Shown: positions 1 through 64,000 of the stretch, piece after piece
Numbering within the stretch: the first letter of the stretch is position 1
How the letters are laid out: each line of letters starts with the position of its first letter
From: Mobula hypostoma
Lineage: Eukaryota
NCBI RefSeq assembly: GCF_963921235.1
Contig: NC_086097.1
Location: 121,274,001-121,338,000 of the forward strand
DNA length: 64,000 nt
Reading direction: 5' to 3'
Notes under the pieces: model-generated
The model's database searches: none
The model's input: only the letters and a program-made list of their open reading frames with translations
What the model was told of the DNA's origin: nothing
Made by a program: the position numbers and the translations under genes

Positions 1-446
1 CTAAAATTTAGTATAATTATTCCTTCATCATTTCCATAACCACATCATTTTGCCTTTTAATCACGCAGGTGTACACCAGTTGGGCATGATTTCCTTTGTT
101 ATGTATATGTGTTGTACTGATTTCATTTCATTAACCCTTAGAAATCTTCAGAAAGAATTAACACTGGAGAAGACTGGTGCCTGTATTGGAGAGCATGCCT
201 TGTGAGGACAGATTGCCTTGACCAAGCTAGAAGCCAAGGAGGATTAAGGGCAACTTGATGGATGTGTACAAGAAGATAGAGGCATAGAGCGATTGGATAG
301 TCAGAGACTTTTTCCTAGAGCAGAAAGGGCTAATACCAAGGGACATAATTTTAAGGTGACTGGAGGAAAATAAAGGGAGATGTCAGAGAGTGGATGGAGT
401 GCACGGAGTCTAGGGGTGGTGGTAGACACAAAGACATTAGGAACAC

Positions 447-568
447 TCTTACTAGCTCTTCTTTCAGTTAGTCCTGATGAAGGGACTCGGCCCGAAACGT
501 CGACTGTACCTCTTCCTATAGATGCTGCCTGGCCTGCTGCCTTCACCAGCAACTTTTATGTGTGTTGA
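447..568 (+). mobile_element. Penelope-like element terminal (pLTR) fragment
   Basis: Same terminal motif (cctgatgaaggg...cccgaaacgtcgac...gatgctgcctggcctgctg) that follows GIY-YIG remnants elsewhere in the window. Confidence 0.75.
469..506 (+). ncRNA. Minimal type I hammerhead ribozyme motif
   Basis: agtc-CTGATGA-a-ggg(actcgg)ccc-GAAA-c-GTC-gact: intact core, stem I agtc/gact, stem II ggg/ccc, vestigial stem III. Confidence 0.8.
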
Positions 569-994
569 GGGACATTTAAGAAATGCTTCGATAGGCACAT
601 CGATGATAGAAAAATGGAGGGCTATGTAGGAGGGAATGGTTGGATTGAATTTCGAATTCGTTGAAAGATCAGCACAATATCATGAGCCAAAGGTCCTGTA
701 TTATGTTCTATGTACTAACTTATTGGGGTGAAAATACCCGGCAATCTCTAGACAACCTCAGTAACCTTCCAATTATTAATTCAGTCTTATGGAGTATTTT
801 TCTGGAGATGTTAATGTACAGTCTTTGCTAGGTTAAAATATAGTGTGAAAGGCCGATCAACCCTGAAGCATAAAGACACCATGTAGAAGTTGTTTCAAGA
901 TAGGAATAGATCAGGAATATTGGATTGATAAAAACCCTGAAGTTATATTCCTTCGGGATAGCTGGAGAAATTGCTTCTTTTTATCATCTGACAG

Positions 995-1032
995 AGAATG
1001 CTTGTTTCTGGTTCAGTTCAGTGCGCTATGAG
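995..1032 (+). CDS. Candidate exon A of an unidentified gene (RMLVSGSVQCAM-S)
   Basis: Acceptor ttctttttatcatctgacag, consensus donor GAG|gtaagt, open frame in phase with candidate exon B. Confidence 0.4.
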
Positions 1033-2454
1033 GTAAGTTATGAGGCCAATGTGAGATCCACGTGCTTCTTCACAGATGAGGTGATTTAGTAGTAACTTGA
1101 GGTAAGGTGCTTCCTTCAATTGTTTTTAATGCATTTCTGAGCTCTCCCAGTTCAAATGATCGATTGATCGATAGATAGATAAATGAATTTATAGACCCCT
1201 TGCATGTGACTCTATACTGTCGGTTGCGGAGTCAGTTCAGCAGTTTCAGTTGTCTTGCTTCAGACGGCCGAAGCAACTAGTTGAAGATGTCAGTAAACAC
1301 TCACAATACCATCCTTGTGCTCCTTGTCTTCGAGTAGTCATGGGCCAGCTAGGCGTGCAACCAAAGCAACTTGCTCAAGGAAGCCAAATGACTTTAACCA
1401 ATGCTGCAGTTCTGGGATGTTGGCCAAGGCAAAGAGGTTAATACTGTTTCAATTTGCTTTGAGGATTTTGTGGAGAAAGCATTGATGGGATCGTCCCATT
1501 GTCTTGAGATTCCTACTGTAGGTAATCTGAGTCTCAGATTTCTATAGGTTTAGTGCTGTTTAGGGGAGCCTTGTGCCATGTTTGAGGACTTGAGAAAATG
1601 TAGTATGTTAAAGATTGGTGAACAGAGTACACAATTTACATCAGTTGTTCAAAAAATTTGCAAAAACCTAATGCCTGATAATGTCATTGACATTAACCAA
1701 TACCATCTGAAATAGACAGCGGCCACTTTAAGATCATCGTGGGTTATTCAGCCTATGTGCTTGGAACTTCCTTCATAAGATTATACTAATCTTTTCTTTT
1801 GCTGAAATTTCCATCTGTGTTTCCAATTCCATATACCTTGATATTTTCAAAAGCATTTGTGGGGAAGGAATTACAAACTGCAACAAATTTATTTGTGAAA
1901 TGGACATTATTTTGGTTCCAAGAAGTCCTAGTAATTTTAAATTCTTGATGTTTTCCTTAAAAATTTTGTCACAGAACATTTTATCATTGTATACCTCATC
2001 CTTTTGTATTCAGGAAAATAAAGTTAACGTAGCCTGCTTCCATAATGAACCCCCTGAAGCTTCTTATCATTCTGCAAATCTTCCCTGCACATACTCAAGG
2101 ACAATGCATTCTTCCTGTGAAACTGAACACAATACTCCAGATGGAATTCAACCAAGGCTACGTTCAACTTCCTCCTCTTTGTATTTCAACAACACATGAA
2201 GATAAAGGACAACGTTTCATTGGCCTTCATAGATTGCTTTTTGTGCCCATATACTGGCTTTTATTGATTTATGTACGTAGATAGACTTTATAAATCTGAC
2301 TGCACCCACACAGTTCCCTATTTATCAGCATTTAGAATTTACTTCAGTTTGTTCCTGGACACATTCCAGGTTAATACCACTTTTACATTCTTTCAGTTTG
2401 ATTACAAACTCTTTCCACGACTATTTCTCTTACTCTGAAATGTAGCAAGATTTG

Positions 2455-2975
2455 CCGCTCAACATCAGGAAGACCGGTTTCAAGTTCCTGGGTGCGAACT
2501 TCTCTGAAGATCTATCCTGGGCCCAACATATTGATGCAATTACAAAGAAAGCATGACAGCAGCTATATTTCATTAGGAGCTTGAGGAGGCTTGGTATGTC
2601 ATCAAAGACACTTGCAAGTTTCTACAGATGTACCATGGAGAGCATTCTAACTGTTTACATCACCATCTGGTGTGGACAGCATTGCACAGGATCAGAAAAA
2701 AGCTGCTGAGGATTGTAAACTCAGCCAGCTCCATTACGAGCACTGTCCTCCCCAGCATCAAGGACATTTTCAACACACAATGCCTCAAAAGATGCAGCAT
2801 ACTTCATTCAGGAACCCACCAACCGGGGCATGCTTTCTTCTAATTACTATACTCATTACTACAAACAGGGAGAAGGCACAGGAGCCAGAAGACACACACT
2901 CAACTTTTTTGGAACCTTCTTCCCCTCTTCCATCAGATTTCTGAACAGACAATGAACCCATGAACACTACCTCAC
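2455..2975 (+). mobile_element. Old Rex1/Babar-like LINE 3' fragment
   Basis: Degenerate FKFLG...LSW..HI..ITKKA.Q.LYF.R.LRR motifs and typical 3' region. Confidence 0.6.
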
Positions 2976-3555
2976 TATTTTTGGTCTCTCTCTTTCTCAC
3001 ACATACATAATATATATATTCTGAAGTGTCTGATGTCGTTGAGAGGTCTGCTCTTTCTGGTACCCAACGCCCAAATAGGAACAGATGGTTCCAAGTTATC
3101 AATCAAGACAATATGCATTTACTAGTATTAGAATAAATCTGAACACAAAATCTTTTAGAATTCAGTTCAGTTAAATGTACATCACTTAACTTTCTGAGAA
3201 CTCCTCCGATAGAACTTCCAGAAAAGCCACTGAGGAAATTTCAGTGCAGTATGCCAGTTCTAGCCTCTAGAGGCACATTTCATTTTGTATGACCATCATT
3301 TCGATATGTAAATTGTTGTTATGCCATTTCCTGTGCGGGTTAGTTTTGATCTGATTTGGTGTGCACAGTGGTAAAACACACATCTCTATTTACTTTTTAT
3401 TTGCCATGTATTGCAATATACTGCTGGCGCAAAAACAACAAATTTTCATGACATGTGCAGTATCTATGAGTTTTAAGCTGTTGGTAATATTGGTACACAT
3501 ATTCTGAAGGAAGGATTATGTTTAAATTTATCGTTATGCTGCAAGTTTACTCTTG

Positions 3556-4142
3556 ATGAATAAACTCTTCTCAGGCTTCCAGCCAGGTACAGGTATCAAT
3601 TATAACCAGCGTTTCAATGACAAATTCTGCAATACTAACGTAAGGAAAAGGAGCAGGATTAGGCCATCTGAGCCTGTTGCACCATTCAATAAGATCACGG
3701 CTGATCTGGACACCTACCTGCCTTTTCCCCACAACCCTTAATTCCCCTACTATGCAAAAAAAAAATCATTGAAACATTGGTTATAATTGATACCTGTACC
3801 CAGCTGGAAGTCAGAGAAAAACTTAATCATCATCTGCGCTGGGAGACCCAGTTGGTGGCCTAGTGGCATCAGTGCCGGACTTCGGGACGAATGATCCCGA
3901 GTTCGAATCCAGCCGGTTCCCCTGCACGCCTTCCATCCGTTCTGGCTTATGAGCTGGTGATCTCTTTGGAAACTCACCCAGCAGAAGGCAATGGCAAACC
4001 ACTGCTGTAACATGCCTCGTACGCGCTTCCCCACTACGTCAGAGAGGCATGGAGGGAAATCATCCGCTAACTGGAGAAACTCCGGATGCGATGTACCTTT
4101 CTTTTTCTACGTTGGGAAAGCACTATATCCTGTTTCAAGCTG
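3556..4142. mobile_element. Composite insertion: inverted Penelope-type termini plus CR1 tail plus SINE, 7-bp TSD actcttg
   Basis: TSD at 3549-3555 and 4143-4149. 3556-3620 is an inverted repeat of about 3766-3830. The paralogous segment near 12035 lacks the insert. Confidence 0.6.
3845..4105 (+). mobile_element. tRNA-derived SINE
   Basis: Pol III A box tggcctagtgg and B box gagttcgaatcc; imperfect TSD tctgcgctggga / tctacgttggga. Confidence 0.8.
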
Positions 4143-4397
4143 ACTCTTGTTTACACTGGCTAGTTATGGAGTGTTGCAATGTGTACTACCTTGATTAACA
4201 CAGGCTATGAGAATAATCAACAATATTAGTACATTCAGATACATGAAGATTCTGTATTGAATTTAATATGTATTTTACTTAAATCTCTGTAGTTTCACAA
4301 GTAAATAGATCTCATTAAAAACCTGAAGAAAGATTCTACCTCATGTGATTTTTGAGAAGTTGTTTAGCTTGCTACATATTTGTGTTTATATGCACAG

Positions 4398-4518
4398 TGA
4401 GGGCAGTAGAGTGAAAAGATTGCTTTTCTTCAAAGGCATCGCCAGCAGACTGAAAGCTGTAGATGATAATGTCAGCTTCCGACCTGTACAACGTCGATCA
4501 CCAAGACCTGGAAGTCAG
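4398..4518 (+). CDS. Candidate exon B (SEGSRVKRLLFFKGIASRLKAVDDNVSFRPVQRRSPRPGSQ)
   Basis: Acceptor ...tatgcacag, donor CAG|gtgaga, 121 nt open, phase-compatible with exons A and C. Confidence 0.4.
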
Positions 4519-4559
4519 GTGAGAATGTAGCTCATTGGTTGTGTCTTCTCAATGCTCGA

Positions 4560-5230
4560 ACGAATCCGCAGTTCAAATGACTCCAGCACCAGCATGCTGA
4601 AGAGGCAAGAAAGAGAGTAGCGGGTGCTGAGCACCAAGTTCAGATGCAAAGGAGAAAGCTCAGATAGGCATGGAGAGAGGACATATGGAGGGTACATTAT
4701 GTGCACTCAAGGAAGAGTGTGAAGATGAGGCTGCCTCCGTAGAGGCAGTTGTGAGTCTATAACCGGAATCAGTCATGCTTTGCCATCTCAATAGCTAATG
4801 CATCTTCCTAAAGAATATGTTCAAATGCATTTTGGCAATAAAAAAGACAGTGCTCCAGCTCTACAAGGAGAACCTATCTACACTGCACAGCCAACATGCC
4901 TTTTACATAGTCCAGGTATTGACAGTCAAGGTCTACAGCAACAAAGACCCACAGCACCTCCTTCTGCAATTCCACAATAGCAAAATCCCCAGTCAAGAGT
5001 TGCTACTGATGCCAATCCCGTCTGCACAGAGATGGATAGACTGAACTTCCATCCATCTCAGCAAACACATATGGCAAACCAATCTCCACAGTGCTCGCAT
5101 TCAGGAGCTGCAGATGCATTTGATTTGGCTTGGCATCTGCCTCATCAAGACCGACGCACAGCAGGTTAGACAACCAGTCTGCAAGTTATCTGTCCTGGAA
5201 GTCAAGTTGCAAAATCCAAGGGTTCCCTAC
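4560..5230 (+). mobile_element. Probable BEL/Pao gag remnant (left part of a split element)
   Basis: Degenerate purine-rich coding-like sequence. Colinear with a clearer BEL pol remnant at about 10960-11330 on the far side of the nested insertions. Confidence 0.35.
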
Positions 5231-7963
5231 TGTTAAGTTTTGTAACTCCAAAACAAAAAACTAATTTAAAGGAAAAAACGGGAGCAGAGAAATGTGAATC
5301 TTAGTTTTTTTTACGTTAAGCAAAGTATGCACCTATCACATGGTGGCATGATGACATATGCCATTTAGGTACTTTTACATATTACCCACAATGCATTATG
5401 AAGACAACTATGTAAGCTTATGTAAGCAATATATTGTTTAATCAAACAATATGTTTACAATATTACTAAAATATTACTGTTATATTAAATACTTGACACT
5501 CCTTCCTGCTTAGCTATAAACTCCAACTCAATATAGATGCATTTCAACTTATATACAGTACGTATACTATATATACAGAATACTACTGTATATAGATATC
5601 CACAGCATAGTAAATTTTAAGTTGTCCCATTCCTGCTTGATGATTTAATCACAGTGGACAATTTCTTACTCTTGTGGGAAATCGTCTTTCCTTAAAAGGG
5701 GGAACACTCTGTTTGGCAGGTGTGACTTGTGACTGTAAAACAACTTCAGGCTCTTCCGTCGTGGCCTTAGGAGTTGATTTTGAGACTGCAGGAAGTGGTT
5801 CTGAAAGCTTTGGCCGCATTTCATCTCTAGCAATTGCCTCTGGTCTCCTCAATTGATTGATGTGTCGTCTCCAGATGATATCAGGTGCAATTTCTGCTAT
5901 GTAGGAGAGTGGTCCAGTTCTGTCCTTAATCTGTCTGAGTACAATACCCACTTCTGATCAATTCTGTAGTCCCTCACCAGGACTGCTTGTCCAGGATTGA
6001 AACATCAAACATCTTTTTTCAAGGAACCTTCAATTTATCTCAATTGTGTCCTGCATCCTCCTTCTGCAATTAGGTTTGAGGAGATCCAAGAGTGAAGGCA
6101 AGGGACGGCTCAGGAACTGTGCAGCTAGTGAGTTGCTAGTTGAGAAGTATGCTGCGTTACGAAAGGCAAGGAGGAAATTGGTGAGCTTCTGATTCAGCGT
6201 TAGTGCAGTGCGTTCTGCTGACATTGTTTGCAGTGCATTCTCTAGACTCTGGAGAAAACTTCCTGCCGAGCCATTCGTAGCAGGATGGTACAGGTCAGAC
6301 CATAAGATATAGAAACAGAATTAGGCCATTTGTCCCATCAAATCTGTTCCGCCATTTCATCATGCCTGACCCTTTCACCCCAATCTCCTTCCTTCACCGT
6401 GCATCCCTTCATGCTCTGACTAATCAAGAATCTATCATTCTCTGCCTTAAACATACACAAAGACTTGGCCTCCACAGTAGCCAGTGGCAAAGAGTTCCAC
6501 AGATTCACCACTCTCTGGCTAACGAAATTCCTCCTCATCTCCAGTCTGAAAGGACACCCCTCGATTCTGAGGCTGTGTCCTCTGGTTATATAAGCCCTAA
6601 CCTCAGGAAACATACTCTCCACATCCACTCTATTGAAGCCTTTCAACATGCGATAGGTTTCAATGAGATCACCCCTCATTCTTCGGAATTGCAATGAGTA
6701 GAGGCCCAGAGCCATCAAATGCACCTCATATGACAATCCCAGAAACATTTTTGTGAACTTCCTTTGAACGCTCTCCAAAGTCTGCACATGCTTTTTCTGA
6801 TAAGGGGTCCAAAACTGCTCACAATACTCCAAGGGAGGTCTCACCAGTGCTTTATAAAGCCTCAACACTTCATCCTTGCTTTTATATTCTAGTCCTCTCA
6901 AAATGAATGCTAACATCACACTTGCCTTGCTCAGCACCGACTCAACCTGCAAATTCACCTTTAGGAAATCTGCACGAGGACTCCCAAGTCCCTTTGCACC
7001 TCAGAATTTTGAATTTTTTCCCATTTAGAAAGTAGTCTATACTTTTATTTCTTCTACCAAAGTGCATAACTATACACTTCCTGATGCTGTATTCCATCTG
7101 CCACTTCTTTGCCCATTCTTCTCATCTGCCTATGCCATGCTGTAGCTGATCTGCTTCCTCAAAACTACTTTCCCATCCACCTATCTTTGTATCGTCTGCC
7201 ATACTTGGCCAGAAAGCCATCAATTCTGTCATCCAAATCATTGACATATAACATAAAAAGAATCAGTCCCAACACAGACCCCTGTGGAACAACACTAGCC
7301 ACTGGCAACCACCCAGAAAAGGCTCCTTTTATTGCCACTCTTTGCCTCCTGCCAATGGGCTAATGCTCTACCCATGCCAGTATCATTCTAGTAATACCAT
7401 GAGCTCATAGCTTGTTAGGCAGCTTCATGTGGGGCACCTTGTCAAAGGCCTACTGAAAATCCAAGTACACAACATCAACTGTTATTCCTTAATCTATACT
7501 ACTTGTTATTTCTTCAAAGCATTCCAATTGATTAGACAGACAAGATTTTTCCTTGAGGAAACCATGCTGACTGCAGCCTACTTTATCATGTGCCTCCAAG
7601 TACCCCAAAATCACATCCTTAACAATTGACTCCAATATCTTGTCAATCATTGAAGTCAGACTAACTGGCCTATAATTTCCCTTCTGCCTCTTTCCCTTCT
7701 TTGGAGGGACGTTTACAATTTTCCATTCTTACAGGACCATGCCAGGCTGTGTTGATTCTTGAAAGATCATTACAAGTGGCTCTACAATCTCTTCAACCAC
7801 CTCTCTCAGAACCCGGGGTGTATACCATCTGGTCCAAGTGACTTATATAAATTCATGCCTTTCAGTTTCTCAAAATACCTCTCCCTAGTAATGGCAACTT
7901 CACACATTTCTGTCCCCGACACTCTCAAACATCTGGCATACTGCAAGTGTCTTCCACAGTGTA

Positions 7964-8630
7964 CAGGTTTTCCCCACCATCCAAAGGTAGGGTGTTCCTA
8001 TGAAATGGTTCGTAAGCTGGAATGTCGTGAAGTGAAGAAGCAATTACCATTTATTTATAGGAAAAATTTGTGAGCGTTCACAGACCCAAAAAATAACCTA
8101 CCAAATCATGTCAAATAGCACATAAAATTTCACGCAGTTGCTTCACGTTCAGTTCCAGGACGACTTCACTATTGGTCTGTTCGCTACTGCGTTTGATTTC
8201 GATTGTTATCCTTTCCTCTTCCAATTGCATCAGCTCTTCATCTATCAGTTCTTGGTCATGGGATGCCAAAACCTCTTCAACATCATCTTCGTCAACTTCC
8301 ACAAGCCAAACTCACTTTGTCCTTACTTCGTTCACCATGATCGAAACGCTTAATTATGTCTAGTTTTACGCTGTGTAACACCCTTATGAGCTCTTCTAGG
8401 CTTTTCCGATACTTTAGAACTCATCTTGCTAACGGCTGCTCACAGGCAGGTGTTTAAGCAACGCCGGCTAGAATGCAGTTCCAGGGGAGGAGCTTGGCTG
8501 CTCGGGGCGCGCGCTGCCTTTTCTCGTAACACTGAAAACACCTTCTGTTAGCGAAAACAGGTAACTAATGTAGGTCTTTTGTAACAGCGAGTTTTCGTAA
8601 AGCGAACATTTGAAAAGTGGGGGACACCTG
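7964..8630 (-). mobile_element. Tigger/pogo-like non-autonomous DNA transposon
   Basis: TA on both sides (7962-63, 8631-32); TIRs caggttttcccc.../...gggggacacctg; Tigger C-terminal remnant EDDVEEVLASHDQELIDEELMQLEEE. Confidence 0.85.
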
Positions 8631-9134
8631 TAGACTGATGCAAAATACTTATTCGGTTTGTCTGCCTTTTCCTTGTCCTCCATTTACAGCATCCAGTGCT
8701 CCGATATCTACTTTCAACTTTTTTTTACACTTGATGTATCTGAAGAAACGTTATGTATTCTCTTTAGTATTATTGGCTAGTCTCCCTTCATATTCCATCT
8801 TTTCCTTCATTATGATTTTACTAGTTGCCTTCTGTTGACTTTTAAAAGCTTCCCAATCCTCTAACTTCCCATTATTTTTTGCTGTATTATATTCTCTCTC
8901 TTTGCCTTTTATGTTGGCGTTGACTTCTCTTATCAGCCGCAGTTGTGTCATCCTGTCTTTAGAATACTTCTTCCTCTTTGGGATGTATAATTCGTGTGCC
9001 TTCCGAATTGCTCTCAGAAATTCCAGCTTTTGATGCTCTGCTGTCATCGCTGCCAGTGTTCTTTTCCAAATAATTTTGGCCAACTCCTCTCTCATGCCTC
9101 TGTAATTCAATTTACTCCACTGTAGTAATGATAC

Positions 9135-9985
9135 TGTTACGTATCCCGTAACTGTGTTGCCAAACCAGCAGAAATGGACCACTTAGTTGGAGTCTGGAAT
9201 ACTGGAACTAAGAAAGTTTTATTAAAGAAATAAGCAACACAGTACTCCAATCAAAAGGATATAAATGCAACAGTTTAGCAATGATAAAACACACATGTAC
9301 ACAGAACTAGAATAATAGAATCAATCAAGCTCTATCGCAGTCTAGGGGTAAATGATCAGTTTCAAGTGACGCAAAGTTCAGTTCAATTTAGTTCAGTTCA
9401 GTTCGCAGTAATCGTTGTTGTGCCATTGGGCGGGGAGAAGAGAGAGAGAGAACGAATGAATATGCAAATCGGATTCCAAACAGACCTTCGATATTCCTCG
9501 CAGTTAGCTTTCGGGCGAGCCCTTTGTAATGACTTCTGAGGTCACCGACTGTGACCCCTCCGTTCCAGATATGATCGTTCTTCTGCAGTGAACCCGGCAC
9601 CCAGGCAAGGGCGGACACACACACTAGGTTCCCGCCCGACCGTATGTTACCACCCTGTGTGTCTATGGCTGGTCCCACGACCAGACCTCCAAAAACTTCC
9701 ACCAACTTGTGAGGGGGGGGCGCACCGCTTCCAGGGTCTCGTTACCTCGTAATGTCGTGTGTCTGTTGCCTTAGCGAACCTGTCCCTTTTTATCCCCCTG
9801 CTGCGGTATCGCCTGTCCATCAAACTTCAAACAGTTCAGGGTTCAAAGCCACCGGTCTCTGACAATACTCGGAACCGTGTCTCCTTTCAGTAATCTCTCT
9901 CGTCTCTCTCTTATTAGCACCTTGCATGTTCCCCCATTGTCCTCTTATCGGCATCAATCTTCTGATAACTGGTTCTTTTGTCACA
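9135..9985 (-). mobile_element. Solo LTR (851 bp), 4-bp TSD ATAC
   Basis: TGT...ACA termini; atac at 9131-9134 and 9986-9989; minus-strand AATAAA near 9218; CpG-rich; inserted inside CR1. Confidence 0.85.
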
Positions 9986-10959
9986 ATACATCTGACTTTA
10001 GCCTCTCCTTCTCAAATTGCCAGGTGAATTCTTTCATTTTATGATGACTTACAACTAAGGGTTCCTTTAACTTAAGCTCTTCTAGTAATTCCAGTTCATT
10101 GCACAACATGCAATCCAGAATATGTCTTATTCCATTCATTTTCAGAAATGACTGAAACTGTTCCACCACAAGATGTGGTCCTTTATCATTAAGTGTTCTA
10201 TAACACTTCTCAACACATCATCTGTGTGTGAGGTTGTAGTGGAACCTATTATGAACACTTCCGGCTACTTTGTAGCTGCATACAGTACTACTAAATAATT
10301 TGTGCCTAGGAATGGTCTGGCAAAATCCACATGAATCCTCTATCAGGGCAATGCAGGCCAAACCCTCGGATGTAGAGACCCTGCTCTTGGTATCTTCTGA
10401 ATGTGTTTGCATCCCGAACAGTGCATGGCGAGCTGCTCGATCTACTGATCTATCCTGAGCCACCAGACAAAGCTTTAAGCCAATGCTTTAATTTTGACCA
10501 CGCTAGATAACAAGCACTTAGCTCCTCCAACACTTTAGCTCTCAGCTTGGATCATACAACAACTCACAATCCCCACATAAGGCAAACCCCGGCAAGGGCA
10601 AGTTCATCCCAGTGATGATAAAAATGGGGGAAGTGGAGTTTCTGCTGCACATTCCAGCCATTTTGGGTTGCCATGTAGATCTCACAGAGTATGGGGTCTT
10701 TTCTGGGTTCACTTTGGATCATCTCTGCTGAAATAGGGAGATGTTTGGCTTTCATTAGGCAAAATACATTCAGGGGATTGTCGTCTTTTATAAGTTTTTG
10801 GGCACTTCCTTTCACGGTCAGCAGGAAACTTTCAACAGCTGACCTAGAGGTAAATGTAGAAGTATGTCCAAAAGTGTCGACCAAATTGATTCATTAATTA
10901 CCCTTACAATTTGGCAGTGCATGTGCTGAGCGTTTTTTAAACTGTAAGTCACTGATCAG

Positions 10960-11330
10960 AGCAATTGCTCAGCTCTCAGATGTTACTCTCTCCTTTACAG
11001 GAGTAGCTAAAGACAGACTTTGCAATGCACTTGTATGCAACTTCTCAATGCAGAACAACTGAAGTGGGCAAGGGTTAGTACCAGTCTTGTTATGCAAAGA
11101 CAGGTGTATGCAAAGGAAGTACAGTGCATTACAAAACAGGAATGTTTCCCAGAACAAAGTCCCCTTAGTAAACTCGGTCACTTTCTTGACTCTAAAGGAC
11201 CACACTGAGTTGGAGGACATACTAAAAATGCACTACTCACTTCGAGTTACCTCACGCAATCGCCATTCTGGATAGGCACTGTGTCACTGGTCTGCTCATC
11301 AGACATTACCTCAAAGAAGTATGACTTCAA
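10960..11330 (+). mobile_element. BEL/Pao pol remnant (RNase H-integrase linker)
   Basis: QRQVY..E...SPLSKL..FLD..G...VGG...H.VT.LLIRHY, typical of BEL/Pao pol. Confidence 0.65.
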
Positions 11331-11394
11331 TGCTGACATGTTCGAAATGAGAATGGTTAAAGATGGTGTAGTAATTTATGACTCTGTCCCTGAT

Positions 11395-11710
11395 ATATGA
11401 ACGAGGGGTCACAGTTTGAGGATAGAGGGGAAGCCTTTTAGGACCGAGATTAGGAAAAACTTCTTCACACAGAGAGTGGTGAATCTGTGGAATTCCCTGC
11501 CACAGGAAACAGTTGAGGCCAGTTCATTGGCTATATTTAAGAGGGAGTTAGATATGGCCCTTGTGGCTACGGGGGTCAGGGGGTATGGAGGGAAGGCTGG
11601 GGCGGGGTTCTGAGTTGGATGATCAGCCATGATCATAATAAATGGCGGTGCAGGCTCGAAGGGCCGAATGGCCTACTCCTGCACCTATTTTCTATGTTTC
11701 TATGTTTCTA
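11395..11710 (+). mobile_element. Young CR1 3' end
   Basis: GHSLRIEGKPFRTEIRKNFFTQRVVNLWNSLP and a (tctatgtt)n tail. Closely related copies at about 21293-21449 (+) and 31129-31540 (-). Confidence 0.9.
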
Positions 11711-12264
11711 TATCCTTTTGCCAAAGACTTAGAGAAATCGTCACTTGACTTTTAGTTTCAGTTGCTAAGTTTGACATCCTATGGATGCCAGATGGGGAGT
11801 GTTCTAACCTCCACAGACACAGTTCATTTTGTACAATAAAAGCTGCTTTTATGCTATTTCCAGCATAGGTTAGTTTCGATTCGATGTGAAGCACACAGTG
11901 GAAAGATGTGCACTCTTTTTTTGCCCTTGAAACAGCAATATCTGTAAGTCTTAAGTTGTTGATAATATTGGTAAATATTTAGGAAATATATTTTGAAGGA
12001 AGGATTATAAGTTTATCTTTGCACTGAAAGTTTACTCTTGTTTATTCTGTGTAGTTATGGAGTGTTATGAATGTGTACTACTTTGCTTAACACAGGTTGT
12101 GAGAATAATCGACTGCATTAGTATGTTCATGCACACGGTAAATCTGTATTGAATTTAATATGAATTTTACTTAACTCTGCATTTTTACAAATAAAGAGAT
12201 CTCATTAAAAACCCTGAAGAAAGCCTTTGTTTAGCTCGTGGCATAGTTGTGTTCATATATACAG

Positions 12265-12294
12265 CCAGGACAGGAGAATGCCTTTGAAATTAAG
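12265..12294 (+). CDS. Candidate exon C (PGQENAFEIK)
   Basis: Acceptor ...atatacag, donor AAG|gttagc, 30 nt phase 0-0. The upstream intron is paralogous to that of exon B. Confidence 0.3.
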
Positions 12295-13787
12295 GTTAGC
12301 ACCATGTTTCCCTCGGCATTTTGCCCATTGTGTGTTTGCTACGTGGATCAGGAGGCTGGAAAAATATCCCCTGTGCAGTGAAGGAGTACCTTCATCTTGA
12401 AATCTTATCACAATGAGCTGAACCATGTCTCGAAAGTGTGACGATTCCATTAGAATTCTCTAATCAAAAACTGAAGGCATATAAAGCATATGATGTTATT
12501 CATCATCCAGACATGTGGCAACCCCTCTGGGAAAATTTGTATAATATTAAACACAAAGGACATTTGTATAGGGAGCAAACTCGTAATATAGAACTGTATC
12601 CTGAAAACTTTTGAAGTAAACTTTTGGTCTTCAAGTCAGTTACTTAGGGATTATTATTAATTGACAGCTTGATATTTGTATGCATTTCATGTTTGAAAGG
12701 ACAATCATTTACTCAAGATCACAGATGACAGTTCAATGGAAAATTAGGCTGTTGTTTTGATTTTTTGCAGGCAGTAATGTCACATGGTATTTGCCACTTG
12801 GAAACCTAGAGCTAACTTGCATCAAATTTTAACCAAATGAGAGTAAATCATTTATAAATCAAATCAGATCAAATCAAGTTTGGTTATCACTCAAGCCTTA
12901 ATAGACACAGCTAAATGAGACAGCTTCCTCTGTCCCGTTCAGCTGCAACTAAAAGAACCAAAAGAGAGAAGACGTTTGGAAATATATTCATTTCACTTTG
13001 GTGTTGAAAAGATGCCTTGGAGGACAGTGTGAATGTTAATTATACCACTGATAAGACCTGTCCAACAACCATCAAGCTCTTGAACAAAGGGGATAACTAC
13101 ACTCACTTGCCCATCCATTGAGATGTTCCCGCAACCAATAATCTCACTTTAAGGACTCTTTATCTTGTTATCTCAGGTTCTTGTTATTTATTTCTATTTG
13201 TATTTGCAGTTTGTTGTCTTCTGCACTCTAGCTGATCTTTCATTGATCCCTCTGTAGTTATTATTCTATAGATTTACTGTGTATGCCCGCAGGAAAATGA
13301 ATGTCAGGTTTGTATATGTACTTTGATAATAAAATTTACTTTGAACTTTGAACTTCAAAGTGAATCTTCTCCATTCCTTTTGAAGCAGACTGGTTTATCA
13401 TATATAGGACATATTTGCAATTTGGAGTAAATATATTTATTTCTTATTTCATTGCCATTTACGCTTGAGTCTACAGAGAAAAATGGTGCTGGAAATACAA
13501 CATCTTAAAGGCAAAGTGACAGAGGTATGAGGAAGTGCCAAAAAAAATAGCATATTAGAGCTGGGGAAAAGTCATAGTACCCCTGAACTGCAACACCAAT
13601 AATCACATCCCATTGATTAATTGGTTCATTAGCAAGAGTTGGCAGGCAATATTTTTGAGAGGGCACAGAATAGTTTTACCAGGATTGTAAACATAAAATA
13701 ATCTGCAGATGCTGTAAAAGATCAAAGCAACACTTTCAGTACGCTGGATGAACTCAGCAGGTCGGGCAGCATCAGTCAGAAACGATG

Positions 13788-13823
13788 AGTCGACGTTTCG
13801 GGCCGGAACCCTTCGTCAGGACT
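13788..13823 (-). ncRNA. Minimal hammerhead ribozyme motif
   Basis: Reverse complement reads agtc-CTGACGA-agggttccggccc-GAAA-c-GTC-gact. Confidence 0.8.
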
Positions 13824-14493
13824 GAAGAATGAAAGATGGGGAAGGATTTGAAGAATGCTTGTAGCGTCAGTTGAAAGACCAGTAATTTGAAAGACAAAGG
13901 GGTGGGAGAGGGGAAGCATCGACGTCATAGCCCTGAAAACAATGGGTGGTAGAAGAAGGAGGCGGAACCATGAGGGAGCTGTGGGAGGGGGGTAGAGTGA
14001 AATAGGGATAGAGGAAGGGAAGGGGAGGGAATTACCGGAAGTTGGAGAATTCTATGTTCATACCAAGGGGCTGGAGACTACCTAGACGGTATATGAGGTG
14101 TTGCTCCTCCAACCTGAGTTTAGCCTCATCATAGCAGTAGAGGAGGCCATGTATGGACATATCTGATTGGGGGACCGCTTCGTTGAGCACCTCCACTCTG
14201 TCCACCACAATAGACAGGATCTCCCGGTAGCCACCCACTTCAGCTCTGCTTCCCATTCCCATTCAGACCCACTCCAACTTCCGAAAATTCTCTCCCCCTC
14301 CCTTCCTCTATCCCTATTTCACTCTGCCCCTCCTCCAGCTCCCTCATGGTTCCGCCTCCTTCTTCTATCACCCATTGTTTTCAGGGCTATGATGTCAATA
14401 CTTCCCCTCCCCCACCCCTTTGTCTTTCAAATTACTGGTCTATCAACTGACGCTACAAGCATTCTTCAAATCCTTCCCCATCTTTCATTCTTC

Positions 14494-14529
14494 AGTCCTG
14501 ACGAAGGGTTCCAGCCCGAAACATCGACT
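14494..14529 (+). ncRNA. Minimal hammerhead ribozyme motif
   Basis: agtc-CTGACGA-agggttccagccc-GAAA-c-ATC-gact. Confidence 0.7.
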
Positions 14530-14894
14530 CATCGTTTCTGACTGATGCTGCCTGACCTGCTGAGTTCATCCAGCATACTGAAAGTTTTACCAGGATGCTG
14601 CCCAGATTTGTCAGCATGTCTTATGAGGATAGGTTGAGCAAGCTAGGGCTTTTCCCTTTGGAGAGAAGGAGGATGAAAGGTGACTTGATAGAGGTGTACA
14701 AGATGATAAGAGGCATAGACTAAGTAGATAGCCAGAGACTTTTTCTCAGACCAGAAATGGCTAATACAAGGGGGGGGGGCGTAACTTTAAGGTGTTTGGA
14801 GGAAAGTATATGAGGGATCTCAGAGGTAGACTGTACAGAAGACCGTAGATGTGTGAAATGTGCTACGAGGGGTAGCAATAGAGGCAGATACATG

Positions 14895-16441
14895 GAACAT
14901 AGAACATAGAATAGTACAGCACATTACAGGCCCTTCAGCCCACAATGTTGTGCCGACCCTCAAAACCTGCCTCCCATATAACCCCCCACCTTAAATTCCT
15001 CCATATACCTGTCTCTAGTAGTCTCTTAAACTTCACTAGTGTATCTGCCTCCACCACTGACTCAGGCAGTGCATTCCAGGCACCAACCACTCTCTGAGTA
15101 AAAAACCTTCCTCTAATATCCCCCTTGAACTTCCCACCCCTTACCTTAAAGCCATGTCCTCTTGTATTGAGCAGTGGTGCCCTGGGGAAGAGGCGCTGGC
15201 TATCCACTCTATCTATTCCTCTTATTATCTTGTACACCTCTATCAAGTCTCCTCTCATCCTCCTTCTCTCCAAAGAGTAAAGCCCTAGCTCCCTTAATCT
15301 CTGATCATAATCCATACTTTCTAAACCAGGCAGCATCCTGGTAAATCTCCTCTGTACCCTTTCCAATGCTTCCACATCCTTCCTATAGTGAGGCAACCAG
15401 AACTGGACACAGTACTCCAAGTGTGACCTAACCAGCGTTTTATAGAGCTGCATCATTACATCGTGACTCTTAAACTCTATCCCTCGACTTATGAAAGCTA
15501 ACACCCCATAAGCTTTCTTAACTACCCTATCCACCTGTGAGGCAACTTTCAGGGATCTGTGGACATGTACCCCGAGATCCCTCTGCTCCTCCACACTACC
15601 AAGTATCCTGCCATTTACTTTGTACTCTGCCTTGGAGTTTGTCCTTCCAAAATGTACCACCTCACACTCCTCCAGGTTGAACTCCATCTGCCACTTCTCA
15701 GCCCACTTCTGCAACCTATAATGTCTCTCTGCAATCTTCGACTATCCTCTACACTATCTACAACCCCACCAACCTTTGTGTCATCTGCAAACTTGCCAAC
15801 CCACCCTTCTACCCCCACATCCAGGTCGTTAATAAAAATCACGAAAAGTAGAGGTCCCAGAACAGATCCTTGTGGGACACTACTAGTCACAATCCTCCAA
15901 TATGAATGTACTCCCTCCACCATGACCCTTTGCTTTCTGCAGGCAAGCCAATTCTGAATCCACCTGGCCAAACTTCCCTGGATCCCATGCCTTCTGACTT
16001 TCTGAATAAACCTACCATGTGGAACCTTGTCAAATGCCTTACTAAAATCCATATAGATCACATCCACTGCACTACCCTCATCTATACGTCTGGTCACCTC
16101 CTCAAAGAACTCTATCAGGCTTGTTAGACACGATCTGCCCTTCAGAAAGCCATGTTGACTGTCCCTGATCAGACCATGATTCTCTAAATGCCCATAGATC
16201 CTATCTCTAAGAATCTTTTCCAACAGCCTTCCCACCACAGACGTAAGGCTCATTGGTCTATAATTACCCGGACTATCCCTACTACCTTTTTTGAACAAGG
16301 GGACAACATTTGCCTCCCTCCAATCCTCCGGTACCATTCCTGTGGACAACGAGGACATAAAGATCCTAGCCAGAGGCTCAGCAATCTCTTCCCTCGCCTC
16401 GTGGAGCAGCCTGGGAATATTCCATCAGGCCCCGGGGACTT
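14895..16441 (-). mobile_element. Young 5'-truncated CR1 LINE (RT domain) nested in an older + strand CR1 (about 14586-16580)
   Basis: ORFs 15615-16358 and 14935-15714 ([26 protein letters not shown]) with one frameshift; (tatgttc)n tail. Confidence 0.95.
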
Positions 16442-16979
16442 ACATTTAAGAGACTCTTAGATAGGTACATGGAAAGAAAAGCAGAGGGCTATGTGGAGTG
16501 AAGTTTAGATTGATCTAGGTTAAAGGGTTTGCAGAACATTATGGGCGAAAGGGCCTGTATGTGCTGTAATGTTCTTTATTCTCAACAGAGATGATTTAAA
16601 GGTTCCTGCACTGCTTAGATTCAACGTGCACTTCATAAAATGTTGGCTGAGTAGGTGCTGGTAGTCATACCAAAGATATCAGTGTTTTGAAATGATCTTT
16701 ATGGATGGCATGCAGATCTAAGAATTTCAAAACATTTTTCTACATGTGACAATAATAAACTAAATTAATTCCAAACGAGTGAAAGCACTGGAGGGTAGGG
16801 ACATCATGTTTTGGGAGCCTGCACTCTCAATCACAATGGAGGACGTGTAATGTAGGATTGACACTGTCGTCCCTGGAGGCTTAGATGACAATGGGTGCAG
16901 ATAACCTAGATGTCAAGGTTGAGAAAGAAAAGCCTCCAGAAATTCAGTGACCTCTTTACAGTCGTCAGTCTTAGTAAAT

Positions 16980-17530
16980 CACATTTTGTGCGGCACCTTG
17001 TCAAAGACCTCCTGAAAATCCAAATAAACATCCACTTACTCTCCTTTGTCTAGCCTGCTTTTTACTTGCTCAAAGAACTCCAAAAGATTTGGGAGGCAAG
17101 ACTTCCCTTTAAGAAAACCATGCTGACTTTGGCTAATTTTACCATGTGCCTCCAAGTACCCTGAGACCTCATCCTTAATAATCGACTCCAACATCTTCCC
17201 AACCACTGTCAGACTAATTGCCTTTCTTCTGCCCCCTCCCTTCTTGAAGAGTGAAGTGACATTTGCAATTTCCCATTCTTCCAGAATCATTCTAGAATCT
17301 AGTGATTCTTGAAGTAAAGGAAACTAGCCTACAATTTATGCCTATAATTTCCTGTACTTTACCTCTCTCCCTTTAAGTGTGGAGTGTCATTTGGACTTTG
17401 CCAATCTTCTGGAACCATTTCAGAAACAAGTGATTCTTAAAAAATCACTACTAATGCCTGCACAATCTCTTTACCTACCTCTTTTAAAACTCTGGGATGT
17501 AGTCCATCTGGCCCAGGTGAGTTATCTACC
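16980..17530 (-). mobile_element. CR1 RT fragments
   Basis: ANVTSLFKKG...[13 protein letters not shown] motif. Confidence 0.75.
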
Positions 17531-18019
17531 TATAAATGTTGACTCATCACTTTTTCCATAGATGCTGCTTTACTGGTTGAGTTCCTCCAGTTTTTCAGTT
17601 TCTTTTTCAGAGTCCAGCATTTGCATTTTCATCTGTTTTGAACAGTGCTCACGATCTCCCTCTCCCTGCAGAAAAGGTGGCACAGAACTGAATACACTAG
17701 AAGCGAAATAGAAACGCACATCATCATTATAACTCCCACAGTGAGACAGGTGTTGCTGAGATTGTCAACAATTGCAAGGGTGAGATGATCAAAGATGAAG
17801 TTTTCCTCATACCTTAATTGTATTTTCCTCGATGTCAGATTCAGATTCAGGTTTTTTTTAATCACATGTGCTTCAAAACATACAGAGAAATGTATAATTT
17901 GCATCAACAACCAATACAACCTAATGTTGTGCTGGGGGCAGTCGACACGTGTCACCAGAACAGGCTCACAATGCTCACAGAACACAACAAGCAACAAAAC
18001 AGCAACAGCAAAGCAAAAC

Positions 18020-18975
18020 CAACGCACACAAAATGCTGGAGGAGCTCAGCAGGTCAGGTGGCATCCATAGAAATTGATATTCAGTCAACATTTCAGGCCA
18101 TGACCTTCTTCAGGATTGAAAAGGGAGGGGGAGATGGCAGAATAAAAAGGTGGTGGGCGAGGAAGGAGGATAACTGGAGGGTGAAGCCAGGAGGGTGCGA
18201 AAGATGAAGGGCTGATGAAGAAGGAATCTGATAGGAGAGGAGGGTGAACCATAGGAGAAACAGAAAGAGAAGTGGAAAGTGAGTAAGAAGAGGTAAAAGT
18301 AGGGAATAGAGGAAGAAGAGAGGGGGAGAGGAGGGAAAAACTTTAACTGGAAGAAGAAATTGGTATTCATGCCATCAGGCTAGAGGCGACCTTGATAGAA
18401 TATAAGGTGTTGCTCCTCCAACCTTGGCACGAGAGGAGGCCATGGACCGACAAGTCGGAATAGGAATGGGAATCAGAATTAAATTGTTTGGCCACTGGGA
18501 AGTTCCGCTTATGGTAGAAAGAGTGAAGGTACTCATCGAAGCAGTCCCCCAATTTACAAGGGGTCTCACCTGTGTAGAGGAGGCTGCATCCGGAGCACTG
18601 GACACAATACACGACCTCAGCAGATTCACTGTAGAAGTGTTACCTCACCTGGAAGGACTGTTTAGGGACCCTAAATGGAGGTGAGGGAGGTGGGTGAATG
18701 GGCAGATGTAGCACTTTGCCCACTTGCAGGAATAAGTATCGTGAGTGAGAATAGTGGGGAGGGATGAATCGACAAGGGAATCACGGAGGGAGCGATCCCT
18801 GCAGAAAGTGCAGAGAGGGAGGGAGGTAGAGATATGTTTAGTGGTGGGATCCCTTTGGAGACGGCAGACATCGTGGAGGATAATGTGTTGAATGTGGAGG
18901 CTGCTGTAATGGGAGGTAAGGAAAAGAGAAACGATGGGGTGAGCACAGATATTTGAGAAATAGAGGAGATGTAGG
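18020..18975 (-). mobile_element. Penelope-like element 3' part (GIY-YIG endonuclease remnant)
   Basis: YCVQCSGCSLLYTGET...LGDCFDEYL...PVAKQFNS; degraded hammerhead near 18083-18116. Confidence 0.85.
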
Positions 18976-19429
18976 TGGGGATGGCAATAGATGCCCCATT
19001 CCTCCCCAGTGGACTCACAGAGACTTGCAGATCCAGGCTTCTTCAAATTTATAGATTTCCGATCGACCTTCGGACTTTGACCTTTGTTCTTGACCCCGGA
19101 CTTGCTGATAGCAATGAATGTAGACCATTGATGAGGAACTTAAAAATTAGGCCTCGAACTCTGCCGTCACTGACTCATATACCTAGGGGTCACCGTCTCT
19201 TGGGCATCCTGCCCACATTGAACTCCGATCCTAAAAGACATTGATCTGTTGGGGACTGCTAGTCCTCAATCTCACTGGTCTGCTGGCACAACATCTAGCC
19301 ATAGATGTCTCTCTTCCATGTCACTGGCCTTCAAACATGGAGCAGAGGCCTAGACTCCAGCCAGACCTCTAATTTCCCTACATCCCTCTCCCAAAACCCT
19401 AACTTGGCCCTTAACAGTGCTGAAAATGA

Positions 19430-20060
19430 GCGGACTAAAAGCTTCAGATTACTAGGAGTGAATATCAGCAATAGCCTGTTCTGATCCAGCCACTTTGACA
19501 CCGGGATCAAGAGATCACACTAGCACCTCTACTTCATGTACCGAGCAGTGAGTAGGCTAAAGAGATTTGTCATGTCTCCATTGATCCTCACTAATTTGTA
19601 TCAATGCGCCATGGAAACCATTCTCACAAGCTGCATCACAATTTGGTATAGCAATGGCTCTGCCCAAGACTGTGAAGAACAGTAAAGAGATATGGACATC
19701 ACAGAAACCAGCCTCCCATATGTGGACTCTGACTATACTTACTACTGCCTCGGTAAAGTGGCCAGCATAATCAAAGACACTACCCAACCCAGACATTCTC
19801 TCTTCTCTCCTTCCCACTGGGCAGCAGATACAGAAGCCTGAAAGCACATACCAGCAGGCTCAAGGACAGCTTCTACTCTGGTGTTGTAAGATAATTGAAT
19901 GGTCTCCTAGTACATTAAGATGGATATTTAATCCCATAGTCTGCCTCATTATGGCATTTCGTGTTATTTTCTGCATGTACTGCATGTACTCTGTAACCTG
20001 TAGCACTTTATTCTGCGTTCAGTTATAGTTTTCCCTTCTACTACCTCAATTAAGTTATCT
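19430..20060 (+). mobile_element. Old Rex1/Babar-like LINE 3' fragment
   Basis: Degenerate F.LLGV.IS..L.W...NLYQCAMETILT.CITIWY motifs. Confidence 0.55.
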
Positions 20061-21784
20061 GTATGATCCTCACTAACGAGCAACTCACTGTTCGGGTAGA
20101 CCAGCAGTACTTGAAGACCTTAATGTACACCAGTGCTCTTGCAATCATAAAAATGATGTTTAAAAAAAGACAAAAGACACCTTTGTTTGGCCCCAGGGAG
20201 GCCGCTAAGTCCAAGAATGCGGCCACCTTACCAGAAGCTTTTCTGCCGCCCATCTGATAGCAACTTAATCCGATGATGTTTTGTGACGATGGTTGACTGG
20301 GATGAAGAAGGATTGAGGTGTACAAGATAATAGGAGACACACATTGTGTGGATAGCCAGAGACTTTTCTTTCTCAGAGCGGGAATAGCTAAAACGAGGAG
20401 GCAAAATTTTAATGTGATTTGAGGAAATTATGGGGGGGGGGCATATCAGAGATAAGCTTTTTTTTTACACAGAGTGGTGAGTGAGTGAAATGTGCTGGCA
20501 GGGGTGTTGGTAGAGGCAGATACATTAGGGGCATTTCAGAAACTCTTAAGTCGGCATATGTTGTAGATGTTAGAATAAATGGAGGGCTGTGTAGAAGAGA
20601 GGGTTAGATTGATCTTAGAATAGGTTAAAAGCTCAGCACAACATTGCGGGCCGAAGGGCCGGAGGTACTGTCCTGTAGCATTCTATGTCCTATGTTCCAA
20701 GAGGATGTTCCATATAACATCTGTCCAGAATATTAACAAGCTGTATTTTTGTGTGACGATCAATGCCAAAGAGGAGACAATGTGTCCGGGGGTTGGAGGC
20801 TGCAGTTATGGTGGGTGACACATCCAGAGTCTTTGTGTGCTGCCCATCTGGAAAGGATGAGCTAGCTGCCCCCACCTTTCCTCCTCAGTTCCTCCCTCAC
20901 AGCAGGTGGCAAAGACGATTCGAGAATTGAGTAACAAGCCAGAAAAATTCAACTAGCAACGCATCAAGGGAGTTGAGGATCTTTCATATAATCCCCCCAA
21001 TGGTCTGTTTGTACTAAACATAATGTTAAACAATATCACTTCCAGAGCTCCTATCTTCAAAAATTGGTGTTATTTAATAACAGTTATAGTGTTGGTCAAC
21101 ATTGCCACCCAGCACTCAGTGTTCTCACCAATATGGCATCTCACAACAATGACAAAGGCGTACGCATGTATGCACCTTCAGCTCGGCTGATCATCACCTC
21201 TTCTAATGACCTTCCTCCTTACCTTTATCCCATGGTCCACTGCCCTGTCCTATCAGATTCCTTCTTCTTCAACCCGTTACCTCTTCCACCTAGTTAGATA
21301 TGGCCCTTGTGGCTAGGGGGATCAGAGGGTATGGAGGGAAGGCTGGTGCAGGGTTCTGAGTTGGATGATCAGCCATGATCATAATAAATGGCGGTGCAGG
21401 CTCGAAGGGCCGAGTGGCCTACTCCTGCACCTATTTTCTATGTTTTCTATCACCTCCCAGCTTCTCACTTCATCCCCCCTTCCCCCACCCAACCTACCTT
21501 CCTCCTCCCCTAATTTCACCTATCACTGCCAGCTTATATGCCCTCTCCCCCTCCCACTTTCTTGTTCTGACTTCTTCACCCTTCATTTCCAGTCCTGATG
21601 AAGGATCTCAGCCTGAAATATCAACTGTTTATTCCTTTCCAAATATGCTACCTGACCTGGTAAATTCCTTCAGCATTTTGTGTGTGTTGCTCTGGATTTC
21701 CAGCATCTGCAGAATCTTTTGCATCTATGTGTACATTTCTTTGATGTCATCTTAACAGTTGGCATCTATTGTACAAAAGACTAT

Positions 21785-22500
21785 AAGACTAGAAGACATA
21801 GGAACAAGGTTAGGCCATTTGATCTATTCGGTCTGCTCTGTCATTCTATCTTGCTTGATTTATTTATCTCAACACCATTCTCCCACCTTCTGCCTGTAAC
21901 CTTTGACACCCTTACAAATCAAAAAACTATCAATCTCCATTTGAAGTATATCCAATGACTTGGCCTCCACAGCGGTCTGTGGCAATGAATTCCACAGTTT
22001 CACCACTCTATGGCTATAGAACCTCCTCCTCATCTCTGTTCTAAAAGGACATCCTGGTATTCTGAGGCTGTGTGCTCTGGTCCTAGACTCCCCCACCACA
22101 GGAAACATTCTCTCCACATCCACTCTATCGAGGACATTCAATATTTGAAAGTTTTCAATGAGATCCCCTCTCATTCTTCTAAACTCCAGCAAGTACAGGC
22201 CCAAAGTCATCAAATGCTCCTCATATGTTAACCCTTTTGTTCCATGGATCATTCCCATAAACCTCCTCCGGACTTCCTCGAATGCAGCACATCCCTTCTT
22301 TAATAGGGGTCTCAAAACTGTTCACAAATATTCCGTGTGGTCTGACCACCCTTGCTTTTACATTCCTATCCTCTCAAAATGAATGCTAACTTTGCATTTG
22401 CCTTCCTCACTACCAACTCAACCTTCAAGTTAACCTTAACGAAATCCGGCATGGGGACTCCCAAGTCCCTTTGCAACTCTGATTTCTGAATTTGCTCCCA
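21785..22500 (-). mobile_element. CR1 3' fragment
   Basis: ORF 21869-22315, CR1 ORF2 C-terminus. Confidence 0.85.
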
Positions 22501-25500
22501 AATAAAATTAGACTCAAGTATTTCAATGAAACTTTCTAATACTCCATGCAGAGCTCTTTACACTGGAGAGGTGCTTAAGGTGTTTTAATCATTTATAACA
22601 GTAGAAAGATGAGAATTAGAATAATTACGGGCATATTTAATCAGACATGACACTCTATGTCTGTAACTTAGCATTCCTCTTGTGCTAGTTACTGCAGCAT
22701 GGCACAGCCGCTTCTGAGGAGAGCCATTTTATGAAATAATATTTTCCCTTGTGACCTCGACAAATATTGTATTATTCTTTTCATGTCTTGCTTTAAGAGT
22801 GGATTTCTTCAGGGAGGAAGTACAGATATTATAATAGAGTCCATGCACTCCACTACATAATCAGAAAAAAAATCACAATACAATCACAATTCCTTGGCAT
22901 AAGTTACTTGGAACTGTTCTTTTAAGTACTCCAAATAACATTATTGTGCTCTTGGCTTATTTTATGTTGTAATAAGGCAGACACAACGACTGTACACAAA
23001 ATTCTTCTACAAGGCAATTGCAACTGATAACTTAGAGGGAAGGTTTGCGAGTGCTGCTCAGGGGTGTTTAAACTTGAGTTACAGGGGGATGGGAACCAGA
23101 GCACCTGAGCAGATAGTGGTGTTGTTGTGGAGAAAGATGCTGGTAAACCTACATACAAAGTCAGGAATCAAAAGGTCAAGCATGGTGGGACTAATGTTCT
23201 GAGCTGCATATATTTCAATGCAAGGAGTATTACAGGAAAGGCGGAGAATTTAGATTATGGATCAGCATGTGGAATTATGACACTGTAGCCATTAATCAGA
23301 CTTAGTTGCAGGAGGGGCAGGGATAGCAGCTTAATATTCCAGAGTTTCATTGTTTCAGACCTGATAGTGTGGGAGGGATTAGAAGGGGAGAGGTGCCATT
23401 ACTAGTTAGGGAAAATGTTATAGCAGTATTCAGTCAAGGCAAACTGGACAGCTCATCTAGTTAGGCTTTATGGGTAGAACTGAGGAATAAGAAAGGTATG
23501 ACCACATTAATAGGATAATATTATAGACCACACAACAGTCTCTGGGGTTTAGAGGAGCAAATTGGTAGAGGTCGTAGACTGTTGCAAAAAACATAAGGTT
23601 ATGATAGAAGGTGATTTTAACTTTCCACATACTCACTGGAACTCCCATACTAGAAAAGGGTTGGATGGGAAAGAGTTTGTCAAATATGTTCAAGAAATTT
23701 TCCTTAATCAGTAAATAAATGTCCCGGCTAGAGAGAGGGTGATACTAGATCTCCTATAAGGAAATGAGACAGGGAAGGTGACAGAAGTTTGTGTAGGGGA
23801 ACACTTTGCATGTAATGACCATAATGCCATTAGTTTCCAGGTAATTATGGAAAAGGATAAATCTGGTCCTCAGGTTGAGATTCTAAACTGGAAAAAAAGT
23901 CAATTTTGATGGTATCAGAAAGGACCTGGCAAGTGTGGATTATGAAAGCTTATTTTCTGACAAAGGTGTACTTGGTAAGTGGGAGGCCTTCAGTAGTGAA
24001 ACTTTGAGAGGACAGAATTTATGTGTTCCTGTCAGAATAAAAGGCACAGAAAACAGGTTTTGGTTGCTCTAGCAGACAAGGTAAGGGAGAATCGTAAGGG
24101 CTTCAACAGATATATTAAGAACAAAAGAACAGCAAAGGACAAAATTGATCCTCTGGTAGATCTGAGTGGTCATTTATGCAAGGAGCTAAAAGAGGTGAGG
24201 AAGATCTTAAATGGATTTTTTGCATCTGTATTTACTTGGGAGACAGACACAGAGTCTACAGAAGTGAGGCAAAGCAGCAGCGAGGTCATGAACCCTGTGC
24301 TGATTACAGAGGAGGAAGTGATTGCTGTCTTGAGCAAATTAGGTTGAATAAATCCACAGAGCATGACAAGATGTTCCCTTGGATCCTGAGGGAGGCTATT
24401 GCGGAAATTGCAGGGGCCCTAGCAGAGATATTTAAAACTTCCTTAGCCACAGGTAAGGTGCCGGAGGATGGGAGGATAACTAATGTTGTTCAGTTCTTTA
24501 AGAAAGGCTCCAAGAATATGCCAGGAAATTATAGGCCAATGAGCCTGACATCAGTAATGGGAAATGTATTGGAAGGTATTCTAAAAGACCAGATATGTAA
24601 GTCTCTGGATAGACAGAGACTGATTTTGGATAGTCAACATAGCTTTGTGTGTAGTAAGTCACGTCTAACCAATCTTACAGATTTTTCAAGGAAGTTAGCA
24701 GGAAAGTTAATGAAGGAAGGCAGTGGATGATGTCTACATAAACTTTAACAAGGCCTTTGACAAGGTTCTGCATGGGAGATTTCAAGAAGTTTCAATGTCT
24801 TGGCATTCAAGATGAGATAGTAAATTGGATTGGACTTTGGCTTTGTGGGAGAAGCCAAAGTGTTATATTTAATACTTCAGTAATATTTGAATAATCCTTT
24901 ATATATATTGGTATTAAGTATATATTAAGTATTTTTGTTCATTTAAATAATTCATATTGGGTTATATGAAATTAAGGTATTATGGTACATGAAAAGCATA
25001 CGTCAACATACTGCAGCGTGATATATGTGTGGTTCCTTTAAAGTAAACTCAAAGTTAGACTCGCAATTTGAACCTTAGTGTTTACTTTTGAATTAGTTTA
25101 ATGATTTGAAGTTACAAAATGTAATGGTGGTGATGAGGTGTTTCTAAAAACAAACCTGAAACAGCTACCAACCTGTTGAAGTGCGGTGAGATGGGTGAGT
25201 TAATAAAAGCACAGTGAGTAACGGTTGAGTTAAAAAGAAAGCGGCAAAGTATGTGCAGAGAGTCGTTAAAAAAGTCAGAAAAGAGAAGATTTCACAAGTT
25301 CATAAAGAGTGGGTACTGGGTGACATGAATCATAAAAGAAAGCAGAAATGGCTGGGTACATCAGAACTTATGATGTGTTTGATTGCTTAAAGGGTAACTG
25401 GCTTATGTATACTGAGCTAACCAAACAGTATTTTGAAGCAAATGAAAGAGTCAAAGAGAAATAAGTACCAGTTTTGATGAGTGCATTGGATTTTGTTGAT

Positions 25501-26519
25501 ATTGGGAAAGCAATGCAGGAATATTTAGAACTGAAGGCATTGCTGATTGAAAAATGCTTTTGGTTTCATAACTGGAATAAAAAGGAAGGGGGATCCATTT
25601 CAGTGTATGTGGCTGAATTGAAGAAATTATCTGACCGTTATCTGTTCAATGATGGGCTTAATAATGCACTGAGAGATTGTTTAGTTTGTGGAATCTTACA
25701 AGAAAGCATTCAAAAATAGCTTCTAACTAAAGCACAGTCTACATTTAAAAGAGCAGTAGAAATAGCTGTATCAATGGAAAATGCAGACAGAAACACAAAT
25801 GAGTTGCAGTCAGCAATACAAGTGAATATGAACAAAGTTGAAACATCTAAACAGAAACTGCCTGGCCAAACAAATTGTGTTACCATTGTGGCAGGGGCTC
25901 ATATACACCTGGCCAATGAAAATTTAAAGATGAAACTTGGAGAAAATTCAACGAAGTAGGATATGTATGAAGAGAATGTCAGATAGACAAAAATAAATGG
26001 ACTGCACAGAGAAAAGAAAAAGGTAAAAATTCAAGTTGCAGTTTATAAAAGAGCACTAATCTGCATGCTATTGATGATAGTGATGAGAGTTACACAGGAT
26101 TGGTGGGTACCCTTGAGATTTACAACATGAATACAAGCAATAGACAGGCAATATGGCTTACACCAAAAGTGAATGGTAAATTAATTTAAATGGAATTGGA
26201 TACTGACTGGGCTGTTTCAGTTATTTCCACCAGATGAGTTTCAATGGCATTTCAGAGATACTAAACTGAAGCCTGCAGATATTCAACTGAGAACTTATAC
26301 TGGAGAAAAGATAACTCATGTGGGAATGACATTCGTAACAGTGAAATACAACAGCCAACAAGCCACATTGGGCTTATAGTTGGTAAAAACAGGAGGACCA
26401 TCATTGTGGGTTGTAAGTGCCTGAGACAACTATAACTTGATTGGAGGCCCATCCAATCTGCATACTACGTCCTTGCAATGAATCCACCTGAAAGTAAATC
26501 AAGAAAGGTAGTGGATGAT

Positions 26520-27200
26520 GCCTCAACTGTCTCCATGCCGAACACCATAAACTGATACTAAAAAAGAGGACAAACAGATATCAGTGCCAACCTCTGTGCC
26601 TCTGGCTGCAAAGAATATTGGACCAAGGAAGGACCATGCTGCCAGAGGAAATGTGTAAGTGAAGAAAGCAGTGGTCCAACCACAACAGTTTTTGTAGGAA
26701 ACATATCTGAGCAAGCTTCTGATATGTTAATCAGGCAGTTACTTTTTAGGCTGGAAGAGAGTTCATGGAGCGTCAGGAAAGTTGCAAGCATTCAGCTTTT
26801 GTGAGTAGAAAAGAATCAAAATCTACTCTGCATGCATAAAGTTTATTGCATGAACTTCAAGTAGGAGACAAAAAGCTGTGAGTAAGAGTAGATGCAAAGA
26901 TCAACACCCAGCTGGATGAACAGAGGGCCAAAAAGAAAGGAGCCAATGGAGACGCGAAAACAGAGGATTTGTCAGATGATGTTGTGGATGAGGAAACCAA
27001 GAGGAGAGATCAGATCATAAAGGGAGCAATAGAAGGATTAATAAGAAAATACTCCAGTGAAGTAAAGGGACCTCTCCAAGATCAAGATGCACAAACTAGT
27101 AAAAGGACAGAAGAGGTGGAGAGAAAGGTGTGAAACAGAAAAGGACACAGGAAAGAAAATGAAAGGAATCAAAGCAGATCCAGAGTGAGTAAAAAAAAGA
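26520..27200 (+). pseudogene. RBM25: Processed (intronless) RBM25 fragment covering the RRM and downstream region, degraded
   Basis: Translates as GPRKDH...SGPTTTVFVGNISEQASDMLIRQLL...WKRVHGASGKLQAF.FCE...LLHELQVGDKKL.VRVDAK...QLDE..AKKK...DEETKRRDQIIKGAIEGLIRKYSSE, which I recognise as vertebrate RBM25. Stops, frameshifts, no introns. Confidence 0.92.
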
Positions 27201-27512
27201 AGAACTTTCTGAACCATTTCCTGCAGTCTCTGACTCAACTCCTACAAGCACCACCAAGATTGTTTCACAGCCACAAGCCTCACCTTACCTGCCATGTACA
27301 GAGATCTACCTTCTCAGGAAATACTTTATCCTGCAAGAGTAAGAAATCCTCCACAGTGATTAAAACTTTAGGCCTCAATGAGACAATTTAAAATTTGGCT
27401 ATGCTGAGGATGTCTGTATTTTGTAATTGTATTATATAATATAGTTTATATAACTGAGATGCATTCTCTATTGAGTTGGAGTTTATAGCTAAGTAGAGAG
27501 GACTGTTATGTA

Positions 27513-28674
27513 ACATAGAAACATCGAAACATAGAAAGCCAACAGCACAATACAGGCCCTTCGGCCCACAAAGCTAGAAATTACCTAGAAATTACCGAGG
27601 GTTACCCATAGCCCTCTATTTTTCTGAGCTCCATGTACCTGTCCAGGAGTCTCTTAAGAGGCCCTTTCACATCCGCCTCCACCACCATCGCCGGCAGCCC
27701 ATTCCACACACTCACCACTCTCTGTGTGAAAAACTTACCCCTGACATCTCCTCTGTACCTACTTCCAAGCACCTTAAAACTGTGCCCTCTTGTGCTAGCC
27801 ATTTCAGCCCGGGAAGAAAGCTTCTGATTATCCACACGATCAATGCCTCTCATCATCTTATATACCTCTTTAGGTCACCTCTCCTCCTCCGTCACTCCAA
27901 GGAAAAAAGGCTGAGTTCACTCAACCTATTCTCATAAGGCATGCTCCCCAATCCAGGCAACATCCTTGTAAATCTCCTCTGCACCCTTTCTATGGTTTCC
28001 ACATCCTTCCTTTAGTGATGCGACTAGAATTGAGCACCAGTACTCCAAGCGGGGTCTGACCAGGGCCCCATATAGCTGCAATATTACCTCTTGGCTCCTA
28101 AACTCAATCCCACGATTGATGAAGGCCAAAGCAGCAGTAGTAATGTCAACCTGCACAGCAGCGCTGAGTGTCCTATGGACTCAGACCCCAAGATCACTCT
28201 GATCCTCCACACTGTCTTACCATTAATACTATATTCTGATATGAACCACCTCCCACTTATTTGGGTTGAACTCCATCTGCCACTTCTCAGCCCAGTTTTG
28301 CATCCTATCAATGTCCCACTGTTACCTCTGATATCCCTCCACACTATCCACAACACCCCCAACCTTTGCGTCATCACCAAATTTTCTAACCCATCCCTCC
28401 ACTTCTTCATCCAGATCATTTATAAAAATCACGAAGAGTAGGGGTCCCAGAACAGATCCCTCAGGCACACTATTGGTCACCGGCCTCCATGCAGAATATG
28501 ACCCGTCTACAACCACTCTTTGCATTCTGTGGGCAAGCCAGTTCTGGATCCACAAAGCAATGTCTCCTTGGATCCCATGTCTCTTTACTTTCTCAATAAT
28601 CCTTGCATGGTGTACCTTGTCAAATGCCTTGCTGAAATCCAAATACACTACATCTATTGTTCTACCTTCATCAA
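27513..28674 (-). mobile_element. CR1 LINE inserted into the Gypsy 3' LTR
   Basis: RT ORFs 28322-28648 and 27602-27856; (tatgtttc)n tail. Confidence 0.9.
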
Positions 28675-31128
28675 TTTAATATTTCACTAATATTTGAGTA
28701 ATCTTGTACATATATTGATAGATTAAGCATTCATCTAAATAATTTATTATGAATTATATGTATAAATACGTGAATGGCATACATTATCACGCTACCACAT
28801 AATACGTGCACACCTCACTTAAAGTAAACGTGAAGTTAGACTCACATTTCAGACTCCCGTGTTTTCCCTTGAATTAGTTTAATGTTTTGAAGTTACAAAA
28901 TATAACAAGAGAGTGGCTACAGATGGTATGGATCTTTGAGAGTAGCTTGCGACTCATGGTGTGCTGCAGGGACCAGTGCTGGGTCCGTTGTTGTTTGGCA
29001 TCCCTATCAACGATCTGGATGATAATGTGGTTAACTGAATCAGCAAGTTTGTGGAATAACACCAACAATGGGGGTGCAGTGGACAGCAAGGCAGATTAAC
29101 AGAGCTTGCATTCAAATCTGTACCAGCTGGAAAAATGGGCTGATTAGTGGCAGATAGAATTTAATACAGACAAGTGAGAAATTGCACCAGGGTGGGTGTC
29201 AAATGGTGGGCGGTAGGGCACTGAGGATTGTAGTAAAACAAAGGGATCTGGGAATACTGATCCATAGTTCCCTGAAAATGGTGTCACAGGTAGATAAGGT
29301 CGTAAAGAAAACCTTTAGCACATTGGCCTTCATAAATCAATGAATTGAGTACAGGAGTTGGGATGTTCTTTTGAACTTGTAAAAGATGCTCATGAGGCCT
29401 AATTTGGAGTATTGTGTGCCATTTTCATCACCTGTTACAGGCAAGATGTAAATAAGATTGAAAGAGCACGGAGGAAATTTACAAGTGTATTTCTGGGACC
29501 TGAGAACCTGAGTTATTGGGAAAGGTTGAACAGTCTAGGACTTCGTTCCCTAGGGTGTAGAGGAACGACAGGAGATTTTACAGAGGTAGATAAAATTATT
29601 GAGATGTAGAGTCTTTGAAAGTTACACCCTTTGGCCCACCTCGTTCATGCTGAGCCATTTAAACTCCGTGATTTTTAAACTATTCAATATAACTATACTG
29701 TAATTAATTATTTTTTTTTCTCTATATTGTGTATTGCATTGAACTGCTGCTGCTAATTTAACAAATTTCACATCACATGTTAATGATAACAAACCTGATT
29801 CTGATTCTGATACTCCCATCGACCTGCACCTGGAACACAGCCCTCTATGCCTCTACCATCCATGTACCCATCCAAACTTCTCTTAAATGTTGAAATTGAG
29901 CTCGCATACATCACTTGTGCAGGCAGCCGATTCCACTCTCACACAGTACTCTGAGCAAAGAAGTTTCCCCCATGTTCTCCTTAAAATTTTCACCTTTCAC
30001 CCTTAACCCATGACCTCTAGTTGTTGTCCCACCCAATCTCAGTGGTAAATGCATGTTTGCATTTGCGCTGTCTACACCCTTCATCATTTTGTATTACCTC
30101 TATCAAATCTCCTCTCAATCTTCTATGTTCCAAGGAGTAAAGCCCTAACTGATTCAATCTTTCCATATAAAGCCCCGGCAACATCCTTGTAAATTTTCTC
30201 TGTACTCTTTCTACCTTATTTACATCTTTCCTGGAGGTAGGTGAACAAAACTGCACACCTACCTACAGGAAAGATGCAAATAAGATTGAAAGAATACAGA
30301 GAAAACTTACAAGGATGTTGCCGGGGAGTTATATGGAAAGATTGAATAGATTAGGACCTTATGAGGGTTATAAATAAAAGCAGTCTTTTTTGACTGAGGT
30401 TGCGTGAGACCAGAGCTAGAGGTCATGAGTTCAGGGTGAAAGGTGAAATGTTGAAAGGGAGCATGAGAGAGAACTTCTTCACTCAGAGGGGGGTGAGAGG
30501 GTGCTGAGATACTGCAGAAGTGGTGGATGCGGGTTTGATTTCAACATTTAAGAGAAGTTTGGTTAAATAAATGAAAGGGAGGTGTGTGAAAGGCTACGGT
30601 CCAGATGAGGGTCAATGGGACTGGACGGGTTAATAGGCAGCATTAGATGAGCCAAAGGTCCTGTTTCTGTGCTCTAGTGTTCTATGACTCTATGACTGTT
30701 CTAACAAATTGAATAAATTTCATGTTAAATTATATCAGGATTAGTTTTGCTTGTTACTTTCAGTACTTTTGAACAAATATTTGGAATCCTTGGTGATTAA
30801 TAAATGCCCAAAAAGGATTCACATATTGATTGATTGCAAACATAAAATATTCAGTGGTAAGTGCACTTTGCAGTTTGTTACCAATTAGCAGAGAACAGCA
30901 AGTCTGAAAGGTCAATCTTTGGTCTGTGTTGGATTGGTCAAAATCCACTAATATCCATCAAGGAAAGCAATTTGCCACGCTGAAACAAAACACGACACCG
31001 TTAGCTCTCAGTTGCCCTTTGAAAAGGCAGAGTAAACACATATTTGTATCAAAAATGTTATCAAGTTTCAAAGCTCTGAGTTTAAATTAATTATCATGGT
31101 ATGTATACCGAGTAAACCGTGATATTAA

Positions 31129-31540
31129 ACATAGAAACATAGAAAATAGGTGCAGGAGTAGGCCATTCGGCCCTTTGAGCCTGCACCACCATTCAGTATG
31201 ATCATGGCTGATCATCCAGCTCAGAACCCTGTACCAGCCTTCCCTCCATACCCCCTGATCCCTTCAGCCACAAGGGCCATATCTAACTCCCCCTTAAATA
31301 TAGCCAATGAACTGGTCTCAACTGTTTCCTGTGGCAGAGAATTCCACAGATTCACCACTCTCTGTGTGAAGAGGTTTTTCCTCATTTCGGTCCTAAAAGG
31401 CTTCCCCTTTATCCTCAAACTGTGACCCCTCGTTCTGGACTTCCCCAACATTGGGAACAATCTTCCTGCATCTAGCCTGTCCAATCCCTTTAGAATTTTA
31501 TACGTTTCAATAAGATCCCCCCTCAATCTTCTAAATTCCA
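31129..31540 (-). mobile_element. Young CR1 3' end
   Basis: ORF 31221-31541; tail aaacatag repeats. Confidence 0.9.
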
Positions 31541-32789
31541 ATATTCATCCTCATGCAGGCACCCACAAAACAGAAACACAATAGCATCCAGGAAAAACCA
31601 CACACAACAAAGACTTAAAAACATCTGATGAGCAAAAGAGGACAAATCGTGCAAATAGTAAAAAGAAATAAACAAATAACGCAGAGAATGGAATGGAGCA
31701 GTTCTAAGCAAACACTCAAATTCAAAGATGAGAGAAATGGATAGAGTGCACAGTCAGAGACTTATTCCCAGGGCAGAAATGGCTAATGCAAGTAGGCTTA
31801 ATTTTAAGGTGATTGGAAGAAGGCATAGGGGGATGTCAGAGTTAAGATTTTTTACACAGGTACTAGTGGGTGCATGGAATGCACTGCCAGGGGTGGTTTA
31901 GGTACACTGAAAAAACTCTTAGATAGGCACATGGATGATAGAATAATGGAGGTTTATGTAGGACGGAGGGGTTAGATAGATCTCAGAGCAGGTTAAAAAG
32001 TCACCACAACTTCATGGGCTGAAGGTCCTGTACTGTTCTGTATCTCTATGTTATAATGGGGGAGTGGGGAGGGGGCAAAGGGGTTTGTTTTGCTGCTTTT
32101 GAGTCCTGATGAAGAATCTTGGTCTGAAACATCAGCTCTTTATGACTTCCTATAGACGCTGTGTTCATCCAGCATTTTGTGTGTGCATTATTTTGGATTT
32201 CCGGCATCTGCAGAACCATTTGTGTTTATGGCTTGTTTTGGTCTTCTTGTTTTGTTTTGATCTGTTCTTGTTGCTGCAGCTGTGTTGTTCCTTGTTGTGT
32301 GTTGTGTTGAATAGTGTGTGCATGCTACATTGGTGCTAGTGGGTGTGACGATACTTGCTGGCTGCCTCCAGCATATCCTTCAGTTGCGTTGGTTGTTAAT
32401 GCATACAACATAATTTACTGTGTGTTTCGATGTGCATGTGATAAGTAAATCTGAACGTGAATCCATCGTCCCAACAGTAATGAACCCTAAATGCTGGTCT
32501 TACAGAAATGGGATGGCCAAGGAGGGAGAAAATAGATAACAAACTTATTTCTGCTTCCTGCTGGATGACATATAATTGGTGTGTGTACGTGTGGGAGGGG
32601 GTCAGTGGAGGTCTTTGATGGAGGACTGTGATGCATTCTACTAGGCTTCTCCTTCCCTTTGTGAATGCAGAGCCTATGAAAAATCATGCATAAGGGTCTG
32701 TGGTGCATAGCGTCCCAGGTGAAATTCTTGGAGTCTGCAAATCTTTTAAAAAGGAGTAACAAGAAAAACAATAAGGGTTCATATCAAAT

Positions 32790-33238
32790 CATAAACACAA
32801 GAGATTCTGCAGATGCTGGAAATCCAAAGCAACACAAACAAAATGCTGGAAGAAATCAGCCAGTCAGGCAGCATCTATGGAATTGCATAAACAGTCAACA
32901 TTTCAGGCCGAGACCCTTCCTCAGGACTGAAAAGAAAAGGGGAAGATGCCAGACAAAGAGAAAGGGCTGGAGAAGAAGGAATCTGATAGAAGAAAGAGAA
33001 GGAGGAGGGAACGAGGTAGACGTGATAGTCAGGTGAAAAGAGTTAAGAGGCCAGAGTGGGGAATAGAAGAGGAGAGGGGAAGGGATTTTTTTTATTTCAG
33101 TAGGAGAAATCAATGTTCAAGCCATCAGGTTGGAGTCTACCCAGACGGAATATAAGTTATTGCTCCTCCATTCTGAGGGTGGCCTCATCTTGGCACAAGA
33201 GGAGGCCGTGGACAACATGTCAGAACGGGAATAGGAAT
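32790..33238 (-). mobile_element. Penelope-like 3' fragment with hammerhead-like motif
   Basis: cagtcaacatttcaggccgagacccttcctcaggactg (about 32892-32929) plus GIY-YIG C-terminal remnant; an opposite-strand copy lies at about 32100-32230. Confidence 0.75.
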
Positions 33239-33445
33239 TGGCATGGTGGCATAGCGGTTAGCTTAACGCTATTACAGCTCCAGCAACTTGGGTTCCATTC
33301 AACCGCTGTCTGTAGTGACTTTGTGCAGTCGCCCTGTGACCACGTGGATTCCTTCCGGGTTAATTAATCACATGGGTGTAATTGGGTGGCACAGACGCAT
33401 TAGGCTGGAAGGACATGTTACTGTGCTGTATCTCTAAATAACAAC
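33239..33445 (+). mobile_element. tRNA-derived V-SINE/HE1-like SINE
   Basis: A box tggcatagcgg, B-box-like gggttccattc, V-domain-like ccctgtgaccacgtgg. Confidence 0.6.
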
Positions 33446-34869
33446 CAGTGAATAATATTCTCTAATGCAGTGAAGAGACTATCTTATACCAACCTGTTTC
33501 CCAATTTACATAATTGCCCACTAATTCCTCCGAATGCCACGTACCATGAACATTGTAACTACTCAAGCACACTTACCAGTATGAAAGCAAGAGAACACGT
33601 ACGAGTCATCAGCTATTTATACCCGGATAGACACTTATAGAGCAGAATAAGCCCCCCACACACACAGAGCCATCTGTCAGATTCAGCAGTATAATAAACT
33701 GCTATGGCACTATTTCCTGAAATCTCCCACCTTTTGCATTATTACAATAATGTGAATGGACAAATGTTGAGGAAATTATACATTAAGTTGGACTTTTCCA
33801 ATTATGGATGTAAAGTTATTGAAGATTAACATTATTTGTCACAGGTGCATCGAAAGATTGAAACATTGCAAAATGTGTCATTTTGCATTGATAACCAACA
33901 TCTAGATTTGTGCTGGGGCAGCCCACAAGTGATGCCATGCTTCTGGCACCAACATAGCATGCCCACAACGCGGAAACCCTAACAGTACGTGCTTGTTCTT
34001 GCAATACGCATCCTGTGCACCATCAATCTTCTAGCCCTTTCACACGGGGACTTGTGCCAATATTATTTTGTGACTGTATCAAAGCGATGTGTGTAGTATG
34101 CTGTGTGTGACTGTATGTACTGTGTTTGCACCTTGGTTCTGGAGAAATGAAGTTTTGTTAAGCTCTATAGATGTGTATGGTTGAATAATAATTAAACTTG
34201 AACTTGTATATCTTTGGAAAGTGCAAGGACGCTAGAGCACTCAGAGGAGACACAAGTGACACTGGTAAAACGTACAAACTACTTGCAGGCAGCGGTGGGA
34301 ATTGAAACAACGAGCACTGTAAAGTGTTGTGCTAACTGCTACGCTTCTCTGCGTATTTCGACACCAGTGTAAACATAACGACTAACAGGTGGAAGCAAGA
34401 GAACAGTTTGTATCTTCAAAAATATTAAGTTGTTCCAAGTTTGCCAAGAGTCTTCGAAAGCATTTATTACAAGGTTGTATCAATGTTGAATTATACTATC
34501 TATAGTTATAGGCAATAAAAGGCATTGCACAGTTGTTTCCATGGAGTACATCTCAGCATTTCAATCAAATGCATTAATTGATAACCTTTAAAGGTAGCTC
34601 CCTTAATTGCAATCTTTGCCATTGCACTTTTCATTACCAGGTTATTGCTAATAAGGTGCACTATGCGATGCATTAAAAGTATGGCCTTAATTAGCCAGCT
34701 ATAAACATAATGGCCGAAAGCCGATTCATTTATTTTCGAATTTACTACTTCTTCGGCATAAGTTAGATGAAAGACTGAGTCTTGTGTAATGTTTTCACTT
34801 GGTATCACGGTACTTGCATTACTGGATCCACTTCTGGATTGTTTAGAAAAATGTACAAACATAAATTAT

Positions 34870-35148
34870 CTTATTTTATTCAGAGATACAGTGTGGAACT
34901 GGCCCTTCCGGCAATTGAGACACACCACCTAACTACCCACTTATTTAACCCTCGCCCCAACGCAGGACAATTTACAATGACTAGTTAACCTACCAACCGG
35001 AATATCTTTGGTATGTGGGACAAAAGCAGAACACCTGGAGGAAACCTACGCCGCCACGGGGAGAACAGACAAACTCCTTACAGACGGTAGAGGGATTGAA
35101 CTCTCAACTCCGGAACACCCAGAGCAGTAATAGCGTTGTGCTAACTGC
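34870..35148 (-). mobile_element. V-SINE/HE1-like SINE
   Basis: cctggaggaaacc...cacggggagaac...aaactccttacagac core in reverse orientation. Confidence 0.65.
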
Positions 35149-35584
35149 TTGTTGCGGATTCACAGATTTGCGAAGTGGGACCAAAACCTTGATTGCAAGT
35201 AAAAACATTAAATGTTTATTTGCAAACAATCAGTGAAATGCTCGAGCAAGCATCTAAATCAAACAAGTACTTAGCTCAGCCCCCTAAGTTACAAGCCTAT
35301 AACACTAAACATTCAGTAACATTTCTATCTCAACAGGCACTTGGTTAAATTGCCCTCCAAGTTACAGCTGCTCTTTTGGCCTCATCATAATTGGGATCAC
35401 ACCTTGAGCCTCTGCCCATTTTGTAACATCGTCCATCCCTAAGTGTCCATTCCTCTGGTGTGCAGACCACCAGGCAACTGTGGTCATCCTCCTTAGAATG
35501 CACTCTGGCCATCCTGATCAGTCTTGATAAAAGGTTTCAGCCCAAAAGATTGACTGTTTACTCTTTTCCATTGATGCTGTCTGG

Positions 35585-38500
35585 TCCGCATTAAATATAC
35601 TCAATGGCTTGACCTTCTCAGCTGTCCGTGGCAATGAATTCCAAAGGTTCACCACCCTCTGGCTGAAGAAATTCTCTCTCAGCTCTGTTCTAACTGATGT
35701 CCCTCTATTCTGAAGGTGTGCCCTCTGGTCTTAGACTCACTCACAAGAGGATACATCCTCTCTATATCTATTCTATCTAGGCCTTTCAATATTTGATAGG
35801 TTTCAATGAGATCCCCCTTCATTCTTCTAAAGTCCAGTGAGTACAGGTCCTGAGCCATCAAACGCTCCTCATATGTTAACCCTCTCCTTCCCAGAATCAT
35901 TCCGGTAAATCTCCTCTGGATGCTCTCCACTGCCAGCACATCTTTCCTCAGAAAAGGAGCCCAAAACACCTCATAATACTCCAAGTAATACAGCTCCTCT
36001 CCCCTCCCCCCATTGGGAAGGTCAGATCACAACCTGGTGCATCTCAAACCCTGCTACGTGCCTCTGGTGAAGAGTAAACCTGCAACCTCGAGGACAGTGA
36101 GGAAATGGTCGGAGGAGGCTTATGAGGCGCTCCAGGGTTGTTTTGAGGTGACAGACTGGCAGGCACTCTGTGAGCCACATGGAGAGGATATTGATGGGCT
36201 CACAGAGTGCATCGCTGGTTACATCAACTTCTGTGTGGACTGCAATGTTCTGACAAGAACTGTCCTTTGTTATTCAAATAACAAGCCATAGGTAACAAAG
36301 GACATTAAGGACATCCTGAACGCTAAAAAGAGGGCATTTAGAGATGGAAATAGGGAGGAGCTGAGGGCAATACAGAGGGACCTGAAAGCCAGGATCAGGG
36401 AGGCTAAGGACAGGTATAGGAGGAAACTTGAGTGAAAACTCCAGCAGAACAGCATGAGAGAGGTCTGGAGTGGGATGAGGACCATCACTGGGTTCCGGCA
36501 AACTAGCAACAGAGGAGCTGAAGGCAGAGTGGACAGGGCCAACGAACTTAACCTGTTCTTTAACAGATTTGTCACAGTGGCCCCTGCCACTCCCCCACAT
36601 GATTCATCTGTTGTCGGCTCCCAACCAACACATATTCCACTCTCCCCTCCTACCCCTCCTCACAGTCCCCCACCCTGCTTTCATGACTATACCCCTTCCC
36701 TACATGAAACCACCATGGTGGGCTTCACAGCTGAACAGGTGAGAAGACAGTTGAAACGTCGCCACCCAAGCAAGGCTGCAGGCCCGGATGGTGTCAGTAC
36801 CAGGGTGCTCAAAGCCTGTGCCCCTCAGCTATGTGGAGTACTTTGCCAAGTCTTCAGACCTCAGAGGGTTCCTGTGCTGTGGAAGACGTCCTGCCTCGTC
36901 CCTGTGCCGAAGACGCCGCGCCCCAGCGGCCTCAATGACTACAGACCGGTGGCATTGACCTCCCACATCGTGAAGGCCCTGGAGAGACTTGTTCTGGAGC
37001 TGCTCTGGCCTATGGTCAGGCCACACTTAGATCCCCTCCAGTTCGCCTACCAGTCCCAACTAGGAGTTGAGGATGCCATCGTCTTCCTGCTGAACCGTGT
37101 CTACGCACACCTGGACAAGCCAGCGAGCACTGTGAGGGTCATGTTTTTTGACTTCTCCAGTGCGTTCAACACCATCCGCCCTGCTCTGCTGGGGGAGAAG
37201 CTGACAGCAATGCAGGTGGATGCTTCCCTGGTATCATGGATTCTTGATTACCTGACTGGCAGACCACAGTATGTGTGCTTGCAACACTGTGTGTCTGACA
37301 GAGTGATCAGCAGCACTGGGGCTCCACAGGGGACTGTCTTGTCTCCTTTTCTCTTCACCATTTACACCTCGGACTTCAACTACTGCACAGAGTTTTGTCA
37401 TCTTCAGAAGTTTACTGATGACTCTGCCATAGTTGGATACATCAGCAAGGGAGATAAGGCTCAGTACAGGGATACGGTAGGAAAATTTGTCACATGGTGT
37501 GAGCAGAATTATCTGCAGCTTAATGTGAAAAAGACTAAGGAGCTGGTGGTAGACCTGAGGAGGGCTAAGGCACCGGTGACCCCTGTTTCCATCCAGGGGG
37601 TCAGTGTGGACATGGTGGAGGATTACAAATACCTGGGGATACGAATTGACAATAAACTGGACTGGTCAAAGAACACTGAGGCTGTCTACAAGAAGGGTCA
37701 GAGCAGTCTCTGTTTCCTGAGGAGACTGAGGTCCTTTAACATCTGTCGGACGATGCTGAGGATGTTCTACGAGTCTGTGGTGGCCAGTGCTATCATGTTT
37801 GCTGTTGTGTGCTGGGGCAGCAGGCTGAGGGTAGCAGACACCAACAGAATCAACAAACTCACTCGTAAGGCCAGTGATGTTGTGGGGATGGAACTGGACT
37901 CTCTCACGGTGGTGTCTGAAAAGAGGATGCTGTCCAAGTTGCATGCCATCTTGGACGATGTCTCCCATCCACTACAAAATGTACTGGTAGGGCACAGGAG
38001 TACATTCAGCCAGAGACTCATTCCACCGAGATGCAACACAGAGCGTCATAGGAAGTCATTCCTGCCTGTGGCCATCAAACTTTACAACTCCTCCCTTGGA
38101 GGGTCAGACACCCTGAGCCAATAGGCTGGTCCTGGACTTATTTCCTGGCATAATTTACATATTACTATTTAATTATTTATGGTTTTATATTGCTATTTAT
38201 ACTCTATTCTTGGTTGGTGCAATTAACGAAAAACAGTTTCTCTCGGGATCAATAAAGTATGACTATGACTATAAGTGCAGTCTGACCAATGCCTTATAAA
38301 GTCTCAGTATCACATCCTTGCTCTTATAGTCTAGTCCTCTAGAAATGAGTGCTAACACTACATTTGTATTCCTTTCCACTGACTCAAAACCAGCAAGTTA
38401 ACCTCTAGGGAATCTTGCACAAGGAGTCCATGTCCCTTTGCATGTCTGACTTTTGAATTTCGTCCGCAATTAGAGAATAGTCTACGCCTTTATTCCTTAT

Positions 38501-39920
38501 ACTAATGTGCATGACCCTACTCCTCCATGTACTATATTCCATTTACCACTCCTTTGCCCATTCCCCAATCTGTCTAAGTTCTTCTGCAGACTCCCTGCTT
38601 CCTCAATACTCTATGTCCCCCCAACTATCATTGTATCATCTGCAAACTTGGCTACAAAGCCATTAATTCCATCATCCTAATCGTTGACATATAAAGTAAC
38701 ATGAAAAAAAGTGGACCCAATACTGACCCCTGTGGAACACAGCTAGGCACAAGCAGCCAACCAGAGTAGGCCCCCTTTATTCCAACTCATTGCCTCCTGC
38801 TAGTCAACTAATCCTCTATCTATGCCATTATCTTTCCTGGAATATCATGGGCTCTTATTTTGTTAAGCAGCATCAGGTGCTGCACTTTGTCAAAGGCCTT
38901 CTGAGAATCCAAATAAATAATATTTACTGACTCTCCTTTGTTTATTCTGCCCGTTATGTTCTCAAATAATTCCAACAGATTTGTCAGGCAAGAATTCCCC
39001 TTAAGGAAACCATGTTGACTTTGGCCTACTTTATTATGCACCTCCAAGTACCCCAAAACCTCATCCTTAACGATGAACTTCAACATCTTTCCAATCACTG
39101 AAGTCAGGCTAACTGGCCTAGAATTTCCTTTCTTCTGCCTCCCTCCCTCCTTAAAGAGTGGAGTGATATTTACAATTTTCCAGTCCTCCAGAACCATTCC
39201 AGAATATAGTGATTCTTGAAAGATCACTCCTAATGTCTCCACAATCTCTTTAGCCACCTCTTTCAGGTGGGATGTAGGCCATCTGGTTCAGTGACTTATT
39301 CATCCTTTCAAATTCTCCTTAGTAATAGCAGCTACACTCTCTTCAGCCCCCTGAAACTCTCACTTTTCTGGCATACTGCTAGTGTCTTCCACTTTGAAGA
39401 CTGATGCAAAATATTAAGTTCTTTGTCCCTCACAACTACCTCTCCAGCGTCATGTTCCAGCGGTCCAATATCCACTCTCATCTCTGTTTTACTCTTTATA
39501 TATCTGAAAATACTTTTGGAATCCTCTAATATTATTGGCTTGCTTACTTTCATATTTCATCTGTTCTCTCCTTATGGCTTTTTAGTTGCTTTTTGTTGGT
39601 TTTTAAAAGCTTCCTGATCCTCTAACTTCTCATTAATTTTTGCTATATTATATGTCCACTTTTTTGCTTTCATGTCCTCTTTCACTTCCCTTGTTAGCTA
39701 CAGTTGTCTCATCCTCCCTTTAGAATATTTCTTCATCATTGGGATGTATCTATCCTGTGCCTTCAAAATTGCCTCCAGAAATGTCCAGCCATTTGTGTTC
39801 TGCTGTCATCCCTACTAATGTCCCCTTCCAATCAACTTTAGACAGCTTCTCTCTTGTGCTTTTGTAATTCTCTTTACTCCACTGTAATATCGATAGATCA
39901 GACTTTACCTTCTTCTCAAA
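35585..39920 (-). mobile_element. CR1 LINE split by Rex1 insertion
   Basis: ORFs 35679-35984, 38820-39257, 39332-39553. aatactccaagt|gcagtctgacc rejoins across the insertion. Confidence 0.85.
35987..38272 (+). mobile_element. Young 5'-truncated Rex1/Babar LINE with 556-aa RT ORF (36454-38124)
   Basis: KAAGPDGV, NDYRPVALTS, LDPLQFAY, FFDFSSAFNTI, GAPQGTVLSP, FTDD; endonuclease tail SDHNLV; 3' aataaagtatgactatgactat; aagt duplicated at the junctions. Confidence 0.95.
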
Positions 39921-39939
39921 CTATATTGACTCTAACAGG

Positions 39940-41410
39940 TCCGTTCATCTCTCGGAGGGGCAGGGTTACAGACACTAACACAGCCAGCTGGCTGGATCCT
40001 CCCCCGCCTCTCTTCTGCATGACGATTTTACTAATCGCAAGATGGATACCACTGCTTGCCACCCCACCAGCAGCTGAGCCACTAGTGAACCAGACTTGTT
40101 ACTTCTCCTCATGGGTCAGATCGTCCATGGCTTACAACACTGTACAGGTGTGGAGTCAATTGCAGGGGTGCAGTGGTCATTATCGGGCAGGGACATAACC
40201 TGTTCATGGAGGTGGGTCACCTCATCAGAACATTTCTTTTCCCTGTCTCCGATATAATATTTCCATTCATCGACTGAAGACCATGGGGCATGGCCCTCCT
40301 TGGAAGTCGCATTGTTGGACTTCTCCCACTGCATGACAGGAAGGTGCAGTTGCAGCACAACTAGCTCAGAGGCTGTCTGATGTTCAGTGGCCAGGAGGGC
40401 CCAATAGCAGGTTAACCACTGCCTCTTGAAGGGGGTGCATCAGGTCATCACTTCAGGGAAAGTTTGTACCGAAAACCCCAAAAGGGATGCAATACCCTTC
40501 AACACCTGCCACAGGCTCCACTCAGACACTCTAGGTGTAGCTGAAACCTATAGTTCAAAGGGCACCTCACCCTGTCTAACGGTTAATGGGAGAGCCTGTT
40601 GCACTGCCTGCCTGGTAGTCTCAAAGTCCACTTGCTGTTCAGGACCCCATTGGAAAACAGTCTTTTTTCAGGAAGCTTGGTATGGGAGTGTAATATCATG
40701 GTCAGATGGGAAAGAAGATGGAACCAACACCCAAAGAGCCCACAAAGCGTTTCATTTCCTTTTTGGAGACGGGGACCACGGCATTCAAGATCTTGCGCTT
40801 GGCCTTAACAGGTATCTCCCAATGCCCAGAATGCCACTGTATAAAACATTCTGACTGGGGCCCTGTATCTTATCGGGGTTGATAGACCAACCCCACTCTC
40901 TGAGGGAGGTAACCACTTCAACCAATGCCTGCCTCACTATGTTCCGTAAGGACCCCTGTAAGAGCAGCTTGTCTATATAGTGGGATGTGGAGGTGCTAGG
41001 GTCCAGAGGTATCCCCTGTAAGTCTTGAGCTATCGTACTGTGACACAATGTGGGAATGTGTACATACTCCAGTGGGAGGCGGCAACAGGTTTACTGCCGA
41101 CTCTCCCATGTGTATACGAGCTGGTCTTGTGACACTCCATGGGTGGCATTCTCAGGGTGTTATTAACCACATGTTGGGATGACAGCCCCCCTCCTCCAGG
41201 GCACCCATCTCTCTATTAGATAGATGCTGTACAGTAAGCCCCCCCCCCCATCCCATATCCTCAATCACCATGTGGCCAGAGGCTCTCCTGCCTTCTGCCT
41301 GTACAAATCCCTCAATCCCACCAGTTCTTTGGTGGAGAACAATGGGAGAAAGCTATTGCATCCTTCAAATTGGCCAATCAAAAGCGCTTTCGAACGGCAG
41401 GTAAGTTAAC
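39940..41410 (-). mobile_element. Class III (ERV-L-like) endogenous retrovirus remnant (gag piece, RT, tether)
   Basis: LYRQKAGEPLATWWLRIWD (ERV-L gag-like); CH..IAQDL...HYID...WGWSINPDKIQGP; FQWGPEQQ; WSLWQ; YWALL. Confidence 0.75.
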
Positions 41411-42616
41411 CCTTTACATTGCACAGTTATGCTACTGTGGTGTCCAGTTAGGAACAGGAGTGGGCTTCAGAAGATCATCTCAAAAAGGCGGCATCCAGTA
41501 TTAAGGACCTCCAGCACCCAGGGCATGCCCTTTTCTCACAGTTACCATCAGGTAGGAGGTACAGAGGCCTGAAGGCACACACTCAGCGATTCAGGAACAG
41601 CTTCTTCCCTTCTGTCGCCGGATGGACTTTGAAGCTTTGGACACTACCTCACTTTTTTAATATACAGTATTTCTGTTTTTGCACATTTTTAAATAATCTA
41701 TTCAAGATACATAATTGTTTTACTTGTTTATTATGTTTTATTTTATTTTTTCTCTCTCTGCCACATTATGTATTGCGTTGTACTGCTGTTGCTAAGTTAA
41801 CAAATTTCACGTCACATGCCGGTGATAATAAATCTGATTCCAATTCTGTGTTCTGATTTTAAACTCAATTCTGCATTCCCATCTACCCAGAGAGAACACT
41901 TACTCTTTTGCTTATCAAAAATCTACCCACCTATTATGTAGAGCTATTGAGACCCATTCCAAGAATAAGAAAATTCTTGTTCTTATTATGATTCTGTTGT
42001 AATATGGCAGAGAGCATCCTCACATCATCCATTACTGTCTGGTTTGGTGCAGCGTCTTTTCGAAATACGTGAGAACTACAGTGAACTGTCAGGTCAGCAG
42101 AAATGGTCATTGTTTGCAGTCTACCATCACTGCAGGAGCTGTATGTGTCCAGGATAAAGAAGCAGACAGGAAAATCATTGTGGACACTACCCTCCCTGCA
42201 AACCGCCCTTGCAAAAAAGCCCCTTCTGGAAAATGCTACAGGGCTATTAAAATGAAAAACCTCACACCATTGTAAAAGTTTCTTCTCCCAGGCCGTTAAT
42301 CTGGTCAACCATTCCACTTAGACCCCCCCCCCCCCCGCCACTATCTCTATCTATTACCACTGTCGCTGGACTGTAAGCAACTTAAACCATTTTTACATTG
42401 TAAATACATCTTGGTATTTATATATTTGTGCACATTTTATTCCATATCTGTACTTTAAACTCTAACTTTATTGTTTATATATTTCTTTATTCTTTATAAT
42501 GTTGAATGTTGTTTTTTGTTGTATGTCATGCCCTGACCAACCCAGTACAGCAACATGTGGTGAATAAAGTTGATTTTTGATATCAGTATCTCTGAGAGAA
42601 GCTTTGTAAACAGAGA

Positions 42617-43740
42617 AACATAGAACCGTAGAAAACCCACAGCACGATACAGGCCCTTCAGCTCACAAAGCTGTGCCGAACCTGTCCAAGAGTCTCTTAA
42701 AAGGCCCCGTCGTATCCGCCTCCACCACCGTTGCCAGCAGCCCATTCCACACACTCACCACTCTCTGGGTAAAAAACTTACCCCTGACATCTCTTCTGTA
42801 CCTACGTCCAAGCACCTTCGAACTGTGCCCTCTCGTGCTAGCCATTTCAGCCCTGGGAAAAATCCTCTGACTATCCACACGATCAATGCCTCTCATCATC
42901 TTATACACCTCTATCAGGTCAACTCTCATCCTCCGTCACTCCAAGGAAAAAAGGCCAAGCTAACTCAACCTATTCTCATAAGGCATACTCTCCAATCCAG
43001 GCAACATCCTTGTAAATCTCCTCTGCACTCCTTCTATGGTTTCCACATCCTTCCTATAGTGAGGCGACCAGAACTGAGCACAATACCCCAAGTGGGGTCT
43101 GACCAGGGTCCTATATAGCTGCAACATTACCTCTCAGCTACTAAACTCAATCCCATGATTGATGAAGGCCAATGCACCATATGCCTTCTTAACCACAGAG
43201 TCAACCAGTGCAGCAGCCTTGAGTGTCCTATGGATTCGGAACCCAAGATCCCTTTGATCATCCACACTGCCAAGAGTCTTACTATTAATGCTATATTCTG
43301 TATTTGACCTACCAAAATGAACCACCTCACACTTATCTGAGTTGAACTCCATCTGCCACTTCTCAGCCCAGTTTTGCATCCTATCAACGTCCCACTGTAA
43401 CTTCTGACGGCCCTCCACACTATCCACAACACCCCCAACCTTTGTGTCTTCAGCAAATTTACTAACCCCTCCCACTACTTCCTCATCCAGGTCATTTATA
43501 AAAATCACAAAGAGTAGAGGTCCCAGAACAGATCCCTGAGGCACACCACTGGTGACCAACCTCCATGCAGAATATAACCCGTCTATAACCACTTTTTGCC
43601 CTCTGTGGACAAGCCAGTTCTGGATCCACAAAGCAATGTCCCCTTCAATCCCATGCCTCCTTACTTTCTCAATAAGCCTTGCATGGGGTACCTTGTCAAA
43701 TGCCTTGCTGAAATCCATGTACACTACATCTACTGCTCTA
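42617..43740 (-). mobile_element. CR1 LINE RT/3' part
   Basis: ORFs 43134-43772 and 42663-42929; same subfamily as 27513-28674. Confidence 0.9.
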
Positions 43741-44429
43741 AAATGAGGTAAAGACATACACTTTATTACCATCCACGTGGCACAGCATTAGTAATCTGGA
43801 GGAATACACAGTACTGGAGGGAAAACCATTAGAGTCGATCATCTGATATTAGATTCATTGTGTTATTACATTCCAAATAAGTATTGGAACAATTAGAACC
43901 AGATCTATGAAAGCCAAGGAAATTGCTTTCTGGTACTTCACCTGTCATTAGCACTACTTAAAAACTATACAGTGCAGCTGTGAATGCAAAGATTCCACTG
44001 CCTTAGTTACCAATGTCCATTCCATGATTGACCCCCTAAGGATCTGCCTGGCCATACAACTCCAATTCAGCACATTGATTCAAAATTAAGTCAAGGTGGC
44101 TTAACTAAGTAACAAATGATTAAATTGATTAAAAGGATTATCCACAGGTCTAACAGCAGATCCAATTTTCTATTAGAACAATGAGTGCACACTATAACAA
44201 ATTTAATGCATTTCCTGAAATTTGGGCATCGTTGCTGTTGCATTCCAAGTCACTACTTTTAGGCTTTTCCTGTGTTTTCCTGTTAACCCATTAGCAAAAT
44301 CTACATCACTATTTACCAGTTACTAGCCCTTATTATTGTTTCCCCTATAACAGGACTCGCCTCGGATGGTCCAGAGGGTTGGGTCTTTTGTCAGTTCAGG
44401 CTGTAGCATCAGGTGCTCCTGAGGATCAG

Positions 44430-44850
44430 GCCTTCACTCAACCAGGATGTAATGCTGAAAATTTATAAGGTATAGGTCAGGGGCACTTGGAGTATTGTGA
44501 GCAGTTCTGGGCCCCTTATACAAATAGCATTGGAGTGGGTACAGAGGAGCTTCACAAAAGTGAACCTGGGAAAGGAAGAGTTAACTTATGAGGAGTATTA
44601 GGTGGCTCTGGGCCTGTACCCGCTGGAGTTTAGAAGAATGGGTGTTATCAAGCCGTTATCAATGGAGAGGGTGTTTCCTATAGCTGGGGAGCCTAGGACC
44701 AAACAGCACAGCCTCAAAATAGAAGGACATCCCTTTAGAACAGAGATGAGGAGGAATTTCTTTAGCCAGAGTGTGGAGATTCTGTGGAATTCATTGCCAC
44801 AGATGGCTGTGGAAGCCAACTGATTTGGTACATTAAAAGCAGAAGTTACT
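44430..44850 (+). mobile_element. Degraded CR1 3' fragment
   Basis: ORF 44602-44823 (PFRTEMRRNFFSQ..LWNSLP). Confidence 0.75.
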
Positions 44851-45249
44851 GGAAGAAAGCATGGCCTGGCTGACAGGGTCATTGATTACAGATGCTGCTT
44901 TCTTGTGGAAGTGCTCCTTGTCGGTGTGATCAATGGCTTAAATATACCCATGCGATTCCACGGAGACTCTTGGTCTTATTGACAGTGGTGCTGACCTGGC
45001 TTGGGGTGAGGGAGAAGTGGTATTAAATTTAAACCCTGCAAAGGAACGAGGCATTATCTGAATGCACCTGTCCTGTACAATATCATTGATTTCATTCTCA
45101 CTTTCTTTAACATTGACCTCTGCAGAGAAAGAACAGATGGAGCAAACTGGGAAATTGCAGCAGAGGAGAGAAAAAAAATCAAAAGATCAGGCCTGGATTT
45201 TTAGGTACATGCTTGTGCTGTCATATGCAAGTTTTACTGGAACTTAGTA

Positions 45250-45910
45250 GATAGAACATTACAGCACAGTACAGGCCCTTCGGTCCATGGTGTTGTGCTG
45301 ACCCTTTAACCTACTCTAAGATCACTATAACCCTTCCCTCCTACATAACCCTCCATTTTTCTATCATCCATGTGACTATCTAAGACTTCCTTAAATTCCC
45401 TGAATGTATCTGCCTCTACCAGCACCTCAGTCAGGGCGTTCCTTGCACTCACCACCCTCTGTGTGTAAAAAAAATACCTCTCACGTTCCCCTGCACTTCC
45501 CTTCCAACACTTTAAAATTCCACCCTTTTTCTATTTGCCCTTTCTGCTTTGGAAAAAAAGTATCTGGCTTATCATCTTATCATCTTGTACACCTCTATCA
45601 AGTCACCACTCATCGTCCTTCACTCCAGAGAGAAAAGCCCCAGCTCGCTCAGCCTATCCTCATACAACATGCTCTCTAATCCAGGCAACATCCTGGTAAA
45701 TATCCTCCGCACCCTCTCCAAAACTTCCACATTTTTCTTACAATGGCACGACTAGAACTGAACACAATACTCCAAGCATGGTCTAACCAGAGTTTTATAG
45801 AGCCTCAACATTACCTCGTGGCTCTTGAACTCAATCCCCTGACTAATGAAGGCCAGCACACCATATGCCTTCTTAACCACCCTAACAACTTGCATGGCAA
45901 ATTTGAGAAG
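45250..45910 (-). mobile_element. CR1 3' fragment
   Basis: Reverse-orientation CR1 tail and ORF2 C-terminus. Confidence 0.75.
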
Positions 45911-46659
45911 TCTCTAGGCTCCTGGAACTGGTGTACGAAAAAGTTTGGATTTTACTTTTGAGATACTTGGTGTCAAAGATCAAAGTTTCATTCAGTTCAG
46001 CAATTGCATAAATAATCTCTCACAACCACTGTGGTTTCCTTTCATTCCTGTTTCTAACCAACAATATACTGTGTATGTGATTGCCACGTAATAATATTTG
46101 CTAACAATCTCTGACTGGTCCAAAGGTGAATGTTTTCATCAACATTTCATCAATTGAGGTCAATTGATTCAACACGTACCAGAAACTGGATTTACACAGT
46201 GCATGGAAATTTATCACAGAAAATGAGATCAAATTCATTTTCATTTATCTATGTTATTTCTGGAGAGTACACTCTGTCAGGAGAATGAGAGGAGCAAACA
46301 TAAGAGTATTTTTTGCAACAATTATAGAGCTGTGTTCATCACAAAAGTAAAAGGCCAATACACATAGCAGCAGAATGAGGCCATTCAGCCCATAGAGTCC
46401 CTTCCAGCACTCAATCATTCTGATTTATTATCTCTCTCAATCCCATTCTCCTGCCTTCTTTCCGTAACCTTCGATACCCTTGCCAGCCAGGAGCCTATCA
46501 ACCCCTGCTTTAAATATACCCAATATTAAGAATTAGTGGACTGTAGAATAGAGAATGATAACCAGTTTTAGAATGACCCTCAAAAAACATAACGAGTAAA
46601 TGGAAATACAGACAGCTTGATCAGGGAGGGAATGGCTTTTTTGTTATTTGATACAATTA

Positions 46660-47016
46660 TGTTAGAAACAGCTTGGTTGGTAGTACTCTGTCTTAGAAGT
46701 GGCTTCGTTGATAGTACTCTGTGTTAGAAGCAGCTTGGTGGATAATACTTTGTGTTAGAAGCGGCTTGGTTGATAATACTTTGTGGTATTATCAATAGGC
46801 TGGCCCTGGACTTATTTCCTGGCATAATTTACGTATTACTATTTAACTATTTATGGTTTTATTACTATTTAATTATTTATGGTGCAACTGTAACAAAAAC
46901 CAATTTCCCCCGGGATCAATAAGGTATGACTATGACTATGACTATGACTATGGTAGAAGCAGCTTGGTTGATAATACTCTGAGATGCAGCTTGGTTGTTA
47001 GTTATCTGTGTTAGAA
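46660..47016. repeat. 31-bp minisatellite (gttagaagcagcttggttgataatactctgt, about 6 copies) containing a Rex1 3' tail (about 46789-46950)
   Basis: Tandem units visible by eye. The insert matches the 38120-38272 tail with (tatgac)n; tggta is duplicated. Confidence 0.8.
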
Positions 47017-47989
47017 ATTTGTAGGTTACTTCAGTCTTGAATTCAGAAATCCAGGCTGGCAATTCACTGTACTGCTGTGTATGTAAGTGCTAAGAGAGGA
47101 ACCCCTCGACTCTCTGACGAATTTAGGTAATTCCATTATTCTGAAAAAAAGCAGTAATGACCTGACTGCCCTAGCTGATACTATTCCCTCAGTCAACATG
47201 ACAAAAATCAATTCCTGGGCTAAAATTATCTAACCTCTTGTGTGATCCTGGTAACTTCAATTTATTTGCTATATTCAGATTCAGATTCAGGTTTATTTAT
47301 TTATCACATGTACAGTGAAATGTGCCGTTTGCTTTAACAACCAACACAGCCTAAGGATGTGTTTGGGGCTGCCTGCAGGTGTCATCACACATTCCACTGC
47401 CAACATAGCACGTCCACCACACTCAGCAGAACAACAAAACAACAGCAAAACAAGCCCCTTTCTCCCTCTCACCCACACACACAGGAAGTCCACCAAACCC
47501 AGGACAGGTCTATTTCCTATTTCACAAAACTTCAGGAGTTCCATCGTTGGTTGCAAAGTGCTTTGGGGTGGTCTGAAAATAAAAGCCTTTTTATTTATGT
47601 GTGAGTCAGTACTACATTTTCAGATAATGGTGTCTAGGTGAAAATAACATGGGATCAAGTGTGGATCATTTGGAGGCTCTGGACAAGCAGGAATGGGACA
47701 AGAAATCATGGCAGGTGATTCTCTGATCCAAGTCGAATAAATGAACAGAGGAGCCTGAGTACAGATGTAACTCTCAACTGGAGAATGGTGAAGAGGCTTT
47801 GGAAAAGGATGCTCGTCTTGTCACTGATAAAGGCTGCAGACAGCTGAAGGACAGAGAAGGATAGACTTCTTGTGTCGCAGTCACACTGGCTCTCATTTGT
47901 GAGAGCACTGAGACTATCTCAGTAATACAATCCAGCTGAAATCTAATGATCATGGAGCTTTGGGAAAGATGGCCACAACACATTCAATG

Positions 47990-48892
47990 ACCCTCCCCCT
48001 GCCCCTTGCCTGCTCTCTTCTTCCATTCCCCATTCTGGCTCCCCTCTTATCCATTCTCTTCTCCTCATTTGCCCATCACCCCTCATCTGGAGTCCCTCCT
48101 CCTTCCCTTTTTCCCATGGTCCACTCTCCTCTCCTATTACATTCCTCCTCCTACACACAGAAAATGCTGGAGGAACTCAGCAGGTCAGGCAACATCTGTT
48201 ACCGTTTTGATTGTTGAACTACATTAGGGTTAGTTTGTGGAACCATTTCATCAAGCATAGATTGTGATGGCTTCATCAAGCACCTTCGCCCCATCTGCCA
48301 TAACAAGTGGGATTTCCTGGTTGCCACCCATTTTTAATTCTACTTCCCATTCTCATTTGGATCTGTCAATCCATGGCATTCTCCACTGCCACGATGAGGT
48401 CACCCTCAGGTTGGAGAAGCATACCTCATTTTTCGTCTGGGTAGCCCCAACTTGACAACATGAACATCGATTTCTCTAACTTCTGATAATTCCTCCTCTC
48501 TCCCTCTTCTCTCCTTTGCCTATCCCAATTCTGGCTCCCCTCTTACTCTTTTACTTCTCCTCACCAGCCCATCGCCTTCCTCTGGTGTCCCTGTCCCATC
48601 CCTTTCTCTCATAGTCCTCTCTCCTCTCCTATCAGATTCCTTTTACCTTCAGTCCTTTACCCTTCCCACCCACCTGGCTTCACCTATCACCATCTAGCTA
48701 TCTTCCTTCTCCTCTCTGCACTGTTTTATCCTGACATCTTCCCCCTTCCCTTCCAGTCTTGAAAAAGGACCTCGGCCCGAAACATCACCTGGTTATTTAT
48801 TTCCAGAGATGCTGCCTGACTTGCTGAGTTCCTCCAGCATTTTGTATGTGTCATTTTGGATTTCCAGCATCTGCAGAACCTCTTGTGTTTAC
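47990..48892 (+). mobile_element. Penelope-like 3' fragments with a short internal inverted piece
   Basis: GIY-YIG remnant (SIHGILHCHDEVTLRLEKH); degraded hammerhead near 48755-48790; reverse piece at 48153-48197. Confidence 0.75.
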
Positions 48893-49875
48893 ATTAGGTA
48901 CTCACAGGTAATCAGAATTCCCTGCTTGAGGACATCCTCTTGAAATGATGGTGCAAGTTCGAATAGCCTTTGACCTTCTGTCAAGGAGTTGCTGTTGAGT
49001 TTATGCAGTATAATTCACTACGTAACAATGGCTAAATTGAAAACAAAGGTATTGCTTACTACATTCTTAAAGCACAACTGGGCAACTTGAAACTTAGTTC
49101 ACAGTTCAAAGTTCAAAGTAAATTTGTTATCAAAGTACAAATATGTCATCATATACTACCCTGAAATTTGCTTCTTTGTGGACATTCACAGTAAATACAA
49201 AGAAACACAATAGAATCAAGGAAAAATTGCATACAAAGATGTACAAACAATGTGCAAAAGACGACACACTGCAAATTGTTATAAAAACAATAACGGTAAT
49301 AAAAAATAACCGGGAGATAATATTGAGAACATGAGTTTTAGAGTTCAGAGTTGGGGTGAGTGAAGTTGTCCACGTTAGTTCAGGAACCTGATGGTTGAGG
49401 GGTAATATCTGTTCCTGAACCCGGTGGTTTGGGACCTAAGATTCCAGTACTTCCTATCCGATGACGGCAGTGAAAAGAGAGCACGGCCTGAACGGGGGGG
49501 GTCCTTAGTGATGGATCTGCTTTCTTGTGGCAGTGCTGATTGGAGTGTGCTCAATGGTAGGAAGGACTTTTCTTCTGAATTCATAAACTATCTACTGAAA
49601 ATTAAGGTCAAGCTCCTTCATTTAATATTCACCACCAACCATCAAGTCCACAGACAGAACCTGCACTTTGCATCATATTCCCAGAAGTATCAGATATGAC
49701 AATAAAATATTTCTTCTCAGGCAAGTGTTGTATGACTTGAATCTCTTTTAAGATTTCTGTGGGCTACACAATACAGAGTCAGTATTATCCTGGAAGCAAA
49801 CAATGTAATAGTTTTCTTTAAAAGCACATCAATTTCATGGTCAAGTTATATTCCTGCAATGCTCGTTACATCCAC

Positions 49876-50442
49876 AATCAGTAGCCACTTTATTAGGTAC
49901 ACTGGTACACCTAGTTGTTAATGCCAATATTTAACCAGCCAATCTCATGCCAACAACTCAATGCATTAAAGCATACAGACACGGTCAATTGATTCAGTTG
50001 TTTTTCAGAACAAACATCAGAATGAGAAAGACATGTAGTCTAAGTGACTTTGACCGTGAAGTGATTGATGGTGCGAGACGGGGTGGTTTCAATATCTCAG
50101 AAACTGCTGATCTCCCAAGATTTTCACACACACCAGTCTGTAGAGTTTACAGAGGACGGTATAAAAAGCAAGAAACATCCAGTGAGTGGCAGTTCTGTAG
50201 ACAAGAACTCCTTGTTAATGATAAGTCAGAGGTGAATGGCCAGACAGGTTGAAGCTGGCAGGAAGATGACAATAACTCAAATAACCGCTTGTTACAACAA
50301 TGGTGTGCAGAACAGCATTTCTGAACCCACAACATGTTGAACCTTGAGGTGGATGGGCTAATGCAGCAGAAGACCACGAACATACATCCCCAGGGCCTCT
50401 TTATTAGGTATAGGAGGTACCTAGTAAAGTGGCTACTCAGTG
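49876..50442 (+). mobile_element. Tc1-like non-autonomous transposon
   Basis: TIR cagtagccactttattaggtac / gtacctagtaaagtggctact; HTH remnant LSDFDRE.I.GARRGG..ISETADL. Confidence 0.85.
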
Positions 50443-50964
50443 TACTTTGCAGCATTGTACAGAAAAGCTGGAAGCAGTGAGCGTATCGTTGAAGGGTGGG
50501 ATGAAAGTGGATAGCAATTTTTCTTTATTCATTCACACAACATGGATATCATCAGGATAGCCTGTATCCAATACATATTCCTAACTGATCTTTTTAAATT
50601 TGAGTAGACATTTCAGAATATGTGGGCTGTCTGGAGACTTAAATGGCACAAGTGGCTACTAGATGTCCAGAATGTACATTAGTGAGCCAGTCAGATTTTT
50701 GAAACGATTTAACAGCTACCTTCCTGACAGTAGCTTTTTATTTCTGACTTATCTGTCAGCTGAATTTAAGTTTGGATTTGCATCCCCAGATGATTTGCCC
50801 AGCTGTCTGTATTGCATGCTGAGCAATACAACCACAAAGCTACAGTACTTTACCCCATCCTTACCACCCTGCTCAGAGACGTACCATGAGCATTCACAGT
50901 AATGTTAATTTAGTGATGAAAATGTTTTTGTGAAGTTTCTTTGGTTGGAATATGTACATATATA

Positions 50965-51159
50965 TCTAAAGGCATCTGTTAGTCTTGTGAGACCATGGAT
51001 CTGCACTTGGAAAGTCTTCACTCTCCAGGGCGCAGGCCTGGGCAAGGTTGTATGGAAGACCAGCAGTTGCCCATGCTGCAAGTCTCCCCTCTCCACGACA
51101 CCGATGTTATCCAAGGGAAGGGCATTAGTACCCATACAGCTTGACACCAGTGTCGTCGC
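50965..51159 (-). mobile_element. Short retroposon 3' fragment (SINE or RTE-related) in a TA/GA microsatellite
   Basis: GC-rich block flanked by (TA)n on both sides; (GA)n run at about 51174-51212. Confidence 0.5.
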
Positions 51160-51220
<61 letters not shown>

Positions 51221-51429
51221 GAGCTAGGATGTCGAAGCCTTTTCACAATACTGTATTTTACGCCTTTCCAGTTACCAAATAAAACTTAATACCCCTGATC
51301 TAATACAAAGGTAGGTACTCTTATTTCTACTTTCCAACTATCTTATTTTAACCAATATATGCAAAGGTCCTCGGCACCCTAACTATATTCAGTAAGACTT
51401 TTACACAGTACTGTAATTGCATTAGTAAT

Positions 51430-54400
51430 CAAGAGCCCACCTAAACTAATCCATTCTGCTTACACAATGCCCATATTCTTCCGTTCTCTGCACATTCATG
51501 TGCCTTTCTAAGAATCTCTTGAATGTTTCTAATGTGTTTGTCTCCACCACCAGCTCAGTCAGCACATTCCATGCACCCACCACTCTCTGTGTAAAAAAAC
51601 TTACCTCTCACACCTCCTTCGAGCTTACTCCTCTCACCTTAAGTGTATGGTCTCTGTTATTAGATATTTCAACCCTGGGAAAAAGATACTGCCTACCTAC
51701 TCTACCTATGTCTCTCATAACATTAGGAAACCTCTATTAGACTCCACTGTTCCAGAGAAAACAACCCGGCTCTGTCCAACCTCTCCTTATAACACATTCT
51801 CTTTAATCCAGGCAGAACCTGGTAAATCTCTTCTGCACCCTCTCCAAAACCTTGACATCCTTCCTATAATGGAGCAACCAAAACTGAATGCAGTACTCCA
51901 GATGTGGCCTCACTAGCATTTTATAAAGCTGCGGCATAATTTCCCAACACTTAAACTCACTTCCTCGACTAATAAAGGCAAGTATACCATCATCCTATGA
52001 ACCTGTGTGGCCACTTTTAGGTTGCTATGAACTTGAATCCCAAGATCCCTCTGAAAGAATCTTCCAATTAACAGTGTACTGTCTATTTACATTTGATCCC
52101 CCAGAGGGCAACACTTCACGTTGGGTCAGGTTAAACTCCATTTGACATTTCTACACCCATATCTGCAATTGATATATATCCTGTTGTATCCTTTGCCAGT
52201 CTTCTACTCTATCCACAATACCAAGAGTCTTCCTATTATATGCCAACTTACAAACCCACCCATCCAAATCATGTATAGAATCAGATACAGTAGAGATCCC
52301 AGTCTGAATCCCTGCAGGACATCACTAGTCACAGAACTCTAGCTAGAATAAGTCTCTCTGCCTTCTAAGGAAAGCCAATTCTGAATCTAAATGGTTACTC
52401 AACCACAGATCCCATACATCTTATCCTCTGGATGAATGCCCCATGAGGGACCTTGTCAAGCACCTTAATAAAATTCACGTAGATGACATCCGTAGCTGTC
52501 CCTTCATTAGTCACCTTCACCATTTCTCTGAACTCAATCAAGTTAAACACAAATTGTCCTGCACAAAGACATGCTGAAGTCCCTGATTAGGCCACAGTTT
52601 TCCAAATCATCTCCAGTTGTTGTTGTTGTTGTTCATCCTTCGTAGTCGAAGATGACCATGGCTTCAAAGTCAAATGGGAGATTGGTGTCTGTGGGTCCGG
52701 AGGTGACTGATGAGGCCAATCCGGGCCCTGAAGGCTCGCCCACATGTGGGACACAAGTGGGTGGGTGCTGTCGTGGCAGTGGATGCTGCTCGGGCCTTGC
52801 GCACAGCACGCTTTCGTTGCGCCTCGATGACGTGCCTGACTTCAGCTGCACGGGCTCCTGTGGTGATCTTGCTGCGCCAAGCTGGACGGTCGAGGGCAAG
52901 CGTCTCCCACGTGTTGATGTCGACACCCAGGCCTTTGAGGGACGCTTTCAGGCAGTCTTTGTAACGTTTCTTCTGCCCCCCGACTGAGCGCTTGCCCTGA
53001 CACAGTTCTCCATACAGCAGCTGCTTAGGCAATCGGCTGTCTGGCATTCTGACCACATGCCCAGCCCACCTGGCTTGGGCTTTCAGCAGGAGGGTGTAGA
53101 CGCTGCAGAGCCCAGCTCGTTCCAGGATTTCCGTGTCGGGGACTTTGTCCTGCCACCTGATGTGGAGAAGTCTGCGGAGACAGCTCAGGTGAAAGTGGTT
53201 GAGCTGTTTGGCGTGTCTGCTGTAGACAGTCCAGGTCTCGTTGGTGTGAAGGAGGGTGGTAAGGACCACTGCACAGTAGACCTTCAGCTTGGTGGTAAGG
53301 CTCAGTCCTCTCCGCTCCCAGATGTTCTCACGGAGTCTCCCAAAGGTGGCACTGGCTTTGGCAATCCTGTTGTTGACCTCAGCGTCTATGTTCACTGCGC
53401 GAGAGAGTATGCTGCCCAGGTAGGTGAAGTTGTCGACTGCCTGGAGGTTCTGGCCCTTCACCGTGATGTGCGGCTCCTGGTATGGCTTTCCTGGGGCAGA
53501 CTGGTATGTAACTTCAGTCTTTTTGGTGCTGATAGTGAGACCGAAGTTGTCGCAGGCTTGTGAGAAGCAGTCCATTTCACGCTGCATCTCCTACTCTGTG
53601 CTGGCGTTGAGTGCGCAGTCATCAGCAAACAACAAGTCTCTGATGACAGTCTCTCGCACCTTTGTAACTGCCTGCAGGCACCTAGGGTTGAACAACTTGC
53701 CGTCAGTCTTGTACCTGACGTGGATTCCTTCTTCGTAGTTACGGAAGGCATCTGTCAGCATGGCAGAGAATACCATACTGAACAGAGTCGGGGCAAGAAC
53801 GCAGCCTTGTTTGACGCCATTTGTCACTGGGAAGGCCTCCGACTCGTCGCCGTCATCCAGAACTTTCACCATCATACCGTCGTGGAACTGCTGGACGATT
53901 GTGATGAACTTGCTGGGGCAGCCAAACTTCTCCATGATCTTCCACAAGCCTTCTCTGCTGATCGTATCGAAAGCCTTGGTTAGATCGACAAAGGTCACGA
54001 AGAGGTCGCTGTGTTGCTCCTGGCATTTTTCCCGGAGTTGGCGCGCAGCAAAAATCATGTCCGCGGTCCCACGTTCAGCACGGAAGCCGCACTGGCTTTC
54101 TGGGAGCAGACCTTGCTCAAGATGTTGGAGAAGGTGGTTGAGCAGGATGTGAGCCAGAATCTTCCCCGCAATGGACAAGAGGGAGATGCCTCGGTGGTTG
54201 TCGCAAGACTGGCGGTTGCCTTTCCTCTTGTAGATGTGGACTATGCTGGCATCTTTCAGCTGTTGCGGGCCCTGTCCCTTTTTCCACATGGACTGGAAGA
54301 GTACAGTCAGCTTTTGCATCATGACAGGGCCTCCTGCTTTGTATACCTCAGCAGGGATTGCATCGGGTCCTGGCGCTTTGCCGCAGGAGAGTTGCTTCAC

Positions 54401-56880
54401 TGCCTTCCTGACTTCATCTACTGTGGGGAGGGTGTCGAGGTTCTTGTTGATCTCTACCTGGGGCAGGCGGGCAATGGCCTCGTCGTTGATGTCGGTAGGG
54501 CAGTTAAGGACGTTGTTAAAGTGCTCAGCCCACCGATTCAGAATCTGCTTCTTCTCTGTCAGCAGCTGCGTCTCATCTGCGTTGAGGAGGGGTGAGGAGC
54601 TGGAGGACTGGGGTCCGTATACAGCCTTAAGCGCATCATAGAAGCGCATTATGTCGTGGCTGTCTGTATAGCCCTGGATTTCATCGGCCTTCTTGCTGAA
54701 CCAGCTGTCCTGCATCTCGCGAAGTTTTTTCTGCACCTTGCGTTGGTAAAGGCATCTTTTTTGGCTAGCGACGTGGGGTCATTCTGATGCGCTCTGTAAT
54801 GTTGATGTTTCTCCATTAGTAGTGCCTGTATTTCTTCATCATTCTCATCGAACCAGTCTTGGTTTCTTCGGGTTGCTGGTCCGAGATGTTCGAGGGCGGT
54901 AGTGTGGACAGCGTCTCTGAAGGCCGTCCACTGTTCCTCAACGCTGGTCCCGTCTTCCTGTGGTGTGTCTGGCAGTCTGCCTTCAAGGTCATCGACGAAT
55001 TCTTCTGCAACCCTGCTGCTTTTCAGCTTGGAGACATTCAGCCTCTTTGCAGTCTTCTGCCCTTGGGGTCTTCTCATGGGCAGAATGCGAAGCCTGAACT
55101 TGGACACAATGAGGCGGTGGTCGGTCCAGCAGTCAGCACCACACATGGCTCTCGTCACTCTGACATCCATCCTGTCCCTCTTCCTGGTGATGATGTAGTC
55201 AATCAGATGCCAGTGCTTCGAGCGTGAGTGCATCCATGATGTCTTCTTACGGGTGGGTAGGCGGAACAGAGTGTTGGTGATGACAAGGTTGTGTGTGGCA
55301 CATGTCTTGAGGAGCAGAAGGCTGTTGTTGTTACACTTGCCAGTGCCGTGTCTTCCAATGATCCCTTCCCAGGTTTGGTAGTCTGTCCCCACTCTGGCAT
55401 TGAAGTCCCCGAGAATGATGAGCTTCTCTGACTGTGGGATTGCTGAGATGAGGGCGTCGAGTTCTTCATAGAACTTGTCTTTAATGTCATCTGGGTTGGT
55501 CATGGTGGGAGCGTAGGCACTAATCAGCGCAGCACTCTTCTTGTTTGCAAGTGGGAGCTGAAGTGTCATCAGGCAGTCGTTGATGCTCTCTGGGTGCTTG
55601 GTGAATTTACGGGCGAGGTTAGAATTGATGGCAAATCCCACGCCTGCTTCTCGTCGTTCAACGCTGCTGCGACCGCTCCAGAAGAACGTGTATCCACCAC
55701 TACGTTCTGTCAGCTGGCCCTTGTCTGCTAGGCGCGTTTTGCTGAGAGCTGCTATGTCCACGCTGTAGCGAGCTAGCTCTTTTACAACCAGTGCAGTTCT
55801 TCTCTCTGGTCTGTCTGCCTTGACGTTATCTCGCAGAGTTCTCATGTTCCATGTGCCAAGGTTGAGCACCATCACTTTCTTCCGCGTTGGGTTTGAAGTC
55901 ATGACTTGCGCTTGACTTGGATTAAAGTGAGGGAGAGTTGCGCAGGTCGTCAGCCTCACTCTCTCGTCCCGGCCTATATGGACCCAGTGGCAAGACATAG
56001 TCGAGACGGCTGGAGATAGGTCAGGATGCAGCGGATGGCCAGCAGTGTTCTGTGTGTCTCTCTGTGCCCTCTTAGCGCTCCACGACGCACTGCTGAGAAT
56101 CGCCTTTCTGCCCGTTGAACCAGTGATGGTTTCTTCCGCGTAGTCTGCTGAATCCAGGCTTCACATGCTAGATAGACAAGCCCTGAGTGTTGTGGGTCTA
56201 CGGCAGTTCTTGCGGCGTGCTCGCAAGCCTCCCTACCCATTGTTGGATATCCTCATCCGCCTTTGCAGCCGTTGGGAGATGTCTCCTCTTCCGCCTGCTC
56301 CGCCGTTGGGATGATCACCTGGTGGTGTAGTAATGACACCACTGTAGTAATTAGGCCATGGTTTTCCAAATCATCTCCAGTAACTTCCCATCCACTCACG
56401 TGAGATTCATCGGTCTTTAGTTTCCAGGATTATCCCTATTCTCTTTCTTAAACAATAGAATAACAGTAGTTACTTGCAGTGCTCCATAACCTTGCCTATG
56501 ACTAGAGTGGACACAAAGATATTGGTCCAGGCCACAGCAACTTCATTTCTTGCCTCTTTCAATAACCTGGACATAACCCATCAAGTCCTGGGCATATCCA
56601 CCTTAATGCTCTTTAGGAGACTCACACTACCTCCTCCTTTACCTCAAAATGCCCCAGCATATCAATACTACCAGTACTAATATTCCAACCTTCCACTTCC
56701 TTCTCCTTGGTAAATATTGATGCAAATTACCTCACCCACATCTTCCCTCCTTTATCCTTGACTGCTCCTAGTCACTCCCTATTTATCTTCTTGCTCTTGA
56801 TGTTTGCATAGAATGCCTTGGGATTCTCTTTATTCCCACTTGCCAAGAACTTTGCATGGCCACTCTTGGCTTTCCTAACA
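51430..56880 (-). mobile_element. Old CR1 LINE hosting the RTE insertion
   Basis: Degraded CR1 sequence at 51430-52616 continues at 56350-56880. Confidence 0.7.
52617..56349 (-). mobile_element. Near full-length RTE-clade LINE (APE endonuclease, RT, C-terminal Zn finger); one frameshift, one stop
   Basis: ORFs 54649-55998 (GTWNMRTL, GYTFFWSG, LGDFNARVG, TDH), 53591-54736 (GVKQGCVLAP, LLFADD), 52670-53587 (CPTCGR...HLRTH); (CAA)n tail; 31-bp TSD. Confidence 0.97.
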
Positions 56881-57445
56881 ACAAAAAGAAGTTCTGTGAA
56901 AATTGTCCTTCAGTGCATTTTGTGCTACAGCTGGAGGAGTGCTGACTATGCCAGAAGCCATTTCGACAGCTGCGAAGTCAGATTATTTACTGCTCTGGGA
57001 ACTCAGCCTGCACAGAGGTTACCAAAATGGCCACCCTTAAAAGAGAAGCCTTTGGTTTTATGTTTGCATGTAGATATAATCTTATTTCTAAGTAGCGTTA
57101 AGTGAAAAGTTAGCTCACTGGATAAAAACAGCTATTTTAATTGCCTACAGAAGAATAGTTGATGGAAATCACCAAAAAAATTGACATCTCCTAGGAGTAC
57201 AAATCTTAAATGTTTGTGTTACATCAGGTAATGATTTTGAATATATCCCTACTCTAACCTCTAACTTTACTTTTATAAAATTCTTTATTCTTTACAATTG
57301 CTGAACGTTGCAATGAAGGAACCACAGAATATGAATGTAGGTGGAGCAGGAGGCAGTTGCCTGGAGAGGCTGAGAAGTTTCAAGATGGTATACTCATTCT
57401 TCCATTTATATTGAATTGCTGAGTGCGCTCAGCCAGTGAACTCTG

Positions 57446-58045
57446 CACTCAGTGCTATTCTATTAGGCGCACTTGTACCTATTAGGCAAATATCTAATCA
57501 GCCAATCATGTTGCAGCAACCCAATGCATAAAGAGGTTCAGTTGTTCTTCAGACTAAACATCAGAATGGGGAAGAAATGTGATTTAAGTGACTTTGACCA
57601 TAGAATGATTGTTGGTGCCAGATGGGGTGGTTTCCGTATCTCAGAAACTGCTGATCTGATTTTTTCACGTGTAACAGTCTTTACAGTTTACAGAGAATAG
57701 TGCAAGAAGCAAATAAAAATCCAGCGAGTGGCAGATCTGTGGGCAAAAACACCTTGTTAATGAGGGAAAACTTGTGAAGATCAGCAGATGCTGGAAATCA
57801 GAATGATACACACAAAATGCTGGAGGAACTCAGCACATCTGGCAGCATCTATGGAAAGGAATGAACAGCCGATGTTTCAGGCCAAGACTGATGAAGGATA
57901 TGCAGTGGTGTGCAGAACAGCATCTCTGAATGCACAGTACATCAAACCTTGAAATGGATGGGCTACAACTGCAGAAGACCAGGAACATACACTCAGAGCC
58001 CACTTTGTTAGGTACTGGAGGTATCTAATAAAGTGGCCACTGTGT
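57446..58045 (+). mobile_element. Tc1-like non-autonomous transposon with inserted Penelope fragment (about 57775-57898)
   Basis: Same TIRs and MGKKCDLSDFD..MIVGAR remnant as the 49876 copy. Confidence 0.8.
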
Positions 58046-59452
58046 CTATATCAGTACACAGCACATAGTATATAAATAGACAACATAGACAGAAGATCAG
58101 ATTTAATTTAAAACAATACTGCACTTCCTTATATATTATATAATAATGCTTAGTTAGACAAGGTAATCTGGGTAATATCAGTCCAAGATTCAGGATTGTT
58201 TGATGTTATTTCCAGTGAACAAGTATAAAAAAGAATGAAATAACTGTTACTCCAAATCCAATGCAGCACAAAAGAAGTACAATAAGATAAAGAACTCAAT
58301 AATAAAACATTCAATAAATCTAAATACATGGGATAGCTTATATACATTGATTGATTGTGTGTCCACAAAGTGACGCTAAACACAGGAGTGTTCATACATA
58401 AGGTGATTCTAAAAGGTAGCAATAAACTAGTGGTGGTAGGGGACTTGGGATGGTGGTGATGATCTGCCTTACAGCTTGTGGAAAGTAACTGTTTTGAGTC
58501 TGGTGGTCCTGGCATGGACGCTACATAGCCTCCTCCCTGATGGGGGTGGGACAAACAGTCCATGAGCAGGGTGGGTGGGATCCTTTATGATGTTACTAGC
58601 CCTTTTCTGGCACCTTTCGGTATATACGTCCTTGGTGGTGGGTAGAAGGGTGCTGGTGATGCGTTACCCATTGTAGAGCCTTCCTCTCTGCCACAGTGAA
58701 GTTTCTGTAGAGTGTGGTTTCAGTGCAGTTCAGCGAGCTGTGAGGTGCAAATAGTCACTATCTGCATTTGCATTCGATCATCTTATACATCGAAGAGTTA
58801 AGCTGCCCTTAGCTATGTCAGTGTCTTCCAGCATCTCAATTAAATGTGCAGTCATTTGAAAAATACGGTCTCTGTAATTCATTGTTCTTTCACAGATGCA
58901 AGTCATAACCCAAGTGATTGATTAGCAATGGACACTTAAGCAAGGAAGGGTTTCGCGCAATGGAATCTAAACTTTGACATTAACACTGTTCTCTTTTCTT
59001 GGTGAGAAATGCCCAGGGTGGTGTTCCCATACTTGGGAACAATGTATTTGTTTTATAAGTGAAGTGCAAGGGCATATTGTTGATAAAACCTCAGTGCATA
59101 ATACAGTTTGTCTGTCTTTGGTGCATGTTGTTCATGTCTTGGTTACTAATTCTACTAACATTACAAGTTGCAAAATATACCTTCGGCATTTAAAACATGG
59201 AACGTAGAACAGTACCGCACAGGACCTGACCATTCGACACACAATGTCGTGCCAAACCAATTAAATTGGTAATCAAATGGCTGACTAAACTAACCTCTTC
59301 TGCCTACACAATATCCATATCCTTCCATTTTCCAGCCTGATCCCAAAGTTTCTGCTATATGATGCAGTCACTGAAGTCAGAACTGAGCCGACTTGTGAAG
59401 ACCAGCTTGCTGACAGCCCTCTACTGAACTGCTGGCGTAAGATACAGTACAT

Positions 59453-59995
59453 ACACTCAATGGCCACTTTATTAGGTACCCCTGTACACCTACTCGTTAA
59501 TGCAAATATCTAATCAGCCAATCATGTGGCAGCAACTCAATGTATAAAAGCATGTGGACATGGTCAAGAGGTTCAATTGCAGTTCAGACCAAACATCAGA
59601 ATGGGGAAGGAATGTGATCTTAAGTGAATTTGACCATGAGGCAAGACAGGGTTTGGGTTTCTCAGAAACTGCTGATTTCCTGGGAGTTTCACACACAACA
59701 GTCTCTAGAGTTTACAGAGAATGGTGTGCAAAAAAAACCAAAAAAAAACCTAGTGAGTAGTAGTTCTTTGAGCGAAAACCCCTTGAGAGATGTCAGAGGC
59801 AAATGGCCAGACCGGTTCAAGCTAACGGGAAGGTGACAGAAACTCAAATAACCAAACATTACAACAGTGGTGTGTAGAAGAGCACTTCAAACCTTGAAGT
59901 GGATGAGCTACAGTAGCAGAAGACCATGAACCTGCAGAAATACACCCAGAGTCCACTTTATTAGGTATATGTTGTATCTAAAAAGGTAGCCATGA
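59453..59995 (+). mobile_element. Tc1-like non-autonomous transposon
   Basis: tacactcaatggccactttattaggtac TIR; SETADFLGVSHTTVSRVYREW. Confidence 0.85.
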
Positions 59996-61199
59996 CCATA
60001 TATCTTTTAATACTTCATCCCAATTTTGAAATGGTTGCTTTCGGGTACACCTCTGAATGCCAAAATTTTTATCACCAGTGCTTAAGAATCAGTACTTACT
60101 TCCTTACTTAAGCCCTTCGCCCCTTTTGGGGTTTAGGCCATGGACTGCAACTTGCCAGAATCCTCTGTCCTGGGCCAGTCTTTCAAGTTATCTCCAGGTG
60201 TCGTCCATCTTAAGATCTTTCCTCCCACAGGGATTAGGTCTTCGGAGCTTCTGGGCTGGGTTTGTTAGCCCCATACCCCACCCTCCTCCTTTCGCGGTCT
60301 GGCTTGAGACCAACCATGGTGGAGTTCTTGTGAATTAGTGTCCTCTGGTAAATGTTAGATGAGTATGCATGACGTTGATTTTAATTGTTATAGTTTGAAG
60401 TTGTCAATTCAATTCTGTTTGAAAGGATCGTTTATTTGCCAGAAAGAAATTAGCTATTTCTTGTTACTTAGACCATATAATAATTGTTCCCCATAATTCA
60501 ATAGCAGAGCTCACAGTGTGACAGAAGATGAGGTAGTTTGTGGTTTTAGTAGCTCGGAAACTTAGAATCTGAGTAACTCCATCATTCAACTGTGTTACAT
60601 CAAATTAATCCTAGCAACTGTGACACCATCAAGGCCTGTCTCATTTTAAGGTCTGTGATGATATCTACGTTTGTAACTTGCGGAAGGTTACAACTGTTTG
60701 TTTTCTGAACACTCAGGTCAGGTTGTCAAATAAGTGGAATCGAACAACAGATGAATGTACACAGGAGAATTAGAGAATGACAGTTTACACGGTTCTGTAA
60801 ATCATTTAACTGCAAATGAAAGCTAATGTCCAAGTTTTATTTTTGGAATTCATCTTTCCCAGGACCATTTCTCTTTCTTTTTCTGGATGCATCTTGCAAA
60901 AGTCTTTGTAAATCTGAATGATTAATGGTTCTTATTAAGGTAGGTGCATCTGTGCTGGAGCAGAAACCATTTATTTTCATTCTGAACACCTTGCTTCAGA
61001 AATTCAAAATCCATAGTACTTTCCTGAGTGTCCCATATAATTCAGTGGAGAATGTGGCAAATATTTTATCCATGGGATTGAATAAATTTTATAGAGTATT
61101 CCCTCAACACCAGTCTCAGTAGAATATGCTATAAAATTTAATCAATCCCGCGGATAAAGTATTTGTCACATTCTCCGTTGAATATAATCCCACGTACAC

Positions 61200-61780
61200 A
61201 GTTTGGTCCATGGCTTCCTTTATTGTAATTTCCCATTCCCACTCCAACATGTTGGTCCATGGTCTCCTCTACTGACATGATAAAACCACTCTTAAGATGG
61301 AGGAGAAACACCACTTTTTCGTCTGGGTAGTCTTGAACCTGATGTGATTAACATCAATTTATCTAACTAATGATCACTTCTCTGTGCCCCCCTCTCTTTT
61401 TCCAATCCCAATTCTGGCTGTCCTCCTAACACTTCTCATCTGCTCATCACCTTCTTCACTTTCTCCCATGGTCCATTTTCCTCTGCTACAAAATCCCATC
61501 TTCTTTACAGCCCTTTACATCTTCCACCTATCATGTCCCAGACTGCCACTTCATTCCATCCTCCCCCACCTACCTACCTGCCCCTTAACCTGGTCTCATC
61601 TATCACCAGCCTGGTTGTGCTCCTTCTCCTCCTCTACTTTCTTATTCTGGCTCCTTCCCACTTCCTTTCCAGCCCTGATGAAGAATCTTGGCCCAAAACA
61701 TCCACTGTTTCTTTCTCTCTGCAGATGCTGCCTGATGTGTTGAGTTTCTCCAGCATTTTGTGTGTGTTTTTCTTCATTTA
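61200..61780 (+). mobile_element. Penelope-like 3' fragment
   Basis: GIY-YIG C-terminal remnant, pyrimidine tract, degraded hammerhead near 61672-61706. Confidence 0.7.
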
Positions 61781-62019
61781 AGTCTAGTTTGTAAAGCACA
61801 CAATGCCTATAACTTTTTATCTGACCAATAACGGTGTCACAGTTATAACTGGTGAATACCAGTCATTCTGTATGCTGTAGCATTTTTCATAAATTTGAGA
61901 ATTTTTTTTTATTCTGGAAGACAAGATGTTACATAACAAGCCCAGTAAATATGAGCATTGGTGCTTGTACGTGTAAAGCAAAGTCATTGTTATTATCATT
62001 TTATAATGATTTCCCAATG

Positions 62020-62344
62020 ACTCAATTCCCTAGCCCTGACCAGGGATGTCCAGCCCCTATACCCTTCTATCCACCAACAAGAAGGCCTTAAAATTTTCCA
62101 CTTCTTTCTTGAGAACAGACACATCTAGTTCCCCTCCTCCATCACCTTTTTTGCTGTCTGGTGGAACTGGTCCTAATCCTCTACAATTTCTCCTTCAGCT
62201 CCTCCCAATTTCTCTGAACCCAAGGTGTAGCCTTGGGCACCTGCATAGGCCCAAGCTATGCTTGCCTTTTTGTTGGCTATACGGAACAGTCCGTGTTCCA
62301 AGCCTTCCCTAGTAATTCTCCCTAACTTTTTCATGCTACATAGG
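62020..62344 (+). mobile_element. Penelope-like RT fragment, truncated by LTR insertion
   Basis: GVALGT.IGPSYACLFVGY.EQS.F...YIG(D) matches the PLE RT GxAMG / RYIDD region. Confidence 0.7.
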
Positions 62345-62391
62345 TGATGCACCTTCAATTACTCCAAAAGACTGGAAGTAGGGTAAATACT
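62345..62391 (-). mobile_element. 47-bp U5 end of a related LTR in opposite orientation
   Basis: Reverse complement agtatttaccctacttccagtcttttggagtaattgaaggtgcatca resembles the LTR end at about 62575-62621. Confidence 0.75.
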
Positions 62392-62621
62392 TGTGGTAAA
62401 CCATGTTATATATGTTGTAACTCGGTTACCTGTCTGGACACACCCCTCTGCTGACTGCCCCTGTGGCTCCTCCCACAGTGTCCTGTATAAAGGTGTTCGC
62501 CTTGCCCCTCTCCCTCAGTCCGGGGGCAGACACTCACTGTGGAGGTCGTATTGTACAGCGAATAAAAGCCTTTCAGTATTTTACCAAACCTCAGTCTTTT
62601 GGAGTAATTGAAGGTGCTTCA
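62392..62621 (+). mobile_element. 5' LTR (230 bp) of a young Gypsy element
   Basis: TG...CA; TATAAA 62486-62491; Inr-like tcagtc near 62516; AATAAA 62561-62566. Confidence 0.85.
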
Positions 62622-62647
62622 ATTTTATTCGCTGTACGTTTTAAAAC

Positions 62648-64000
62648 ATGGAACAGGCCCTGAGACCAGAAAAATTAGACCTCAATCCGCAAACACCTGA
62701 AGCTGGAAACGCATTTGAACTCTGGCTGGCCTGCTTCGAAGCGTATCTAGAGGAGATTAAAGCGACCGACCCCGTAGCGAAGCGCAGAGTTCTACTCTCC
62801 AGGGTCAGTCCACGGGTCTACTCGATGATCAGAGACCAGCCGAACTACGACGGTGCAATGAACACACTCAAAAGACAATACCTGCGGCCGATAAACAGCG
62901 TCTATGCTCGCCACCGTTTAGCAACACGGCAACAACGCCCCGGGGAATCGAGTGCTGAGTTCGTCCAGGCCCTACGGACGCTCGTGCGAGCCTGCAATTG
63001 CCAGGAGCTGACGGTGGCACAGCATGCAGAACTCCTAGTGAGAGACGCCTTCGTCATGGGGACCAGGTCAGTGTACGTGTGCCAGCGGCTGCTGGAAAAA
63101 GCCGATCTTACCCTAAATTCGGCAATCGAGCTGGCTGATACGTTGGAGGCTGCTCTGCATAACTCCGAGGTTCTCCAGGCACGCGATCCCCCGATGGCCT
63201 CGTGGGCACCGCAGACCCCGCAACCCGCCGGCGAATCGACCTCGGCTGCCGCCAGTCGTGAGTCCGCGAAGTGCTACTTCTGCGGACTGGAGAAGCACCC
63301 CCGGAAATGCTGCGCGGCTCAACAAGCTACCTGCTCCAGCTGCGAAAAGAAGGGCCACTTCTCCAAGGTCTGTAAATCAAAACCGCGAGCGGGATCGAGC
63401 AGCGCCGCGTGCGAGACGTGGGGGTCGCCATCTTCCCTGCACGCCACCACCACGTGCGAGACGTGGGGGTTGCCATCTTGGCTGCCGCCATCTTCCCTGC
63501 ACGCCACCACCACATGCGAGACATGGGGGTCGCCATCTTGGCTGCCGCCATCTTCCCTGCACGCCACCACCACATGCGAGACATGGGGGCGGCCATCTTG
63601 ATCGGCGCCACCTCCCACTGCCTACGACCAACGGGTGCTCACGCGGCACCCCACCACGCCGGACCAAGACAGCGACCCCACCCTGGCTTCCGTGACCCTC
63701 GACCAAAGCGCTCCCCACCAGCTCGCAAGGTCAATGATGGACATCCTGGTGGAGGGGCACAGGACAAGCTGCCTGTTTGACACAGGCAGCACGGAGAGTT
63801 TTATCCACCCAGCCACGGTGCAGCATTGTGGACTCATGATATGGCCGGTAAGTCGGAGGGTCACCATGGCCTCCAGGTCGCATACAACAGACATCCGGGG
63901 GGGGGTTGTGTAGTGACACTAGTGGTGCAGGGCACAGAATATCGGGACTTTACGTTACTGGTCTTGCCTCAACTGTGTGCCCCTGTGCTGCTGGGGTTGG
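62648..64000 (+). mobile_element. Gypsy gag-protease (runs off the window), premature stop at 63599-63601
   Basis: YARHRLATRQQRPGES; CYFCG...H...C and CSSCEKKGH..VC knuckles; protease CLFDTGSTESFI in the same frame after the stop. Confidence 0.92.

Follow-up and report, generated by a model that had tools for sequence, protein, structure and literature searches.

A decayed, non-autonomous Ty3/Gypsy-type LTR family in Mobula hypostoma with spliced host RBM25 sequence in place of reverse transcriptase, RNase H and integrase

Anatomy of the element

The window, a 64,000-nt stretch of the Mobula hypostoma genome, contains at 24861–28907 an LTR element set inside a LINE and bounded by an imperfect 4-bp target duplication. 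In agreement with the earlier note on this DNA, the element comprises an LTR, gag, protease, an RBM25 segment, a polypurine tract (PPT) and a second LTR, arranged as follows.

24857–24860, plus strand: AAAG, 5′ target-site duplication, within the LINE reverse transcriptase (RT) ORF that the element interrupts; the flanks rejoin as AGC CAA AGA GTG GCT (SQRVA)
24861–25126 (3′ end approximate), plus strand: 5′ LTR, starting TGTTAT, its end blurred through mutation; 76.5% identical to the 3′ LTR
25128–25138, plus strand: motif resembling a primer-binding site (PBS), TGGTGATGAGG, from an alignment of 8 copies
25348–25990, plus strand: gag remnant with a MAGYI start and two CCHC knuckles; 47–48% identical to residues 1–206 of P0007 and P0009
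26100–26440, plus strand: aspartic protease (PR) remnant; DTG decayed to DTD at 26199–26207
26441–26528, plus strand: PR–RT linker of pol, ending DDA(T/S)T; aligns with '...STE.KL.K.LEQAAPV' of P0008, P0009 and P0012
26529–26577, plus strand: alternative 48-nt RBM25 exon (host C1:99832633–99832586), beginning at the first base past the acceptor ttttcag
26578–26743, plus strand: RBM25 exon B (RRM start), last 4 nt absent; 89% to host 99829162–99828994
26744–26788, plus strand: RBM25 exon C, first 13 nt absent; 87% to host
26789–26950, plus strand: RBM25 exon D; 85% to host 99824415–99824255
26951–27114, plus strand: RBM25 exon E, last ~13 nt absent; 87% to host
27115–27200, plus strand: remnants of exon G (RE/RD-rich), then ~30 nt from the start of exon H, by host exon matches
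27201–27371, plus strand: C-terminal ~55 codons of pol (LSEPFPAVS...YPARVRNPP..); 73.5% to window 5807–5490
27372–27503, plus strand: 3′ untranslated stretch with polypurine tract AAGTAGAGAGGAC (~27488–27503), from an alignment of 12 copies
27504–27512, plus strand: first 9 nt of the 3′ LTR, TGTTATGTA, by comparison with other copies
27513–28673, minus strand: nested 5′-truncated LINE fragment, RT-coding, missing from other copies and outside the family
28674–28907, plus strand: remaining 3′ LTR, ending ATAACA, from the LTR alignment
28908–28911, plus strand: 3′ target-site duplication AGAG, one mismatch, from the LINE flank comparison

The paired LTRs have ends of the TG..CA type (TGTTAT...ATAACA) and are accompanied by a short duplication. 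The flanks of the element read ...SQ/RVATDG across the insertion point, where the LINE RT ORF is interrupted, and an uninterrupted LINE copy fits the 4-bp duplication exactly. A conserved TGG-initiated motif lies beside the 5′ LTR in 8 copies, several of them reading TGGCGACGAGG at this position, and a purine tract lies beside the 3′ LTR in 12; we regard the former as a putative PBS. The gag remnant, with its CCHC region at ~25878–25985, holds stops and a deletion of ~20 codons.

From gag through protease to the PR–RT linker, which supplies the final element-derived bases ahead of the 5′ junction (up to 26528), the element matches the Gag-Pol proteins P0007–P0013 at 40–48% identity. In these proteins Pfam recognises RT, RNase H and integrase domains, the order being PR–RT–RH–IN with integrase last. 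Inside the element no match to RT, RNase H or integrase was found, nor any pol match at 26531–27200, which bears out the proposal that RBM25 sits in place of RT, RNase H and the integrase core. The 'integrase tail' proposed downstream is indeed derived from pol, but it consists of the last ~55 codons, from past the integrase domain, and is read out of the pol frame when entered from RBM25.

Nine nucleotides of the 3′ LTR precede the nested LINE fragment (1.16 kb, 86% identical to window 42680–43740); 16 of 29 other copies pass straight from position 27512 to 28674. With its stops, frameshifts, internal deletions and nested LINE, the window copy is dead, as had been concluded from the letters alone.

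The RBM25 insert and its host gene

The host RBM25 gene occupies G000:C1:99791418–99840648 on the minus strand, 21 Mb from the window. Five of its exons are matched at 77–89% by window 26529–27114, in sense orientation and with the introns gone, and all six of the best named protein matches of the insert (6/6) are RBM25 or RBM25-like. Remnants of two further exons follow (27101–27200); the first bases of this match, from 27101, coincide with low-complexity sequence closing exon E. The 13-nt loss in exon C is private to the window copy, the bases being present in other copies at their loose ends at 26744, and exon F with most of exon G is deleted relative to long-form copies.

In the long-form copies L044–L047 the alternative exon, exons B–G and ~32 nt of exon H follow one another in order, and these eight host exons are joined exactly at AG/GT splice sites. 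The host gene retains the introns, five of about 1.7–6.1 kb lying between exons B and G. The idea of an intronless, sense-oriented RBM25 mRNA segment within an LTR element has thereby been substantiated: a multi-exon copy without introns is flanked by parts of one LTR element and extends well past a single exon. The captured insert is ~1.07 kb of spliced RBM25, consisting of the 48-nt alternative exon, the RRM exons and RE/RD-rich exons without the PWI domain, and the window copy is a deletion derivative of the long form. A Pfam search recovered RRM_1 in P0001 (E=2.5e-10) and, as a sub-threshold match only, in copy L003 (E=0.0077); in the window copy it was not found. Neither a poly(A) tail nor a target duplication directly flanks the insert, as previously noted, and the A-run at 27190–27198 is decayed exon H sequence.

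A multi-copy family with autonomous relatives

A 22-mer spanning the 5′ junction, with up to 3 mismatches permitted, occurs at 1,510 places (761+749) in the 3.48-Gb genome, against 1 (1+0) for the control, and a 22-mer across the F/G exon junction at 271 places against 22; these copy counts represent short-pattern matches and first-look candidates. The ratio of forms deleted inside RBM25 to the long form is ~6 to 1 (1,510 vs 271 places). All 29 fetched loci (29/29) share the layout gag–PR–RBM25–tail–LTR, and both breakpoints are common to all copies examined. Other copies have flanks and duplications of their own, such as a perfect 5-bp GGTTC at L019 and AAACT/AATCT at L008; those examined lack the common flanks that segmental duplicates would show. 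These separate insertions, together with the junction count, indicate secondary retroposition of the chimera, and the multi-copy family postulated earlier is real. In three other organisms, contigs cover the whole chimera.

Three autonomous elements (L038–L040) are 68–80% identical to the family up to window 26520–26525 and unrelated beyond. The autonomous relatives carry the same tail (73.5%), the PPT and the LTR (69% over 261 nt). The RBM25 family, lacking RT, RNase H and integrase of its own, shares its LTR and cis signals with them; the evidence supports a multi-copy non-autonomous Ty3/Gypsy-type family in which LTR, putative PBS, gag, PR and PPT have been kept.

The two junctions and a proposed origin

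At the 5′ junction (marked here by a slash) the host reads ccccttttcag/GTCTCCATG. The family reads ...ACAACT/GTCTCCATG or close variants in all nine aligned copies (9/9), and the autonomous elements L038–L040 read ...GCA/GTGTTCAAGG at the same site (3/3). The RBM25 side of the junction opens with the first base of an exon, preceded in the host gene by a 20-nt polypyrimidine tract and CAG, and microhomology is confined to GT (2 nt). Here a GT of the element meets a host splice acceptor, the element GT being a candidate donor. In the three autonomous copies this candidate (GCA/GTGTTC) is weak, and the 3–4 nt ahead of the junction differ, with AACT in the family versus AGCA or CA in the autonomous elements. 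Because it joins a host acceptor to a site where autonomous relatives carry GT, the 5′ junction appears to stem from a spliced read-through transcript.

The 3′ junction falls in the middle of exon H. There the host exon reads ...AAAAGGAGAAGAAAAGGGATAGG, eight autonomous copies read ...TTAGAGAAGAAAGGTGTCCAGAGC and the family reads ...AAAAGGAGAAGAAAGGTGTCCAGAGC, with 9–11 nt of microhomology. A mid-exon position with such microhomology points to an RT template switch. The earlier attribution of the capture to template switching therefore appears to hold for the 3′ side only, the 5′ side looking like a splice product.

We propose, with a probability of roughly 85%, that this decayed non-autonomous Ty3/Gypsy-type family, with spliced host RBM25 mRNA in place of RT, RNase H and integrase, originated as follows. 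An autonomous element in sense orientation, within RBM25 or upstream of it, would have given rise to a read-through transcript, in which splicing joined the GT in the protease–RT linker to the alternative exon's acceptor while the downstream introns were removed normally. The chimeric RNA would then have been packaged alongside normal element RNA. During minus-strand synthesis RT may have left the element RNA in the pol C-terminal region and resumed on exon H of its chimeric partner, at the shared GAGAAGAAA(G)G stretch (also given as the GAGAAGAAAGG stretch in autonomous elements). The product would have retained both LTRs, PBS, gag, protease and PPT and encoded an in-frame Gag–PR–linker–RBM25 fusion. 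Autonomous relatives sharing its LTRs would have mobilised it in trans, and a single old burst would have brought it to at least 1,500 copies; internally deleted forms, the window copy among them, would subsequently have become the majority.

A rival account, following the model of Tan et al. 2016, derives both junctions from RT template switching between element RNA and co-packaged ordinary RBM25 mRNA, with the 5′ switch reaching the exon boundary by chance, or with the 48-nt exon being a first exon at which RT ran off the template end. It accommodates the clear microhomology at the 3′ junction and the GT common to host and element at the 5′ junction, and microsimilarity-dependent switches are described at both fusion points in the cases of Tan et al. 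(PMC5131818). No progenitor insertion (gag, PR, LTR or pol match) was found across 40 kb fetched from the host gene (C1:99802001–99842000), which include the intron upstream of the alternative exon, and this also speaks for two switches. The 5′ junction, however, lies exactly at the first base past a 20-nt polypyrimidine tract and CAG, which would mark an internal exon; a random switch would land on that base at about 1 of several hundred positions, and its microhomology is just 2 nt compared with 9–11 nt at the other junction. We therefore consider a double switch unlikely. A progenitor insertion, for its part, need not have reached fixation.

Reading frame, neutral decay and other explanations

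A Gag–PR–RRM fusion had been suggested, and a single frame does cross the protease–RBM25 junction in 29 of the 34 copies analysed, which, as the best-scoring matches, may show below-average decay. In L003, L010, L014 and L021 an ORF extends from PR into RBM25, and 4 of 54 scored RBM25 matches are free of stops. None of the 166 matches in a protein search, whatever the species, is annotated as a protease–RBM25 fusion; query coverage is 75% at most and no protease domain is listed. Between copies omega comes to 0.69, while shifted frames give 0.66 and 0.71, and codon-position distances are 0.167, 0.172 and 0.180. This neutral copy-to-copy divergence implies no measurable selection on the fusion; the sampled copies are all decaying neutrally. 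The LTR-pair K2P distance is 0.29 in the window copy (238 aligned nt), with a median of 0.23 in nine other copies.

These data bear on whether RBM25 was more than a passenger, a Gag–PR–RBM25 fusion (RRM and RE/RD-rich) having been selected and having brought the chimera to high numbers by aiding RNA binding, packaging or localisation. The shared frame, the few copies with RBM25 still open and the at least 1,510 junction-bearing copies count in its favour. Copy-to-copy divergence, however, lacks codon-position bias, constraint on the host gene accounts for the excess of third-position change seen when host and copies are compared, and the predominance of RBM25-deleted forms argues that the full insert was unneeded; the interval from capture to burst was too short for selection to be measured. 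We regard such selection as improbable. The RE/RD region is speckle-targeting. It is similarly doubtful, and offered as speculation, that capture was adaptive for the element, the fusion giving the chimeric RNA an edge over its autonomous parent through better packaging, nuclear localisation or evasion of host RNA surveillance, and that the thousand-plus sense and antisense copies have since fed small-RNA pathways able to touch the host RBM25 transcript.

A single LINE-made processed RBM25 pseudogene, landing once in an already deleted element to give an accidental chimera, is rejected as extremely improbable: LINEs abound around and inside the element and an A-rich run lies at 27190–27198, but that run aligns with exon H, the insert has neither flanking target duplication nor poly(A), and the same junction recurs at 1,510 places with both breakpoints common to every copy examined.

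Significance

The family provides an unusually clean natural record of host-gene transduction by a retrotransposon, in which both breakpoints are readable to the base and one genome still contains the donor gene as well as the autonomous parent lineage. This suggests that the path taken by acute transforming retroviruses is likewise open to an env-less element of Gypsy type in a vertebrate germline. Such a chimera can exceed earlier few-copy cases by two to three orders of magnitude. For annotation, over a thousand scattered RRM-coding fragments may be labelled 'RBM25-like' by gene predictors, and RBM25-like matches in the genomes of Mobula hypostoma and its relatives should be repeat-masked.

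Comparison with known systems

The kind of event is already known, as LTR-mediated retroposition and oncogene-type transduction; a literature search found no published description of an RBM25-carrying LTR family. Oncogene transduction is reportedly (Swain and Coffin 1992) a matter of a read-through transcript, splicing and then nonhomologous recombination. A review (PMC4276931) covers retroviral read-through with splicing, the capture of oncogenes and dependence on helpers. The RBM25 family resembles these systems in its 5′ fusion at a host splice acceptor, its lost introns, its 3′ fusion inside an exon and its loss of replication genes, which would create the need for a helper. It differs in being of Ty3/Gypsy type, lacking env and any known natural splice donor, and in its cargo, a fragment of a splicing factor rather than a growth gene, spread through the germline at high copy number.

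LTR-mediated retroposition yielding chimeric retrocopies in animals was described by Tan et al. 2016, Genome Res (PMC5131818). As in the cases set out there, an intronless host gene copy lies between discontinuous parts of an LTR retrotransposon, in sense and in frame, with microsimilarity at a fusion point, and the chimera can serve as a non-autonomous element that is retroposed again. Unlike those cases, with one to a few insertion sites, the RBM25 family has at least 1,510 junction places, and its 5′ junction, at a splice acceptor with 2 nt shared, is better fitted by splicing. Maize Bs1, as presented by Tan et al. (PMC5131818), is likewise a non-autonomous LTR element with host gene fragments whose copies all have the same switch points; unlike the RBM25 family, it is a plant element with parts of several genes and one to five copies per genome.

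Crocodilian endogenous retroviruses that captured nectin3 and KIT-ligand host mRNA, described by Chong et al. 2014 (PMC4299795), similarly gained host mRNA at the cost of a viral gene and left several copies of the chimera. As described there, these chimeras are retroviruses in few copies (six nectin3 insertions) with ORFs reported to be under purifying selection, whereas the RBM25 family is Gypsy-type, numbers thousands of copies and is in neutral decay.

Structure and insertion site of the RBM25-carrying element

The paired LTRs claimed in the earlier note are real: a repeat finder recovered 24986–25124 against 28767–28905, and full alignment gave 76.5% identity over 238 positions (K2P 0.29), with TGTTAT at the LTR start and ATAACA at the finish. 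The internal coding parts were delimited by comparison with the Gag-Pol polyproteins P0007–P0013, themselves found with a better-preserved family copy as query.

Features of the element and of its autonomous-type relative (window coordinates)
from 25348: gag, starting MAGYI and running through two CCHC knuckles; match to P0007–P0013
26199–26207: aspartic protease motif, DTG decayed to DTD; match to P0007–P0013
ending at 26528: protease–RT linker; match to P0007–P0013
from 27201: last ~55 codons of pol (LSEPFPAVS...YPARVRNPP), then a short untranslated stretch and the polypurine tract (PPT)
27513–28673, minus strand: nested 5'-truncated LINE fragment, 9 nt inside the 3' LTR
5231–10806, minus strand: autonomous-type relative of the same lineage, with integrase, pol tail, PPT and LTR
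10110–10806, minus strand: N-terminal part of the relative's integrase
5655–6290, minus strand: C-terminal end of the relative's integrase, and its pol tail

In the same comparison RT, RNase H and integrase found no match within the element (24861–28907), as the earlier note had claimed. Read-through translations of the window copy yielded no RRM, gag or protease family in Pfam, decay being too advanced here, and the analysis turned to better-preserved copies and named homologues. The nested LINE fragment, which the earlier note did not list, is lacking in 16 of 29 other family copies, where position 27512 directly adjoins 28674.

The element inserted into the reverse-transcriptase ORF of a LINE, whose flanks ...AGCCAAAG and AGAGAGTGGCT rejoin to read SQRVA. 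An uninterrupted copy of this target LINE, lying in a host RBM25 intron, exactly fits a 4-bp duplication (AAAG/AGAG, one mismatch). One LINE family accounts for several copies in the window: 24500–24860 plus 28912–29300 (the target), 27513–28673 (nested in the 3' LTR and 86% identical to 42680–43740), 14999–16085, 42680–43740 and 45344–45855.

The insert derives from spliced RBM25 mRNA

An 83-residue open stretch at 26882–27130 matched RBM25 in six of six protein matches and nothing else, the best being the Heptranchias perlo 'RBM25-like isoform X1' (P0001) at 77% identity. When the whole gar RBM25 protein was searched against the 3.48-Gb genome, all 54 scored matches were element copies (81,827 first-look candidates, a number inflated by RE/RD repeats). 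Searching the genome for the Pfam PWI domain led to an SRRM1-like gene rather than to RBM25; the PWI-domain exons of that gene lie at G000:C76:29408335–29411380 (loci L031 and L032). A query restricted to the C-terminal portion of gar RBM25 located host RBM25 on the minus strand at C1:99791418–99802552, at a distance of 21 Mb from the window, and its upstream exons were mapped by tblastn across the following 40 kb.

Window 26529–27114 corresponds to five host RBM25 exons at 77–89% identity, and all its joints match host AG...GT exon boundaries. The five host introns from exon B to exon G measure about 1.7–6.1 kb; the window copy keeps four B–G joints, the F/G joint having gone together with exon F. 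The insert therefore extends beyond one exon, and the captured spliced RBM25 mRNA proposed in the earlier note is borne out by five joined exons. Upstream of exon B, a 48-nt in-frame alternative RBM25 exon (G000:C1:99832633–99832586, locus L037) encodes (VS)MLYTMNRCPTEGKQ, a product identical to the N-terminus of P0001; judged from sequence, it is a putative internal exon. At its C-terminal end, P0001 apparently reads on from exon E into the intron that follows.

A multi-copy family with long and deleted forms

The segment 26440–27260, used as query, gave 3,162 first-look genome candidates and 40 scored full matches at 76–83% identity, many across both junctions. A common layout of LTR, gag, protease, RBM25, tail and LTR was present in 29 of 29 fetched loci, complete elements measuring ~2.9–3.0 kb. 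A 22-mer spanning the 5' junction (up to 3 mismatches) occurred at 1,510 places (761 + 749) on many contigs, against 1 for the reversed-pattern control. Copies also have differing flanks and their own duplications, such as a perfect GGTTC in L019 and AAACT/AATCT in L008. The multi-copy family envisaged earlier thus exists; read-depth figures were not taken as copy numbers.

In four long-form copies, chosen because they extend furthest over gar RBM25, eight host exons follow one another in order: the alternative exon, B, C, D, E, F, G and H, the last represented by its first ~32 nt. Their insert covers approximately gar residues 72–406, comprising the RRM and the RE/RD-rich region without the PWI domain. 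Compared with them, the window copy is a deletion derivative: it has lost the last part of exon E, all of F and the beginning of G, as well as a further ~190 nt within G and 17 nt at the B/C joint. An F/G-joint 22-mer was found at 271 places (control 22); set against the 1,510 5'-junction places, long forms therefore make up about one sixth of junction-bearing copies. Later insertions were seen in individual copies: L046 (C55:46942700–46944700) has a GATA-type microsatellite with foreign sequence just past the 3' junction, and exon G/H of L014 is interrupted by another insertion.

Autonomous relatives and other elements in the window

A protease–RT query recovered many autonomous-type elements (34,337 candidates, 137 scored). 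Three of the six fetched (L038–L040) share 68–80% DNA identity with the RBM25 family across gag and protease until window 26520–26525, beyond which they continue into RT. The relative at 5231–10806 shares the family's pol tail (73.5% identity over 325 nt), a PPT and a 3' LTR (5231–5490; 69% over 261 nt); it is interrupted at ~6290–10110, and no RT was found in it. Since autonomous relatives share tail, PPT and LTR, helpers with matching cis signals exist, and the RBM25 family was probably mobilised by them in trans.

Two further matches lie in the window. Another gag-like ORF containing CCHC knuckles (62720–63550, plus strand), only 27–30% identical to P0007–P0013, belongs to a different Gypsy-type lineage. 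A weak RT-like match at 40833–41081 (minus strand; P0013 residues 558–635, E = 0.002) is unrelated to the RBM25 element.

Junctions and the route of capture

At the 5' junction (slash, break) the host reads ...ctccctcccccttttcag/GTCTCCATGCTG..., the family ...GATGATGCCACAACT/GTCTCCATGC... or near variants in nine of nine aligned copies, and autonomous copies ...GATGATGCCACAGCA/GTGTTCAAGG (DDATAVFKDG). The alignment therefore places the break exactly where a host exon begins, at its first base behind a textbook acceptor; on the element side it falls immediately upstream of a GT. Splicing of a read-through element–RBM25 transcript would give such a junction. A chance template switch would have had to strike one base in several hundred. 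Against splicing, the candidate donor is weak, and the family does not agree with the three autonomous copies in the 3–4 nt upstream of the junction. In the 40 kb of host RBM25 examined, no progenitor insertion remains.

Microhomology-guided RT template switches are described by Tan et al. 2016 (PMC5131818). At the 3' junction host exon H reads ...AGAGAAAAGCCGAGAAAAGGAGAAGAAAAGGGATAGG, eight autonomous copies ...TTGTTAGAGAAGAAAGGTGTCCAGAGCTGTCAGAACC and the family ...AAGCCAAGAAAAGGAGAAGAAAGGTGTCCAGAGCTGTCAGAGCC, placing the break ~32 nt into exon H, inside 9–11 shared bases; this pattern is probably the signature of such a switch. Together, a spliced 5' and a switched 3' junction would fit the route by which retroviruses classically transduce genes, a model of which is reportedly due to Swain and Coffin in 1992. 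A review (PMC4276931) describes read-through combined with splicing, as well as capture and the dependence on helpers.

Coding state, selection and age

A single reading frame runs over the linker–RBM25 junction in 29 of 34 copies (15 residues either side), upholding the in-frame protease–RBM25 fusion that the earlier note had suggested, and L003, L010, L014 and L021 retain ORFs of 160–281 residues from protease into RBM25. Where RBM25 gives way to the pol tail, its frame is not that of pol. The shared frame and these ORFs, in single copies rather than a consensus, thus give a Gag-PR-linker-RBM25 fusion as the original product.

Copy-versus-copy comparisons (561 pairs, 34 copies) gave a dN/dS of 0.69 in the true frame and 0.66 and 0.71 in the two shifted frames, with distances of 0.167, 0.172 and 0.180 at codon positions 1, 2 and 3; stops occupy 57 of 6,698 aligned codons. 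The copies are under neutral decay. Host-versus-copy distances were 0.108, 0.102 and 0.184, with omega 0.34 in frame and 0.87 and 0.91 in shifted frames. The 0.34 might suggest selection on the element, but the shifted frames together with the copy-versus-copy values show that it reflects constraint on the host gene; the third-position excess arises because the host gene has been constrained since capture. These data neither demonstrate nor exclude selection on the fusion.

The third-position excess between host and copies approximates one copy's private divergence (~0.085–0.09), and the burst therefore followed closely after capture. LTR pairs range from K2P 0.175 to 0.29; an age of roughly 45–100 million years for the burst would follow from an assumed, unmeasured rate of 1–2 × 10^-9 substitutions per site per year. 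Contigs from runs of three other organisms (B, C and D) gave 10,033–13,942 matches (at least 80%) across 26300–27512, including contigs that bridge the 5' junction, their variant at 26523 lying 48 nt or more from the contig ends. Run X18, guessed to be RNA and possibly DNA, gave 392 matching contigs.

Comparison with known systems

A protein search with the fusion ORF found no annotated protease–RBM25 fusion in other species, which is no evidence of absence, and in the literature searched, Repbase-type repeat libraries lying outside it, no LTR element carrying RBM25 is described. The family carries practical weight for the annotation of 'RBM25-like' genes. Its kind is already known: oncogene transduction is kindred, as is mRNA capture by crocodilian ERVs (PMC4299795), and Tan et al. 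2016 (PMC5131818) present similar chimeric LTR-mediated retrocopies able to retropose again. The family is new in its cargo, RBM25, and in its host group. Also new are the base-level evidence that splicing probably made the 5' junction of an env-less Gypsy-type element, and the copy number: Bs1 of maize, as cited in Tan et al. 2016, has one to five copies, whereas the RBM25 family has at least 1,510.

Follow-up and report, generated by a model that had tools for sequence, protein, structure and literature searches.

Self-priming of reverse transcription is described in PMC10085805, which cites Butler et al. 2001, as common among the Tf1/sushi chromoviruses, including those of vertebrates. In Tf1, the first bases of the RNA are reported to pair with the PBS (primer binding site) within a three-duplex 'pretzel', and the duplex is reported to be cut by RNase H (PMC10085805, PMC4600332, PMC5341516). 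For the plant Tcn1 chromoviruses and the TAR elements of Ty1/copia, self-priming was predicted by Neumann et al. 2019 (PMC6317226). The Mag cluster is presented as a non-chromoviral group of Ty3/gypsy elements with short LTRs, found in cnidarians, protostomes and deuterostomes (PMC3601003, PMC2774666).

The window (the whole 64-kb stretch of Mobula hypostoma DNA analysed here, from a genome of 3.48 Gb in 200 contigs) was found to contain the 5′ end of an LTR retrotransposon in its last 1.6 kb. Minus-strand DNA of this element is very probably self-primed in a Tf1-like manner, in a lineage without a chromodomain. Priming by a segment of the LTR, independent of tRNA, was the core of an original prediction made from the letters of this stretch. 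That core reading was upheld by compensatory changes between the two pairing arms, by the layout found in relatives and by the finding that no tRNA gene carries the exact 15-mer concerned; the further steps of the reaction are set out below as a model.

The element and its borders

With a length of 4551 bp (4.55 kb), the element belongs to the Ty3/gypsy LTR retrotransposons and is young and high in copy number. Its 5′ LTR of 230 bp (TGTGG...CTTCA) was found at 62392-62621 of the forward strand, on which all features lie unless stated otherwise, followed by the presence of a second LTR copy 4321 nt downstream of the first. This matching 3′ LTR lies outside the window, at L031 4714-4942, L031 being a piece of 10 kb fetched from window position 62001 onwards to which all L031 coordinates refer. 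It was found to end in ..GCTTCA at L031 4942, the same ending as that of the 5′ LTR. Both ends of the element were found to be bordered by a 5-bp target duplication, ATACT, the left copy of which lies at 62387-62391. The predicted LTR end at 62621 was borne out by this 3′ LTR ending and by the duplication. The LTR was found to start at 62392 and not at 62345, with TGTGG present there in 29 of 30 copies and TGTAG in the remaining one, and the upstream flanks were unrelated among all 30 LTR copies examined. Another 39 scored LTR copies, 97-99% identical, were found to align only from query position 38-48 onwards. The LTR was therefore placed at 62392-62621, and the element was given a length of 4551 bp, on the basis of the 3′ LTR match, the ATACT duplication and the start point shared by the 30 copies.

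The element lies nested within an older LTR of inverted orientation, which belongs to a related subfamily and is about 88% alike. The 3′-terminal 47 nt of the older LTR were found at 62345-62391 on the reverse strand, where they align to LTR positions 184-230, and the remainder was found past the 3′ LTR of the element (L031 4943-5135). The insertion site is AGTAT in the sense of the old LTR, 8 nt past the primer segment of that LTR itself. An apparent 47-nt 'terminal inverted repeat', formed by 62345-62391 and 62575-62621, was considered as a part of the LTR and was rejected, because it results from insertion of the element into this older inverted LTR.

The gag ORF was found at 62648-63601, with its ATG at 62648 and a CCHC zinc knuckle in its translation. 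No Pfam match to it was found at E<=0.01, and a protein atlas search with gag returned generic Gag-like clusters. Three tandem repeats of 60 nt, 83-100% alike, were observed in gag at 63419-63616, 3′ of the CCHC knuckle. The contig of one sequencing run was found to skip 112 nt at these repeats, so the repeat number varies among copies. The pol region starts at 63781-64000 with the protease, which contains a DTGS motif, and runs past the window to the RT, RNase H and integrase (L031 1781-4644), with the Pfam domains in the order RVT_1, RT_RNaseH and rve. The gag gene was thus found first, followed by the PR-RT-RNase H-IN order that marks Ty3/gypsy (Metaviridae). The best solved relatives were the Ty3 Gag-Pol (E = 4e-36) and the Ty3 RT (3.7e-28; 7q5b, 4ol8). 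A polypurine tract was found to adjoin the 3′ LTR, and the LTRs end in TG..CA. In this copy, the RT was found to be split over two overlapping frames (L031 2431-2686; ORFs 1781-2686 and 2431-4644); the pol of this copy is interrupted by a frameshift, and relatives have a single pol frame. A different repeat family was observed upstream in the window at 50000-50433, 57486-58052 and 59449-59990, as three diverged copies, 63-94% alike and partly inverted.

Complementarity between the LTR and the primer binding site

The LTR end was found to be followed by a one-base spacer, A62622, and then by the PBS TTTTATTCGCTGTAC at 62623-62637. As had been predicted, this PBS is the exact reverse complement of the LTR segment GTACAGCGAATAAAA at 62553-62567. 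The inverted-repeat search returned the two arms as 15 nt, 100% complementary and 55 nt apart. The 3′ end of the segment points into U5, which is the right polarity for minus-strand priming, and A62567 would bear the priming 3′-OH. The segment was also confirmed to contain AATAAA at 62561-62566, the sole such hexamer in the LTR, and it ends in AATAAAA. The LTR end, for which the 3′ LTR and the target duplication leave a single position, marks the minus-strand start; the complement begins exactly there, which favours self-priming.

The 15-nt pairing is not a matter of chance. When up to two mismatches were allowed, the 15-mer was found at only these two sites in the 64-kb window, against an expected number of 0.10, and none of 100 shuffles gave two or more matches of it. 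By our own estimate, the 15 nt that follow the LTR would match one of its 216 positions by chance with odds of about 2e-7. The distance from the 15-mer to the gag ATG at 62648 is 10 nt only.

LTR elements are usually primed by tRNA, and internal tRNA halves are reported to serve some copia elements (PMC6317226). A host tRNA, a tRNA half or a small host RNA containing the 15-mer might likewise prime this element, with the LTR match being secondary, yet the evidence makes this very improbable. The sequence next to the LTR contains no TGG-type tRNA PBS, as had been noted originally, and no tRNA was found in the 64-kb window. The PBS was compared with the host tRNAs over the genome by the exact 15-mer word only, shorter tRNA pairings being outside the reach of this check, and the word was found in no tRNA gene. 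Outside its two normal contexts, it occurs at four sites in 3.5 Gb, two of which are decayed LTR copies and two of which are unrelated single places, and none of the four is a tRNA by ARAGORN. At least 14 families were moreover found to contain different PBS sequences, each fitting its own LTR, which conserved tRNAs cannot account for.

In the young family, 30 loci were read. All 15 of 15 Watson-Crick pairs were found in 20 of them, 14 pairs in nine and 13 pairs in one. The odd pair was G-T in four of the nine young copies with a single mismatch. The mismatches of the young copies are scattered single changes, which fits the decay expected after insertion.

For the older subfamily, the genome was searched with the old LTR and 29 loci were read, seven of which extend into the leader. 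The LTR segment of this subfamily was found to be TTACTGCGAATAAAA. In L045 and L046, the PBS TTTTATTCGCAGTAA is the perfect partner of TTACTGCGAATAAAA, so that the two positions that differ from the young family are changed on both sides. The locus L060 was found to contain ..GCTAA.. in the segment and ..TTAGC.. in the PBS, a compensatory transversion, and the same segment variant was found in L033, a solo or 3′ LTR. In L034, CpG decay was found on both arms in the complementary sense. Pairing was perfect in four of the seven older 5′ LTR copies with a leader (L034, L045, L046 and L060), and the imperfect copies contained one G-T pair (L036), two mismatches (L056) and three mismatches (L041).

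Among the matches listed for the pol protein, uncharacterized proteins of cartilaginous fishes were found to be 75-92% identical, followed by relatives on many contigs at 51-66% identity and by two sea-anemone proteins at 59%. With an alignment of ten pol proteins as the query, 80 metagenome loci were obtained at 39-66% identity. A candidate pair of direct repeats, mostly of 85-270 bp, was found in 22 of the metagenome loci of at least 4 kb, three of these pairs (L063, L068 and L088) being contig-end overlaps in coding sequence. The bases adjoining the 5′ LTR end were found to complement the LTR interior in 13 of the 22, over 9-19 nt and at 51-81 nt before the LTR end. In L068 (138-246), a PBS-like word was observed twice after one segment, with loops of 31 and 87 nt, as if the LTR end and the PBS had undergone a short tandem duplication.

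A second search, free of LTR calls, was made for perfect inverted repeats of at least 11 nt in those 38 loci for which the expected upstream window contained 700 nt or more. In 18 of the 38 (47-58% pol identity), such a repeat was found, 11-19 nt long and 1475-1627 nt before the pol anchor, and in all 18 the second arm begins 0-1 nt past ..ACA. No such inverted repeat was found in any of 38 pol control windows of equal size; five other repeats of at least 11 nt were found elsewhere in the upstream windows, where the background is thus not zero. The 20 loci without a perfect repeat at the expected place were old, truncated or more distant copies. In the most distant of the relatives obtained, L114, L117, L119 (39% pol identity) and L127, the LTR ends of which were not located, no PBS/LTR repeat was found at the expected place. 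The complementarity asked of other copies and relatives was thus found to persist, being kept perfectly in 20 of 30 young copies and in 18 of 38 loci of relatives.

The 18 loci fall into 12 families, the words of which differ; ..TCTAGTCGAATAAA, ..CTAAGCTGTTAAAA, GTTTACGCGTAATAAA and GATGTTTTGATTAAA are examples. Two further families were added by L125, with 11 nt and one G-U pair, and by L103, with an 18-nt match to its 3′ LTR copy, the 5′ copy being mutated. When 16 families were anchored at the junction, 175 of 176 positions were found to pair and the remaining one was G-T. A segment set against the PBS of another family gave 6.8 of 11 pairs on average (n = 240), a value already reached because all arms are A/T-rich and share ..TAAA.

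Covariation was counted in 11 metagenome families of the AAA type, with the MAFFT register kept (alignment A4). This count did not include the window family, the two older rows, L072 or L099, the last having been misplaced by MAFFT; families ending in AAAA differ from those ending in AAA by one register. Of the cells, 97.2% were found to be paired, as compared with 74.9% in shuffles, a percentage that is partly set by construction, the rows having been selected for carrying the repeat. Changes on both sides were found at nine of the 13 pairs, with 31 such cells. None of 500 shuffles matched the observed percent paired, the number of double-change cells or the covariation score, and three of 500 matched the number of double-change pairs. 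Slid registers were found to pair at 25-49% only. RNAalifold, run on its own, predicted the same helix, with 11 of 15 pairs compensatory. The weight rests on the contrast of 18 of 38 with 0 of 38 and on the variety of pair types, because the rows were picked for the repeat. Compensatory changes between the LTR segment and the PBS were found in the older subfamily, in the L060 sub-lineage and in the metagenome families.

The segment was found to end in conserved ..TAAA in all 11 rows of A4, followed by the presence of A or G and then of CC. The LTR end of the relatives was ..ACA with a spacer of 0-1 nt, followed by a PBS beginning with TTTA. Among 16 families, the hexamer at the segment end was AATAAA in seven, GTTAAA in five, and ATTAAA, GATAAA, TTTAAA and ACAAAT in one each.

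RNA fold, RNA start and palindromic LTR copies

Under the self-priming model, the cis geometry, the cut, the RNA start and the poly(A) site would be as follows. In the genomic RNA, the segment at 62553-62567, which would lie in R, would pair with the 15 nt after the 5′ LTR. The intervening RNA, made up of the rest of R and of U5 (62568-62617), would form a stem stacked on the primer:PBS helix. In analogy to Tf1, the RNase H of the element would cut the RNA after A62567, at ..UAAA/RCC.., between the two helices, and the new 3′-OH would be extended over the spacer A62622 and U5. Extension from A62567 would account for the distance of exactly one base between the LTR end and the PBS. Transfer of the strong-stop DNA to the 3′ R would take place by means of the 10-30 nt between the cut and the putative poly(A) site. 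The progeny PBS would be copied from the primer in each cycle, and the PBS and the LTR segment would for this reason stay complementary while drifting. Such self-renewing complementarity fits the double changes that are specific to sub-lineages.

Folding of the RNA 62516-62660 gave an MFE of -45.3 kcal/mol (z = -3.37), and none of 200 shuffles was as stable. The predicted fold contained the primer:PBS helix followed by the presence of the stacked stem, in which 62568-62580 pairs with 62603-62617 and 62584-62588 with 62598-62602. Inspection by eye shows a small RCCU..AGGY hairpin behind the segment in most families, and its stem length was found to be no better than shuffles in 13 of 14.

A candidate TATA box, TATAAA, was predicted at 62486-62491 and an Inr-like TCAGTCC at 62515-62521, with its A at 62517. 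The distance from 62486 to 62517 is 31 nt, which is the canonical spacing, and 62517 lies 36 nt upstream of the segment. A start at 62517 would set the segment at +37 to +51. The older subfamily was found to contain weaker TATA/Inr boxes at that place, and no consistent TATA-like box was found at a fixed distance from the segment in eight metagenome families. The contigs from four sequencing runs were found to have loose ends at the LTR borders, as would be the case for genomic DNA, and they showed neither transcript starts nor poly(A) ends. Poly(A)-tailed retrocopies, sought in order to map the poly(A) site, gave no pattern matches. An RNA start near 62517, with a primer that is the 3′ terminus of a leader fragment some 51 nt long, and a start at 62553, the Tf1 arrangement, would be about equally likely.

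In the classical geometry, the RNA would start at 62553, its initial 15 nt would act as the primer as in Tf1, and the upstream TATA and Inr would be unused. The self-primer of Tf1, Tf2 and Tj1 is described as the RNA 5′ end (PMC10085805, PMC4600332). A primer that ends at the cap would explain the sharp end of the complementarity and would halt the plus-strand strong-stop DNA after the PBS; the bases 62552/62553 are T/G, a pyrimidine-purine step; and a TATA at a consistent fixed distance is missing in the relatives. Against these points stand the TATAAA at 62486 and the perfect Inr-like TCAGTCC (A at 62517) at their canonical spacing of 31 nt, 36 nt upstream of the segment, whereas no TATA was found 25-35 nt before 62553. 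The classical geometry is accordingly given a little less than an even chance.

With somewhat lower confidence, we consider that a widespread non-chromodomain animal lineage of Ty3/gypsy, possibly Mag, may prime with an internal piece of R. A capped leader of about 51 nt would be cut at UAAA/RCC, and one helix would both provide the primer and silence the poly(A) signal in its 5′ copy, with the 3′ copy, which lacks a PBS partner, staying open for polyadenylation. The cut junction UAAA/RCC would then be the AAUAAA poly(A) signal itself in many families. An RNA start upstream of the segment would also let plus-strand strong-stop DNA overrun the PBS on an unmodified long RNA primer, so that an extra step, as yet unexplained, would be needed.

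That the duplex may mask the 5′ poly(A) signal, as the original prediction had put forward, is plausible from the sequence for the window family. Such masking cannot account for the invariant ..TAAA in general. Five of the 16 families end in GTTAAA, and two of these five (L065 and L087) were found to contain a separate AATAAA further downstream; for this reason, the invariant ..TAAA may serve priming rather than polyadenylation.

Retroviruses use hairpins around the poly(A) signal, as in HIV-1. The long hairpin of the present element could by the same token be a structural signal only, acting in control of the 5′ poly(A) signal, packaging or dimerisation, with priming done by something unseen. 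The hairpin would indeed bury the AAUAAA of the 5′ copy alone, since a PBS is found solely downstream of the 5′ LTR. This explanation is nevertheless improbable, since the second arm always begins 0-1 nt past the LTR end, where the 3′ end of a primer must sit, since the 10 nt before the gag ATG leave no room for another PBS, and since the arm contains GTTAAA, which is not a canonical signal, in five of 16 families. Self-priming by the LTR segment is the reading preferred here.

A further group of loci was found to contain LTRs in palindromic form. In L053 (=L142), an older LTR, the PBS was found to run directly into an inverted LTR. When the junction of L053 was used as a genome query, ten full-length matches were obtained besides the query, one of which is the nested site of the window and another of which lies at G000:C2:225698719. 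All nine loci examined were found to be palindromic (L142 (=L053), L143-L146, L148, L150, L153 and L158), on other contigs of the same genome. They were found to contain an LTR followed by A, a PBS-like 15-mer and an inverted LTR, which covers LTR positions 1-3 to about 165-171 and so reaches into the primer segment, the junction lying precisely at the PBS/segment complement. The LTR of the older subfamily was complete in seven of the palindromes, and the left arm was truncated in L150 and L158. Perfect 5-bp target duplications were found around the whole palindrome in L144 (CATAC), L146 (GGTAG) and L153 (CTCCT), followed by a duplication of 4/5 in L145 and none in L142 and L143. In L148, the inverted arm was found to continue into the reverse complement of the polypurine tract.

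The best reading of the palindromes, as judged from their structure, is that plus-strand strong-stop DNA may have snapped back by means of the PBS/segment complement, been extended to the U3 start and been integrated with two U3 ends. The palindromes would be indirect evidence for annealing of the segment to the PBS in the course of reverse transcription. As another source of them, an inversion between the PBS and the segment of the 3′ LTR was considered. It fails for palindromes that end at the LTR start and may apply to L148.

Comparison with known systems

The closest analogue described for the palindromes is the cTAR-driven self-priming that minus-strand strong-stop DNA undergoes in HIV-1 (PMC6088434), in which strong-stop DNA is likewise reported to fold back and to be extended. 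The present case differs from it in that plus-strand strong-stop DNA would fold, through the PBS/segment complement, and in that the products appear to be integrated with target duplications. The palindromic fossils would be a genomic read-out of a side reaction of reverse transcription.

The chromodomain, one of the features by which chromoviruses are defined, gave no match at E<=1 in the integrase tail (221 C-terminal residues) or in any of three relatives of full length, and PF00385 was found in none of the 120 homologues listed. A place near the Mag cluster is suggested, as a lead only, by the short LTRs, the TGT..ACA ends (Table 3 of PMC3601003) and the host range.

The original prediction had left in doubt whether such priming was already described for this lineage. 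Self-priming as such is in print for the Tf1/sushi chromoviruses (PMC10085805), although the present element contains no chromodomain. In the full-text literature searched, which holds few subscription journals, no report was found of self-priming in a non-chromoviral animal lineage or of a self-primer overlapping the poly(A) hexamer. Self-priming with strong covariation would occur in a lineage without chromodomain that spans cartilaginous fishes and metagenome hosts, and it would either have arisen repeatedly or have a greater age and a wider spread than has been assumed. Host defences aimed at tRNA primer sites, such as the 3′ tRNA fragments (PMC7472051), would be evaded by elements that do without a tRNA. 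That the primer overlaps the poly(A) hexamer provides a link of 3′-end control and priming which can be tested.

With the tRNA-primed members of Ty3/gypsy, such as Ty3, the element was found to share the pol domains and their order, the TG..CA LTRs, the 5-bp duplication and the polypurine tract by the 3′ LTR. It differs from them in its PBS, which fits its own LTR and not a tRNA. In common with Tcn1 and TAR, self-priming is inferred here for a whole lineage from the complementarity of PBS and LTR (PMC6317226). Those elements belong to other lineages and hosts, and the relevant parts of PMC6317226 make no connection between them and a poly(A) hexamer.

With Tf1 and Tf2 of Schizosaccharomyces pombe, Tj1, Tosmo, Tcry and the vertebrate sushi elements, as these are described, the present element shares the absence of a tRNA PBS and a PBS that complements a sequence of its own LTR, predicted to lie in R. 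The Ty3/gypsy superfamily and the domain order are also common to it and the Tf1/sushi group. It was found to differ from that group in the absence of a chromodomain, in the very short LTRs, which are 130-240 bp in the clade, and in the 3′ end of the primer, which is the invariant ..TAAA and often the AATAAA hexamer itself. Additional duplexes next to U5 and the PBS, the 'pretzel', are reported for the Tf1 type (PMC10085805, PMC4600332, PMC5341516), whereas one long stacked hairpin is predicted here. The primer of Tf1 is the extreme 5′ end of its RNA, and the candidate start in the present element is 62517 or 62553.
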